From the NCBI GenBank assembly GCA_963763325.1, contig CAVXOL010000020.1, positions 53,731 through 117,730 of the forward strand: a stretch of DNA of 64,000 nt. The letters are read 5' to 3'. The notes below the pieces were generated by a model. The model made no database searches, was not told the origin of the DNA, and saw only the letters and a program-made list of their open reading frames with translations. Within the stretch, counting starts at the first letter, position 1, and each line of letters begins with the position of its first letter. Both the position numbers and the translations under genes were made by a program. Below, piece by piece: positions 1-64,000 of this stretch. The DNA comes from an uncultured Chloroflexia bacterium (GTDB taxonomy: Bacteria > Chloroflexota > Chloroflexia > Thermomicrobiales > CFX8).

Positions 1-393
1 GGCGACCGGTACGGCTTCTGGGCAGCCATCGAGAAGCAGGCCGGCGACTTCATCGGCTGGTTCCACTTTCGACCCGGTCCCGACGCACCGAACGATGCGC
101 CGGAACTCGGGTATCGGCTCAGGCGCCAAGCGTGGGGCAAGGGCTACGCGACCGAAGGCGCTCGGGCGCTCGTCCGCAAGGGCTTCACCGACTCCGATAT
201 CCGTCGGGTCACGGCCTCGACCTTCCAGGACAACCGCGGTTCACGACGGGTACTGGAGAAGTCGGGCCTGCGCTTCGTCCGCGCGCTCCGCCTGACACCG
301 GAAGCGAAGGTATATCACGGGATTCCTGCGGTCTGGGACGGCGACGTCGTCGAGTACGCGATCGAGCGGGACGAGTGGGCGGCCCAGAACTAA
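1..393 (+). CDS. RimJ/RimL-type GNAT N-acetyltransferase, 5'-partial (missing from ORF track)
   Basis: Frame 1 is open from base 1 to TAA 391-393: GFWAAIEK..FIGWF..ELGYRLRRQAWGKGYATEGARAL..NRGSRRVLEKSGL. Confidence 0.9.
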   Translation, partial: GDRYGFWAAIEKQAGDFIGWFHFRPGPDAPNDAPELGYRLRRQAWGKGYATEGARALVRKGFTDSDIRRVTASTFQDNRGSRRVLEKSGLRFVRALRLTPEAKVYHGIPAVWDGDVVEYAIERDEWAAQN

Positions 394-466
394 TGCTCAC
401 GTCATCCATCGAATGAGACGCGCTGCTACCTACTCACGATCACGGCGCTGTTTGACCGGACAGACG

Positions 467-497
467 GGAACGCCCCCGGGGATACGGGGAGCGTTCC
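467..497 (-). terminator. Hairpin downstream of small repeat protein 1
   Basis: GGAACGC-CCCCG...CGGGG-A-GCGTTCC inverted repeat between convergent genes; homologous hairpin at 3579-3607. Confidence 0.6.
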
Positions 498-528
498 ACA
501 ACGGGTGTGAGGATTGGAGTGTGCGAGG

Positions 529-927
529 TTAGTAGGGTAAGCCGCGCCGATCGCTGAATGGAGCAACCAGTGGCGCATCGTCGCCCGGCAACGCGTTGAT
601 CTCCAGCAAGCGCCAGCGCTCGAACGTCACGACTGGAGCCGGGGCGGCTTCAGGGAGCGCATTCATCTCGCGGAAGCGGTACTGCTGATAGCTCATCGGA
701 CGAACGGCAGCGGCTTCCGGCAGCATGTTCATCTCGATGAAGTGGAAGTTGGCGTTGGTATTTGGCTCTGCCGACGCAGAGACATCGGCGTTGGTTGTTG
801 CGTCACCGCTCTGGGTGATGGCCGCAACGGCAGCCCCGGTTCCCAGGACCCCCAACAGAAGAACGATGATCACGGCGATCCGAATCTGATTGCGCTGAGT
901 CCGCTTGACGGTTGCTGTTGCCTGCAT
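529..927 (-). CDS. Small exported or membrane-anchored protein with three F-x-E-[MI]-N-x-LP repeats (copy 1)
   Basis: 132 aa; AGGAGG RBS; basic N-terminus and hydrophobic segment; repeats FHFIEMNMLPE, YRFREMNALPE, WRLLEINALPG; paralog at 3650-4041. Confidence 0.85.
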   Translation of the reverse strand: MQATATVKRTQRNQIRIAVIIVLLLGVLGTGAAVAAITQSGDATTNADVSASAEPNTNANFHFIEMNMLPEAAAVRPMSYQQYRFREMNALPEAAPAPVVTFERWRLLEINALPGDDAPLVAPFSDRRGLPY

Positions 928-1000
928 TGTGTGCCTCCTGTTTGTCTGCTATCCCCGGATGTCATTCGACAATCACAGCATGCGTTCAGGGGCGAGGAGG

Positions 1001-1055
1001 CACATCCCGCGACCTGATCAATCGCGGCACGCATGGTAGTAGTCAGGGCTGACTA
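1001..1055. promoter_or_regulatory. Putative LuxR-HTH operator: TAGTCAG-GG-CTGACTA (1040-1055) plus CACATC..CCTGATCA block
   Basis: Perfect 7-2-7 palindrome; the same blocks recur in the same order at 4118-4176. Confidence 0.6.
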
Positions 1056-1070
1056 TTTCGTTCGCAGCGG

Positions 1071-3382
1071 TCAGGCCAGCCCGTGCCGGACGGCATAGGC
1101 TGCGGCAGCCGTCCGCGACTCCAGCCCGAGCTTATTCAGGATGCTGGCGACATGGTTGGCCACCGTGTGCTGGCTGATGAACAACTCGGCCGCGATCGAT
1201 GGGTTCGAGTTCCCATCAACGATCAACCGCAACACGTCCAGCTCGCGTTCGCTCAACACTGACCGTACGGTTGCTGCCGGTTCGTCCAACTCAGCGACAC
1301 CACTGATTGCCAACTCAATCGCATCCTCCAGCGACATGCGCTGTCCGGCTAGCCATTCGGCATCGAACGCCTGCTCATCAAGCTCCGCGCGGACAGTCCG
1401 GATAGAAAGGTCATGTAGCGGCACCGAGGTTGAAATGATCGGAGTTCGAATACGCCTTCGAAGCTGATCCGCCGCGCCGAGGAGTTGAGCGGCGCGGCGT
1501 GGCTGGTGCAGTCCAGCCGCGACGCCAGCCAACCCCTCGATGAGGTGGGATATCGGCAGGATCTCGTCAGCCTGTTGATACCAGCGCAGGCTCACGGAGA
1601 ACATCTCCTGTGCCTGGGTCAGATTCCCCTGTCGCAACGCAATATCCCCCAACTCGCCCTGCCATGTCACAACGGCATCAAGATCGCCGTTGCGGAGGTC
1701 GCGTTCCAGACCCTGGTTGGTCAGGTTGGCCGCCAACTCCAGATCGCCCTGCGCGATGGCGACACCGACCATATTGGCGATCGTGTAGCTCATCACCCAT
1801 GGATAGACGATCGACCGCTGGATATGCAGACTCTCCTCGTACAGTCGCATCGCCAACGGATAGTCGCCGGAGAAATGCGCCGCCCGGCCCAGACCGTGTA
1901 ACGCACCCAGGCTCCCGACCTGGTCACCCGCCTGTTGAAACAGATCGAATGCCTCCTGCGCGCACGCTCGCCCGTGCTCGTAGTCACCCAGGAACACGGC
2001 CAGCGTCCCAAGATGGCTGAGGGCCCAGGCACGCTCCAATGACGGCGTTGAGCACGCCGCCAGTGCTCGCTCAAGCCAGCGTCGTCCTTCAGTCCAGTGG
2101 TCGGCGATATGCCAGTAGAAACCGAGCTTCGCCACGATCCTGATCGCCGCGGCTGAATCGTGCTCCAGCGCCCAGTCGAGCGCGACACGCAGGTTGTCGT
2201 GCTCAGCCTTCACGTCCGCAATCCACAGATGCACCACTGCTGGCGACATGTCCTCCCAGGCGAGCCGGTCGAGCCGTTGCAGGTACCAGGCAACGAACCG
2301 GCGCATGACATGCTGGCGATCGGCATCGGCGAGCCGCTCCTGCCCGTACTCGCGGACCGTGCTGAGGATCGTGAACCGCGCGTGATCGGCGCCATCCGTG
2401 TGCTCCATCCGGCGCACGAGGCTGTGGTCGAGCAGCGCGTTCAAGCTGTCAAGGACCGGGGCGCCAGTCTCGCAGATCGCCTCGATTGCCTCGATCGTCC
2501 AGCCTCCCGCGAAGACAGACAACTGATAGAACAGCGTCCGATCTTCCTGACTGAGCAGGTTGTCACTCCAGGTGATCGTGTTACGCAACGTCTGCTGGCG
2601 GGTTGGCGCGTCGCGTGGTCCGCCGGTCAGTAGCGACAATGGGTGCTCCAGGCGGGCTAGCAGTTCGACGGGCGGAAACGCCTTGCAGCGTGCGGCCGCC
2701 AGTTCGATCGCCAGTGGGAGCCCGTCCAACCGGTGACAGATGGCAGCGATCGCGGCCGTGTTCGCTGGTGTTACAACGAAGCTCGGTTGAATGGCGCGCA
2801 CCCGCTCGATAAACAGCATTGCGGCAGGCGAGGCGGTCAGGTCATCGGGAGAAAGCTGATCTGCCGATGCCGGCAAGCCAAGCGGCGTGACCGGATACTC
2901 GCGCTCGCCATAGACGTGCAGCGCAATCCGGCTGGTGGCCAGAATCGCGAGATTCGGACACCGTGCCAGCAACTCACCGAGCGACGGCGCTGCCTCCACG
3001 ACGTGCTCGACGTTGTCGATGACGAGCAGCAGCCGCCGCGAACCGAGCGCCACTGCAAGCCGGTCAAGCGGCGTCGTGTCCGGTGCTTCAGCAATCCCCA
3101 GGGCTGCGGATACTGTTGGGATGACGAGCGTATGGTCGCTGAGTGGGGCAAGCAGCACGAGCGACGACACCGTCCAGGAATGCCTCTCGCAGGCGACTCG
3201 GCAGCAGCGATCGCCAGCCGCGTCTTGCCGACACCGCCCGGCCCGGTCAGCGTGAGCAGCCGGTCATCGGCTGGCTCCAGAAGGTCGCAGAGGTCGGTGA
3301 TCTCACGCTCGCGGCCGATCAACGGGGTCAGCGGAGATGGCAATTGATTGGTTCGCTCAGACGACGATGTGACGAGCATCAT
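1071..3382 (-). CDS. STAND (NB-ARC-like) ATPase-TPR-LuxR HTH transcriptional regulator, copy 1 (indel near 3170)
   Basis: [12 protein letters not shown], Walker [35 protein letters not shown]-like helices, C-terminal [29 protein letters not shown]. Confidence 0.92.
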
Positions 3383-3578
3383 TCGGCTCGCTTCCCCACC
3401 CGGTTGCTGACCGCGCACCCGTGATATTCCATCTTCGCGAGCGCAATGCAATGTGTCAAGTCATTCAGTTTGTCGGATACGGAATTGCGTAACAGTTGCC
3501 TGTGCGAACCACCATGTCGGGTCCAGCCGGCTAGCTGGTGGTTGCGGCATCAGCGCAACATCGGACAGCGTACACGAC

Positions 3579-3607
3579 GGAACGTCCCCGAATCACGAGG
3601 ACGTTCC
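3579..3607 (-). terminator. Hairpin downstream of small repeat protein 2
   Basis: GGAACGTCC...GGACGTTCC 9-bp stem, homologous to 467-497. Confidence 0.6.
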
Positions 3608-3649
3608 TGAAAGGTGTGAGGATTGGATGGTGCGTCGATCAGTTGCGCC

Positions 3650-4041
3650 CTAGCCGAGGGTCGCCGAATGGAGGAATCGAATGTCGATTCGCCGCCAGGC
3701 AGCTCGTTGATCTCGTTGAAGTGCATGGTCTCGATATGTCTGAACTGTAGACGGCACCAGATCCGCCATCCGGTTCATCTTGATAAACTGCTGTCGATCG
3801 ACGGCTCGCATCCGCGCTGGTGATGCATCTGGGAGCTCATTCATCTCTGCGAAGCGGAAGCGTATCGTTCGTCTTCGGCTCGACAACCGAAGAAATCGGC
3901 GCGACTACCGATGGCGATTCGTCGCGAGTCAACGAGACGGCAACGCCGGCCAGGGAGTACGCCCAACAGAACGGCGGAGATCGCCGTCACGATCCAGACT
4001 GGGTGAACGTGGAAGCGGCGTGTCGTTGATGTTACCTGCAC
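3650..4041 (-). CDS. Small exported repeat protein, copy 2 (about three indels; split in ORF track)
   Basis: Joined frames give [78 protein letters not shown], collinear with copy 1. Confidence 0.75.
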
Positions 4042-4117
4042 GTGGCTTGCTTGTTCCAGTATCGTACGATCCTCACACTGCTTGGACAGTTAGAGGATGT
4101 GCTCAGAGGCAGGGCAT

Positions 4118-4176
4118 CACATCGGCGGCAAGCCTGATCATTCGTGGGGCGGCCGGCGGTAGTCAGTGTCGACTTA
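4118..4176. promoter_or_regulatory. Second copy of the putative operator (TAGTCAG-TG-TCGACTT at 4160-4175; CACATC..CCTGATCA)
   Basis: Same position relative to the regulator stop and same motif order as 1001-1055. Confidence 0.5.
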
Positions 4177-4189
4177 TCGCGGTAAACCG

Positions 4190-6575
4190 TCAGACTCAGC
4201 CCGTACCGAACGGCATACGCGGCAGCCGCCGTCCGCGATTCCAGCCCGAGCTTGTTCAGAATGCTGGCGACGTGGTTGGCGACGGTGTGCTGGCTGATGA
4301 AGAGCGTCGCGGCAATCTCCTGATTCGTCAGGCCGTCAACGACGAGACGAAGCACCTCTAGCTCTACGCGCTGAGAGACCAGCCTGATGTGTGGCGAGCA
4401 ACGACCTGGTGGCTGTAGGACGGACGCTGGATAACCTCCAGCGCATAATCGAGAGATTGGTCGAGCGACATTGCGCGACCCGCTCAGCCCATGCGGCGTC
4501 CCAGGTCTGCGGGACCAATGCTGCGACTTCAGCGATCGGAACGTAGACGCTGGTAATCCTTGCGCTCCAACGGCGGGACTGGTACACCAAAGGCGCTCCC
4601 GTAAGTCGGTCGGCAGCGCCAAGGAGGGCTAGCAACACGGTCTGGCTGGTCATCGGTGCGCTGAGAATCCAGGCAGCATGTCTTCGAGCGTCTGGGCGGC
4701 GATCGTGGATCCGCGATAGGGCGTCTGAAGGACGGTCGATGCTCTCCTGGAGCAGAGCCGCGGGCGATCGGTACATCTCCCTGCGTACATGGCTCCAATC
4801 GCTGCGTCGATCGGCAGCGAGCAATGCGATGCCGCTCACATCTCCGGCATCGCGCGCCAGCGCGAGCGCCTCGTCAAGGAATGCGGCGGCGCGCTCAAAG
4901 TCACCAAGTGTCAATGCCAACCGAATCCGAGGTTGCCGAGCCCGGTCACCAACGGAGACATCGATATTGCGAGATCACGCGCGCAATCCTGGTAGCTCTG
5001 TTGATAGAGCCGATCCGCCTGAACGAGATCGCCCTCGAACATCGCGATCCGCGCCAGACCGATACAATGCTTCCGCGCAGTGCCACGCTGATCATTCAAT
5101 CGGCTGCGTACATCGACAGGCTTTCCTCGGTCAAGGATCCTGACGCTGCAGCATAATCGCCTTGAGTTATCGCGAGGAAGCCTGCAAAGCCACAGCGCGT
5201 CCGCCCGCGTCAGTTCCGGAAACCGTGGATATCATTCAGGGCAAGCTCGAACCAGCGGCGCCCTTCGCTGAAGTATCCACGAGCCATCCAGTAAGGGCTG
5301 GTCGCGCGGTTCAGCCTGAGGGCCAGATCAGGCTCGCGCTCCGCGGACCAGCGAAGCGCCGCCCGTAGATTGTCGAGTTCGACATCACCGCGCCGTAGCC
5401 ACGATCAACTGGCTCGACGGACCATTCGAGTCACGCGCTACCCGCTCCATCCAGTCGAGGAAGTAGCTGGCGTGCCGGCGATGCGTCTCATCACGCTCAT
5501 CCGGCGTCATACACTCCAGGCCAAACTCACGGATCGTCTCGAGCATGCCGAAGCGCGGTCGCGTCTTCAGGCTCGTCGGTCGCTGGCGTTCGTGACTCAA
5601 TCAGGTTGGCCTCTACGCAGCGCGGATCAATCCATCCAGTGATGTCGATCGTCTCGCCATCCCAGCCGGTACAGACAGACTCGGCAGCGGCGAGAGTGAA
5701 GCCACCCGACGAACACGGCCAGGCGTCGGAACAACTGCCTGCTCAGGCGGATCGAGCAGGTCGTAGCTCCAGGCGATCGTGTCACGAAGCGTCTGTTGGC
5801 GGGTCGGCGCGTCACGCGGTCCGCCGGTCAGCATCGACAACGGATGCTCAAGTCGAGCCAGCAACGCGGCGGGCGGGAACGCCTTGCAGCGCGCGGCAGC
5901 CAACTCGATTGCCAGCGGGAGGCCGTCCAGCCGGCGGCAGATGTCTGCGATCGCGACCGCATTCGCTGCGGTCACGACGAAGTCCGGCTGGCTGGCGCGC
6001 ACCCGCTCGACAAAGAGAGTGCGGCAGGCGATCGGTCAGGTCGATCGGGGGACAACGGCGACATCGATCACCGGGACGCCAAGCGGCGAGACTGGGAAAC
6101 TCGCGCTCGCCATAGACATGCAGCGGAATCCGGCTGGTGGCGAGAACCGACGAGATTCGGACAACGCGCCAGCAACTCACCGAATGCCGGGGCTGCCTCC
6201 ACCACGTGCTCGACGTTGTCGATGACGAGCAGCAAGCGCTGAGCACCGATGGCCGCCGTCAGCCGGTCGATTGGTGTCGTGTCCGGCGCTTCCGCGATTC
6301 CCAGCGCCGTGCGTGATCGTTGGGACGACGAGCGTATGGTCTCCAAGTGGAGCAAGCAGCACGAGAACAACACCGTCGGGGAACTGACCTCGAGCGCGTT
6401 CAGCAGCAGCGATCGCCAGCCGCGTCTTACCAACGCCACCCGGCCCGGTCAGCGTCAGTAGCCGCACCTCCGGCGATTCGAGCATCGACCGGACAGCCTC
6501 CATCTCCGGCTCACGCCCGATCAGCCGCGTCAGCGGCCTGGGGGGTGCGGCGAAGCCGTGCGATGGAATAGACAC
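4190..6575 (-). CDS. STAND ATPase-TPR-LuxR HTH regulator, copy 2 (many indels)
   Basis: Fragments: [97 protein letters not shown] (identical to copy 1 in the HTH). Confidence 0.85.
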
Positions 6576-6712
6576 AGGCGGATCTCGGTTCTGTCATGCG
6601 CAACGTGGACACTGGCATGATGACGACTCGGTCCGGATACGTCAAGCGCAGATCGAGACGTGCATCGGCAGGTATCATCAGTGTGGAATGAGGGAGGAAT
6701 GTTCATTGGCTG

Positions 6713-7516
6713 ATGACGATACAGGACCCGAGCCGTGACCAGGCGCAGGCACAGGCCGAGCTGGAAACGACCGAGCAACGACCGGAAATCACCCCACCAA
6801 CAATCGAGAAGCGCGCGCTGGTCGTCGTCGCCCACCCGGACGACGCCGAGTTCTCCTGCGGCGCGACCGCCGCCAAGTGGGCGCGAGACGGCTGGGAGGT
6901 GTCGTTCCTGATCGTGACCGACGCGACCGGCGGTGGCGACGACCACGCGACCGACGTTGGCCCGGCAGCACGGAAAGTGATCGCCGACACGCGCAAGGCC
7001 GAGCAGCGGGCCGCCGCCGAGGCGCTTGGCGTTTGCAACGTCGAGTTCCTCGACTACCCAGATGGCCGGATCGAACCGACGCTGGAACTGCGCCGCGACA
7101 TCGTCCGCGTCATGCGCCAGTTGCGGCCGTGGATCGTCGTCTGCCCCAGCCCGGAGCGCCGCTGGGACCCGTTCTTCATCGGCCGCCACCACCCGGACCA
7201 CCTGGCCGTCGGCGTCGCGACCTCAGCCGCCGTCTACCCCGCCGTCCGCAACGCCTGGGACTTCCCGGAACTGCTTGACGAGGGGCTGCGCGAGTGGCGC
7301 GTCCACGAACTCTGGATCGTCGGCGCGCCGATCTCCAACCACTTCGTTGACGTCAGCGACACCGTCGACGCCAAGATCGAAGCCCTTCGCGCGCACCAGT
7401 CGCAACTCGGCCAGCACATGGAGGAAGTCGAGCGCTCTGTCCGCCGTGGCCTTGCGATGATCGGCGCCCGCCACGGCGTCGCCTCCGCCGAGGAGTTTCA
7501 CCGCGTCGTTATGTAG
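6713..7516 (+). CDS. PIG-L/LmbE family deacetylase
   Basis: AHPDDAE and HHPDH metal-binding motifs; KIEALRAHQSQ. Confidence 0.93.
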   Translation: MTIQDPSRDQAQAQAELETTEQRPEITPPTIEKRALVVVAHPDDAEFSCGATAAKWARDGWEVSFLIVTDATGGGDDHATDVGPAARKVIADTRKAEQRAAAEALGVCNVEFLDYPDGRIEPTLELRRDIVRVMRQLRPWIVVCPSPERRWDPFFIGRHHPDHLAVGVATSAAVYPAVRNAWDFPELLDEGLREWRVHELWIVGAPISNHFVDVSDTVDAKIEALRAHQSQLGQHMEEVERSVRRGLAMIGARHGVASAEEFHRVVM

Positions 7517-7548
7517 GGAACACGAGTCGGGAGAGCAAGGGCCAAAAG

Positions 7549-7585
7549 CCCCCTCTCCGCGTCGGAGAGGGGGTTGGGGGTGAGG
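7549..7585. repeat. REP-like palindromic element
   Basis: CCCCCTCTCC-GCGTC-GGAGAGGGGG-TTGGGGGTGAGG; 10-bp stem with G-rich tail. Confidence 0.7.
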
Positions 7586-7588
7586 TCC

Positions 7589-8311
7589 GTGAACGCCGAT
7601 CTGGACAAAGTCACATCTGCACGGAGCATCCTGATCGTCGGTGCGCACCCGGACGATCCGGACGCGTTCGCGGCCGGGACCGTCGCGCGCTGGACGGCAA
7701 CTGGCGCGCAGGTGCGCTACCTGGTCGTGACGTCGGGTGACAAGGGCGTCCCGAATGACGAGATCAACGATCCGACCCGTTTCATCACGATGCGCGAGGA
7801 GGAGCAGCGCCGCTCGGCAGCCCTGCTCGGCGCCGAGGAAGTCGTCTTCCTGCGCCACCGCGATGGCGAGGTGATGGATACGCTGGAGCTGCGCGGCCAG
7901 ATCGTGCGCGAGATTCGGCGCGCGAAGGCCGACCTGATCGTCACCCACGACCCGCTGACGAGAATGTTTCGCCAGCACCCCGACCACCGCGCCGTCGGTT
8001 TCGCGACGTTGGCGGCGGCCTTCCCCTCCTGCCGGCTCGCCAGCTTCTACCCCGAGCAGATGTCCGATGGTCTGGAGCCCCACAGTGTACACATGCTGCT
8101 GCTCGGTGGCGGCGACCCGACCGATTGGAACCTGTACGTCGACATCAGCGAGACGTTCGAGCGCAAGATCGACGCGCTCAGCCTCCACGAGAGTCAGGCA
8201 TCAGCCTTCGTCGGAGGACTCCGTTCCCGCATGACCCAGCGTGCCAAAGATATGGGTGCCCCGGCCGGACTTGAGATGGCCGAAGCCTTCACGTTCGTCT
8301 GGCTCGACTGA
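7589..8311 (+). CDS. PIG-L/LmbE family deacetylase (second paralog)
   Basis: GAHPDDPD, VTSGDKG, QHPDHRA, KIDALSLHESQ. Confidence 0.92.
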   Translation: MNADLDKVTSARSILIVGAHPDDPDAFAAGTVARWTATGAQVRYLVVTSGDKGVPNDEINDPTRFITMREEEQRRSAALLGAEEVVFLRHRDGEVMDTLELRGQIVREIRRAKADLIVTHDPLTRMFRQHPDHRAVGFATLAAAFPSCRLASFYPEQMSDGLEPHSVHMLLLGGGDPTDWNLYVDISETFERKIDALSLHESQASAFVGGLRSRMTQRAKDMGAPAGLEMAEAFTFVWLD

Positions 8312-8593
8312 CCGCGAGCGAACTCGACAGGCGAGGACGGAGGACAGTCTCATCATCGCCTGTCGAGTTCGTTCATCGTCACAACGTGCATCTCCGTGTT
8401 GGACGCGGTACACTACACTCACGCAAAACATGAGTGGTCCAGCCTGTGTACAAGTCGTTGCCTGCATGCCGATCCACCCCGGAAGTTGCGGTACCTTCTG
8501 TGCCAGATTGTCATGGACGGGAACCACACTCTTCCCATTCACCCTTCAGCATGGTCTGAGTGCCTGCAACGACGGTGGCGGAGAGGGGTGAGG

Positions 8594-9217
8594 ATGTCCG
8601 AAGCTTCGTTTCCGGTGCAGCTGATTACGCGTAGCCTCGTGACCGCGTTCGAGGCTGGGGCCAGCGAGATACCCTCGCCGGAAGGCCGCGTGCTGATTGG
8701 CCAGGTGGCGCTGCGCACGCTGATGGACACGCATCTCGATGAAGAGACGCGCGCTGCGATGAGCGTCTCCGAGCTGCTGCTCTCGATCACCGAGGATGAG
8801 CCACGCGTTCTCGTCCACCACGCGGTCCGCAATCCCGAACCGCCGGATTGGGACTGGTCGTTGGACAGCTTCCAGATCGGAAAGCGCGGGTACATCGCGT
8901 TGATTCTGGGCGAAGAGGACGAGGAGCCGTTCCAGCCGGTATATGGGGCCTGGGAGCCGTTCGAGAGCCAGATCGCATTTGAGACCTGCTTCGTCGCTGT
9001 CTACGAAGCGTACCTCGATCCGATCCTGTTTGGCACCCACGTCTGGCTCGGCAACGGCGTCAATCGCCGTCTGATGTCTCGCGCCCTCTGGGCCGGCCTC
9101 GAACGCGCGGATATTGTCCGATGGGAACAGCTCCGCGATTATGCGCTCCCGCTCGACACCCCGAAAGGCCGCCGCTCCGTCCTCAACTACTACCTGCGAA
9201 ACGCACCGGAACCGTAG
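8594..9217 (+). CDS. Hypothetical protein (207 aa)
   Basis: GAGG directly before ATG 8594; protein-like composition; followed by a palindrome; no family recognised. Confidence 0.7.
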   Translation: MSEASFPVQLITRSLVTAFEAGASEIPSPEGRVLIGQVALRTLMDTHLDEETRAAMSVSELLLSITEDEPRVLVHHAVRNPEPPDWDWSLDSFQIGKRGYIALILGEEDEEPFQPVYGAWEPFESQIAFETCFVAVYEAYLDPILFGTHVWLGNGVNRRLMSRALWAGLERADIVRWEQLRDYALPLDTPKGRRSVLNYYLRNAPEP

Positions 9218-9233
9218 GCGAGCGACGGTAGCC

Positions 9234-9265
9234 GTTGGAGTTGGACGGCGCCGTCCAACTCCAAC
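9234..9265. terminator. Perfect 32-bp palindrome between convergent genes
   Basis: GTTGGAGTTGGACGGC|GCCGTCCAACTCCAAC. Confidence 0.7.
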
Positions 9266-9284
9266 ATTTGGCATCCCCTCGTCT

Positions 9285-10059
9285 CTAGATCGACACCTGC
9301 ATGAAGCGGTCGATCATGGCGTTGACCTGGTCGGGCACTTCCAGTTGGTTGAAGTGGCCTGCGCCAACGGTCTGGCCGATCATCACGTGCGGACATGCCT
9401 CGCGGAGCCGGTCCAGGTCGGCCAGCGGCACAGCGGCGTTGATCAGCAGGGCTGGAGCCTTGCAGCCGGTCGCCGAGCCGGCTGTGTCGCAGGTGAAGAT
9501 CGACTCCATCGCCGAGTGCATGACGTACTGGGGTGCGCTCGCCATATGCTCGACGATCTGTTCCTTACGCTTGGGGTCATCGGTCGGCAGGAACAGCATG
9601 TTGCTGACGAAGCCGCGAGAGACGTTCTGATAGTCCGGACTTCTGAGCCCCTCAACGAACGCGGGAATTTGAGACGCCAGCGCCTCGGGTGGAACGAGCG
9701 GTGCGTCGATCGCGACGACGGCCCCGACGAGGTCCGGGTGGCGTGCAGCCATCTCGAAGGCGACGACACCGCCCATGCTGTGGCCAACGACGACCGGGCG
9801 AGTCGACGCCCAGTTGCTCACAGAGAAAGGCCAGGTCGTCAGCGAAGCCAGCCATCGAGTATTCCTGCTCCGGCTTGTCGCTGTCGCCGTGGCCGCGCAG
9901 ATCGACCGAAATTACTCGGTGCTGCTTGCTGAAATGTTCGGCCTGCGGGGTGAAGTAGGTGTGATCGCACGTCCAGCCATGGACCAGCAGCATGGGCGGG
10001 CTGCCGGATCCCTGCTCCTCATACGCGAGGCGCACGCCATCTCGACTGAGGGCCTGCAT
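9285..10059 (-). CDS. Alpha/beta hydrolase (indel near 9800)
   Basis: LLVHGW, DLRGHGDS, GHSMGG nucleophile elbow, GAGHF. Confidence 0.92.
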
Positions 10060-10212
10060 GGTGAACCTCCTCGTCTGACATCGTCCGGCTCAATCATCTG
10101 TGTTGCCCATGATAGCGCATCTGGTGGCATTGCAGGGACTACTGTTGCCATACGAGCGATGAGTTGCCGCCCATCTCCTGAACGCAGCTCACGCTGGCCG
10201 GCCAACTGGCCG

Positions 10213-10704
10213 CTAGAGAATCCAGCCGCGCTGTCGCTCCCACTCGGCGAGCGCCCGTTCCTGGCTGGGGCTGCTGATGGCTCCGGGGGAAAGAGTGCGC
10301 AGTTCGGCGATCGCTTCCTCGAGGCTGGCTCCGTCACGAATCAGCCGGGCAGCCAGGACCGTGCCGGTCCGTCCCTGGCCGATGAGACAATGGACGGCGA
10401 CCGGGCGGTCCTGGCTGAGGTGGAAGTCGATAAATGCCAGCGCATCCTGGAGTTGATCGGGATCGGGCGGGGTCAGGTCTTCAACCGGCAGGTGCAGTGA
10501 CTCGATCCCGTGGCGATCGAGCGCATCATCCGGGAGCGGCTTCTCCGTCAACGACAGCAGCGCGCCGATCCCCTGCTCACGCAGGAAAGCGAGGTCGCGC
10601 TCCAGCAACTCAGCGTCGTCTCGCCGACCACCCGGGCGCCCGCAACCAGCCAGCTCACCCTCGACCAGCCAGTAAAAGCCCGTCATTCGCCCGTCGCCCG
10701 CCAT
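10213..10704 (-). CDS. Dual-specificity/protein-tyrosine phosphatase family protein
   Basis: VHCLIGQGRTG (CX5R) motif; LHLPVEDLTPP; start may instead be 10686. Confidence 0.9.
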   Translation of the reverse strand: MAGDGRMTGFYWLVEGELAGCGRPGGRRDDAELLERDLAFLREQGIGALLSLTEKPLPDDALDRHGIESLHLPVEDLTPPDPDQLQDALAFIDFHLSQDRPVAVHCLIGQGRTGTVLAARLIRDGASLEEAIAELRTLSPGAISSPSQERALAEWERQRGWIL

Positions 10705-10777
10705 GTGCTCCAACCGCAGCCACGCCCCGATCCTGCCCAGGAGCCTACGCCAGCCGGAACCGGGCGGCATCAGGCAA

Positions 10778-10802
10778 CCTGGCAGGTCAGGCACCTGCCA
10801 GG
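10778..10802 (-). terminator. Hairpin downstream of tyrS
   Basis: CCTGGCAGGT-CAGGC-ACCTGCCAGG 10-bp stem. Confidence 0.5.
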
Positions 10803-10843
10803 ATAGGCAGGCATCTCTTCGCGCCGTGGAGTGGACGCGCGCG

Positions 10844-12149
10844 TCACGCGCCGCCGAGCCGGACGTACTTCATACGCTTCTTCCCCGCTCGGAGCAGCAC
10901 GATCTCGTCGGACGGCTCGAACGAGGCGTCGGCGTCGGTGACGCGGGCGTCGTCGAGCGAGAGGCCACCCTGCTGGGCGAGGCGGCGGGCCTCGTTGCGG
11001 CTGGTCGCGAGGCCGGCCTGGACGAAGAGTTCGGCGATCGTAACCGGGCCATCCAGCGTCAGGTCGATCGTCGCGTCGCTGGCGAGGATCGTAGCGTCCG
11101 GCGCGGCGCCTCGATCGCGCGAGAACAGGGCGCGGGATGCGGCAGCGGCCTCGTCGGCAGCTTCGGGCCGTGCGTCAGTGCCGTCACCTCCCAGGCGAGG
11201 ACGGCCTTCGCCTCACGCAGTGCTGCGCCTTCGACCGAGGTGAGGTCGGCGATGCGGTCTTCCGGAAGGAACGTGTAGAGTCGCAGGAAGCGGGACACGT
11301 CGTCGTCGGTCGTGTTGACCCACCACTGGTAGAAGTCGAGCGGGGTCGTCCGCTCGCGGTCGAGCCAGACTGCGCCGGCCTCGCTCTTGCCCATCTTGCG
11401 ACCGTCGCTGGTCGAGATCAGTGGCGTGACGAGGCCATACGCCTTGCCGCCCTCAACCCGGCGGATCAGGTCGGTCCCGGCCATGATGTTGCCCCACTGG
11501 TCGGATCCTCCCGCCTGCATGATGCAGCCGTACTCTGGAACAGGTGCAGGAAATCGTAGGCCTGCAATACCCGGTAGTTGAACTCGATGAACGACAGACC
11601 CGTCGTCTCCAGCCGGACCTTGTAGGTCTCGGCCGCCAGCATCTCGTTGACCGAGAAATGCCGGCCGATGTCGCGCAGGAACGGGACCAGTTGCAGCTCC
11701 AGCAGCCAGTCGGCGTTGTTGATCAGCAGCGCGGCCTGGTTGTCGCCGAACTTGCCACCGTCGAAGTCAAGGTAGCGCGCGAATTGCGGCAGGATCGAGC
11801 GCAGATTCTCGTTGATCGTCTCGACCGTTAGCAGCTGGCGCATCTCGGTCTTGCCGGACGGATCGCCGATCATGACCGTCCCGCCGCCGCCGATCGCGAT
11901 TGGCCGGTGGCCAAGCCGCTGGAGGTTGGCCATCAGCATGATGCCGACCAGGTTGCCGATGTGGAGGCTGGTCGCCGTCGGGTCAAAGCCGATGTAGAAC
12001 GTCACCGGGCCGCTGGCGAACGCGTCGCGCAATCCCTGCTCGTCGGTGACATCATGGACGAAGCCGCGCGAGCGCAGATAGTCGAGCGCGTTCATCCCGG
12101 CCCTCAATGCCTGCTCCGGCCCGGTGATCGTCGCGGTCATCTCGCTCAT
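10844..12149 (-). CDS. tyrS: Tyrosyl-tRNA synthetase (several indels)
   Basis: YIGFDPTATSLHIGN (HIGH), GGSDQWGNI, KMGKS, S4-like tail ending RAGKKRMKYVRLGGA*. Confidence 0.97.
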
Positions 12150-12417
12150 GGTCTCTTCCTTACCCACGCGGACGCGATTCAACTCTCGAATTGTAGCGGT
12201 CAGTCCTCGTCAGATGATACTCCGTCGATGATTACTGCCGCCTGTGGAGATGATCGATGAGCTGATTCGTCCGATTGCGCGCTTCAGGCATACATCTGGC
12301 GCAGTGATCGGCACCATGGAACGAAGATCGGCCCTGTCCGTGAGTTCGTACCGCGACTCACAAACAACACCGATCTTCGTTTCGCACTCCTTCAGCTGCG
12401 AGACAGCCCGATCGACG

Positions 12418-13293
12418 CTAGCGAGCACCAGAGGCGATGACGAACGCGGCCGGTGGGCTGGTGTAGGTGCCGTCGTAATACTGGCGCAGTCCGGCCAGCA
12501 CCTCTCCGACGGCGATCTCGCGCTCCTCGGTACCGAGTCCGTCGATCAGCGGGCGGACAGGGACGGCGGTGTCGTAGAAATTCTGCCAGTTCTCCTCCGG
12601 CGGTCCGGCCCACGGCATCGGGACGAGCGCGAGTCTCCTCCTGGACATCGCGGAAGCCAGCGCGCTCCAACTCGGTACTGAGCGTGCCTGCCTGGGCGAA
12701 GCGGAACGGATGCGGCATGTCGGGCAGCGGCGTCGGCAGCTCGGCAGCGCGCGCGACGAACGGTCCGAGCAGATGCTGAAGGTACGCGCCCTGGTCAGGC
12801 GGCCCCCAGCAGACCAGCGCCACCCTCCCGCCTGGTCGCAGCACGCGGCGGATTTCGGCCAGCGCGCGCTGGAAATCGGTGAAGTACATCGCGCCCAGCT
12901 TGGATGTCACGCGGTCAAACGTCTGCGTCGTCGAAGGGCAGCGCCTGCGCATCAGCCTGGCGACATTCCACGTTCGTCATCCCACGCGCCCGCGCGTTCT
13001 CCTGACAGGCACGTACCATCGCGTCAACGAGGTCTGTTGCAGTGACACTGCCGGTTGGGCCGACGAGCTCGGCGAGCGTCAACGCCGGGTCACCGACGCC
13101 ACTCCCAAGGTCCAGCACCGCGTCGCCAGCGCTCACGCCAGCCGCCTGAGCGAGCAGTTCGGTTGCCGGACCGAACTGACCGATCTGCTTCGGCAGCCAG
13201 CGATGCCAGGCGGCGACCGTCTCGGTCGCGGTCCACTCCTCCAGCACGAGCTGCTGATAGGTCGTCGATCGTCGAGGTCGCTGAGAAGTCCAT
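12418..13293 (-). CDS. Class I SAM-dependent methyltransferase, UbiE-like (indels)
   Basis: VLDLGSGVG, DAQALPFDD, FDRVTSKLG, RVLRPGGR. Confidence 0.88.
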
Positions 13294-13482
13294 CCAGCGC
13301 TCCCTTCGTGGTATCTGACGGCGTGGACTCCCAGTCTGGGCGTCGAGGCGGTCAGGCACCAGACGTAACCCACATCCGCACCCACGTCTTCGGTCACATT
13401 TCGCGCAACTCCCGGCCTCGATCGCGGTACACTAGCGTCAACGCATAGTCTCATCAGCAGCGATGACGCGGGGTCCTGGTCA

Positions 13483-16135
13483 ATGACGGGTGGTCCGCCG
13501 ACAACGTTCGCCGACGCGCTCCGCCGGGCGCGACAGCGCCGCGGGCTCACGCAGGAGGAATTGGCCGAGCGCGCTGGCCTCAGTGTGCGCGGCATCAGCG
13601 ATCTGGAGCGCGGGGTCAACACGACGCCGCGTCGCGACACGGTCGCGCTGTTGCTGCAGGCGCTGGCGCTGGACGACGCCGAGCGCGCCGCCTTCGAGGC
13701 CGCCGCACGTCCCCGCCGCGCGTCGCCGGCCAGTGTGGCCATGAGCACGCCGCTGACCTCGCTGATCGGCCGCCAAACCGACCTCGCCGCACTGGCGGCG
13801 CTGCTTCAACGTCCGACCCTTCGGCAGAAAATACGATCCTGAACCGAGTCGAAGGATCAGAGCAGGCTCCTTCGGCAGGACCAGTGCTGGCTGTGCGGCT
13901 CGTGACGTTGACCGGACCCGGTGGGGTCGGCAAGACGCGTCTTGCGCTGCAGTTGGCGGAGGATCTCGTACGGCAGCCGACGCGACGGCGTCCGATTCGT
14001 CAGCCTGGCGAGTGTGACCGAAGCCGAGCATGTGGCGGCGGCGATCGCCAGTGCGCTGGGACTGACGCTCGCAGGGGATGCGACGCCGCGCGACCGGCTT
14101 CTGGAGCGCTGGCCGAGCGCGAGCTGCTGCTCATCCTCGACAACTTCGAGCACGTGCTGCCGGCTGCGCCGCTGTTGAGCGACCTGCTGACGGGCTGTCC
14201 GCAGTTGCAACTGCTCGTCACCAGCCGAGCACTGCTGCGCCTCTCGGGCGAGCATGTCGTCGATGTGGCACCGCTACCGACGCCCGATTCCGCGCACATC
14301 CCACCGCCTGAGCAACTCGGCCGCTATCCAGCGGTGCGACTGTTCGTCGAGCGGGCGCGGGCGCTGCAGCCGGCCTTCGAACTCACGGCGAGCAATGCGG
14401 AATCGGTCGGACGCATCTGCGCGCAGCTGGACGGCTTGCCTCTGGCGCTCGAGCTGGCGGCGGCGCGCATCCGGCTGCTGCCACCGGAGACAATGGCCGC
14501 GCGGTTGGAGCGCAGCCTGGCCGTACTGACCGTCAGGAGCCGCGTGACTTGCCGGCCCGCCAGCAGACGTTGCGCGACACGATCGCCTGGAGCTGTAACC
14601 TGCTGACCTCCGTCGAGCAGGCGGTGCTAAGGCGGCTCGGAGTCTTCGTCGGCGGCTGGACCCTGGAGGCAGCCGAGGAGGTCTGCGCCGGGCCGGACCT
14701 GCCGGGCGACGCGGTGCTACCGGCGCTGGCGACACTGCTCGACCACAGCCTGATCCGCGCGACCGCTGATGAGGGAGCGCCACGCTACAGCATGCTGGAG
14801 ACAGTCCGGGAGTACGTTCTGGATGATCTGGCACGGCACGGCAACGAGCACACCACGCGCCAACGTCATCGCGACTACTGCTTCGACCTCACGCTCCGGC
14901 TCGAGCGCGGGCTGTACAGTGGCGAACGGCTGTATTGGCACCGCCGGCTGGTCGCCGACCTGGACAACCTGCGCTCCGCACTGCGCTGGACGCTCGACCA
15001 GGGCGATGGCGAGCGGGCGTTGCGTTTCGCCGGCAGCCTCTGCTGGTCGTTCATGCACCTGGAAGCACACCAGGAAACTCGGCGCTGGGCGACCCTCGCG
15101 TTGGCACTGGCGGACGAAAGGACCGATCCGGCGGCGTTGGCGCTCGGTCACTTTACCCTTGGCTTCGCCCTCGGGCGCTTGGGCAACCTCGACGCCGCGC
15201 GCCGCACCCTCATCGACAGCCATGCACTGTTTGAGAAGGCCGGCGACCGGCGAGGAGCCGCGCTCGCACGCCAGTTCGTGGCCGTGTTCGCGCTGGGTCA
15301 GGGCAGCTACGACGCGGGACGCGCGGAGCTCCTGCAGTCGAACGCGGTGCTGCGGGAGGTCGGCGACGACTACTTCCTGGCCAACGGGCTGTTCCTGCTG
15401 GGAGAGGTCACCGCACCGAGCGATCCCGGATCGGCGCGCCTGCTCTACGAGGAGAGCCTGGCCATCTTCCGCGCGAGCGGCGACCCGTGGGGGATCGCCT
15501 GGCCGCTGGCCGGGCTCGGCGGTTTGGCGCTACGTGAAGGTGATTATCCGCGCGCCCACGCACTGTTCGAGGAGGCACTCGCGCTGCGACGATCGATAGA
15601 GGCGCGCTGGGGAGTCGCAATCGCGCTGACCAGCCTGGCCGAAGTCGAACGCCGCACCGGCGACTACGCGCGCGCCGCGGAGCGCCTGTTCGAAGCGCTG
15701 GAACTCTTCCGCGAATCAGGGGACTTGGAACGCGTCGCCTGGGTGCGACAGTGCCTTGGGTTCCTGGCGATCGACCAGGACGACGAAAGCGCCGCAGCGC
15801 ACCTGCGCGAGGCGTTCATCCTCCGCCGCAGGCAGGGCCACTTGCCGGGCCTGGCATTCGTCCTGGACGGCATGGCAACCCTCGCGGCGCGCGCCGGCGC
15901 GCCCGACGCCACTTGCGACGCTCGTGAGCTGTTCGCGATCGCCGACCGACTCCGAAGCGCCGCAGGCATGAGGGCAGCCAACGAGGAACCGACGGTTCGT
16001 GCCGCGCGCCGTGCCGTCGGGGTACCAGTGCAGGATCCCAACCAGCCCGACGTCGCCGTAGACCAGATCCTGATCGCTGCCGAGCACCTGCTCCTGGCGA
16101 CACTGGCACGGACATCTGACCAGCCTGCACGCTGA
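13483..16135 (+). CDS. XRE HTH-STAND ATPase-TPR regulator (indels)
   Basis: [56 protein letters not shown] array. Confidence 0.9.
13818..13892. repeat. Degenerate CCTTCG..GTCGAAGG REP-like element inserted in the coding sequence
   Basis: CCTTCGGC (13818), GTCGAAGGA (13848), TCCTTCGGC (13868); about 25 extra codons before RLVTLTGPGG that are absent from the two paralogous ATPases. Confidence 0.55.
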
Positions 16136-16189
16136 TCTAACGGGTAAACTGGCGTGTTGGGGTGGGCAGGATCGACGGGGAAACGAACA

Positions 16190-16585
16190 ATGAGTGACGA
16201 TGCTCGGCGCGGCTGGTCGACAATCCAGCTACCGATCGCGCTCGATGTGCTCGCGCCGGATGGCTCGGAGATCCGAGTCCTGGCCGGGACCGAGCAGAGC
16301 AGTATGGCCCACGGACTGCTACCTCCCGGCGGCGTCTCACGTGCCATCCGGCATCGAACTGTTGAAGAGGTCTGGTACGTCCTCTCCGGCGAGGCCGAGA
16401 TCTGGCGGAAACTGGGCGACGACGAGCAGATCGTGACGGCGACGATCGGTACGTCGCTGACGATCCCGGTTGGCACCCAGTTTCAGTTCCGGACAATCGG
16501 TGACGAACCATTCCAGTTCATCATGATCACGATGCCGCCGTGGCCGGGGGAGGCGGAAGCAGAGTTCGTCGATGGAGTATGGTGA
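16190..16585 (+). CDS. Cupin domain protein
   Basis: HRTVEEVWYVLSGE..SLTIPVGTQFQFR. Confidence 0.9.
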   Translation: MSDDARRGWSTIQLPIALDVLAPDGSEIRVLAGTEQSSMAHGLLPPGGVSRAIRHRTVEEVWYVLSGEAEIWRKLGDDEQIVTATIGTSLTIPVGTQFQFRTIGDEPFQFIMITMPPWPGEAEAEFVDGVW

Positions 16586-16778
16586 GCCACGCTACGGCTA
16601 CGACCGATCTGCAGCCTGGCAGCAGGTCAAGCCCATGACACGCGCGTGAGCGCATCCGACACCTACATCTCGGAATTACACCCGCTTGCATCATGCCGAG
16701 TTCCGTGTCCGGTCATATGATGCGACCACGTTGTGCTCGATCTGAGCCGATCCGGTGGAAATCGTGAGAGGTGGCCGC

Positions 16779-17815
16779 ATGCGCGTGGCTCCCAATGCGC
16801 AAAGTCAGACGAACCGGCCCACGACAGCACCCACGTCACCCGTTGACGAGATGGTCTGGGTTCCCGCTGGAGTGTTCCAGGCGGGGTCGAACGACTTCTA
16901 TCCCGAGGAGCGGCCAGTTCGTCACCTCACCGTCGACGGATTCTGGATCGACCGCCATCCGGTTACCAACGCGCAGTTCAGCCAGTTCGTTCGTGAGACC
17001 GGTTACGTCACCGTCGCGGAACGCGCACCCTCCACTGAAGATTACCCAGGCGCGATCCCCGAGTTGATGGTGCCCGGATCGCTGGTGTTCCAGCGAACCT
17101 CAGGGCCGGTGCGGCTCGATGACTGGTCGCAGTGGTGGCGCTGGACTCCCGGCGCGTGCTGGCGGCATCCCGAAGGACCCGGCAGCAGCATCACCAAGCG
17201 CAAACGGCACCCCGTCGTCCATGTGGCATATGAGGATGCGAGCGCCTACTGTGCGTGGCATGGACGGCAGCTGCCATCCGAAGCGGAGTGGGAATATGCC
17301 GCCCGCGGTGGACTCGATGGCGCCGTGTTCGTCTGGGGAGACGATGAACGACCCCAGGGTCGCGTGATGGCCAACCACTGGCAAGGTGAGTTCCCCTGGC
17401 AAAACGACCTCCTCGATCGATATGCGGGAACGTCACCGGTTGGATCGTTTCCACCCAACGGCTACGGCTTGTTCGATATGGCCGGCAACGTCTGGGAGTG
17501 GACCGACGATTGGTACGTTGCAAACCGGGAGTCGCTCGACGCGCCGAGCCCATGCTGTGCGCCAATCCTGCCCCCGCGGCACTCGCTCCTGAAGAGAGCC
17601 TTGACCCAGACCAGCCGGAGATTCGCATTCCTCGGAAGGTGCTCAAGGGTGGCTCGCATCTCTGCGCGCCGAACTACTGCTTCCGCTATCGCCCGGCTGC
17701 CCGCCAACCGCAGATGGTCGACACCGGCATGTGCCACCTCGGCTTCCGCTGTGTCGTTCGTCCATCCGCTGCCAGCGACCCGGCCCAATCAGAGACTTGC
17801 AGACCAGCGAGTTGA
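16779..17815 (+). CDS. Formylglycine-generating enzyme (SUMF1/FGE family; indel near 17580)
   Basis: LPSEAEWEYAARGG, GLFDMAGNVWEW, KGGSHLCAPNYCFRYRPAAR, HLGFRC. Confidence 0.95.
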
Positions 17816-17850
17816 GCCGGAAACATCAACACTCCGGCTCACCTCTCCTG

Positions 17851-19426
17851 TCAGGTTGGCAACGCGCGGTAGGACGTGTCGTGGAGCCAGTTGCCCGACA
17901 CGTCCCCGCGCTCCGTCAGCGACCGGACGGTGATTTGCGCGTCGAGCTTTTCCATGACCTGATCGATGGTGAAGCTCGCGGCCTTCTGTCTAGGCGGATA
18001 CTCGATGAACGTGGAGAGGAAGCGCCCGACGATCGTCTGCGTTGGGACGGCGAGGAACACGTGATCCATCAGCCAGTCGAAGTACGTGTTCGATGTGATG
18101 TCCGCTCGCTCAAACGGATCCGTGCGCAGGTTGAACAGCTTTGGGATGCGCAGGATGGTGAACGGCTCAGCCCAGACCTGGAGCCGTTCCGGCCGACGCT
18201 GCTCCATGAAGACCTGCTTCCAGTTGTCGTAGCGCACTGCCATGAGGTCGCCATCGTCGGAGAAGTAGAAGATCTCCTTTCGAGGACTCTCCTCCTCGAC
18301 TCCGGTGAGATATGGCAACAGGTTGTAGCCATCCAGATGTACCTTGTACGTCTTGTCGCCTGCCTGGTGGCCGGTGAGCAGCTTGTCTTTGATCCCGGAG
18401 TCGCCGGCGGCAGCCAAGCAAGGTTGGTAGCCAGTCGAGGTGACTGACGATCTCATTGGACACGACTCCGGCCGCGATCTTGCCCGGCCAGCGAATCATC
18501 TCTGGAATTCGGAATGCGCCCTCCCAGTTGGTGTTCTTCTCGCTGCGAAACGGAGTCATGCCTCCATCTGGCCAGGAGTTCATGTGTGGGCCGTTATCGG
18601 TCGAATACACGACGATCGTGTTGTCGGCGATCCCGAGCGCATCCAGCGTGTCCAGTAGCTGGCCGACGGTCTGGTCATGGTCGATCATGGTGTCGTGGTA
18701 TGGAGACTGCCAGCGGCCTGCCTGCCCCAGGCTTTCCTGCTTCGTATACGTACGAAAGTGCATGTGCGTCGTGTTGAACCAGACGAAGAACGGCGTTTCA
18801 GCCTGATGCTGGCGCTGGATGAAGTCCGTCGCCATCTCCAGCACTTCGTCGTCGATTGTCTCCATGCGCTTCCTCGTCAACGGGCCGGTGTCGGTGATGA
18901 GCTGGGTGCCGTCTGGCTCGGCCCATGAGTGAATCACGCCACGAGGTCCGAAGTTCTTGCGGAAGTCAGGGAAGTCCTGTTCGGTCGGGTAATCCGGGAG
19001 CTCCGGCTCCTCTTCAGCATTCAGGTGGTACAGGTTGCCGAAAAATTCATCGAACCCGTGATTCGTCGGTAGATGGTGGTCCTGATCGCCGAGGTGGTTC
19101 TTGCCAAACTGTCCGGTTGCGTAGCCCAGTGGCTTGAGCAGTTCAGCAATCGTCGGATCTTCCTCGCTCAGACCCGTTTTCGCCCCCGGAAAGCCGACCT
19201 TGCTCAGTCCGGTGCGGAACACACTCTGTCCGGTGATAAACGCCGATCGACCCGCTGTGCAGGATTGTTCGCCATAGGAATCGGTGAAGCGCATACCTTC
19301 GTTCGCGATCCGGTCGATATTGGGCGTGCGATAGCCCATCAGCCCATCGGAATAGCACGAAAGGTTCGAGATGCCGATGTCATCCCCCCAGATAACGAGG
19401 ATGTTCGGCGTGGGTGGCGTTGGCAT
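17851..19426 (-). CDS. Arylsulfatase, Cys-type with CxAxR motif (indel near 18420; true stop may be near 17915)
   Basis: PNILVIWGDDIG, SCTAGRSAFITG, GKNHLG, STDNG, LFNLRTDPFE. Confidence 0.95.
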
Positions 19427-19903
19427 GAGCTTCCTCCATTGAGCATCGCTGCGAGATGTGTCCGACGATCAGGTTTCGCGCGCACGTGCCCGGATTGCGT
19501 TCGTTTGGTCGTGCAGACCATCGAACGTCAAAATCCGGACCGCTCGGCGTTGAAACCCGCTAGGCTTCCTTTATCGATGAGTCCTGCGAAACCTGAATCG
19601 GTCCAGCGGTAGCAGATACGGGTCGCAGTTGCCGCAATGACAGTGATGGTACGACCGGCAACTACACCGTCGCGGTCGTGCCCTGTGCTGCCTGTCAGGT
19701 GCACGATACACGTCGTCAATCACAGACGAGTGGGGTACGCCTATGTGTCTGACGCCGTTTCGACGTCCTCCCCTCATCGAGGATGCTTGCGTGCATTCGC
19801 CAGTCATGGATCAGCGAAACAAGCCGTCGCTTCTGGAGCATTCGGTCGGCTGGGAAAGGTCAACGATGAACGCGGCTATCCGTGCCGAGATGGTGTGCTT
19901 CCC

Positions 19904-21700
19904 ATGTCATCCGTGACGAAAGAGTCCGACCGATCACCGTGGAAGTCTGTCACCTTCGCGTTGAACTCGATCCGTCGCTGGATGAAACGCGAGTACCGGG
20001 CCTCCCCTGCCGATCTGAAGAAGGATGCCGTCGCGGCGGTACCCGCGGCCATGTCGGGCATCGCAGACGGAATGGGCTCGGGAATCCTGGCCGGCGTCAA
20101 TCCGATGTTTGGGCTGTATGCCGCTGTCGCCGGTCAGACAGCAGGAGCACTCGCCTCGAGCTCGCGCTTCATGACCATCAACACGACCAGCGCAACTGCC
20201 CTGGTGGCAGGCGGTGCGATTGCCACGTTCGATGGTGACGCGCGCACCGAGGCCCTGCTGATATTGACGTTTGTGATGGGACTTTCCCAGATCGCCGCAG
20301 GGGTATTACGCCTCGGTAGTCTCACCCGCTTCGTCTCTGACGCCGTGATGACCGGGTTCCTGACTGGCGTCGCCGTTCTCATTATCCTCGGCCAACTCGG
20401 GAACTTCACCGGCTATCAAAGCGATGAGTCGAACAAGATCTCAAAGACAGTCGACCTGATCGGGCATCTTGGTGAGGTGGATCCACAGACATGTGTCTCT
20501 GGTGGCCTGGCCCTCGCCCTGGCTATTCTCCTTCCGCGTACGCGCCTTGGGAGCATTGGTATCGTCTTCGCGCTGGTCGTCCCGAGCCTGCTCGTCGGTA
20601 TTCTGGGCTGGGATGCTGTTGCGATCGTCAGCGATGAGAGCCAGATAACCGGCGGTTTGCCGGCGATCGCCCTCCCAAGCCTTTCAGCACTGAACATCAA
20701 CCTCGCCACCGTCGCACTCGCGGGCGCGATCGTCGCTCTCGTCCAGGGCGCCGGGGTTGCGCAGAAGTTCCCTAATCCAGACGGTCGTTTGTCCAGCGCG
20801 TCACAGGATTTCACTGCTCAGGGGATCGGGAACGTCGCGGCCAGTATGTTCAGCGGCATGCCGGTCGGCGGGTCGGTCAGCGCGACCGGAGTAAACGTCA
20901 GCGTGGGAGCTCGGACGCGCTGGGCGAATGTCTTCTGCGGCATCACCCTCCTCCTGATGATCCTCTTCGTGAGTGATCTCGTCTCACGGATCGCCATGGC
21001 CGCGCTGGCCGGACTGCTCATTTCCGTCGGGCTGAGCATTGTCAACCCCAGTGAGACGCTCACACTCTGGCGGGTGAGCTGGTCATCACGCATCGCAGTT
21101 CTAGTCACCTTCGTCGCGACTCTCGTGGCGCCAATCCAGATAGCCGTCGGAATCGGCGTCGCGCTGTCGGCGATCCTCCACCTTTACCAGTCCTCGAAGA
21201 AGGTTCGGATTATTGAACTCCGCCGCCTGCCAAATGGCCGCTATGAGGAATTGGAGCCGCCTCAAATCCTGCCAAGCAATGCCGTCACGCTCCTCGACGT
21301 CTATGGCAGCCTGTTCTATGCCGGCGCATACATGTTTGAGCGATCCCTGCCATCGCCGCAGGGTGCGGAGCGACCAATCGTTGTCCTGCGCATGCGCGGG
21401 CAACGTGACATCGGGATAACCTTCATCAACTGCCTGTCACGCTACGCGGAGCAGATCAGTACGACTGGCGGTCGGCTATACCTTTCTGGCGTTGGCAAGA
21501 CGCTGGAAACTCAAATTCGGCGTAGTGGAAAGATCAGTGTCTCAAGCCCCGTATCGGTGTATCCGGCCACGAGCATCATCGGCGAGTCGAGTGAGCAGGC
21601 GCTCCGTGATGCGGCTGCCTGGCTGGTCGAGTACGTGCCGCAACCCGAAGACGCTGAGTCCGGGGCCGACGAAACACATCAACCCAGCACCGTGTCATAG
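19904..21700 (+). CDS. SulP-family anion permease with STAS domain
   Basis: GLYAA, LRLGSLTRFVSDAVMTGF, QGIGN, GARTRWA, YGSLFYAG. Confidence 0.92.
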   Translation: MSSVTKESDRSPWKSVTFALNSIRRWMKREYRASPADLKKDAVAAVPAAMSGIADGMGSGILAGVNPMFGLYAAVAGQTAGALASSSRFMTINTTSATALVAGGAIATFDGDARTEALLILTFVMGLSQIAAGVLRLGSLTRFVSDAVMTGFLTGVAVLIILGQLGNFTGYQSDESNKISKTVDLIGHLGEVDPQTCVSGGLALALAILLPRTRLGSIGIVFALVVPSLLVGILGWDAVAIVSDESQITGGLPAIALPSLSALNINLATVALAGAIVALVQGAGVAQKFPNPDGRLSSASQDFTAQGIGNVAASMFSGMPVGGSVSATGVNVSVGARTRWANVFCGITLLLMILFVSDLVSRIAMAALAGLLISVGLSIVNPSETLTLWRVSWSSRIAVLVTFVATLVAPIQIAVGIGVALSAILHLYQSSKKVRIIELRRLPNGRYEELEPPQILPSNAVTLLDVYGSLFYAGAYMFERSLPSPQGAERPIVVLRMRGQRDIGITFINCLSRYAEQISTTGGRLYLSGVGKTLETQIRRSGKISVSSPVSVYPATSIIGESSEQALRDAAAWLVEYVPQPEDAESGADETHQPSTVS

Positions 21701-21903
21701 CCATTACGCATGACGAAGCCTGCGCCGCGGTATGATGCGATGGATGCCGCCGCCGTCAGCGGCGGTACGGCGCAGACCTACACCCTTGCGGTCGTTCCCC
21801 GGTGCTGCCGTTCAGGTACAGAGACCGGTCACCCAGCGACAAGCAGTGCAACCGCTCTCGTGGCTCCTTGCAGTTGATCTCCCGCCGGGCCAGGAGTTGC
21901 ATC

Positions 21904-23154
<1,251 letters not shown>

Positions 23155-23230
23155 AGAAGATCCTGCTAACTGACCGGAAGCACTTTTCCAAAGGCGACTA
23201 CCGTCGGCCTTCCCGGAATGACTCCCTGGC

Positions 23231-23593
23231 CTATGGCCTTCGGCCCTCCATCTCGACCACCAGTGACCGAGTCAGAAACGTTCGTATCAGCACGAGCAGA
23301 CCCAATACCGCGACGCTCTCTATCGTCAGATCGAGAATGACAGTCCGGATTACATCCGCTGCCACGAGGATCACCAGACCAAGCAACAGAGGCTCGCCGA
23401 TGTGCCGTCGGTAGAGTCGATACGTTCCAGTCGCCGGACGATCGCCGAGTCGTGCCAGGATGAACGAGACCGTCGCGTAGGCGATCGCGATCGTAATGAT
23501 CGTGACTGCCAGCACTTCGATCCCGATCGCGCCGTATTCGACCCATTCGAGCACACGATCGATGAAACGACTGTCGGTGCCATGTTCCATCAA
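23231..23593 (-). CDS. DUF1622 membrane protein
   Basis: LLLGLVILVAADVIRTV..LGLLVLIRTFL..EMEGR. Confidence 0.85.
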   Translation of the reverse strand: MMEHGTDSRFIDRVLEWVEYGAIGIEVLAVTIITIAIAYATVSFILARLGDRPATGTYRLYRRHIGEPLLLGLVILVAADVIRTVILDLTIESVAVLGLLVLIRTFLTRSLVVEMEGRRP

Positions 23594-24039
23594 CTGGCTC
23601 GCAAGCCAATTGCATGCTCAGCCCCTTTGCTGAATGGCCCGTGCGACGCCGTCGTCGTCCCAATCGGTGTGGCAAGCAACGCTTTCGACGCGTCATCAAG
23701 ACGTAGCTTGACAATGGCCGGATGTTCGCCCAGCCCCTTCGGCCCGGGGGCGTAATCTACAGCACTGATGTCTTCGACGGCCGTCACCGGCAACGCATCG
23801 TTGCGCACGAGCGCGAGCCCGCTGTGGACGATGAGGACATCATGTACCCAGCGAGCGTAGGCTGGAGCTCTCGGCCAGGAGTCCTTGAGCCCAGGGTATG
23901 CGCCCGACACACGTCGCACCTTGCATTTGTAGACTCCTGGAGCGCCTTGAAATTGTCTGCGACTCCAGATCGACGCGCCAAGCGCGCCGATCACAAGCCA
24001 GAGCGGAACACCGAGCGCGGCAAGGATGATCCAGATCAT
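23590..24039 (-). CDS. Hypothetical single-TM protein (DUF2550-like)
   Basis: N-terminal hydrophobic anchor; ARWVHDVL; overlaps the start of the next gene. Confidence 0.7.
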   Translation of the reverse strand: MIWIILAALGVPLWLVIGALGASIWSRRQFQGAPGVYKCKVRRVSGAYPGLKDSWPRAPAYARWVHDVLIVHSGLALVRNDALPVTAVEDISAVDYAPGPKGLGEHPAIVKLRLDDASKALLATPIGTTTASHGPFSKGAEHAIGLRAS

Positions 24040-24141
24040 GCGCTACCCCGTTCATCCCGCCACGGCGATACATGGCGAGCAGTCGATGCCTGGCGGGATC
24101 GGTGAGGAGGTGCCCTGTCCGGGCTCCCCCTCACCGTCGAT

Positions 24142-26505
24142 CTATTGCCGCGCCATCAGCATGTTCAGCGTCGCTTCGTCGTCCGCGATCATGTCGCCAG
24201 ACACATCGATCGTCACGCTATGGATCGTGCCGGTAAACGCGAACGGCGACGGATAGCCACCGTTGATGACCGGGCTCCCCTCGTCAATGCCGACATTGAG
24301 CCCTTCGAGCTCGAAGAAGAGGGGCGTCGTATGTGGGAAATCTGCGTTCGCAACGAGCTTCCCATCGACGTACAGTTGCGCTCGGCCAGGCGTTCCCTTG
24401 CCGATCTTGAAGTCGGGCGGGCCGGTCGGCTCGAACTCGTAGCGCAACGTGCGGTGTCCGGTGGATATCGTCTCGGACGAACTGACTTCCAGCAGGTCAC
24501 GGCCGGCGTAATTGTGGGCGTAGTGCAGCCGGCTGTCCCGCATGTACAGGATGTACCCACCCGCGATGCCACCCTGCGCGACCAGCACGCCCTCTGCGCC
24601 ATCGGCGGGTATTTCGACCTCGGCGGTGATGCTGTGCGGCCGGTTGTACACATGCGGTGCGGCGAACACCGGAACCACCTGGCCATGAGGATAGTAGACG
24701 AAGCTCTGGCGTGGTTTCGCGATCTGGGGCCGTTCAGTCACCAGGCGAGGCTGCATCGACCCGTCGATCGGCAAGACCTTGTACTTGCCGGCCTCGACGT
24801 ACCAGAGCGTGATCAACTCGATCAGCTTGTCGCGATGCTGACCGGCGAGGTTGACCGACTCGGTCGGGTCTTCAGCAATGCGATACAGCTCCCACCCGCT
24901 CGTGTCGAGTTCCAGCAGGATCTCGGGCGTGATCTCCTGTCCGAGGCCGTGCCCCTTTTGGGCCGCCTCAGTGAACGACGGACCTGGCCACGGGCAGACG
25001 GCGCGCCAGCCGTCGTGATCGATCGCCCGATGGCCGAACATCTCGAAGTACTGGGTGACGTGTTCGCTTGGCGCCTGCCAGTCGTCGAACGTGTGCGCGA
25101 AACTGACTCCCTCCAGCGGTGACTGCGCGACGCCGCGAACGGCGGCCGGGGGCGTGATACCAGCGGCGGCCAGGACGGTCGGAACCATGTCGATGGCGTG
25201 GGTGTACTGGTGGCGGACCTCTCCGCGCGACGAGATTCCGTTCGGCCAGGCGACGATGAACGGATCGGTCGAGCCGCCGCGATAGGTCTCGCGCTTCCAG
25301 CGTCGGAACGGGGTGTTGCCGGCCCAGGTCCAGCCAAAGGGGTAGTGGTTGTAAGTTGTTGTGCCGCCCAATTCGTCGATCTTCTCGAGATTGTCCTCGA
25401 AGCGTTCGGGGATTTGATTGAAGAACAGCATCTCGTTCACCGAACCGGCAGGACCGCCCTCGGCCGAGGCGCCGTTGTCGGAGATGACCATGATCAGCGT
25501 GTTATCCAGTTCACCAATCCGCTCCAGTGTGTCGAGAACGCGGCCGAAGTGATGGTCGGCGTGCGAGACGAAGCCCGCGAAGACTTCCATCATCCGTGCG
25601 TATAGGCGGCGTTCGTCGGCTGAGAGGGATTCCCAATCCGGCACGTCTGGATCATCGCGCGAAAGGACGGCATCGGGATCGAACAGTCCGATCTCCTTCT
25701 GATTGGTGAAGACCTGCTCGCGGTAGGCTCCCCAGCCTGCGTCGAACTTCCCGGCGTAACGGTCGGCCCACTCCTTCGGGACGTGGTGCGGAGCATGCGC
25801 CGCGCCAGGGGCGTAGTACATGAAGAACGGCTTCTCCGGCGCGTTGACGTGTGCGTCCAGAATCATCGAGATCGCCTTGTTGGCCAGATCGTCCGAGAGA
25901 TGGTAGCCCTCTTCGGGGGACTTGGGCGGAGGGACCGACATGTTGTCCTGCGTCAGGTCGGGATACCACTGATTGGTCTCGCCACCTAGGAAGCCATAGA
26001 AGCGCTCGAAGCCGCGTCCCAGTGGCCAGCGATGGAACGGGCCGGCAGCAGTGTTCTCTTCTGCGGGCGATAGATGCCACTTCCCGATGCAGAAGGTGTT
26101 GTAGCCATGACCCAATAGCATCTCTGGGAGCATGCCGTTCTCGAACGGCATCCGGCCGTCGTAGCCGGGATAGCCGGTCGCCAATTCCATGACGCAGGCA
26201 ACTCCACTGGAGTGATGGTTGCGGCCGGTCAGAATGCAGGACCGGGTCGGCGAGCAGAGAGCAGTCGTGTGCATGTTCGCGTAGCGCAGCCCCGAGTTGG
26301 CAACCCGGTCGATGTTCGGAGTCTCGACCAGCCCGCCGAACGACGAGAGTTGGCCATATCCGACATCATCGAGGACGAAAAACAGGATGTTCGGGGCGCC
26401 GTCCTTTGCGCGTTGCGGGGCGGGCCAGGCTGGAGTGGACCCATCGACCGTCCGTCCGATCTTGCCGGGGAATCTCGACCCTGGCTGGTATTCGTTGAGT
26501 GGCAT
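24142..26505 (-). CDS. Arylsulfatase (large AtsA type with C-terminal LamG-like domain)
   Basis: PNILFFVLDDVG, LCSPTRSCILTGR (CxPxR), GKWHL, SDNGAS. Confidence 0.96.
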   Translation of the reverse strand: MPLNEYQPGSRFPGKIGRTVDGSTPAWPAPQRAKDGAPNILFFVLDDVGYGQLSSFGGLVETPNIDRVANSGLRYANMHTTALCSPTRSCILTGRNHHSSGVACVMELATGYPGYDGRMPFENGMLPEMLLGHGYNTFCIGKWHLSPAEENTAAGPFHRWPLGRGFERFYGFLGGETNQWYPDLTQDNMSVPPPKSPEEGYHLSDDLANKAISMILDAHVNAPEKPFFMYYAPGAAHAPHHVPKEWADRYAGKFDAGWGAYREQVFTNQKEIGLFDPDAVLSRDDPDVPDWESLSADERRLYARMMEVFAGFVSHADHHFGRVLDTLERIGELDNTLIMVISDNGASAEGGPAGSVNEMLFFNQIPERFEDNLEKIDELGGTTTYNHYPFGWTWAGNTPFRRWKRETYRGGSTDPFIVAWPNGISSRGEVRHQYTHAIDMVPTVLAAAGITPPAAVRGVAQSPLEGVSFAHTFDDWQAPSEHVTQYFEMFGHRAIDHDGWRAVCPWPGPSFTEAAQKGHGLGQEITPEILLELDTSGWELYRIAEDPTESVNLAGQHRDKLIELITLWYVEAGKYKVLPIDGSMQPRLVTERPQIAKPRQSFVYYPHGQVVPVFAAPHVYNRPHSITAEVEIPADGAEGVLVAQGGIAGGYILYMRDSRLHYAHNYAGRDLLEVSSSETISTGHRTLRYEFEPTGPPDFKIGKGTPGRAQLYVDGKLVANADFPHTTPLFFELEGLNVGIDEGSPVINGGYPSPFAFTGTIHSVTIDVSGDMIADDEATLNMLMARQ

Positions 26506-26857
26506 GCATTCCTCCTGATGCGTGCGACGGTGCAATCGGCTAGCGAACGCAACAGGGACTCTTCGAGTTCAGCGGTGCGCGCAGCCTGGACGTCTGCATC
26601 TGAACTGACGACCGGAACGCCGCACGTCATCCAGCGCCCATGGCAATGAGTCCTCGCGGCCACGGCGTCCTTGCAACACAGCACCCGATCGCGTTCAGCG
26701 CAACCGTTCACCATTCGATTGAGAGGATTGTCGCGGCGAATCGCCTGTCTGCCGCCAGACGCCGGGACGTAGATCGGGGTCGTAGTTCCCACTACCGACT
26801 GAACACGGTGCTTATGTTCCGCTCTGGAAGGTGGTGATGTCTGCCGAAATCACGAGG

Positions 26858-27691
26858 TCACCTTCCCAGCATCACACGCATCCGCACCGCCAGCACTGGA
26901 GGGATGCTCGGGAAGCGAGCCCACCCCAGCGCGCGGATGGGATCTGGGCTGGCGACAAAGGCTGGTTCCTCGATGCCGTCCATGACCAGGCCCGCGTTGA
27001 AGGCCATTGGCAGCAGGACCGACAACGGCCTGTGGAAGTACCAATGCGGGGCAGGCTCACCCGGCATCCCAGCCCCTTTGCCCGGCGGGATATCGAGGTA
27101 GTCAACAACCTTGATCGCGGCTGTCTCGACCAGCATGCCGCCGCGATCTTCCTCTTCGAGCGACATCCGGATGGCGTTCGAGTTGTAGCAAGGGTGCGGG
27201 ATTGAGAAGACGAACCGCCCGCCGGGAGCCAGCAGCCGCGTTACGGCCCGGAACAGCGGCTCGATGTCGGTCATATCCATCAGTGCCATGTTGCAGACGA
27301 CGGCTTCGTAGCGGCCCTCACCGAGCGCCAGCAACGCTGCCTCGTCGGTCGCGTCGACTTGCTGATACGTCACCTTATCGGCCAGGCCAGCCTCGCGAGT
27401 CCGCGCAGCCGCCAGTTCGACGAAACGCTGGCTGAAGTCGGTCGCGACAACGGTTGCGCCGATCTGGGCCATCCGCCGCGCCATCTGGCCATTGCCGCAG
27501 GCGATCTCCAGCACCCACTCGCCCTCGCGCAGCGCCAGCAGCCGCTCGGTCGCTGGGCCGACCAGCATCCGCTGGAACTGGTTTCCCTCACCCATCCGAT
27601 CGTCCCAGAAGTCAGCCTTCGCGTCCCAGATCGCGCGCGTCTCCTCGGTCAGGTCGCGCGTCGAACTTCCGGGCGTTGTCTCGTCCTGCAT
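26858..27691 (-). CDS. Class I SAM-dependent methyltransferase
   Basis: VLEIACGNG, LLAPGGRFVFSIPHP, YFHRPLS. Confidence 0.92.
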   Translation of the reverse strand: MQDETTPGSSTRDLTEETRAIWDAKADFWDDRMGEGNQFQRMLVGPATERLLALREGEWVLEIACGNGQMARRMAQIGATVVATDFSQRFVELAAARTREAGLADKVTYQQVDATDEAALLALGEGRYEAVVCNMALMDMTDIEPLFRAVTRLLAPGGRFVFSIPHPCYNSNAIRMSLEEEDRGGMLVETAAIKVVDYLDIPPGKGAGMPGEPAPHWYFHRPLSVLLPMAFNAGLVMDGIEEPAFVASPDPIRALGWARFPSIPPVLAVRMRVMLGR

Positions 27692-27744
27692 GAGCGTCCT
27701 CCCCGTCACCAACGGTAGCGGCTGACGATCATACAAGGAGTAGC

Positions 27745-27773
27745 CGGAATCGGGAACCGGGATTCGGGACTGC
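27745..27773. repeat. Heptamer tandem repeat (GGAATCG-like x4)
   Basis: GGAATCG GGAACCG GGATTCG GGACTGC. Confidence 0.6.
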
Positions 27774-27784
27774 GAGCGGCGACT

Positions 27785-28429
27785 CTACTGCTCTTTGCTG
27801 GTTCCCGATGCTCGCCGCTTCGCGTACTGCCGGCGCATCTTCACCTGACTTCCACAGCCTTCCATGCTGCACCAGCGGCGGCTGCCGTTCTTGCTGCCGT
27901 CGTAGAAGAGCCAGCCGCAGCCGTCGGGGTTGGCGCAGACCTTGATCCGCGAGGGATCGCCGTCCGTCAACAGCTCGACTGCCGAACTCGCGATCGGCCA
28001 GAGCAGGCTGTCGAGCCTGTCATCGCTCGACGGCCAGTCCCAGCGAAACCGCCCATCACCGCGACCGAGTCGCGCATTGGTAATCGCGTCTCCGTACGCA
28101 CGCTGAATGATTGAGAGATCGCTGGCACGAGGTTCGTCACCGTCCGCGATTGCCCGAAACACACGATGGAGCGCTTCGCGCAGCGCCAACGCCGTGCCGA
28201 GCACTTCCGCCGCGCGCTCTGGCTCTTGTTCGGCAAGTGCCAGCAGCTGTCGCGCGTCGTCATCGCCGAACAGCTTTCGATGCCTGGCCCAGTCGATGAG
28301 ATCCGGTAACGTCCCGATGATATCCTCCGGCTGGTCACCGGCACGATTCTCGACCGAGTTGACGAAGTCCAGGCAGAGCCGCCCGGCAAGAAAGCGCAAT
28401 GCCTCGACACATACATGTCCAATCGCCAT
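27785..28429 (-). CDS. ABATE/CGNR zinc-finger protein
   Basis: LCLDFVNS; CANPDGCGWLFYDGSKNGSRRWCSMEGCGSQVKMRR. Confidence 0.93.
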   Translation of the reverse strand: MAIGHVCVEALRFLAGRLCLDFVNSVENRAGDQPEDIIGTLPDLIDWARHRKLFGDDDARQLLALAEQEPERAAEVLGTALALREALHRVFRAIADGDEPRASDLSIIQRAYGDAITNARLGRGDGRFRWDWPSSDDRLDSLLWPIASSAVELLTDGDPSRIKVCANPDGCGWLFYDGSKNGSRRWCSMEGCGSQVKMRRQYAKRRASGTSKEQ

Positions 28430-28484
28430 CGGATGAAGCCTCTCTCGCACGCTGGCTGTGACCGGTCTCGCTCATCCGTCCATC

Positions 28485-28560
28485 TTACCACTGAAACTGA
28501 TCTTTACAGGTGGCACGCCCTCTGCGATGATATTACCATCAAACGACGTTTCACTGGGTG
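28485..28560. promoter_or_regulatory. Two 28-bp boxes TTACCA..AAAC..TTT..GGTG in the divergent CGNR/MFS promoter
   Basis: 28485-28512 and 28533-28560 have the same length and the same end motifs. Confidence 0.45.
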
Positions 28561-28581
28561 CATTCACGCGATGGGAGCCGC

Positions 28582-29865
28582 ATGACAATGGAGAGCACTG
28601 ACAACTTCGGAACGGCAACGACGGCCACGCGTCGCTTCCTGACTGGCGGGTTGTGGGAGAATCGCGACTTCCTGAGGCTCTGGGGGGCGGAGTCAGCCTC
28701 ACTGTTCGGCTCGTCGATCACGAAACTGGCCTTCCCATTGATGGCGGTCACCCTGCTGGACGCGTCGGCGGCCCAGATGGGGCTGCTGGTCGCTGCCCAG
28801 ACGGCGCCATTCTTCCTCTTCAGCCTGCTGGCCGGTGTCCTGGTCGATCGCCGCCAGAAACGTCCGATCCTGATCGTGGCCGATATCGTCCGGGCCGTGC
28901 TGCTGTTGTCGATCCCGGTCGCGGCCTGGCTGGGCATCCTGCGGATCGAACAGATGTACGCCGTCGCGTTCATCGCTGGGATCTTTCTGGTGGCCTTCGA
29001 AGTCGCCCATTACGCGTATGTGCCGGCGCTCGTTGGCCGCGAACAGGTCGTTAACGCGAACAGCAAGCTCCAGATCAGCCACTCGGCCGCCGATTCTGGC
29101 GGGCCGGGAGTCGCCGGGCTCCTCGTCCAACTCATCTCAGCACCGTTTGCCCTTGTTATCGACGCATTCTCATACGTCGCCTCTGCCATCTTCCTGCGGC
29201 AGATTCGAACGCCTGAACCACCGATCCAGCGCGCGGACACCAGCAGCATCCGTCACGACATCGCCTCCGGTCTGCGCGCGCTGCTCGGGCATCCACTTTT
29301 GCGTCCGATCGTGCTCGCCGGTATCAGCGCCAGCATCTTCCTGACCGGGGTTGAGACGCTCTTCGTCCTCTACGCGACCCGCGACCTGCAGATCAGCCCG
29401 TTTGTGCTCGGCGTCATCTTCGCCGCCGGGGGGATCGGCGCGATTCCCGGCGCGCTGCTTTCCGAACCTGTCGCACGACGGTTCGGCGTCGGGCCGACCA
29501 TCATTGGTGGCTGGATCATCAGCGCCGCAACCTGGCTGCTCGTTCCGCTGGCAGTGGAGCCGATCGTCGTGCCGCTGCTGATGGTTGGCATGCTGCTGGG
29601 CGGGGTTGCCGGGACGATCTTCAACATCCAGCAATGGAGCCTGCGTCAGATCGTGACTCCCGACGATCTCCAGGGCAGGGTGACCGCCAGTCACCGTTTC
29701 CTGATCTACGGCGCCTATCCCCTCGGTGCGCTGCTGGGCGGCGCGCTCGGCACAGCACTCGGCCTGCGAGAAGCCATCGCCTTCTGCGCCGTTGGAGCCC
29801 TCATCTCCCCAATCCCGGTCCTCTTCACACCCCTCCGGTCGCTGCGCGAGCAGCCGGCCAGATAG
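28582..29865 (+). CDS. MFS transporter
   Basis: About 12 hydrophobic segments; GVLVDRRQKR motif A; TPDDLQGRV. Confidence 0.94.
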   Translation: MTMESTDNFGTATTATRRFLTGGLWENRDFLRLWGAESASLFGSSITKLAFPLMAVTLLDASAAQMGLLVAAQTAPFFLFSLLAGVLVDRRQKRPILIVADIVRAVLLLSIPVAAWLGILRIEQMYAVAFIAGIFLVAFEVAHYAYVPALVGREQVVNANSKLQISHSAADSGGPGVAGLLVQLISAPFALVIDAFSYVASAIFLRQIRTPEPPIQRADTSSIRHDIASGLRALLGHPLLRPIVLAGISASIFLTGVETLFVLYATRDLQISPFVLGVIFAAGGIGAIPGALLSEPVARRFGVGPTIIGGWIISAATWLLVPLAVEPIVVPLLMVGMLLGGVAGTIFNIQQWSLRQIVTPDDLQGRVTASHRFLIYGAYPLGALLGGALGTALGLREAIAFCAVGALISPIPVLFTPLRSLREQPAR

Positions 29866-30043
29866 CGCGGGCTGTCTGACGCGTCGCGTCCTCCAGAACC
29901 CGCTGGTCCCCCTCCGAGTACCGGACTCGCGTGGGAGTATTGCCCCGGTTTCCAGACGGAATTGGGGACCATCGACGCAGTGTTGCTGGACCGTCATCCA
30001 CCTACTATAGATAGAAGTTCATCCATTCAGGAGTACAAGACCA

Positions 30044-30448
30044 ATGCGTGACCATTCAGCAGGTGACATCACCGTCCTGGCCGTCGATGACAGCGCGAGC
30101 ATTCGCAAGCTGGTCGAGTTGACGCTGCGTCGCGAGGGTTACAACGTTGTCACTGCTGATTCCGGCCTGACGGCGCTGGCCTCGCTGGCACGCCAGCGGC
30201 CCGACCTGCTTCTGCTGGATGTCATGCTGGTCGCGCTGGATGGTTTTCAACTCTGTCAGGTCATCCGCAACCATCCGACCTTCAGCGACCTGCCGATCAT
30301 CATCCTCTCAGGTCGTGAGACGACCGCCGATCGCGAAGCCGGCCTGCGTGCCGGTGTGAGTGCCTACCTGACCAAGCCGTTCCGGCCCGAGCAGTTGCTG
30401 GAGGCCGTCCGTGAGCAACTGGCCGCGGTCCCGACGGTCGCCGCCTGA
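30044..30448 (+). CDS. Single-domain response regulator (PilG/CheY-like)
   Basis: AVDDS, LLLDVML, LSG, YLTKPF. Confidence 0.93.
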   Translation: MRDHSAGDITVLAVDDSASIRKLVELTLRREGYNVVTADSGLTALASLARQRPDLLLLDVMLVALDGFQLCQVIRNHPTFSDLPIIILSGRETTADREAGLRAGVSAYLTKPFRPEQLLEAVREQLAAVPTVAA

Positions 30449-31572
30449 TGTCTGCCGTCGTTGCCGTGCATGAGGCCGGCTCGTTGATTGCTCCTCCGGC
30501 ACACGTCGTTCTGCCGGAACCAGTCGCGAACCGCGCCGAGCCGGTTGCGGCCGAGACGCTGGCTGCCTGGCTGGGCCAGATCATCAACGAGGATCGCGAC
30601 GGCTACGTCCTGCTGTCGAGCGCAGGCCAGACGATGGTTGTCCTCTACGCCGACGGGCGTTTGATCGAGACGGCCCAGACGCGCGGAGGCGATGCTTCAG
30701 GTGCGCGAGCGTTGCACGTCATGCTGGATTCCGAGCAGGGCGAATGGTTTGCCGTCAGTCATCTGCTCAAGCCAGATCTGGCGCGCTGCCTGGCCGGACT
30801 CTTCGCACCACCCACCAGTCTGAGCCCATTGACGCTGGCCGGCGGGTCGCTCGACACGGTCCTCGCCCGCTTGCGACGCCAGCAGTTCAGTGGCGCATTG
30901 CGGCTGATGGTGACAGAGGGTCTGGCCGTTATCGTCCTGATCGCCGATGGCGTGCCGTTGTCGTCCTACAGCACTGACGAACGGATTCTGAAGCCAGACT
31001 TGTCCGACATTACCTTCCTGGCAGCCTTCGACGATCTCTCAGTCGCGCTCCATCCAGCGCCAACCCGTGATCTTGCCTCGGTGCTGGACGCCGCGCGGAT
31101 GGCGGAGCCTTCCAACCTGACGGGTGGAGATGGTCGTGACGCGCTGATCGTCGAGTCTCTGCTGATTGAGGCCTTCTCGACCCTCGAGTATGAGATCAGC
31201 GCTGCGGAAATCAGCGCGCCAACGCTCGAGCATCTCACGATGGCACTCGCCGGAGCCTACGGCTTGCTGGCGGACGCCCAGATCGTGATTGGCCGGCCCA
31301 GCTCCGAGCGAGCACCCAACGACCCACTCATCATTCCGTTCTGGAACGAAACCCAGCGCCAGCTCGACACGACTCGCCTGCTTACAACCTTCCGACGCGT
31401 CGGCGTCCCGAACGTCTGGTGGGTCGCCGCCAAAGCTCTTATCGAGGTCATCCAGCAGCGGCTCGTCCAGCAGCTTGGCTGGCTTTCAGAGGCTGACCCG
31501 GCCGCCGCCGACACGCTGGCTGAGGCGGCTGAAGACATCTTCCAGCGGGCGCAAGCCCTGACGGGGAGGTGA
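30448..31572 (+). CDS. Hypothetical protein with two DUF4388/PatA-N-like subdomains
   Basis: TGATG coupling to the upstream gene; RDGYVLL..VVLYADGRLI and FSGALRL..VLIADGVPL. Confidence 0.7.
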   Translation: MSAVVAVHEAGSLIAPPAHVVLPEPVANRAEPVAAETLAAWLGQIINEDRDGYVLLSSAGQTMVVLYADGRLIETAQTRGGDASGARALHVMLDSEQGEWFAVSHLLKPDLARCLAGLFAPPTSLSPLTLAGGSLDTVLARLRRQQFSGALRLMVTEGLAVIVLIADGVPLSSYSTDERILKPDLSDITFLAAFDDLSVALHPAPTRDLASVLDAARMAEPSNLTGGDGRDALIVESLLIEAFSTLEYEISAAEISAPTLEHLTMALAGAYGLLADAQIVIGRPSSERAPNDPLIIPFWNETQRQLDTTRLLTTFRRVGVPNVWWVAAKALIEVIQQRLVQQLGWLSEADPAAADTLAEAAEDIFQRAQALTGR

Positions 31573-31591
31573 GACGACGGTTGCAACTCTT

Positions 31592-31682
31592 CGGGACGCG
31601 GGATGCGGGACGCGGGACGCGGGGCGCGATGCATTCCGATCGATCCCAGGCACACGTCCCGCGTCCCACGCCCCACGTCCCG
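31592..31682. repeat. Inverted heptamer array (CGGGACG x5 / CGTCCCG x4)
   Basis: Seen directly; intergenic, just before the AAGGAG RBS. Confidence 0.85.
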
Positions 31683-31702
31683 TCGTTGAGAAGGAGTAAC
31701 TG

Positions 31703-32065
31703 ATGAACCGAAAGATTCTGGTTGTTGACGATAGCGCGACTGAAATGGCGGTCATGTCCAACTCATTGAAGGCAGAAGGTTTCGACGTTCTGACTGCCGC
31801 CAATGGCGACGAAGCCCTCACGCATCTCGAAACGACCACGCCAGACGCGATCGTCCTCGACGTCATCATGCCAGGCAGGAATGGATTCCAGCTCTGCCGG
31901 CAGATCCGCAATGATGAGCGCTGGTCGAAGGTGCCGATCGTCCTGGTCACGTCGAAGGATCAGGAGTCGGACCGCTTCTGGGGCATGAAGCAGGGCGCCA
32001 GCGACTACATCACCAAGCCGTTTGCTCCGGCCAGCCTCGTCGCCGCCGTTCGGCGCTTCGTCTAG
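31703..32065 (+). CDS. Single-domain response regulator (PilH/CheY-like)
   Basis: VVDDS, LDVIMPGRNGFQLCR, TSKDQESDRFWGMKQGA, TKPF. Confidence 0.95.
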   Translation: MNRKILVVDDSATEMAVMSNSLKAEGFDVLTAANGDEALTHLETTTPDAIVLDVIMPGRNGFQLCRQIRNDERWSKVPIVLVTSKDQESDRFWGMKQGASDYITKPFAPASLVAAVRRFV

Positions 32066-32085
32066 ACACACGGAAGAGGCTGAGG

Positions 32086-32625
32086 ATGGCGAACCTGGCA
32101 CAGATCGAGCTCGCACCGGAAGTTGGCGAACGCGAGCCAACCTGGATCGGCGAGCAGTACATCGTCCTGACGGTAGCTGGGACCGACATCGCCGTTCCGC
32201 TCGGGATGGTGCTTGAGGTCGAGCGTGTCCCGACGCTCGTGCCGGTCCCGGGCGGGCCCGGCTGGGTGCGCGGGATCGCCAACCTGCGCGGCACGATCCT
32301 GACCGTCGCCGATCTGGCCGCGATGCTGGGCCTCGGTACCTGGACCCAGCGTGCCGACGCCCGTGTCATCGTCGTCCGTTCGATCGAGCCATTGGCGCTC
32401 GGTGTCGACGGCGTCCGTGGCATGCGCCGCCTCTCGCCCGGATCGCGCTTCAATCTCGACGGCGCGCTGCCCGACCAACTCACCCGCTTCGTCACCGGCA
32501 TCCATCGCGATGGCGGCGACCTGATCCATACGATCGACCTGCCACGGCTGCTGGACGACGCCGACGAGAGCGCACGCCGCTCGGGCGCGGAACGGATAAC
32601 CGGCCTGCTCAGCGACCGTCTTTAG
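32086..32625 (+). CDS. cheW: CheW/PilI adaptor
   Basis: VPVPGGPGWVRGIANLRGTILTVADL. Confidence 0.93.
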   Translation: MANLAQIELAPEVGEREPTWIGEQYIVLTVAGTDIAVPLGMVLEVERVPTLVPVPGGPGWVRGIANLRGTILTVADLAAMLGLGTWTQRADARVIVVRSIEPLALGVDGVRGMRRLSPGSRFNLDGALPDQLTRFVTGIHRDGGDLIHTIDLPRLLDDADESARRSGAERITGLLSDRL

Positions 32626-32681
32626 CAGCTTCATCCAGCCGGACCGCCTGGTGGGCGGTGGCGAACAGAAGGGGGATCCTG

Positions 32682-34903
32682 GTGGAAGATCAACGGACCC
32701 AGATCATCGATCGAGCAAGGGAATGGCTCGAACGTCGGCGACTGGAGCGTCAGCCGCAAGATCATCACGCTCGTCGCCGTCCTGACCCTCGTGCCGCTGG
32801 TCGCGATGACGGTCATGACCTACGTCCAGTCGTCGTCGGCACTCAACAGCGAGATCGACCAGTCGCTCGAGCAGCAGGCGCTCACCTCGGCCGAGGCGCT
32901 CGACAACGCGATCCAGAAAGCGGCCCAGGATACGCTGCTGCTGACGACCAACGAGTTCCTCTTCTCACAGTCGGTCGGCATCGGCACCAAGCAGGACTTC
33001 CTCAACAAGCACGACGGTGTCTGGGGTTACGGTGACCTGGCCGTCTTCACCACTGACGGTGCCCTCTTCGCCGGCACCGGTGAGAACTACACCGATCAGG
33101 CAACCGAAGCCTATTGGGACGATGTCGTGACCTTGCCAGCAGGCCAGGTCTATTTCTCCGACATCGCCGTTGATGCCGGATCGGGCCAGATGGCCGTCCA
33201 GGTCGCCGCGCCTGCCTACAACGAGGCCGGCATCCTGCGCGGCGTCGTCCGGATGCTCTGGACCGCCGATAACCTCCAGAATGTCATGACCGGGCTCGGC
33301 ATCGAGTCCGACGTCCAGATCGACCTGATTAACACCCGCCACGCCGTCGTCGCCAGCACGCTCGGCGGTCAGATCGGCCGCGTCTATCCGGAGTCCGAAG
33401 CAGCCGCTGCCGCGCTGGCCGGCGGGCAGGACACCGTCAGCGAGTCAATCGTCGCGACGATCGACGGCGTCGATGTGACCAAGGACGTCATCACCGGCTA
33501 CGCACCGATCCGTGGAGACGAGCGGTTGGCCGGTCTCGGCTGGGGCGTGCTCGTCCACAAGGACGCCGACGCCGCATTCGCGCCAATCGCCACAATCCGC
33601 AACTTCGCGCATCGTCCTGCTGCTGGTCGTCAGCGTCATCGCGCTGGCTGCCGCCTGGTACTTCGGTCGCAAGCTGGTCGAGCCGATCCGCAACCTGGCC
33701 GACGTCTCCGCTCGCGTCCGCGAGGGCGATATGACCGCCCGCGCGACCGTCATGAGCCAGGACGAAGTCGGTCAGACGGCCGCTTCGGTCAACCAGATGC
33801 TCGATGAGATCACCGCTCTGGTTCAGACGAAGGAAGAGCGCGACAACCTGCAGCGCCAGATCACCGGCCTGCTGATGGAAGTCTCCGACGTCGCCGAAGG
33901 AGACCTGACCGTCGAGGCGCAGGTGACGGCCGACACGCTCGGATCGGTCGCCGACGCGTTCAATTACATGATCGGCGAGCTGCGCCAGATTATTTCCAAC
34001 GTCAACGAAACGACGGTCGCCGTCAGCAACTCGTCGGCCGACATTCTGCAAACCTCGGCCTCGCTGGCTCGCGCCTCCGAGACGCAGGCCAGGCAGATCG
34101 CCGACACGTCGCAGGCCGTGACCGAGATGTCGCTCTCGATTCAGCAGGTGTCGCAGAACGCGACCGTTTCTGCCGAAGTCGCCCGTGAAGCGCGCACCAA
34201 TGCTCAGGCCGGATCGAAGGCCGTGAACGCGACGATCGAGGGGATGCAGCGTATCCGCTCTGAGGTCCAGGAAACGTCGCGTACGATTAAGCGGCTCGGC
34301 GAGAGCTCGCAGGAGATCGGCCAGATCGTCCAGCTCATTGAAGAAATCGCCAACCAGACGAACCTGCTCGCCCTCAATGCCGCCATCCAGGCCGCGATGG
34401 CTGGTGAGCACGGACGTGGCTTCGCCGTCGTCGCCGAAGAAGTCCGCCGCCTGGCCGAACGCGCCGCAACCGCGACGCGTCAGATCAACGGCCTCGTCAC
34501 CAGCATTCAGACCGAGACGGCGGAAGCGGTCGTCTCGATGGACAACAGCACCCGCGAGGTCGTCGCCGGCTCACGACTGGCCGACGAAGCCGGAGGCGCG
34601 CTGGTCCAGATCGACGGCGTCGTCGGTCGTCTGTCCGAGCTGATCGACGCCATCTCCGGCGCCGCCGAACAGCAGGCGCAGGCATCGGTCGAGATCACCC
34701 AGGCGATGACCAACATCTCCGAAATCACCCAGACGACATCGACCGGTACGTTGCAGGCGGCAGAGTCGGTCAACCACCTGGCCTCGCTCGCCGAGCGGCT
34801 GCGCCAGTCGGTCTCGACCTTCAAGCTCAGCCGTGACAACGAACCACGCCCGGCACGACCGGACTGGAACTACGGCGTCGGCATCGCGGCGGACGGCGAT
34901 TAG
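32682..34903 (+). CDS. Methyl-accepting chemotaxis protein, PilJ-like (TM-Cache-TM-HAMP-MA; indels near 32735 and 33610)
   Basis: [53 protein letters not shown]; extracytoplasmic Cache-like region. Confidence 0.93.
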
Positions 34904-34904
34904 T

Positions 34905-34985
34905 CGGGAATCGTGGTTCGGGAATCGGGAATCGAGGATCGATGCGCTCGGATCCCGATCCTCGATTCCCGAACCACGATTCCCG
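34905..34985. repeat. Inverted heptamer array (CGGGAAT / ATTCCCG units)
   Basis: Variant units are mirrored across the arms (CGTGGTT/AACCACG, CGAGGAT/ATCCTCG). Confidence 0.85.
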
Positions 34986-35002
34986 CCCCAAAGGGGAAAC
35001 AG

Positions 35003-38000
35003 ATGGCCAAACACGGCGAAAGCGAACTGATCGACAATTTCATCATGGAGCTTCAGCCGTACCTGGCGCTGATCGATCAGGCGGTTGAGGAACTGGCACG
35101 GCCCGCTCCGGACCCGCAGGTTGTCAGTCAGGCGACTGAGTCCCTTGCGATCATCCGCGACGCCAGCGGCGTCCTTGCCTTCGCGGGGCTCGTCGCACTG
35201 GCGCGCGCACTCGAAGACACGATCGAAGACCTGCTCGACTCGGTCACGCCCGACCCCGATCAGAAGCTCGTCCGAGCGCGGGCGCTGTCGGTCGGCATCC
35301 ACCGGTACATGGACGCGCTGGCCGACGGCCACGACACCGATGAGTTGGTCAGCCGTGTTCTGGCGCCATTCGAAGCGCCGTTCGAGGAGTTGGCGACCGA
35401 GGTCGTTGCGGAACCTCATGTTGTGCCGGTGACCGCTAGCGAACTCGATTCCAGCGACTTTGTCTCAGGCGAGGCTGATCCCGAATTGCGGGAGATCTTC
35501 GAAGAGGAAGCCACCGAACTGGTCGCCTCGTTCACGCGCGGCGCGCTGATGCTCGTCAGCGCACCTGACCGGCCCACATTGCTGACTGGCCTGCGGCGTG
35601 ATGCCCACACCATCAAGGGCGCCGCCAACATGACCGGCTTTCCACTGATCGGGTCGGTCGGAGCCTCGATCGAGACGTTGCTTGATGCCCACATCGAGGG
35701 CGACGTCCCAGTCGAGCGCGAGACGCTCGGCGTCGTCCTCAGCGCTCGCAAGCTGCTGACTGGCATGCTGGAGACTCTCGACGACCTCGTTCAGTTCATC
35801 GAGCCGGCCAGGGCGCTGAACGAGCGCGCCAACGCGATTACCGCCCGGATTGCCCCGTTCGGTCTGCCCAGCGCTGAGAGAGACGACGAACCCGCTGCGG
35901 ACACAATCGCCTTCGAGCAGCCTGTCGTCATCGAAGCTCAGGGAACAGAAAAACCCTTCGAACTTGAGCCTGCCGACATCGCGATCGCCGTCACAGATGC
36001 GCTGTCCCCCAATGAGTCAGCCGAGGTCGATGCCGAAGCGAATCAGCCGGCCGATGTCGTCCACAGCGCCGACACCGAATCGATCGTCAACGATCTCGTT
36101 GAGCAGGAAATCGAATCCGACACTATCCCAGGCGTCATGGAGCTGGACGAAGCAGCCACACGACTCACCATCGACGTTCCGGCCGATGAGATCGCGTCCG
36201 TCTGGGATGCTCTCGAGCCGACAGTCCCGAACGATAGCGCGGACACGCCATTCGTTGATATCGAGCCACAGGCAAGCGGATCGACCGAACCGGTGGATTC
36301 CGACTTCAGCCCGACGACCGATGGCGGGCTGAATCCGGGCGACGACGAATGCATTCCAGCCGCCGAAGTCGAGCCACAGATTGAAGAGATCCTCGTAGAT
36401 GAGTTCGTCGTTGACGAGAGTCTGGCTGCGGAGGATCTGGTTGATGAGCCTACGGTTGATGAACTCCTCAGTGAGGAGTCACCTGGTACCGAGTCTCCCG
36501 TGGACGAGCCTGAGCTCGACGTCTATGAGATCGCTGCCGAGATCGCAATGCTGGCGCGGTTGCGAACCTCGCTCCAGCCGCAGAACGCAATGTTCTTTCC
36601 GACCGACGCCAGTGATCTGACCAACGACATCGACGCCTTGACAGCCGAAATCGTCGACAGTGGTGCAGGCGACCTGACCGCTGTGCCTGCGGCACTCGAT
36701 GCGGAAGCGGCAGGCGATCCGGAGTTGATCTCCGAAGAAGTCACGCCGATTATCGATCGCATCGACCGTGTCCATCCTCATCCGATCACCCTGGCTGGGA
36801 TGGTCCAGGACGAAGAGCTCGCTCGGCCATGCGCTCCTTGACCTGGCCTTCGAAACCTCCGATGCGCCAGAGATCATCCGACCGGTCATTGCCGACACGT
36901 TCGTCAGCGACGAGCGCATGCAGCAGGAGTTGCGCGAGACGTTCGCGGTCGAGGCTGCCGAGCATGCTGACAGCTTGACGCTGGCGGCGATGGCGCTCGA
37001 ACGCGATCCCGAGAGTGTCGATGCCCTGCGTGAGTTGACCCGCGTCCTCCACACGCTCAAGGGAGCGGCGGCGGCGGCCGGCTTCGACGAGATCGGCGAA
37101 CGCTGCCACGCCATCGAGGACAACCTGGCCGCTGGAACCGACATCGACCGCGCCTTCACCGACCAGGTCCTGGAACTGGCCTCGCAGATCGAACAGGCGA
37201 CCGGCGTCGAGAGGCTGGCCGACATGCTGGTCGAAGATGCTGCCACGACCGAACCGGCCCAGGCACCAGCACGCACGGCTGGCGACCTGCGCGTCGAGAT
37301 GCGCAGGCTGGACGGACTGCTCAACCTTGTCGGGGAGCTGGTCATCAACCGCTCGACGCTCGACCAGCGCCTGCAACGCCTCAGTGCCTCGCTCGATGAG
37401 CTGGGCCATATGACCGACCGCCTCCGTCGTTCGGGGCAGACGCTCGAACGCGTCGCCGGCGAAGCCAGCCTGTTTGGACCGCTGCCGCTACCCGGAGACA
37501 ACCGGATCGTTGCCATCAACGACCACGCCCTGCGGCACGAGTTCGACACGCTCGAGATGGACCGCTACACCGACCTCGATGTCCTCGCCCGCGAGCTGGG
37601 CGAAGTTGCCTCAGATATCGCTGCCGTCGCTGGCGAGGTCCGCAACCTGCGCGGTGACTTCGAGACCGTCTCCACCCACCAGCGCCGCCTGACGAACGAC
37701 ATCCAGGACGAGCTGATGGACATCCGGATGGTGCCGCTGGCGACGCTCTCGCCATTGCTACACCGCGTCGTCCGGCGTGTTGCCAACGAGTGCGGCAAGG
37801 ATGTCGACCTCGTGATCGAGGGCAGCGAGATCGCCTTCGACAAGGCGCTGGTCGATGCACTCAGCGATGCACTCCTGCACCTGCTGCGCAATGCTGTCGA
37901 CCACGGCATCGAGCCGGTGGCTGTCCGCACCCTCATCAACAAGCCCGCCCATGGCCGGATCGTCGTCCGCGCCTGGCAGGATCGGGGCAACGCCGTCGTT

Positions 38001-39113
38001 GAAGTCATCGACGACGGCGGCGGCATCGACACTGCCCGGCTGGTCGAACGCGCCCGTGCCTACGGCTTCATCACCGCCGAGCACGTCTCCGAGGCCGAGG
38101 CGCTCCAACTCATGTTCCTGCCGGGCTTCACGACCCGCGACAGTGCCAACAGTATCTCCGGTCGTGGCGTCGGGCTTGACGCCGTCCGCGAGGCGGTCGA
38201 GCGTGTCAAGGGCCGCGTCACGGTCGATACGAAGCCCGGCGCCGGGACGATTTTCCAGCTCCGCCTGCCGGTCATGCTGGCCGTCGCCCAGGCCTTCCTG
38301 GTCGAAGCCGGTGGCCGCCGCTACGCTGTTCCGCTGGCCGATGTCGACTTCGTCGCCGACCGCCGCCAGGCGAAGCTCAGCCGCGTCGGCAACGCCGCCC
38401 TGGTCGAGATCAACGACACCGTCATCCCGGCCATCGACCTCGCCACCCGCCTGGCTGGCGACAGCGACCGGCTCAACGAGGAGACCGGCTGGCTGCTCGT
38501 TACTCGCAGCGGTGGCGAGGCGCGGGCTATGCGCGTCGATGCCCTCGACGGCCAGCAGGAGATCGTCGTCAAGCCGCTGGGCCGCTACCTGAGCGCTGCC
38601 CCCGGCGTGACCGGCGCGACGATCCTCGGCGACGGCCAGATTGCGCTCATCATCGACGTCACCGAAGTGACCAGCAAGCGCCTGATCTCCGAACCGGCCG
38701 CCCAGCCGACCTCGATCGACAGCGGCCACCCCGGCGTCGGGACAGCCCTGATCGTCGACGACTCGCTCTCTGTCCGCCGCGTTCTGGCCCGCACCCTCGA
38801 ACGCCATGGGTGGACGACCATCCAGGCCCACGACGGCGTCGAAGCACTCGAGATGGTCCAGACCGGCGGGATCGACATCGTCGTCACCGACATCGAGATG
38901 CCCCGGATGGACGGCTTCGAGCTGATCAACTCGCTCCGCCGTGGCGGCTGGCAGACGCTACCGGTCGTCGTCCTGACTTCGCGATCGAGCAGCAAGCACC
39001 GCGATAAAGCTATCGAGCTCGGCGCGAACGCCTACATCGTCAAGCCGTTCCAGGAGCAGGAGCTGCTCCAGACGCTCGAACGCGAAACGGTCGCGATCCG
39101 TGTCGCAGGATAA
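35003..39113 (+). CDS. cheA: CheA/ChpA-like hybrid kinase (multiple Hpt, HATPase, CheW, REC; indel near 36830)
   Basis: AHTIKGAA, LHTLKGAA, LDGLLNLVGELVINR, LLRNAVDHGIE, SGRGVGLDAV, TDIEMPRMDG. Confidence 0.95.
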
Positions 39114-39123
39114 GGGGAAGCGT

Positions 39124-39312
39124 ATGAAGCGGCTGCTACAGGACGACAACGTGACTCCCCCAGTCATTCTGGCCCGCGTTGAGAAAACACCGTTGACACT
39201 GGTACCTGACTCCGATGACGGAACCAACGCCACAACGCCTCTCGAGGACAACATCTGGCGCCTCTCCGCGCTGGAGGCACAGACCGCCGACCGGGACGAG
39301 GAGCCGGCCTAG
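39124..39312 (+). CDS. Small hypothetical protein in the chemosensory operon
   Basis: AAGGGG RBS; stop directly abuts the next ATG at 39313. Confidence 0.45.
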   Translation: MKRLLQDDNVTPPVILARVEKTPLTLVPDSDDGTNATTPLEDNIWRLSALEAQTADRDEEPA

Positions 39313-40200
39313 ATGCTCGCGACCGCACCACCGCGCACAGCGCTTCCGTCACCCACATCGCGTCCCGAGACCACCGACATCATCCGCGTCGAAATCGGTG
39401 GCGTCGGTTTCGCGCTGCCGCTGGCAGCCATCGCCACGATCCTCTCGCCATCAGCGATGACAACCAGTGGATCGGGCCAGAGTTGGGCCGGTGCCGTCCT
39501 CAGTCGTGGCGGCGAGATCCCAATCGCTGACGGCCGGACGATCTTCGAACTTGACGGCCCAACAATTGACGACCAACGGCTGCTGATCCTGCGTGGAAGT
39601 CCGGCCACTGGCCTGCTTGTCGATGCCATCTACGGCACGACAACGCTCCCGGCCAGCGACATCGAGTGGCTCTCGCCGCTCTTTGGTTCCGTCGACCGAC
39701 TGCTGACCCACGCTGTCGCCTGGCAGACCGACGGTGCACTCGACCTCGTCATCGACATACCCGCCCTGCGCCGACATCTCCACGCCAAACCCGATGAAAC
39801 CCCATCCGGCGCGACCGCGGCGACCGCCGCCCTCTTCGCAACCCCGCCGATCGGCGACTGCCTCGAACTCCGACTCGACGCCAGCGACCGCACCTGGCTA
39901 CTGCCAATCGACTACGTCCGCCACATCAGCGACCCACGCCCACCGGCCCGCCTCCCTCGCACCACCCCCACCATCCTCGGCCTCCTCGCCTGGCGCCGTG
40001 AACCGATCCCCCTCATCGACACCGCCCACGCCCTCGGCCTGCCCGAATCTACTCCCACCACCCTCATCGTCATCGGCCCAGCCTCCCAACCCGACGACGC
40101 CCTCCTCGCCCTCACCATCACCGCCGTCATCGGCGTCGCCCCCACCGGCTCGACTGCTCCGCTCCTCGACCTCGCAGAGGTTGTGCGTCGTCTGGGATGA
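39313..40200 (+). CDS. Tandem CheW-like domain protein
   Basis: FALPLAAI..GAVLSRGGEIPIAD and LLPIDYV..LPRTTPTILGLLAWRREPIPLID. Confidence 0.8.
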   Translation: MLATAPPRTALPSPTSRPETTDIIRVEIGGVGFALPLAAIATILSPSAMTTSGSGQSWAGAVLSRGGEIPIADGRTIFELDGPTIDDQRLLILRGSPATGLLVDAIYGTTTLPASDIEWLSPLFGSVDRLLTHAVAWQTDGALDLVIDIPALRRHLHAKPDETPSGATAATAALFATPPIGDCLELRLDASDRTWLLPIDYVRHISDPRPPARLPRTTPTILGLLAWRREPIPLIDTAHALGLPESTPTTLIVIGPASQPDDALLALTITAVIGVAPTGSTAPLLDLAEVVRRLG

Positions 40201-40336
40201 CGGTCCATCTGAAACAAGGTTTCCATCCCGAGCGTTGCGCCCGTCACACAACCGGGCCTACAATCGCGTTTACCATATCGTCGTCTCCGCCATGAATCTG
40301 AATGATTGATAGTTCTCTCGAATCGCCAACAGTTCG

Positions 40337-40471
40337 ATGACCTGCATCATCGACGAGATTGATCGGGTGCTGGCCGAGCACTACAGGTTCACGGACGAGG
40401 AACTGGACTTCATCATCAACTACGACATCAAGTGACGGATGGGGCGTGATGGGCTGGCCGGCGACGAGTGA
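40337..40471 (+). pseudogene. C-terminal remnant of an Eco57I/type IIG-like DNA methyltransferase (not in ORF track)
   Basis: IIDEIDRVLAEHYRFTDEELDFIINYDIK*RMGRDG; in-frame TGA at 40433; no upstream coding body. Confidence 0.7.
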
Positions 40472-40743
40472 GCGGACGCGACGATCTGGAGACGCGATTC
40501 ACACTGACGCAACACGCGCGTGACCAGATCGAGGATCGCGAGATTTCGATTGAGTGGGTCGCGCGAACGCTGCTCAATCCAGCGATGGTCGAGATGGACT
40601 GCACCGATCCCGAGCTACGCCACGCGCTGGCGCGCGTTCCAGAATATGACAACCGTGTGCTGCGCGTCGTCTACAATCAGACGACAACGCCACCCCGGAT
40701 TGTCACGGTGTACTTCGATCGAGGGCAAAGGAACCGGCTGTGA
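40468..40743 (+). CDS. DUF4258 protein (putative toxin)
   Basis: LTQHARDQIEDREI..RVLRVVYN..IVTVYFDR; GTGA overlaps at both ends. Confidence 0.85.
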   Translation: MSGRDDLETRFTLTQHARDQIEDREISIEWVARTLLNPAMVEMDCTDPELRHALARVPEYDNRVLRVVYNQTTTPPRIVTVYFDRGQRNRL

Positions 40744-40940
40744 AAGTACGCTTTGATGAAGAGGCCGATGCGCTTTACATCCGTCTCAGCGACGCCCGCA
40801 TCATCGAGTCCGAAGAAGTCCAGCCGGGAATCATCCTCGACTTCGACGACGAGAGTCACGTTGTCGGGATCGAGGTCCTGCGCGTCTCGCGGCATGTCCC
40901 AGGCTTCAACCTGAAGCAGCTTCAGGTCGACGTTGCGTAG
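40740..40940 (+). CDS. DUF2283 protein (putative antitoxin)
   Basis: FDEEADALYIRL..SEEVQPGIILDFD..VVGIEVL. Confidence 0.9.
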   Translation: MKVRFDEEADALYIRLSDARIIESEEVQPGIILDFDDESHVVGIEVLRVSRHVPGFNLKQLQVDVA

Positions 40941-40992
40941 CGGTGGCGCGCGACGAGCTGGGCGCGGTCGGGACGAGTGAGCGAGGATAACT

Positions 40993-42861
40993 GTGAGCGT
41001 TGAGTCACCCCTGTTCGCACTTCTGCGCGAGCGGTTGCGGGTGCCGGAAGATCTGGAGTTGGAGTTCAAGGCGGCGCGTGGCGGGCTGCCGAAGAGCCTC
41101 TGGCCGACCGTAAGCGCGTTCGCGAACACGATCGGAGGCTGGATCATCCTTGGGGTCGACGAGCAGTCACTATTCGAGGTCGTTGGCATCCCCGATCCCC
41201 CGGCGATGCTCCAGAGTTTCTACGATCAGATGCGCAATCCGCAGAAGATCAGTCAACCTGTCTGTGGGGCGATGGACGCATCGATCGAACAAACGAATGG
41301 CACATCGATCATCGTAATTCGCGTCCCGGCTACGGCTCGCCGCGAGCGGCCGGTCTACATCAATGGCAACCCATACCTTGGAACCTACGTGCGCCGGCAC
41401 GCGGGTGACTACCATTGCACCAAGCCCGAAGTCGACCGCATGATGCGCGAGGCGTCTAACGATGCTTCAGATTCAGCGATCCTTCAGTACTACACGCTCA
41501 ATGACCTGGACCCAACAACGCTCGCCAGCTACCGACGGCGCTTCCAGACGTTGAATCCAGAGTCGCCATGGAACACATATGACGACCAACGCTTCCTTGA
41601 AGCGATCCGCGCCTACCGGAGGGATCGTGAATCCGGAGCTGAAGGGATTACCGTCGCTGGCCTCCTGCTGCTCGGAACCAATGGCGCAATCCGGGATTGG
41701 CGAAGCCGCCACCTCATCGATTTCCGGCTTATCCCCAGCGAGGTCAATCTGGATACCCGGTGGGACGATCGCGTGCCGTGGGAGGGCAATCTTCTCGGCG
41801 CATTCGACACCATCGTTCCGCGGCTGACCGCAGATCTTCCCACGCCTTTCCGTCTACAAGGTGAAACGCGAGTAGATCAGAGTCCGGTCCATGTTGCCTT
41901 ACGTGAAGCACTCGTGAACCTGCTCGTCCACGCGGATTATTCCGAGGCCCAGGCATCGCTGATCCGCCGCTTTCCAGAAGGCTACTCGTTCCGTAACCCA
42001 GGCAACTCACGAGTTTCCGTCACCGACTTGATCAGTGGCGATCGCTCCGATCCGCGAAACCCCGATCTCGTGACGATGTTTCGACTGATCGGACTGGCGG
42101 AAGAAGCGGGCAGCGGCATGGCCAAGATCATCCAGTCATGGCGGGCGCTCGGCTTCCAACTCCCGGCGATTGATGTCGGAACTGAGCGCTACGAGTTCTC
42201 GCTGGAACTGCGCTACGCGCATTTTCTCCGCGACGACGACCGCGCATGGCTGATCTCGCTGGGTGATGACTGGAGTGAACCTGAGCAACTCGCGCTCGTT
42301 TCCGCTCGCCACACAGGAACAATTGACAACTTGACGCTCAGGAGTGTTACTGGTCTCCACTCGGCGGATGCGACACGCGTGCTACGCGGACTTCGCGATC
42401 GCGAACTCCTGCAGATGGTCGGTGGCGGTAGGTCCGCCCGGTATGAGCTAAGCCCCCAAGCACTCGCAGTTGCTATGCAGGTTGCTCTCCCGTTTGATGA
42501 CACCGGCACAGCGGACTCTACAAGTAAGGTGGAGAGCTCTACAGGTAGTGAAGGGAAGTCCACAGGTAACGAAGCGAAGTCTACAGGTACGGAGGACGAC
42601 TCCGTGGACGTACACCAACTTCTCCAGGAGATCGCGCGGCCCGCTCGCGAACGCCGGCGCCTCGATGCCACGACCCGCGACGATATCCTTGTGAAGCTCT
42701 GTACGGTTCAGCCGCTTTCCCTGCGTGAACTATCCAGGTTAATGGACCGCGACGAAGGGGCATTGAGAGAGATCATTCGGTCGCTCGTGAGTAGCGAGCG
42801 CATCTCGTTTCTGTACCCAGATCGCCCGAACCACCCGCAACAGAAGTACATTGCCGTCTAA
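40993..42861 (+). CDS. AlbA_2 (Schlafen-like)-HATPase_c_4-HTH protein
   Basis: LEFKAA..VSAFANTIGGWIILGVDE; REALVNLLVHADY; PRNP; AEEAGSGM; C-terminal PNHPQQKY. Confidence 0.9.
   Translation: MSVESPLFALLRERLRVPEDLELEFKAARGGLPKSLWPTVSAFANTIGGWIILGVDEQSLFEVVGIPDPPAMLQSFYDQMRNPQKISQPVCGAMDASIEQTNGTSIIVIRVPATARRERPVYINGNPYLGTYVRRHAGDYHCTKPEVDRMMREASNDASDSAILQYYTLNDLDPTTLASYRRRFQTLNPESPWNTYDDQRFLEAIRAYRRDRESGAEGITVAGLLLLGTNGAIRDWRSRHLIDFRLIPSEVNLDTRWDDRVPWEGNLLGAFDTIVPRLTADLPTPFRLQGETRVDQSPVHVALREALVNLLVHADYSEAQASLIRRFPEGYSFRNPGNSRVSVTDLISGDRSDPRNPDLVTMFRLIGLAEEAGSGMAKIIQSWRALGFQLPAIDVGTERYEFSLELRYAHFLRDDDRAWLISLGDDWSEPEQLALVSARHTGTIDNLTLRSVTGLHSADATRVLRGLRDRELLQMVGGGRSARYELSPQALAVAMQVALPFDDTGTADSTSKVESSTGSEGKSTGNEAKSTGTEDDSVDVHQLLQEIARPARERRRLDATTRDDILVKLCTVQPLSLRELSRLMDRDEGALREIIRSLVSSERISFLYPDRPNHPQQKYIAV
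42517..42588 (+). repeat. 21-bp coding tandem repeat (ST[SG]xxxx heptapeptide)
   Basis: TCYACARGT at 42517, 42538, 42559 and 42580. Confidence 0.8.
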
Positions 42862-42996
42862 TCAGGTGCAAGTGGCCTGCTAGCATCCTATTGACAGTTG
42901 ATAAGAACACACGCCGAAATCAATGAACATTGTCCATAGCCCTTAGGCAATGTTCATAGAGCAGGACCGATCCACGATGCGATCAAAGGTGTCACA

Positions 42997-43190
42997 TTGC
43001 ACGATCTGCTTGCAAGATATCGGCTGGTGCGAGGGCTTGATCGACCGCACATCGCGCTCTTCTGCTCGCGCAAATGCCCCGGCAACGTCATCCTGCGTGC
43101 CTGTGATCTGGCGGTCGTGCTGCGCGACGCCGGTCTGCCGGTCATCGGCGGCTTCCAGACACCAATGAAGCGCGAGATACTGGCCGTCCG
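42997..43190 (+). pseudogene. Truncated DprA/SMF-like protein
   Basis: IALFCSRKCPGNVIL..VIGGFQTPMKREIL; resemblance stops after this and no clear start. Confidence 0.6.
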
Positions 43191-43538
43191 ACGTCGCGCC
43201 ACCTACGCGAGCACCCTGAGATCGACAACCCACCGACCCAGAGCTACCGCCCACATTGCCAACCTGCCCAAACCCGGTCACAGTGTCACTGTTGGCCACC
43301 TTGGCCGCCTTGACCCCCTTACCCAACCAGTCCAACTGGCTCATCACGACCATTTCAACTGGCTCATCCAATGAGCATGATCAACTTGAGTTCACTCGAC
43401 TCACTTCTGCCGATGATCGTCAACACCATGAGCGCCTTGAGCACCTTGAACGCCTTGAGCGAACATGGCACACATATCGGCCCTCAAACCGTTCGAGTAA
43501 AGGGAAGCACCCATTGCGGCCGGGCAGCCACCCACCCG

Positions 43539-44156
43539 CTACTCCTCTGACCCGCCACAAGGTGCGGCATCCTCGAACAACCCGGCAACCGCAACCCTGA
43601 TCGGCAACGTCGGTGACACGAGCTCGTTGTCCACATTGAACCGCTGCAGGCTGGTGAAGTCCGCTAGCGTCGCATCAGGCTCGCTGTATACAAGCACATC
43701 CCGCGTCTCAGGCCGCAGGATCCAGTACTCGGGAACACCGGCACAGGCGTAACCACCTCGCTTCACGAACACGTCGTAGTCGGGGTGGCTTGGCGAGAGC
43801 ACCTCCGCGATCAGATCAGGGACGCCACGAATCCGACCATCCGCCGCGATGATGCTCCGTCGTTCCACACGGATAAGCAGAAAGTCGGGCTGAACGACGG
43901 GGTCATCGCCGGGCATGACAACACCGATCGGAGACATCGTACCGATCCCGACGCCCTGATCCTCAATTGGGATCGCGATGTCGCGGAGCAGGTTGCTGAC
44001 GACACGCTGGTGCCAAAAACTCGGCACCGTCGCCATGTACAGCACACCGTCGATTATCTCGTAGCGGTTGCCATCATTCGGCAACCGCTCCCACATCTCA
44101 TACGTCCACGAAGCATCAGACGACCGGAGCAGGAACTCGATGTCACTGAGGACCAT
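43539..44156 (-). CDS. Uma2 family endonuclease
   Basis: RYEIIDG, VQPD, PDLIAEVLSPS, GVPEYWI. Confidence 0.94.
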   Translation of the reverse strand: MVLSDIEFLLRSSDASWTYEMWERLPNDGNRYEIIDGVLYMATVPSFWHQRVVSNLLRDIAIPIEDQGVGIGTMSPIGVVMPGDDPVVQPDFLLIRVERRSIIAADGRIRGVPDLIAEVLSPSHPDYDVFVKRGGYACAGVPEYWILRPETRDVLVYSEPDATLADFTSLQRFNVDNELVSPTLPIRVAVAGLFEDAAPCGGSEE

Positions 44157-44174
44157 CGCGGATCGCTCCTGCTT

Positions 44175-46636
44175 CTAGCCGACGACCCCATCACGCCGGT
44201 CGAGCATCGCGAAGGCGGCGCTGGCGATGTGTTCGGCGTCGATGCCGTAGTGCGGTAGAGGTCGGCGCGCGAGCCGGACTGGCCGAAGTCGTCGACGCCC
44301 AGCGAGACGACTGCGCGCCATGACGCTGCCCAGCCAGGCCAGCGCGTGCGACGCGCCGTCGGCCACGGTCACGATCGGGGCGCGGCGTTCGCTGGCGTGG
44401 AGCAGTCTCGTCGAGGTGCATCGGCAGGGCGCGGGCGTCGGATTCCAGCCCCATCTCCCAGCGCTGGTGACGCTGCCATTCCTTAAAGAGCAGTTGCGCC
44501 GAGGTCAGGTTCAGCACATTGGCGGCCACGCCCTCGTCGTGCAGCAGGCGGGCCGCCTCGATCGCTTCCGGGACCATCGTGCCGCTGGTGACGATCTGGA
44601 CGGTGTCGTGCGGGATCGGCGTCGGCGCGTCGTGGCGGCGCATCGATGAGGCGGTAGCCGCCGGGCAGCACCTGGCGGCGCAGCTCGTCCTGGCCGAGCC
44701 GGTCTGAGGCGGGCTCCAGCAGCGCCTGCTCGATCGGCTTGGTCGAGAGGCGCAGGTAGCTGGAGAGGCCATGCTCGCGGTCGCAGCACTGGCGCAACGC
44801 CTTCGAGCAGCGATCCACTCCAGCTCCTGGGCGAAGGCCGGCTCGTAGGCGCGCAGTTCGGCAGCTCCATGCCGATGGACGGCGTGATCGTCGACTGGTG
44901 CGCGCCGCCCTCCGGCGAGAGCGAGATGCCCGACTGGGCGTGCCGGCGATGATGAACTTGCGGTGGGAGTAGACGCCATAGATGAACGCGTCCAGCCCGC
45001 GGCAGACGAACGGGTCGTAGACGGTGCCGATCGGGAAGAGCAGTTGGCCGCAGAGTTCGTGCGAGAGGCCGAACATTGCCAGCAGCATGAACAGGTTCAT
45101 CTCCGAGATGCCCAGCTCGATGTGCTGGCCGCTCGGCTTCGGCTCCCAGCGCAGCAGGCGCGGGCCGCTCGTCGCCAGGTCGGCGCTTCCTGCGCTGGCG
45201 AAGACCCCGGCCTTGTTGATCCAGCCGCCCAGGTTGGTCGAGACCGAGACGTCCGGCGCGGCGGTCACGATGCGCTTGCCGACCTCCGGCAGGTCGGCCA
45301 GTCGCGTCAGCAGCCGCCCGAGCGCCTCCTGGGTGCTGGTCTGCTTGGTCCGGTCGTGGCCGAGGTGCTCCGGGATCGCTTCGGCCTCGACGGCGCGGCG
45401 CGGGACGCGGTCGCCCGCCGTAGATGCGCTCCCAGGACTGCGGCGCAGCATTGCCCTTCCGGGGAATCGGGGTCGAAGCGCGCCCACTCCTCTCCGGCGG
45501 CGATGCCGAGGCTCTCGCGCACCGGGTCGAGCTGGTTCGGGTTGAGCAGCGCCGAGTGGTTGAGCGCATCGCCGGCGAACGGCAGGCCCCAGCCCTTGAT
45601 CGTGTAGGCGAACAGCACCGTCGGCCGGTCGCCGGGTGCGAGAGTCCTTCGTCGATGGCGTGCGAGCAGGTCGTCCAGGTCGTGCCCGCCGAGGTTGGCC
45701 AGCAGGCCCGGCAGCTCGTCGTCCGGCACGTCGGCGACGACGCGCTTCGAGTCTTCGTCGTCGACGTTGGTCCGGTCGAGCAGCCGCGGCGCGCAAGGTC
45801 GCGCCGTCCAGCCGGATCAGCGTCTGGTACTCCTCGTTGGCCATGTCGTCGATCGCCTGGCGCAGGGCATCGCCACCCGGCTTGGCGAAGACCTCGCGCA
45901 GCCGCCGCGCCATACTTCGTCTTCCAGCACCCGCCAGCCGGATCCGGCGAAGAGCTGCTTGATGCCGCGTGGCGCGGATGCCGGGGATGACCCGGTCGAG
46001 GCACTGGCGGTTGAGTCGACGATCCAGAGACGTTGCCGACGTGCGCCAGCGCCTCCTCGATCAGCGCCTCCCAGATGTTGCCCTCGTCCAGCTCGGCGTC
46101 GCCGATCAGGGCGATGAAGCGGTTGCTGGTGACCTCGCCGAAGTGCTCCTCGCGCGTAGCGGTGCGAGAGCGCGGCGAACAGCGGCGCGACCGCGCCCAG
46201 CCCGACCGAGCCGGTCGAGAAGTCGACCGGGTCCGGGTCCTTGGTGCGGCTGGGGTACGACTTGCAAGCCCCTGTACTCGCGCAGCGTCGTCAGATACTG
46301 TCGGGTCGAGCTGTCGCCGAGCAGGTACTGGATGGCGTGGAAGGCCGGCGAGGCGTGCGGCTTGATCGAGACGCGGTCGCCCCGCCGCAGCGAGTGGAAA
46401 TAGAGCGCGGTCAGGATCGAGACGACCGACGCCGACGACGCCTGGTGCCCGCCGACCTTGATGCCGTCGCTGTTGGGGCGCACGTGGTTGGCGTGGTGGA
46501 TGATGTGGGTCGAGAGCCAGAGGATGCGCTTCTGGATCGCATCCAGGACGGCAAGCTGCTCCGACGAGAGTCGCTGCTCATCGCCGAGCAGCTGGCTAAT
46601 ATCGGTAATCTCCGACGACTTTGCCGTCCGGCTCAT
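44175..46636 (-). CDS. aceE: Pyruvate dehydrogenase E1-like TPP enzyme (AceE family; many indels)
   Basis: KVGGHQASSAS, AYTIKGWGLP, HIELGISEMN, YDPFVCRGLDA, SPEGGAHQS, HYGIDAEHI. Confidence 0.85.
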
Positions 46637-46650
46637 GGGGCCTCCTTCGT

Positions 46651-46774
46651 GATTCGGGAGTCGGGACGCGGGAAGCGGAACGAAAGGGCGGAATTCATGT
46701 CACCGTGGATTGTCCGTTATTCGGGTGGCAACGGGCAACCTGTGCACGCATCCGCGTCTCCGATCCCGACTCTC
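46651..46774. repeat. Heptamer-like inverted arms upstream of the PDH-E1 gene
   Basis: CGGGAGT CGGGACG CGGGAAG on the left; TCCGCGTCTCCGATCCCGACTCTC on the right. Confidence 0.5.
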
Positions 46775-47164
46775 AGATTCCCTCGACATAGATCCGCCGC
46801 ACAATCCCCTCAATGTCCGGCTCTTCGAGCGGCAGATCCCACCAGAGCTGCGAACGCTGACCAACGACGACCCCTATCCGTCGCGCCAGCTCACGCCGCT
46901 GTCGCCACTGCGGATCGTCAGCGCGATCTCCCACCAGGCGAATATATAGACGGGCATCAGCAACGCCTGACCGAGCCAGACGAAGGTCAGTGCATCTCTC
47001 TCCGTCCAGCCAGCCTCGACTACACGTCCCTGGTAAGCTGCGATGAAGACGTACGAGATCATCACCCCGAAGAACGCATTGGTAATCAACCCGGAGACAC
47101 TGGCCGCTCGGTAGGTGAGAAAGCGCGCGAATGCCCGCTTCGCGACCTCGACATACAGCCGCAC
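46773..47164 (-). pseudogene. Collapsed ABC-2 exporter operon: permease N-terminus, ATPase mid-fragment, ATPase C-terminus
   Basis: VRLYVEVAKRAF..TYRAA..WLGQAL..IRSGD | RRELARRIGVVVGQRSQLWWDLPL | EEPDIEGIVRRIY*. Confidence 0.75.
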
Positions 47165-47439
47165 CGGACCTCCCGCCGCCATCGTCACCTTGCACAAAGG
47201 GCCGATGATTGTAGCAGATGACGTTGAGAGCCAGTATGTTGCAAGGACGTCGCGCACGACAGCGTCAACACATCAACAATTGATCGACGGAGTGCTCCTC
47301 GTTTGCTCATAAGCTACGCCACATCTCTGACAGGCTGTTGCGGAACTGACACACTCTAGACCCGGATGTCATCCGTCCGAGAGTGGGTTGGGCGGATAAT
47401 GAAAGTCGTGGTCCGTAAATCCATTGGAGGAGGGAAACT

Positions 47440-48220
47440 GTGAAGACCCCACAGGAGCTATTTCGACCTGTCCGGCGCGGTCGCGATCGTCACTGGCGCC
47501 GGTTCGGGATTGGGCGCGCTCTTCGCCACGGCACTGGCCGAAGCTGGATCTGACGTTGTCTGTGCCGACCTGCATGTGCCGGGCGCTGAGGAGACGGCTC
47601 GCGAGATCGAGAAGATCGGCCGGTCCGCGCTGGTGGTTGAGGTCGATGTCGCCGATGAGGACGCCGTCACGCGGATGGTCCACGCCACGCTCGACCGCTT
47701 CGGCAGGCTCGACATCCTCGTCAACAACGCAGGTATCGCCGTCACCGGCCCTCCGGAGGATTTGACCATGGCGGACTGGCAGCGCGTCGTCGCTGTCAAC
47801 CAGACAGGGGTGTTCCTCTGCGCTCGCGAGGCGGCCAAGGCGATGATTGCCAGCCACACCTCCGGACGGATCATCAACATCGCCTCGATTCTCGGAGCCG
47901 TCGCATCTCAGCCGGGGCCAGCCACTGCCTACGCCGCGAGCAAGGGCGCCGTTATCAACCTGACTCGCGACCTGGCCGTCCACTGGGCGCCGCACGGCAT
48001 CCGCGTCAACGCGCTCGGCCCGGCCTACTTCCCCAGCGCGATGACTGGCGACGCCTTTGCTGTCCCAGAAGTCGTCATCGAGCTCGAACGACGTACCCCG
48101 ATGGGTCGGACCGGCCGGCTCGAAGATCTCAAAGGTCCGATCGTCTTCCTGGCTTCGGACGCATCAAGTTACGTCACCGGCCAGACGCTGTTCGTCGACG
48201 GCGGCTGGACCGCATGGTGA
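47440..48220 (+). CDS. SDR family oxidoreductase (indel near start)
   Basis: FDLSGAVAIVTGAGSGLG, LVNNAG, YAASK, VDGGWTAW. Confidence 0.95.
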
Positions 48221-48506
48221 CATAAAAGCAGCAACGGTTCACTCAACACCGAAGAGTTGCCCGGCTCGACCCGGAGGCGGCAGGATCTGATCGTTGGTTG
48301 ATAACCATGCCTGTCTTGCCAACCTCATTGCTAAGCAATACCCAGCAAAGCACAAGGCTTGCACTGTCTGTTTTGACGCGTTGGCACGATATTGACACGT
48401 CCATCCGTCGGACGGCGCATCCCGGTAACACTGAAGCCAGTATCGTGAGAGGAGGTTGATTGCCGACGTCGTCGCAGAACACTGCTCATCCGTACTGAAG
48501 GTCATC

Positions 48507-48952
48507 ATGCATCCCGAACCGGAGCGACCACCCGTCGCCGTCCTCCGCAATGTGGTCAAGGCCTTTGAGACAGCGGCCGGCCTGTTTCAGGCGCTACGCG
48601 GGGTGAGCCTGCGGATCGACGCTGGCGAGTTCGTTGCCATTACGGGTCGGTCGGGCAGCGGCAAATCGACACTGATCAACGTGCTAACCGGGATCGACGG
48701 GCCGACGAGCGGTGAGGTGCTTGTCTGCGGCGCGGCGCTCGAGACCCTGAGCGAGAACAAGCTCGCCGTCTGGCGTGGTCACAACCTGGGTATCATCTTC
48801 CAGTTCTTTCAGTTGCTCGCGACGCTGTCGGTGCTCGACAACGTGATGCTCCCGATGGATTTCGCCGGGAAGTATCGCGCCAGCGAACGACCGGAGCGGG
48901 CGATGGCCCTGCTGGAGCAGGTCGAGTTGGTCGAGCACGCCCACAAGCTGCC
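48507..48952 (+). pseudogene. LolD/MacB-type ABC ATPase truncated before the signature motif
   Basis: GRSGSGKST and FQFFQL present; breaks after HAHKLP with no LSGG or Walker B. Confidence 0.75.
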
Positions 48953-50052
48953 GGCTGGCCCTGACATTGGCGACGCTGACGCTCGGAGGCGCGATCTTCG
49001 CCAGCGTCGCGACCGTTCAGACCTCGCTGGACGGCACCTTCGACGAGATGATGCAGTACTGGAGCTATGACGTCGAGGTCAACTTTGACGAGGCCACACC
49101 AGCCGAACTGGCGATCAGTGAGGCCGAGACGGTTCCAGGCGTCGAGCAGGCCGAAGGCTGGATCGCTACCAATGCATCGCGCCTGCGTCCCGACGGAACC
49201 CAGAACTCGAACATCTGGTTGCTGGCTGTCCCGGACGACAGCGATCTCATTCGCCCGACGCTTGTCGAGGGCCGATGGCTTGAGCCAGGTGAGAATGATG
49301 CGCTGGTTGTCAACGTGGACTTCCAGAGTGGTGAGTCGGACGTCGAGGTCGGCGACCTGGTGACCCTCAACGCCGAGGGACACGAGCTCACCTGGCCGGT
49401 TGTTGGCGTCGTCACCAGCCAGTTGATGGGTCCCGTCGTCTATGCACCCTACGAACCATTCAGCGCAGCCGTCGACATGGCCGGTGACATTAACCGGGTC
49501 GTGCTGGTCACTGAGCGGCATGACGCAGCGGCTCAAACGGCCGCTGCGGAGCAGGCTGATGCGCAGCTGCGGGCTGCTGGCCTGCCGGTCGTGGGGGTCG
49601 AAACCAACAGTGACATGCGTGGTGGAACCCAAAGCCTCTTCACGATCCTGGTCGTGCTGCTCGTCGTCGTCAGCATCCTGCTGGTGATCGTCGGCTCGCT
49701 CGGACTGATGGGCGCGATGTCACTCAATGTTATCGAGCGCACCCGCGAGATCGGCGTGATGCGGGCAATCGGAGCGTCGAACGGCATGGTTGCCAGGATC
49801 GTGATCGTTGAGGGATTGGTCGTCGGGCTGCTCAGTTGGTCGCTTGGCGCGTTCCTCGCGCTGCCGCTGAGTTGGGGGCTTGCCTATCTGATCGGCGTCG
49901 CCCTCGTGCAGTCACCGCTGGCCTATGTCTTCTCGATCCTCGGCGTCCTGCTGTGGCTGGTCCTCGTCGTCGTGCTCTCGGTGCTGGCGAGTGTTCTCCC
50001 GGCTCGTCGTGCCTGGCGGCTGAGCGTGCGCGAAGTGCTGGCATACGAGTAG
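48953..50052 (+). pseudogene. FtsX/MacB-type ABC permease, C-terminal half only
   Basis: Begins at LALTLATLTLGGAIF without a start or RBS; NVIERTREIGVMRAIGA; LSVREVLAYE*. Confidence 0.75.
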
Positions 50053-50399
50053 ACCGCGACCATCTGAACACCTCGTAAACCTGATCGGGATGGACGTCGG
50101 TCCGTCCCGATCCACTTGGTTCTCGGTGATCACCGCATCAGTTGCGGCACTGGCTTCCCCGTCGTGGACTGTCCTGGCGGATCAACTCGATCCGAGGATT
50201 GACACAGGATTGATACAGATGGCTCCTGAAAAGCACCTCGCTGTTGTGCCTGCGGGGCTATCCTGCGGATGATCCGGCGTCACCCGCCGATCAGACGGTC
50301 GACGGCGGACGGTGCCGGCAGGGAGGATGCCTTCATGCGTACCGGGGGCCTGCCACGGATCGTCGCGATCGGGTGGGTCGTTGTCGATAGCCTGCGTCT

Positions 50400-50630
50400 C
50401 ACCGGGCAACCGGTCACGGCTGACGAGGCAGTTGACGACATCAATGCCGTTGTCGAATCTCAGTTCGACGACTCGCGTGTTCCGGGCGCGACGATCGCCA
50501 TCGTCCAGGACGGCGAACTGGCCTACGCATGGAGCTTCGCCATCGACGACGGCTTCGCCATGACGGCCCAAACACCGTTTCCCATTGGTTCACTCACGAA
50601 GTCCTTCACGGAACTGGCCGTCATGCAGCG
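50400..50630 (+). pseudogene. Serine beta-lactamase-like hydrolase N-terminal fragment
   Basis: VPGATIAIVQDG..TPFPIGSLTKSFT (SxxK), then resemblance ends. Confidence 0.7.
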
Positions 50631-50657
50631 CTGCTTCCAGCGGAAGGGTGACCTCAG

Positions 50658-53092
50658 ATGAAGCCCGCAGTTGAATCCCAACGCCACTTCCCAACGGTCG
50701 GCCTGCCCCGCACATCCCAACTTTCAATGCCACGCTATAGTGGTGCGCTGCCACGGTTGTCGCTGCTGTTGGTCCTCGCGCTGCTCGTCTGGACCGGCCT
50801 CCAGCAACTCTCGACACCGGATGTCGTCCCGGCCACCGCGTCTGCAACCGAGTTCTCGGCCGCCCGGGCGATGGAGCACCTGCGCGTCATCACCGTCGAG
50901 CCGCGCGCCGTCGGCCTCCTCGGCCACACTGCGACTCGCGAATACCTGGTTGCCCAACTGGAGGCGATGGGCCTTGAAACTGAGGTCCAGGACGACCTCG
51001 ATCGCCGTCACTGGCGAGGGGGGCGCCGAAGGGATCGGCGCGGATACGGTCTACAACGTTCGGCCCGTCTGCCTGGCACCGACAGTACCGGCGCGATCGC
51101 GATCGACGCCCACTATGACACCGGCGCGACCGGTCCTGGCGCGATGGATGCCGGCTCTGGCGTCGTCACGATACTGGAGACGATCCGCGCGATCCAGGCG
51201 GTCCGGCGCTCCGCAACGACCTGATCGTCGTCTTCGCGGACGCTGAGGAAGAGGGCATGCTTGGCGCGGCCGCCTTCAACCAGCAGCACCCGCTAGCGGA
51301 CGATGTCCGGCTGGCGATCAACTTCGAGGGAGCTGGTGGCGATGGCCCGGCTCTCCTCTACGCCACCAGCCAGCACAACAACTGGCTCGTCAAAGAGTTC
51401 CTCGAGGCTGCTCCGCAGGCCAGTGCCTCCTCGCTGATGACCGAGATCGTCAACCTCTACGAGGCTGGCCGACTCGACTGTGACCTCGGTGAGTTCACCG
51501 ATAACGGCAGCCTCGGTCTCGGCTTTGTCGTCCTCGGCGACACGCCCGTCTACCACACTGTCCGTGACAACCCGGACGTGATCGACCCCGGCAGCATCCA
51601 GCAGGAGGGCGACAACACCCTCGCCGCCGTTCGCCACTTCGGCAACCTCGACCTGGCCGACACGCCACAGAATGGCGACCGCGTCTTCTTCAACATCTGG
51701 CCGGGCGTCGTCGTCCACTACCCGGCGACCTGGGCTCTCGTGCTGGCGCTCGCCGAAACCGCCATCATCGGCACCCTGCTGTTCACCGGAATCCGGCGCG
51801 GGCAGCTGACCCGCCGTGGCCTGCTGGCAGGGGCCATGGTCTACCTGCTCGGCACGCTCGGCGCGGTCACCGTCGCTGCCGCCACCTGGTTCGCGATCCA
51901 CGCGTTCAACCCCGACTACCAGGTCATGCTCGTCGGCAACTACCAGTCCGGCTTCTATGTTGTCGCCCTCGCTGCCCTGACCGTCGCTGTCGCCGCGGCG
52001 CTCTACACGCTGCTGGACGGCCGCGTTCGCCGTCAGAATCTGGTCGCCGGTGTCCTGCTTGGTGGTCTGCTGCCGCTCTGGTTTGCCAGCGTCGCCCTCC
52101 CCGGCATGAGCTACCTGATCGCCTGGCCGTTGCTCTTCGCAACGCTGCCGCTGGCCTGGTCGTCTTACGCCGGCCGACTGGCCGAGCACCAGTGGTGGCG
52201 TGCCGGCATCCTTGCCGTCTCCGCCGTCCCGGCCATCGTCATCCTGCCGGGAACGCTCCACGCGATGCTGGGTCTCGTCAACCGGCTCGAAGGGTTGTCC
52301 GGACTCGGCCTGCTGGGACTGCTGATGATCTTCGTCGCGCCACTGGCCGGCCTCTTTGTCCCGCACCTGCACTTCGTTGCCGGTGAGCCGAACGCTCGAC
52401 GCCGTCGCCGCTGGGCCCTGCCTGGCACGGTTGCGCTGCTGGCCGTCGCGCTGCTGGCCTGGGGCAACCTGACCTCGGGCTTCGATGCCGATCAGCCCCG
52501 CCCCGACCGGATCGCCTACGAGCTGAACGCCGACACCGGCCAGGCACAGTGGGTCAGCTACGATCGTCAGCTCGACAACTGGACCCGCCAGTTCTTCCCA
52601 GCGGAGACCAGGGCCGTCGATCACGAGACCGCCATGCTCGGGACGCTCTCCGCCTTCGTTGCCCCGGCCCCGCTCGCGACCCTCGCGCCACCGGAGGTTA
52701 CGGTCATCAACGACATGACCGACGGTGACCTGCGGACGCTGACACTCAACATCACGTCTCCGGAGAACGCCCGCATCAGCGTCGCCGACATTGACGCGCC
52801 GGGAGAGGTTGTTGCCGTCGCCGTCGATGGCCGTCCGCTCGACCTGAGCGGCCTCGACTGGGCACGCGATGGCGAGTTCCCGATCATCTACCGCAACGTC
52901 CCGACAGCCGGCTGGGAGTTGACGCTGACCATCCGATCGACCGAGCCGGTCGTCGTCACGATCGAGGAGACCAAGGACGGTCTGCCCGACGTACCGGGCT
53001 TCACGATCGAGCCACGCCCGGCTGACACAATGGCCGCGCCGAGCTACGCCTACGACCCGACAACCGTAATTCGCAGCTTCAGCTTTGAGTAG
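50658..53092 (+). CDS. Membrane-bound M28 family metallopeptidase (indels near 50990-51240)
   Basis: FSAARAMEHL, AHYDT, GAMDAGSGV, DAEEEG, NFEGAG, YHT; multi-TM middle region. Confidence 0.9.
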
Positions 53093-53214
53093 TTCCGCAT
53101 GCAGGACGGGCGGCATACCAGCAGGAAGGAAGGCACCAGATGCATGCATTCAACAACGCCCCTCAGCTATTACCGAACGGCTCCGCATCGAGACTGATGC
53201 GAAGGGAGGACGCG

Positions 53215-54147
53215 ATGAGCCGCACGATTCGTTTCCTGTTACTCGTCGTGAGCGTCCTCGTGGCGCTTCTACCGGCGGCCGTCTTCGCACAGAACGGTGA
53301 CGACGACGGCGATCTGCTGCTGCGGATCAACGGCCCGATCACTGTTGCTCCGGGAGAGACGCACGAGACCGTGGTGGTGATCTCCGATGACGTGACGATG
53401 GATGGCACGATCGACTCGATGCTTCTTGTCATCGACGGTGATGCTATCGTCACCGGCCAGGTCGATGGTGACATCACCGTCATCCGCGGCACCCTGACAC
53501 TCGAACCGTCGGCACGCGTCGACAACGTCAATATCGTTGACGGGACACTCGTCCGTGCTGACGGTGCCGTCATCGCTGGTGAGTTTTCGCAACGATCCGA
53601 CTTCCTCAACGTCTGGCAACTAGGCCTGATCTCGGCGTTCGTCTGGCTCGGGATGACGCTGGTCGTCCTGGCCGCCGGGATTGTCTTTGCCGCTGTCGCC
53701 GGACGCCAGCTGACGACCGCCGGTGACCAGATTGCGCACAATCCCGGTCCGGCAGTCCTTGCCGCGCTCGTCGCCTGGATCGCGATGCCGGTTCTGATGG
53801 TGCTGGCCATCTTCACGCTGGTCGGCATTCCAATGGGAATCGGCTACTTCGTCTTCGTGCTGCCGGTGCTTTGGTTCACTGGCTATCTGGTAGCTGGGAC
53901 ACAGCTCGGCAGGCTGATCATGCGCCGTCGTACCGCTGGGCAGCGTCCGTATCTTCCAGCCGTGCTCGGCCTGCTGATCCTGCAGTCCGTCAGCTGGATA
54001 CCGTGGTTTGGCCCGATGATCGCGTTCGTGGCCGGCGTCGTCGGCAGCGGCGCGCTGCTCCTGCTGGCCTGGCAGGCGTGGCGCGGCCCACAGGCCGAGC
54101 CAGCCGCCCAGCAACCATCGCTCAACCTGCCCGCGCAGTTGACGTAA
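53215..54147 (+). CDS. Membrane protein with bactofilin-like beta-helix N-domain and TM C-domain
   Basis: Signal peptide; DVTMDG/DAIVTGQVDGDITV repeats; TLVGIP multi-TM region. Confidence 0.8.
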   Translation: MSRTIRFLLLVVSVLVALLPAAVFAQNGDDDGDLLLRINGPITVAPGETHETVVVISDDVTMDGTIDSMLLVIDGDAIVTGQVDGDITVIRGTLTLEPSARVDNVNIVDGTLVRADGAVIAGEFSQRSDFLNVWQLGLISAFVWLGMTLVVLAAGIVFAAVAGRQLTTAGDQIAHNPGPAVLAALVAWIAMPVLMVLAIFTLVGIPMGIGYFVFVLPVLWFTGYLVAGTQLGRLIMRRRTAGQRPYLPAVLGLLILQSVSWIPWFGPMIAFVAGVVGSGALLLLAWQAWRGPQAEPAAQQPSLNLPAQLT

Positions 54148-54150
54148 TCT

Positions 54151-54191
54151 GTTGGTGGCCCGCCCGGGACGAGACCGGCGCGGCCACCAAC
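54151..54191. terminator. Intergenic hairpin
   Basis: GTTGGTGGCC...GGCCACCAAC 10-bp stem. Confidence 0.45.
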
Positions 54192-54211
54192 CAGAGAAAT
54201 GGAAGGAACTG

Positions 54212-55033
54212 ATGGCAACTGAAATCGCGCTCGATCCGCAACGACCGGTCGATCAGTCCTCACTTGCCCGAGTTGCCGCTGAAGCCATGCCAACTGTGCC
54301 TGAGCCGGAGATGGCTGTCTCGCTCGACAGGTCGGGCACAGTCGTCGACGCGCTACGCGCTTTCGGCGTGGTCATCGGCCCGTCAATCGTGTTCGATATC
54401 GTCACGCTGGGCAGTGTCCCGGCCCTGCTGAGCAGGCGGATGCGGCCGTTTGCGGTCCTTGGCACGGCGCTACTGGCGGCCTACTGGTTCGCGATCCGCC
54501 CCTGGCATCTCCGCTGGGGAGCAACTGACGAGGAGGTCGTCAAGACACTCCCCGGCGATGATCTGGAGCCGGATCCCGGCATTCAGATGACGCGTGCCAT
54601 CACGATCGACGCGCCGGTCGAGGCTGTCTGGCCCTGGTTGGCGCAGATCGGCCAGGAGCGCGGCGGCTTCTACAGCTATGAGTGGCTCGAGAACCTGGCT
54701 GGCTGCCAGATGGTCAATGCCGAGCGGATACACCCCGAGTGGCAGCATCGCGAGGTGGGCGAGACGGTCAAGCTTCATCCGCTGACCGGACTCATGGTGA
54801 GCCGATTCGAGCCGAACCGAATCTTCGGCATCGAGGGCTGGGGTGTCTACGTCGTCGAGCCAACGAACGATGGCAAGCAGACGCGCCTGATCGGTCGTGC
54901 CCGGGTTGGTCGAGGGATGACGGCGCTGTTCTATGCCCTCTGCATCGAGATCCCGCACTTCGTGATGGAGCGTAAGATGCTACTGGGTATCAAGGAACGC
55001 GCCGAACACTCGCATATCGATTCAGTCAGGTGA
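54212..55033 (+). CDS. SRPBCC-like conserved protein
   Basis: WGATDEE..LPGD, TRAITIDAPVEAVWPWLAQIGQERGGFYSYEWLENL, HFVMERKML. Confidence 0.85.
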   Translation: MATEIALDPQRPVDQSSLARVAAEAMPTVPEPEMAVSLDRSGTVVDALRAFGVVIGPSIVFDIVTLGSVPALLSRRMRPFAVLGTALLAAYWFAIRPWHLRWGATDEEVVKTLPGDDLEPDPGIQMTRAITIDAPVEAVWPWLAQIGQERGGFYSYEWLENLAGCQMVNAERIHPEWQHREVGETVKLHPLTGLMVSRFEPNRIFGIEGWGVYVVEPTNDGKQTRLIGRARVGRGMTALFYALCIEIPHFVMERKMLLGIKERAEHSHIDSVR

Positions 55034-55129
55034 CCACTCCGGATTACCGGTAGCGCACGCGAGTGGCCAGCTTCCGGTGACCGCGTCCGTCGCCCTTGCC
55101 GGCGTGCTGTCGAAGAGAGGGTTCTCCAC

Positions 55130-56419
55130 ATGTTGCAACGCGTCGATATCACGCCGGCTCGCATCATAGACTATGAACCGTTCATTGGTTCCGCTGGTGT
55201 CACCCGGCTGATCGATCTGGCGGAGTTGCTGCGTGGAAAGCGAATCCTGCACCTCAACGCCACATCGTACGGCGGCGGCGTCTCCGAGTTGCTTCGTTCG
55301 TCGATCGCGATCCAGCTCGGGCTTGGCCTCAACGTCGAGTGGCGCGTCATTTCCGTCGATCCTGCGTTCTTCAGCATCACGAAGGGGTTCCACAACGCAC
55401 TCCAGGGCAGCGAATTCACGCTGACCGACGAGCAGCGCGAGACATTCCTGCTCCAGAGCGCCTACAACGCCCAGCAGCTCGTGGGTCAGTATGATGTCGT
55501 CATCGTCCACGATCCGCAGCCGGTCGCGCTGCTCAACCTGCATGGTCGCGATGACGCCACCTGGGTCTGGCGCTGCCATATCGACACCTCAAACCCGAAC
55601 CAGCATGTGCTCGACTTCCTGCTGCCGTTCATCAATGAGTACGATGCGCTCGTCTTTACGATGCCGGAGTTCGTACCGACAGCCCTCGCAGACAAGCACG
55701 TCCACATCATCCCGCCCGGGATTGATCCACTCTCGCCCAAGAACCTGGAGTTGCCGCGGGACATCAGCCAGCGGATCATGAACTGGGTCGGGATCGATCC
55801 ATCTCGCCCGCTCGTGACCCAGGTCTCGCGCTTCGATCCCTGGAAGGACCCGCTTGGCGTCATCAGGGTCTACCGGATGGCACGCGCCGAGGTGAAGGGG
55901 CTCCAGCTCGCGCTGCTCGGCTCGATGGCGCTCGATGACCCGGAGGCGTGGGCGCTGAAGAGCCAGATCCAGGCTGAAGTTGGTGATGATCTGGAAATCA
56001 CGGTCGCGACCAACCTGACCGGGATCGGGAACATCGAGGTCAACGCCTTCCAGCGCTATTCCGACGTCATCATTCAGAAGTCGATCCGTGAGGGATTCGG
56101 GCTCATTGTCTCGGAGGCCCTCTGGAAGGGTACACCAGTTGTGGCGGGCCGAACCGGCGGTATCCCGCTCCAGATGCAGGATGGTGTCGGCGGCTATCTC
56201 ATCGATCCGGACGACGACGCAGCCTTCGCGGAGCGCATCATCCAGCTCTTTCGCTATCCGCAGCAGCGCGATCGGCTTGGCTCGTTTGGAAAGGATGCCG
56301 TCCGAAAGCGCTTCCTGATCACACGCTTTGTCGCCGACGAACTGACCTTGCTGAGCGAATTGACTGGTGGCGCAATGCCCGACACGCATTCGAGGCAGGG
56401 AATGGGATATTCGTCGTAG
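55130..56419 (+). CDS. treT: Trehalose synthase-like GT4 glycosyltransferase
   Basis: LNATSYGGGVSELL, HNALQG, HDPQP, WRCHID, SRFDPWKD, QKSIREGFGLIVSEALWK. Confidence 0.88.
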   Translation: MLQRVDITPARIIDYEPFIGSAGVTRLIDLAELLRGKRILHLNATSYGGGVSELLRSSIAIQLGLGLNVEWRVISVDPAFFSITKGFHNALQGSEFTLTDEQRETFLLQSAYNAQQLVGQYDVVIVHDPQPVALLNLHGRDDATWVWRCHIDTSNPNQHVLDFLLPFINEYDALVFTMPEFVPTALADKHVHIIPPGIDPLSPKNLELPRDISQRIMNWVGIDPSRPLVTQVSRFDPWKDPLGVIRVYRMARAEVKGLQLALLGSMALDDPEAWALKSQIQAEVGDDLEITVATNLTGIGNIEVNAFQRYSDVIIQKSIREGFGLIVSEALWKGTPVVAGRTGGIPLQMQDGVGGYLIDPDDDAAFAERIIQLFRYPQQRDRLGSFGKDAVRKRFLITRFVADELTLLSELTGGAMPDTHSRQGMGYSS

Positions 56420-56474
56420 GAGTCCTGGCCGGCGCGAACGCGCCGGGTATCAAGGGGAAGGAGCCACCGGTTCC

Positions 56475-56831
56475 ATGTATGCAAGAGTCGTTGAGTACCA
56501 TGCCCGTCCGCACATTACCCGCAGCGAGGCCGCGACGATGTACCACCAGATTATCGCAGTCCTCGACGGGATGGATGGCTTCCTCGGTTCGACGTTCCTG
56601 ATGAACGAGGCAACCCACCGGGCTGTCTCAATCACCTGGTGGCGTGACGACGCCTGCGCCTCCAGCGGTGGCCGGAAGAGCCTGCCGCTGTTGATCCGGA
56701 TCAGCGACATGATGGTCAGCCCGCCCGTGATCTCCGGCTACGACGTTGTCGACCAGGTTGCTGACCGGCTTGTCCCAGTCTCGGCCATGCCGAACGACAG
56801 CGTGCCCGCCGACCCGTCCGGAGTCATCTGA
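56475..56831 (+). CDS. ABM/Dabb-fold small protein
   Basis: GGAG RBS; MYARV..GFLG..AVSITWW..YDVV. Confidence 0.7.
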   Translation: MYARVVEYHARPHITRSEAATMYHQIIAVLDGMDGFLGSTFLMNEATHRAVSITWWRDDACASSGGRKSLPLLIRISDMMVSPPVISGYDVVDQVADRLVPVSAMPNDSVPADPSGVI

Positions 56832-56970
56832 CGATGCTCGTCGATAAACTCTCATCCTCAGTTCATCGCGTTTTAACGTCCCACCGACATCATCGATACA
56901 GAGCGATCGGCCGCCAAATCCGGCGGTCGATCCGGACGGGCGATTGTTGACCACCAGAAGGGGAACCGGG

Positions 56971-57300
56971 ATGGAAAGACTGATGACGCGCAAGCGCTGG
57001 CTGATAGGCGCCGGCGCAGGCTCACTGCTGCTGGTGGGAGGGCTGGCTGCCGGACCGGTCGCGAGCCTCGCACAAGGTGACCCGGACGCCAAACTGAGCG
57101 AAGAAGAGGCTGTCCAGATCGCGATTGGCGAGTTCCCTGGGACGACCTCGACGTCGGTTGAACTGGAAGAAGAGGACGGCCGCGCCGTCTATGAGATCAA
57201 CCTCTCCAACGGCTACGAGGTCGAGGTGGATGGCAACAGCGGACAGATCCTCGAAACCGAGGCGTCGGACGATGACGACGGTGATGACGACGGGCGATGA
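56971..57300 (+). CDS. Secreted PepSY domain protein
   Basis: Signal peptide; LSEEEAVQIA..VELEEEDGRAVYEI..EVEVDGNSGQIL; acidic tail. Confidence 0.9.
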   Translation: MERLMTRKRWLIGAGAGSLLLVGGLAAGPVASLAQGDPDAKLSEEEAVQIAIGEFPGTTSTSVELEEEDGRAVYEINLSNGYEVEVDGNSGQILETEASDDDDGDDDGR

Positions 57301-57546
57301 CGACGACGACTAAGACGAAAACAGCCGTACCGTCGCAACGATCGATGACGGCACCGGCCTGCTGTCGCAGCCGCCATGATGCGTGATCGGGCGCTTGTTG
57401 ACACCCAGGGCGCCAAGAAAAGCGCTCTCGTCTCGGTCGATTCTGACGACTGATTTCCCCGACAGATTCACAGACCGGAGAAGCGCTCAACGCTTCTCCG
57501 GCGCATTCGGGACACATTCGCGGGCATCTGTGAATGGAGTGCGGTC

Positions 57547-58296
57547 ATGCTCGACAAACGGAATCCACATCCGCTCCGCGTGATGGTGCTGCTGGTGACG
57601 GTCTGCACACTCATTGGCGTCGCGGCAGCCGTTCCTGTCCTCGCCCACCAGCCGAAGATCGATGATCCGTTTACGAAGACGTTCAACATGGAGCGTTGCA
57701 ACTGGAGCACGACTGGCCGCAACATTTTCTTCAGCCTCGACCCGGGCACGCGCACCGTCCATGAGGGTGAGGAAGATGGCGAGCCAGCCAAACTCGTCAC
57801 GACCGTCCTCGGTCGGACGAAGCGAGTCGATGGCGTGTGGACGCGTGTGATTGAGGAGCGACACTTCGCCAACGATGAAGTCGTGGAAGTCTCGCGTAAC
57901 TACTATGCACTGTGCCGCGAGACCGGCAGTGTCTTCTACTTTGGCGAAGAGGTCGATTTCTACGACGACGGGGAGATCGTTGGCCATGAGGGCGCCTGGC
58001 AAGCGGGTACCGATGGCGCGGTTGCCGGACTCTACATGCCTGGCCTGCCATTACTTGGCGCACGCTATTATCAGGAGATCGCTGACGGCGTCGCCCTCGA
58101 CCGCGTTGAGATCGTTAGTCTGACCGAGCACGCGGAGGTGCCGCTCGGCGCCTTTGACGACTGTATGGCAACCGTCGAGACGACGCCACTCGAACCGGGC
58201 GCCGAGAGCCTCAAGACATTCTGCCCGGATGTTGGCATTGTCGATGACGACGGCCTGCTGCTGGTCGCATACCGGCCAGCCCACCGGAGTCGCTAA
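57547..58296 (+). CDS. Secreted hypothetical protein
   Basis: Signal peptide ending VLA; VFYFGEEVD, AWQAG, YYQE, ETTPLEPG. Confidence 0.8.
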   Translation: MLDKRNPHPLRVMVLLVTVCTLIGVAAAVPVLAHQPKIDDPFTKTFNMERCNWSTTGRNIFFSLDPGTRTVHEGEEDGEPAKLVTTVLGRTKRVDGVWTRVIEERHFANDEVVEVSRNYYALCRETGSVFYFGEEVDFYDDGEIVGHEGAWQAGTDGAVAGLYMPGLPLLGARYYQEIADGVALDRVEIVSLTEHAEVPLGAFDDCMATVETTPLEPGAESLKTFCPDVGIVDDDGLLLVAYRPAHRSR

Positions 58297-58381
58297 TCAG
58301 TTCCGGCCACCGATCAGTTAACTGGTCGCTTCGCTGGTTCCGGACGAAAGACCGGGTCGTCGACGGGAACATCGTGATCGG

Positions 58382-60445
58382 CTACGGCTGCGTATCGGCT
58401 CCCGGCAATCGAACGGTGAAGACACTGCCTGCTCCAGGCACGCTGTCGATCGTGACGGTGCCTCCATGGGCATCGACGATCTGCTTCGTGATGTAGAGGC
58501 CAAGGCCAACACCTCCAATCGATTGCCGGACAGTCGTCGCCCGCTCGAAGGGCTGAAACAGGCTCATGACCTCTGCCTGATCGATCCCAATCCCGTGGTC
58601 CTCGACGGACAGCAGCGCCTCACCATCAGCCTGTCGGATACGGACGCGGACCTCCCCGCCGTTGGGTGAGTACTTCAAGGCGTTTGAAACGAGGTTGCTG
58701 ACGACCTGCCGCAGCCGCCGGGCGTCCCATACGCCGGTGACCGGGCTGGCGGCATCGAGCACGAGCTGATGGGTGGGCAAGTGGAAGTTGGTCCGGCGCA
58801 GCACGGACATGACGTCCGAAGCGATTGCGACCAGATTGCATGGCTCGAGTTCGAGCTCGAACTGCCCGCGTTGGATGCGCGCGGCGTCGAGCAGGTCGAA
58901 CGACAATGCCTCCAGCCGGCTGATCTCTCCCTGCAGGTTTGCCACCATTGAGATGATCCGCTGGCGATTCGGTTCGGGCCGGTCGAGATGCCGCGCGACG
59001 AGCTGGGCGGCAGCCTTGACCGATGTGAGCGGCGTCCGAAGCTCATGCGAGGCGGTCAGGAGAAAGTCCTGCCGCGCCTGTGCCGCCTGCTTTGCCTCTG
59101 CGAACAGGATCGCGTTATCCACCGCAATGGCTGCTCGCCGGGCGATTTCCTTGGCCAGATCGATTTCGTCATCCTGGTAGAGCCTGCCGGACTCAGCGTA
59201 CACGAGCGTCATTGTGCCGACCGCCCGCCCGCGTGACATCATCGGGACGATCACACCCGAACGGAAGCCGAGCTGGCGCATCGCTGCCAGGTGTTCCGGC
59301 GAGGTTGCCCCCTCGACGAGCATCTCGTCGGTTATATCGCGGTAGATGACCGGCTCCCCCGTCCGCCGGGCCAGGGCGAGGGCGCCCGTCTCCGAATCGT
59401 CCGGTCGTATCGTTTGCTGCAGTTCGAGCACCCACTTGACTTTCTCCGGGTCGGAGTGAGCCAGCGCGATCTGCGTCTGCCTGCCGGTCTCATCAACCAT
59501 GTTGACCGAACACCAGTCCGCCAGCCGGGGGACGATCAGTTCGGCAACGCTGCCGAGCGTTGCCTCGTAGTCGAGCGATGCGCCAAGCACCTCGCCGGCT
59601 TCTGCCAGCAATTGCAGCGCGTTCTCAGCCCGGTGCTGCTTGGTGATATCGCGTGCAATTGTTGAGGCGCCGGTGATCTGGCCATCTTGTCCGTGAATCG
59701 GCGAGATCGTCAGTTGGACATCGACTCGCGTTCCATCTTTACGAACGCGCACGGTTCTAAGTGCTTCGATCGCCTCGCCGGCTCGCAGGCGGGCCATGAT
59801 CGATGGCAGTTCGTCTGACCGGTCTGGCGGCACGAGCATCGCGATTGGCTGGCCGACTGCTTCATCGACCGTGTAGCCGTAGAGCCGCTCGGCGGCCGGG
59901 TTCCAACTCGTGATGATCGCATCGAGCGTCTTGCCGATGATCGCGTCGGCCGACGACGCAACAATTGCCGCCAGCCTCGCGTTGGCCTGGACGCCGCGAA
60001 CTCGTTCGGTCGCGTCACGCAGGATGCAGACGGCAAAGCTGACTTGCCCCGTCTCCCCACGGATCGGCGACGCGTTGACGATCCACCAGCGCTCCTCACC
60101 ACTCTGAGGGTGATGGCAGACGATCGAGCGTCGCGCAGATGGTGCTCCTTCGAAGACATCTCGGGCAGGAAGATCAGCGACTGACAGCGGCTCTCCCGCT
60201 ACGTCGAACAGTTCGAATTTGGCCAGCACCTCATCAATAGCGTGACCCAGCAGGCTGACCGAGGAAGGAACCAGCAGCATCTGGGCGGCGGCTTCGTTTG
60301 CGTAGGCGATCACACCATCGGTGTCCTGGACGACGACGCCATCGGCGACGCCTTGCAGAATCGCTTCCAGATGTTCACGTGACTCAAGCACTGGCGGCGA
60401 GGTGTGCCCGGTAGCAACCTTCCCCGGTCCGTTTTCGTCGGTCAT
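58382..60445 (-). CDS. PAS-PAS-GAF sensor histidine kinase
   Basis: SWNPAAERLYGY, RKDG, ASHELRTPL, NLVSNALKYS, DHGIGI, GLGLYI. Confidence 0.95.
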   Translation of the reverse strand: MTDENGPGKVATGHTSPPVLESREHLEAILQGVADGVVVQDTDGVIAYANEAAAQMLLVPSSVSLLGHAIDEVLAKFELFDVAGEPLSVADLPARDVFEGAPSARRSIVCHHPQSGEERWWIVNASPIRGETGQVSFAVCILRDATERVRGVQANARLAAIVASSADAIIGKTLDAIITSWNPAAERLYGYTVDEAVGQPIAMLVPPDRSDELPSIMARLRAGEAIEALRTVRVRKDGTRVDVQLTISPIHGQDGQITGASTIARDITKQHRAENALQLLAEAGEVLGASLDYEATLGSVAELIVPRLADWCSVNMVDETGRQTQIALAHSDPEKVKWVLELQQTIRPDDSETGALALARRTGEPVIYRDITDEMLVEGATSPEHLAAMRQLGFRSGVIVPMMSRGRAVGTMTLVYAESGRLYQDDEIDLAKEIARRAAIAVDNAILFAEAKQAAQARQDFLLTASHELRTPLTSVKAAAQLVARHLDRPEPNRQRIISMVANLQGEISRLEALSFDLLDAARIQRGQFELELEPCNLVAIASDVMSVLRRTNFHLPTHQLVLDAASPVTGVWDARRLRQVVSNLVSNALKYSPNGGEVRVRIRQADGEALLSVEDHGIGIDQAEVMSLFQPFERATTVRQSIGGVGLGLYITKQIVDAHGGTVTIDSVPGAGSVFTVRLPGADTQP

Positions 60446-60780
60446 TTGGCCAACCTTGCTCGCGTCCAGTAGCTACGTCACGGATGCTGCGTCAGACAAC
60501 CATCGAAGTCTACTCGTCCGCCCGTCTCATCGGCACACTCCGCGTCGGCGCAGTTTGCATCGACTGTCCGCGGTCGCATGCTGAGGAGGCAGAGCAGCCC
60601 TGATCGGCTCCACACCGGACGCCTCACCGTCGAGCGTGCAGCCGGCGTCGCCCTCGCTAACGCGCAGTCGTTGCGCACAACGGCTACAAGGTACCGTTGG
60701 CGAAGTCATTGATACACGGTGTGCCGAATTCGCCGACGCCAGTGCCAACCACCTGGGACTGGAGCATTCGGACGATCGCT

Positions 60781-61344
60781 CTACCCGAAAACATCCGCGA
60801 CTGAGAGAGTGAAGCCCGGCAGCACGTCGCCGCCATCGAGCGAGTCCTCTTCATACAGGACATGCGCTGCTCGGTCGGCAGCGTAGACCGTCACGGTGCG
60901 CTGGATTGGAAAGACGACCCAGATGAGCTTGACACCGGCGTCCAGGTACTCGTTGACCTTTTCCTGCACCTCGTTGGCGCTGTCGGATGGTGAGACGACT
61001 TCGACGGCAAGGTCAGGGGCTAGCTCAAGGAACTTCGCCCAGGCATCTTCTGGTGGCAGGCGTTCCGCGCGGACAAATGAAAGATCGGGGATGCGGACGG
61101 TATACGGGTCGCGGGCGAAGATGTACGCGCCGTCTGCACCGGCGATGTTGCCGAGCGCGCCAGCCTCAACAAATGGTGAAAGTCTGGCGGCTATTCGGAT
61201 CGCAATCCTGCTGCTTTGGTGCCCCGAAAATCGGTAATTGAACCAACTCTCCGCGCACGAGTTCGTAGCGATGTCCGTCATCCGGCATCGCCAGAAGATC
61301 GTCTGGCCGTTAAGCAATGTCGCGATCGTCGAATCGACAGCCAT
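60781..61344 (-). CDS. Uma2 family endonuclease (compensating indels in N-terminus)
   Basis: Alternative frame gives LLAMPDDGHRYELVRGEL; RIPD, PDLAVEVVSPS, YLDAGV, VLPGF. Confidence 0.92.
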   Translation of the reverse strand: MAVDSTIATLLNGQTIFWRCRMTDIATNSCAESWFNYRFSGHQSSRIAIRIAARLSPFVEAGALGNIAGADGAYIFARDPYTVRIPDLSFVRAERLPPEDAWAKFLELAPDLAVEVVSPSDSANEVQEKVNEYLDAGVKLIWVVFPIQRTVTVYAADRAAHVLYEEDSLDGGDVLPGFTLSVADVFG

Positions 61345-61487
61345 CTCTCGATCCTCACTATCAGTGCACTACGATATCCAGTGTAACGATACACCGTTTC
61401 ACGAACGTGCTGGCGATTACAAGGCTACACACTGGACGGCGCTCGGATGCGCGTTCGAGCGCCGCACCTGTCTTCGTTTGCTGGTGA

Positions 61488-62614
61488 TTACGGATCGATC
61501 CGCGTCAACGTGCCGTCGATCACGTTGCTGACCCAGATCGCGTCGTAGCCAGCGGCGATGCCCCACAAATCAGGTGGGCCGCCGGTGTAGCGAGCGACGA
61601 TCTGGTTGGTTTTGGGATCAATTTGGGCAACCTCCCGCGCTGACGCCGAAATCACCCAGATTCCGCGTTCATCTATTGCGATGTCACCGGGGCTGGTGAG
61701 TGGAATCCTCGCAATGACCTCGCCAGTATCGGGGTTCAGGCGCAGGACCTCACCGACAAGGTCGGAACTCATGTTGGAGATCCAGAGCGATCCGGCATCG
61801 TAGTGCATGCCTGGTGCGAAGACTGGTCCGTTCACAATCCTGTCAACGATCGTGTTCGTCTCCAGATCAATTCGTGTCAGCGTCCCGTACTCGTCGCTGC
61901 TGGCAACCCAGATCGCGCCGGGAACGATCTCGATCTGGTCAGCGAAGCTGATGTCGAACGACGCGAGCACCGTGCCGGTCTCCGCGTTGATTCGAACGAC
62001 CCGGCCTTCGAACCTCGCCGATGCCCAGACTGTCGTACCTTCGTCGTCGATCGCCAGTGCGCGCGGCCGTATCGATGTCTCGATCGTTCGGACGATAGCG
62101 TTCGTGTCTGGATCGATCAGCACGATGACACCCTTGGCACTGGCGGCATCCGTGCCGCGCCAGCCGCTGGCCCAAACCCCATCCCGGCCAATCGCAACGA
62201 CGGCAACAGGCGAATTCGCGCCCGGCGCGGCTGGGAGCGCGTCGAGACTGATTGTCGCCGTCATGCTTCCGGTAGCAGGGTCGATCCTCGCGACATGACT
62301 GACACCATCAATCGCGATCGACAGCCAGATCGAGTCAAAGCCAGCCACCGGACCCCAGGGCGTGACGCCGGGTTCAATCACGTCGCTGACGTTGTCGAGC
62401 ACCTCGGCTCCGATAGAGATCAGGTTGACAGACGTAGCTTCAGGGGCCGCCGGAGAGGAGACTACGATCTCCGTCGGGTTGGCAACGGCAACGGTGTTCA
62501 AGCCCTGCTGAGGGACGGTTGATGTTGGATCGGATCGTCGGAGCCCATACACGCGACGAGTACCGGTGCAATGACGAGAGTCACTCCGAGAATCGCGGAT
62601 CGGACGCGCGACAT
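61488..62614 (-). CDS. Vgb/YVTN-like beta-propeller lipoprotein (indel near 62530)
   Basis: MSRVRSAILGVTLVIAPVLVAC lipobox in the adjacent frame; repeated W(V/I)..RIDP.T blades. Confidence 0.8.
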
Positions 62615-62670
62615 CTGTTCACCTCTTCGCTCAATGACCCAACTACGGATAGGTCGATCGGTTCGACGAT

Positions 62671-64000
62671 CTACTCGTCGAAGTCAATCCGAAGAACCTT
62701 CCCTTCGTTCGCCAGCGCGACCCACAACGTGTCCTCTGCGACCGCCATCGTCGCCACGCCGGTGCCGGTGGCAAATCGCGCGCGTGTTTCACCGCTCACA
62801 GGATCGAGCCGCAGCACTTCACCCGTCGACGAACTGTGGACCCAGAGCATCCCGTCGGCAGCCGTCAGCCAGTCCGGACCGACAACATCGACCCGCGCGA
62901 CGACGTCATTGGATGTTGGATCGATCTTGAACAGGGCGCCGAGATTTAGGTCTGCCGACCCAGACGGTTTCGCCGGAGACCGCCACTGCCAGTGGCGACC
63001 CAATCGATATCGTTGCGACGATGGCATTTGTGGTGGGATCAATCCGGGAAACGGTGTTGTTGGAGAGACTTGTGACCCAAACTGCCGAATCAGTCGCAGC
63101 GATCATCCCGCGTGGGTCGTCGATTGCGATCGTTGCGAGCAGTGTTCCAGTCTCGGCGTCAATTCGAATGACGGCGTTATGGTACTGGGACGTCACCCAT
63201 AGATCGCCGGATGCGAGGACCAGTTTATCTGGTAGTGCCTCCAGCGCCACGATCTGATCCAGCTCGCTCGTCGTCGCATCAATGTGCGCGACTTCAAACA
63301 CCTCCGACTCACCCGATCCCGACGAACGAGAGAACCAGACTCCATCGGAAGATGTCACCGCGAATACCGGCGAGCAGCCGCAGCTAAGTCCGGACGGGTC
63401 CTGCCAATCAATCGGCCCGATATCCACCTCAGCAACGATCTCGTTGGACGCGGGATCGATTTGTACGATGACGTCGTGCTCGATATCCGGCACCCAGACC
63501 CCGTCGTTCGATGCGGCCAGACCGTACGGGCGCCCACCAACATCGACTGTTGCCGAGACTGGTTGCACGACGTTCGGTGTCGGTACGATCGTGGGTGATA
63601 CTGGCGTCGCTTGTGGTGCTCCTGTTCGTTCGGCTGTGCCGCGCAGGGTGATCACCAGCAACCCTCCGACGAGGACGAAGATCAGCGCCGCGGCGGCCAG
63701 CTTCAGGGTTTCGCGCGGCCATGACTGCGGCTGTCGTTTCGTCCAGCGATCCGTCTGCGGCAGTAGTTCCGGACGTTGGCTCAACCCGGCGCGAAGGCGA
63801 TCCAGCGTTTCCTCGTCCTCCGCCTCTTTGGACTCTTCACCGTTGAGATGGGCGAGCCGGTCCGGCCGAGGTCCGTGCCGCTGGGCGAGGACGCGTAGCA
63901 CGTCCAGTCGGCAGGTCAAGGCTGTCAGGAATGCCATCCCGCGCGGCGGCGTCGAGCGTGCGCCGGACGCGGTCGCGCGTCTGCTGATCGCTGATCGGCG
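62671..64000 (-). CDS. Single-TM beta-propeller protein (Vgb/YVTN-like), 5'-partial, indels
   Basis: TM LAAAALIFVLVGGLLV; repeated VWV..RIDP.TN blades; N-terminus DRVRRTLDAAARDGIPDSLDL runs off the window edge. Confidence 0.78.

Follow-up and report, generated by a model that had tools for sequence, protein, structure and literature searches.

STAND regulators such as MalT and AfsR are autoinhibited until an inducer on the TPR sensor lifts the inhibition, whereupon the ATP-bound regulator activates transcription. Operators of the NarL/GerE type are 7-2-7 sites, inverted heptamers 2 bp apart that lie upstream of the promoter. The closest known system to the module described here is Streptomyces AfsR-AfsS. 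In the accessible parts of the sources, AfsS has 2–5 short repeats, low overall conservation and a conserved promoter (PMC10832544; bioRxiv 10.64898/2026.09.02.748808), and the ligand of the AfsR sensor is still open (PMC10936776). A model of autoinhibition by the TPR sensor is given for MalT/LAL regulators (PMC6468293, available in part), and a size criterion of 10–100 aa is used for RRNPP propeptides (PMC10075063). The initial annotation knew of no described system with the present architecture, and no description of the module was found in a literature search that covered few subscription papers and no supplements, where lists of AfsS-like genes may bear on novelty.

The window (the whole 64,000 nt stretch of DNA analysed, from an uncultured Chloroflexia bacterium) carries two regulator-plus-small-gene units on its minus strand, spaced ~3.2 kb apart. 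Both hold a STAND-TPR-LuxR gene, an intergenic palindrome with a promoter-like element, a small gene, a 3′ motif and a hairpin. Regulator 1 (1071–3382, minus strand) combines a STAND ATPase of the NB-ARC type, a TPR sensor and a C-terminal LuxR (GerE) HTH. Behind it lie a predicted operator (1040–1055, unstranded), which is the perfect 7-2-7 palindrome TAGTCAG-cc-CTGACTA, and, all on the minus strand, a TGATCA-containing predicted second regulator site adjoining the −35 element (1010–1025), a predicted promoter (977–1006; GATGTG, 18 nt, CATGCT as −35/−10-like elements) and small gene 1 (529–927; 132 aa, intact frame). These are followed on the same strand by a 3′ motif (504–525) common to both copies and L079/L080, and by a GC-rich hairpin (467–497, z −2.2) that is terminator- or stability-like and has no U-run. 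Copy 2 consists of regulator 2 (4189–6575, minus strand), which has the same architecture, an imperfect operator (4160–4176, unstranded) with one intact arm and shifted spacing, and, on the minus strand, a predicted promoter (4094–4123; GATGTG, 18 nt, CATCCT), small gene 2 (3639–4041), which encodes a family member (52% to P0035) with three repeats, the 3′ motif (3613–3634) and a hairpin (3579–3607, z −1.6). The 22-nt motif is 91% identical between the copies and is absent as a conserved feature in the wider small-protein family; a terminator scan of the module found no T-run terminator at the hairpins, and Rfam gave no real match on the module loci.

The locus had been described as two complete units. 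Both units are present, but copy 2 is broken by ~24 frame breaks (~20 in regulator 2 and four in small gene 2, at about 3951, 3854–3863, 3730 and 3675), and regulator 1 by two (~3193 and ~3159; open frame 1071–3170). This amounts to ~8 breaks per kb in copy 2 versus a background of 0.43 per kb, obtained from 12 breaks over 27.7 kb in 32 other gene stretches of the same assembly. Small gene 2 starts with GTG and has no clear ribosome site, and the operator, spacing and start region of copy 2 depart from those of copy 1. An extra base at 3862 is absent from one contig (depth 3), and no contig spans copy 2; the breaks reflect either sequencing or assembly error or gene decay. At the DNA level the NB regions of the copies are 76–82% identical and the TPR regions 40–55%, so the pair is not a simple recent duplication. 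At the 5′ end, L079 resembles copy 2 (80%); from where the NB region ends, it resembles copy 1 (69–89%). Compared with this intact relative, regulator 2 reaches 75% in the NB region and 34% in the TPR region. The tandem likely arose when an entire module was gained or lost by recombination within the conserved NB region. The module is genuine, and the tandem arrangement is not what sets it apart.

The regulators are about 770–1000 aa long and match Pfam GerE, TPR_12 and TPR_MalT; Walker A, Walker B and GLPLA motifs are found in both on read-through, split by assembly breaks. No SARP match was obtained, the regulators having a C-terminal GerE domain instead. The AfsR model aligns with the NB region of the L079 regulator at E 1e-13, a match far below the cut-off, and orthology with MalT was ruled out (47.7 bits against a curated cut-off of 537). 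The earlier observations on the two copies stand: the LuxR HTHs share an identical 33-residue core (81% across the whole domain), and the TPR regions have diverged to 31% identity. The TPR model is similar to grooves in which TPRs bind peptides, that of RapF with peptide among them, a likeness that is generic.

The copy-1 palindrome is centred 41 nt before GATGTG and is the sole exact copy in the genome. Among modules, the recognition helix SQHTVANHV pairs with the half-site TAGTCA, S(H/P)HTVMRHV with T(A/C)GGTGA and SYRTVTTHV with TACGTAG. Since the operator tracks the DNA-recognition helix, these sequence pairings suggest that the regulator likely switches on its own small gene. The proposal that one operator had been kept holds for the two window copies, with copy 2 imperfect, but not genome-wide, where operators differ between modules. 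A good palindrome stands exactly at −41 in 8/21 promoters and is shifted in the others. For three operators, a genome-wide search allowing at most one mismatch, with weaker sites outside its reach, found no exact copy outside their own modules, which leaves the small gene as the only visible output.

The promoter was not flagged by a standard sigma-70 scan of the module, and the −10 element varies among relatives (TAAAGT, TAGAGT, TATGCT, TACTCT). Genome-wide, 14 of 160 matches to the promoter pattern have a LuxR HTH no more than 200 nt away, versus 0.2 expected, and 10 of these 14 precede MQ-type small genes with a hydrophobic segment. In G004, a genome chosen by promoter alone, each of the eight matches is followed by a small protein whose N-terminus is hydrophobic; the repeats of these proteins are of several kinds, and seven of the matches lie directly behind a LuxR tail. 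A loose version of the pattern gave mostly background except in G002. Separately, in family f4 the same kind of promoter and regulator drives unrelated cargo, with the small repeat protein in 0/7 loci.

Small protein 1 consists of a basic N-region, a hydrophobic segment (~residues 17–37) and three RFxEMNxLP-type repeats. The export or transmembrane segment named in the initial annotation is found in both copies as an N-terminal hydrophobic segment; the divergence it had reported for the peptide is not, the repeat core being alike, of the (F/W)RFxEMNxLP type, in both. The family comprises 255 clusters with a median length of 152.5 aa and occurs in 20/192 genomes of the host's order and in 0/400 other genomes of the phylum, with 10 modules in the source genome. 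Relatives carry about eight repeat classes, with 1–6 repeats per protein spaced 22–24 residues apart and near-identical within one protein. A hydrophobic segment is present in 140/150 family proteins, and its N-flank is the more positive in 136/140. Signal-peptidase AxA sites are not enriched (36 observed versus 50 expected in a rough test on 140 proteins), so release of the repeats is putative; some members have classical-looking cleavable signal peptides. The structure model (pLDDT 61) has no globular fold and shows a single long helix plus three short ones set apart. The small proteins match no Pfam or NCBIfam family, precursor families included, and a protein atlas search returned unnamed clusters alone (0.79), at most a lead. 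An amphipathic-helix idea was dropped, the moment for 223 repeats being 0.26, below the 0.33 of shuffled sequences. A two-repeat DNA pattern gave nine matches in genome_contigs, four family members and five by chance, and a single chance match in viral_contigs, so the scan gave no sign of phage carriage. The small protein founds a family without annotation that is apparently undescribed and fast-diversifying.

Linkage of the small gene to STAND regulators, as previously supposed, is supported by the family search of genomes for 21/28 homologs: 18 sit behind a LuxR-type regulator, three more face an XRE-STAND gene and seven have no adjacent regulator. The count covers 28 of 31 small-gene matches, excluding L074 (an unrelated protein), L075 (no intact gene) and L078 (cut at the contig start); L178 and L179, from unpublished genomes, were also excluded and no claim is built on them. 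The RFLExN repeat adjoins NB-ARC, AAA_16 and divergent XRE-STAND genes, and its occurrence with three STAND architectures might just as well point to a functional link with STAND sensors. The repeats are hypervariable, and module turnover is frequent at one chromosomal site. Among 111 neighbouring ORFs, no conserved protease, transporter or receptor gene and no recurring modifying enzyme was found. A family-5 oligopeptide-binding gene adjoins the module in G000 and L079; as the genome holds 60 matched stretches of this family, it is not counted as support.

The initial annotation had inferred cognate receptor/propeptide pairs, but co-divergence of TPR and peptide is not apparent (Mantel rho 0.10, p 0.10; 21 modules), and small-protein similarity follows that of the HTH weakly (rho 0.18, p 0.06). 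Repeat class tracks the HTH (p 0.0004) more than the TPR (p 0.02) across 18 modules; as the HTH is the closer of the two to the small gene on the DNA, linkage alone favours this. The TPRs of same-class modules are slightly closer (30.6 versus 27.4%, p 0.02, with the ortholog L129 dropped; 33.6 versus 27.6%, p 0.008, with it kept). The TPR tree was built from 26 NB-ARC-type rows, with AAA_16-type and very short rows excluded. C14 and C18a share 96% of the HTH, 45% of the small protein and 31% of the TPR; the DNA of C18a is mosaic, its sensor portion being 67% similar to that of a regulator that has no small gene, and this natural TPR swap retained the peptide class. Likewise, C5 and L061 are 86% identical in the HTH and 24% in the TPR, one repeat core adjoins TPRs that are only 18–37% identical, and C20c is without the small gene that its G002 ortholog (TPR 71–76%) carries. 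HTH, operator and small gene move as one cassette between different sensors. This sharing across unrelated sensors, together with the repeat beside divergent TPRs, argues against cognate pairs.

A mechanism is proposed, with about an even chance of being right, where sensors of many kinds each turn on a repeat peptide that is exported, acts outside the cell and is not the private trigger of the neighbouring sensor. The LuxR domain likely binds the palindrome immediately downstream of its own regulator gene, and the regulator would then activate the small-gene promoter. With its predicted N-in/C-out topology, the small protein would be membrane-anchored or exported, with the repeats outside. 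These would be set free, probably by proteolysis, and could serve as an outgoing peptide signal or ligand, whose receptor may be something other than a strictly cognate TPR.

A tentative alternative is that the pairs are cognate after all: repeats would leave the cell, be clipped, return through an oligopeptide transporter and be bound by the TPR of the neighbouring regulator. This would close a positive feedback loop comparable to RRNPP sensing or to an AfsR-AfsS system with export. The layout of a receptor followed by a small exported gene fits this, as do the STAND neighbours of 21/28 homologs, the eight or so classes of internally near-identical repeats, the generic likeness to the RapF groove, the many family-5 binding proteins, including the one beside the module, and the weak TPR-class signal (p 0.02). 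As far as the available text of the sources goes, duplicated pheromones are known in Rap-Phr (PMC11343458) and AfsS repeats bind their neighbouring STAND (PMC10832544). The same repeat core nevertheless stands next to divergent TPRs and two unrelated STAND lineages, the TPR swap left the peptide in place, C20c lacks the small gene of its ortholog, the small gene is the sole visible output and seven homologs have no regulator alongside. Also tentative is peptide communication through NLR-like STAND receptors, independent of RRNPP, in which exported tandem peptides of at least eight code classes would be released and re-imported to induce STAND-TPR-LuxR regulators, for which no peptide inducer is known so far, with ~10 channels per genome swapping sensors, operators and peptides by recombination and cross-talking through orphan receptors.

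Unlikely, though compatible with a ~22-residue uncharged stretch behind a 16-residue N-region and with the lack of AxA enrichment, both of which fit a signal anchor, is a small protein that stays tethered at the surface, whose repeats bind an outside partner, be it a protein on a cell surface, a neighbouring cell or a phage, and which gives no diffusible signal. Repeat number and spacing, and the hypervariable repeats and module turnover at one site, would suit such a role, but the outside part is just ~90 residues and unstructured, some members have classical-looking cleavable signal peptides, and the repeats are not amphipathic, which makes simple membrane coating unlikely. That the protein is a multi-core precursor of a modified natural-product peptide, with enzymes encoded elsewhere, is very improbable: modules do share a common leader with variable repeated cores, but that leader is a transmembrane-type segment, no precursor family was matched in Pfam or NCBIfam, and the RiPP idea was rejected because no recurring modifying enzyme lies among the 111 neighbouring ORFs. 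Least credible of all is an artefact, meaning a mis-assembled duplication or a spurious small ORF. Copy 2 is rich in frame breaks, but the divergence between the copies far exceeds error, an independent contig is identical over 755–941, another is 95% identical over 3786–3945, and 255 homologous clusters exist. For the module itself this reading is refuted; only the intactness of copy 2 is at issue.

STAND-TPR-LuxR regulators are abundant in the source genome, with 73 nucleotide-binding loci, and inducers or outputs are known for hardly any of them. The family offers a compact unit of one regulator, one 16-bp site, one promoter and one short repeated peptide, and nature supplies numerous variants of it, chimeras among them. 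Should the peptides prove to be inducers, they would form a new peptide-signalling class outside Bacillota; should they be outputs, they would be exported peptides under regulation, of a class not seen before. The series of matched helices and operators provides a natural code for DNA recognition by LuxR-type domains.

Compared with known systems, the module has the 7-2-7 palindrome upstream of a promoter that is typical of NarL/GerE-type operators, but its half-sites vary in step with the recognition helix. It shares with MalT/LAL regulators the P-loop STAND ATPase (Walker A, B), TPR sensor and C-terminal LuxR HTH, whereas their targets are sugar or biosynthetic genes and the target here is a small repeat-protein gene. 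With RRNPP(A) systems (Rap-Phr, NprR-NprX, PlcR-PapR, AimR-AimP, AloR-AloP) it has in common a cytoplasmic TPR regulator, an adjacent small gene that follows it and whose product has a hydrophobic segment behind a basic N-region, and many pairs per genome (PMC7425212, in its accessible part); duplicated peptides also occur there (PMC11343458, likewise). An RRNPP propeptide is expected to be secreted by Sec with a cleavable signal and its mature peptide to bind the cognate TPR; here a hydrophobic segment is common in the family (140/150), and AxA sites are not enriched. RRNPP receptors, however, are expected to be 250–500 aa without a STAND ATPase, against ~770–1000 aa with NB-ARC/AAA and a C-terminal HTH here; the small protein (132 aa; family median 152.5) exceeds the propeptide range of 10–100 aa, TPR-peptide co-divergence is weak and the phylum is different. 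As far as the available portions of the AfsR-AfsS reports extend, both systems couple a TPR-bearing NB-ARC STAND to a small gene that encodes a repeat protein, lies directly downstream and has in its promoter the regulator's site, assigned here by covariation. They differ in that AfsR has an N-terminal SARP domain and direct repeats in place of the C-terminal LuxR HTH and palindrome, and in that AfsS is cytoplasmic and acts with AfsR on promoters, whereas the small protein here has a hydrophobic segment with repeats predicted outside and belongs to about ten paralogous modules per genome.

Comparison of the sequences revealed two related units on the minus strand of the window, the first of which comprises a regulator gene (1071–3382, minus strand), a palindrome (1040–1055), a promoter-like element (977–1006, minus strand) and a small gene (529–927, minus strand) that is followed by a 3′ motif and a hairpin. 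In unit 2 (regulator 2, 4189–6575; small gene 2, 3639–4041; both minus strand) all of these elements are present in imperfect form. The initial annotation described two complete units, but in this assembly copy 2 is broken: relative to intact relatives, there are two frame breaks in regulator 1, about 20 in regulator 2 and four in small gene 2. Other STAND genes carry 0–13 breaks each, and a background of 12 breaks in 27.7 kb (32 other stretches of the assembly), two of them in tyrosyl-tRNA synthetase, indicates indel errors in the assembly. Such errors are shown by an apparent α/β-hydrolase-like gene (our reading; window 9285–10059) and by that tyrosyl-tRNA synthetase gene (11059–12182), both of which are split by frame breaks. 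The breaks in copy 2 are single-base and mostly insertions, the only two in-frame stops fall in one poorly aligned spot, and an extra base at 3862 is absent from one independent low-depth contig; we therefore lean towards sequencing error, in a stretch of poor coverage, as the somewhat likelier cause, although the operator, −10 and start region of copy 2 also deviate, which counts on the side of decay.

Pfam assigns GerE and TPR domains to the regulator; an NB-ARC/AAA domain is added in its intact relatives, and Walker and GLPLA motifs appear in both copies on read-through of the frame breaks. This is an ordinary LAL/MalT-type architecture. The C-terminal 409 residues were modelled as a TPR solenoid plus HTH (pLDDT 93), and the predicted solenoid resembles peptide-binding TPR grooves, a match that is generic. 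As first noted, the HTH core is identical between the copies (33 residues; 81% for the whole HTH) while the TPRs have diverged (31%).

Two tandem PIG-L deacetylase genes (6713–8311) lie divergent from regulator 2, and this pair also flanks other modules, in L053 and L071. Immediately to the left of the window lies a third STAND-TPR-LuxR gene that lacks a small gene (L098; contig C20:47336–52024 of the source genome, G000). It diverges from a lone family-5 solute-binding gene; in L079, a relative's locus with a single module, that binding gene faces the peptide module. A further, frame-broken STAND nucleotide-binding gene lies at about 14091–14687 of the window. Both families are strongly expanded in G000, with 73 STAND nucleotide-binding loci and, for the family-5 binding proteins, 60 matched stretches. 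The 5′ end of the L079 module resembles copy 2 (80% vs 46%), and everything past the NB region resembles copy 1. Next to the PIG-L pair and the TGT/FmrO genes, different modules are found in the relatives G002, G004 and G017. As the origin of the tandem we infer a variable array exchanged through recombination in the NB region, and not a recent duplication.

A profile search placed the small proteins in 255 clusters at 50% identity, and no family in Pfam or NCBIfam matched them. An N-terminal hydrophobic segment is present in 140 of the 150 proteins that were examined (N-flank more positive in 136 of these), and RF(L/I/M)ExNx(x)LP repeats occur 1–6 times per protein, spaced mostly by 22–24 residues. 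A model predicts a long helix plus three short ones, separate from each other, with no globular fold; AxA cleavage motifs are not enriched, and the repeats tested as not amphipathic. The repeat classes observed are RFLExN, TSDExxAxE, RFYAxKE, YDxPGxGEG, DYLLLDEV, CVELAGLC, LIDENSWG, WGLGVGLD and HRPADRG, some of which look distantly related. Within the order, 20 of 192 genomes gave matches, and within the family 11 of 19, counts among which two weak matches were false on inspection; a sample of 400 further genomes from the phylum, each with just 10 candidates scored, gave none. The names of the sources indicate Chloroflexota, order Thermomicrobiales, which is also the inferred placement of the window. 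YDxPGxGEG repeats also occur in two orphan small genes (G000 C5:30803 and C20:119068; the window spans C20:53731–117730) that have no STAND gene within 4 kb. We found no description of the module or small-protein family in the literature, and the small-protein/regulator modules are a real, apparently undescribed family.

Linkage to regulators, which the initial annotation proposed to check with a small-protein profile, was borne out: among 28 homologs chosen by the small protein alone, 18 have a LuxR tail ≤420 nt upstream, three diverge from an XRE-HTH STAND gene, and seven have neither, five of which keep the promoter. The divergent layout occurs at G000 C23:663597 and C5:6396, and at L065, L076 and L077. 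When the promoter was the sole criterion, 14 of the 160 hits in the genome lay no more than 200 nt from a LuxR HTH (0.2 expected), ten of them with MQ-type small genes downstream. All eight strict promoter hits in G004 precede small hydrophobic-start proteins; the single hit in G007 does not. In family f4, this promoter and regulator type stand before other cargo at all 7 of 7 loci, thus indicating a general switch that has the peptide as one of its target classes.

GATGTG-18 nt-CATGCT is present in 21 of 26 intergenic regions, and variants of the second hexamer such as TAAAGT, TAGAGT and TATGCT identify it as a −10 element. Upstream lies a 7-2-7 palindrome, exactly at −41 in 8/21 (background 1.6%) and shifted in some others; its arms vary symmetrically, in step with the recognition helix. 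Kin share both helix and operator traits, but modules C5 and L061 have them in common despite unrelated sensors. A scan up to one mismatch found no exact copies of three tested operators away from their own modules.

Behind another LuxR regulator class, a 60-nt conserved hairpin carrying an internal GGACG/CACCCG loop follows at 109–144 nt (7/14 pattern hits) and precedes genes whose products often begin with a signal peptide. Compensatory change is seen in 11 of 23 predicted pairs (seven sequences), and Rfam has no match; the hairpin is a candidate new 5′ UTR RNA element. The loci (L181–L188, all in G000) are C1:488660–488725, C1:306727–306791, C5:38828–38892, C11:182794–182858, C18:28958–29022, C19:78791–78855, C21:124062–124140 and C10:4325–4410.

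In the mechanism proposed as the most likely, at about even chances, every STAND sensor would respond to an input of its own and be switched on with ATP, as are MalT and AfsR (PMC6468293; PMC10936776). The activated regulator would bind its own palindrome, the predicted operator, and one predicted exported tandem-peptide protein would be expressed per regulator, to act outside the cell. A more doubtful alternative is cognate feedback, in which the repeat peptide acts back on the neighbouring regulator; AfsS repeats bind AfsR (Kd 4.7 μM) and are needed for binding (PMC10832544), and a link to the sensor could be what ties the small gene to three STAND architectures. Against feedback, the co-divergence expected of cognate receptor/propeptide pairs, as first proposed, is weak at best: over 21 modules, Mantel tests of the small protein gave rho 0.10 (p 0.10) against the TPR and 0.18 (p 0.06) against the HTH. 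Same- and other-class pairs of 18 NB-ARC modules differed in TPR identity (30.6 vs 27.4%, p 0.02; 33.6 vs 27.6% with ortholog L129 included) and HTH identity (71 vs 64%, p 0.0004), comparisons affected by the closer position of the small gene to the HTH than to the TPR and by noise from reading through broken genes. Most of the TPR tree is poorly resolved, with 5 of 23 branches well supported.

Direct cases are clearer than these statistics. Modules C14 and C18a have HTH, operator and repeat class in common, but the C18a sensor DNA is 67% like that of C11b, a regulator that has no small gene; the RFLExN repeat adjoins both 790-aa NB-ARC and 1000-aa AAA_16 regulators; and regulator C20c lacks a small gene, whereas its G002 ortholog has one.

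Among known systems, the regulator shares the ordinary architecture of LAL/MalT proteins, and the module departs from two of the five RRNPP criteria (PMC10075063). Its closest likeness, in layout, is AfsR–AfsS, of which it is not a member, having no SARP and a hydrophobic segment in the small protein. Small non-hydrophobic proteins also occur behind STAND-LuxR genes (L170, L173, L174 and G000 C1:449330), and these are nearer to an AfsS-type cytoplasmic target.
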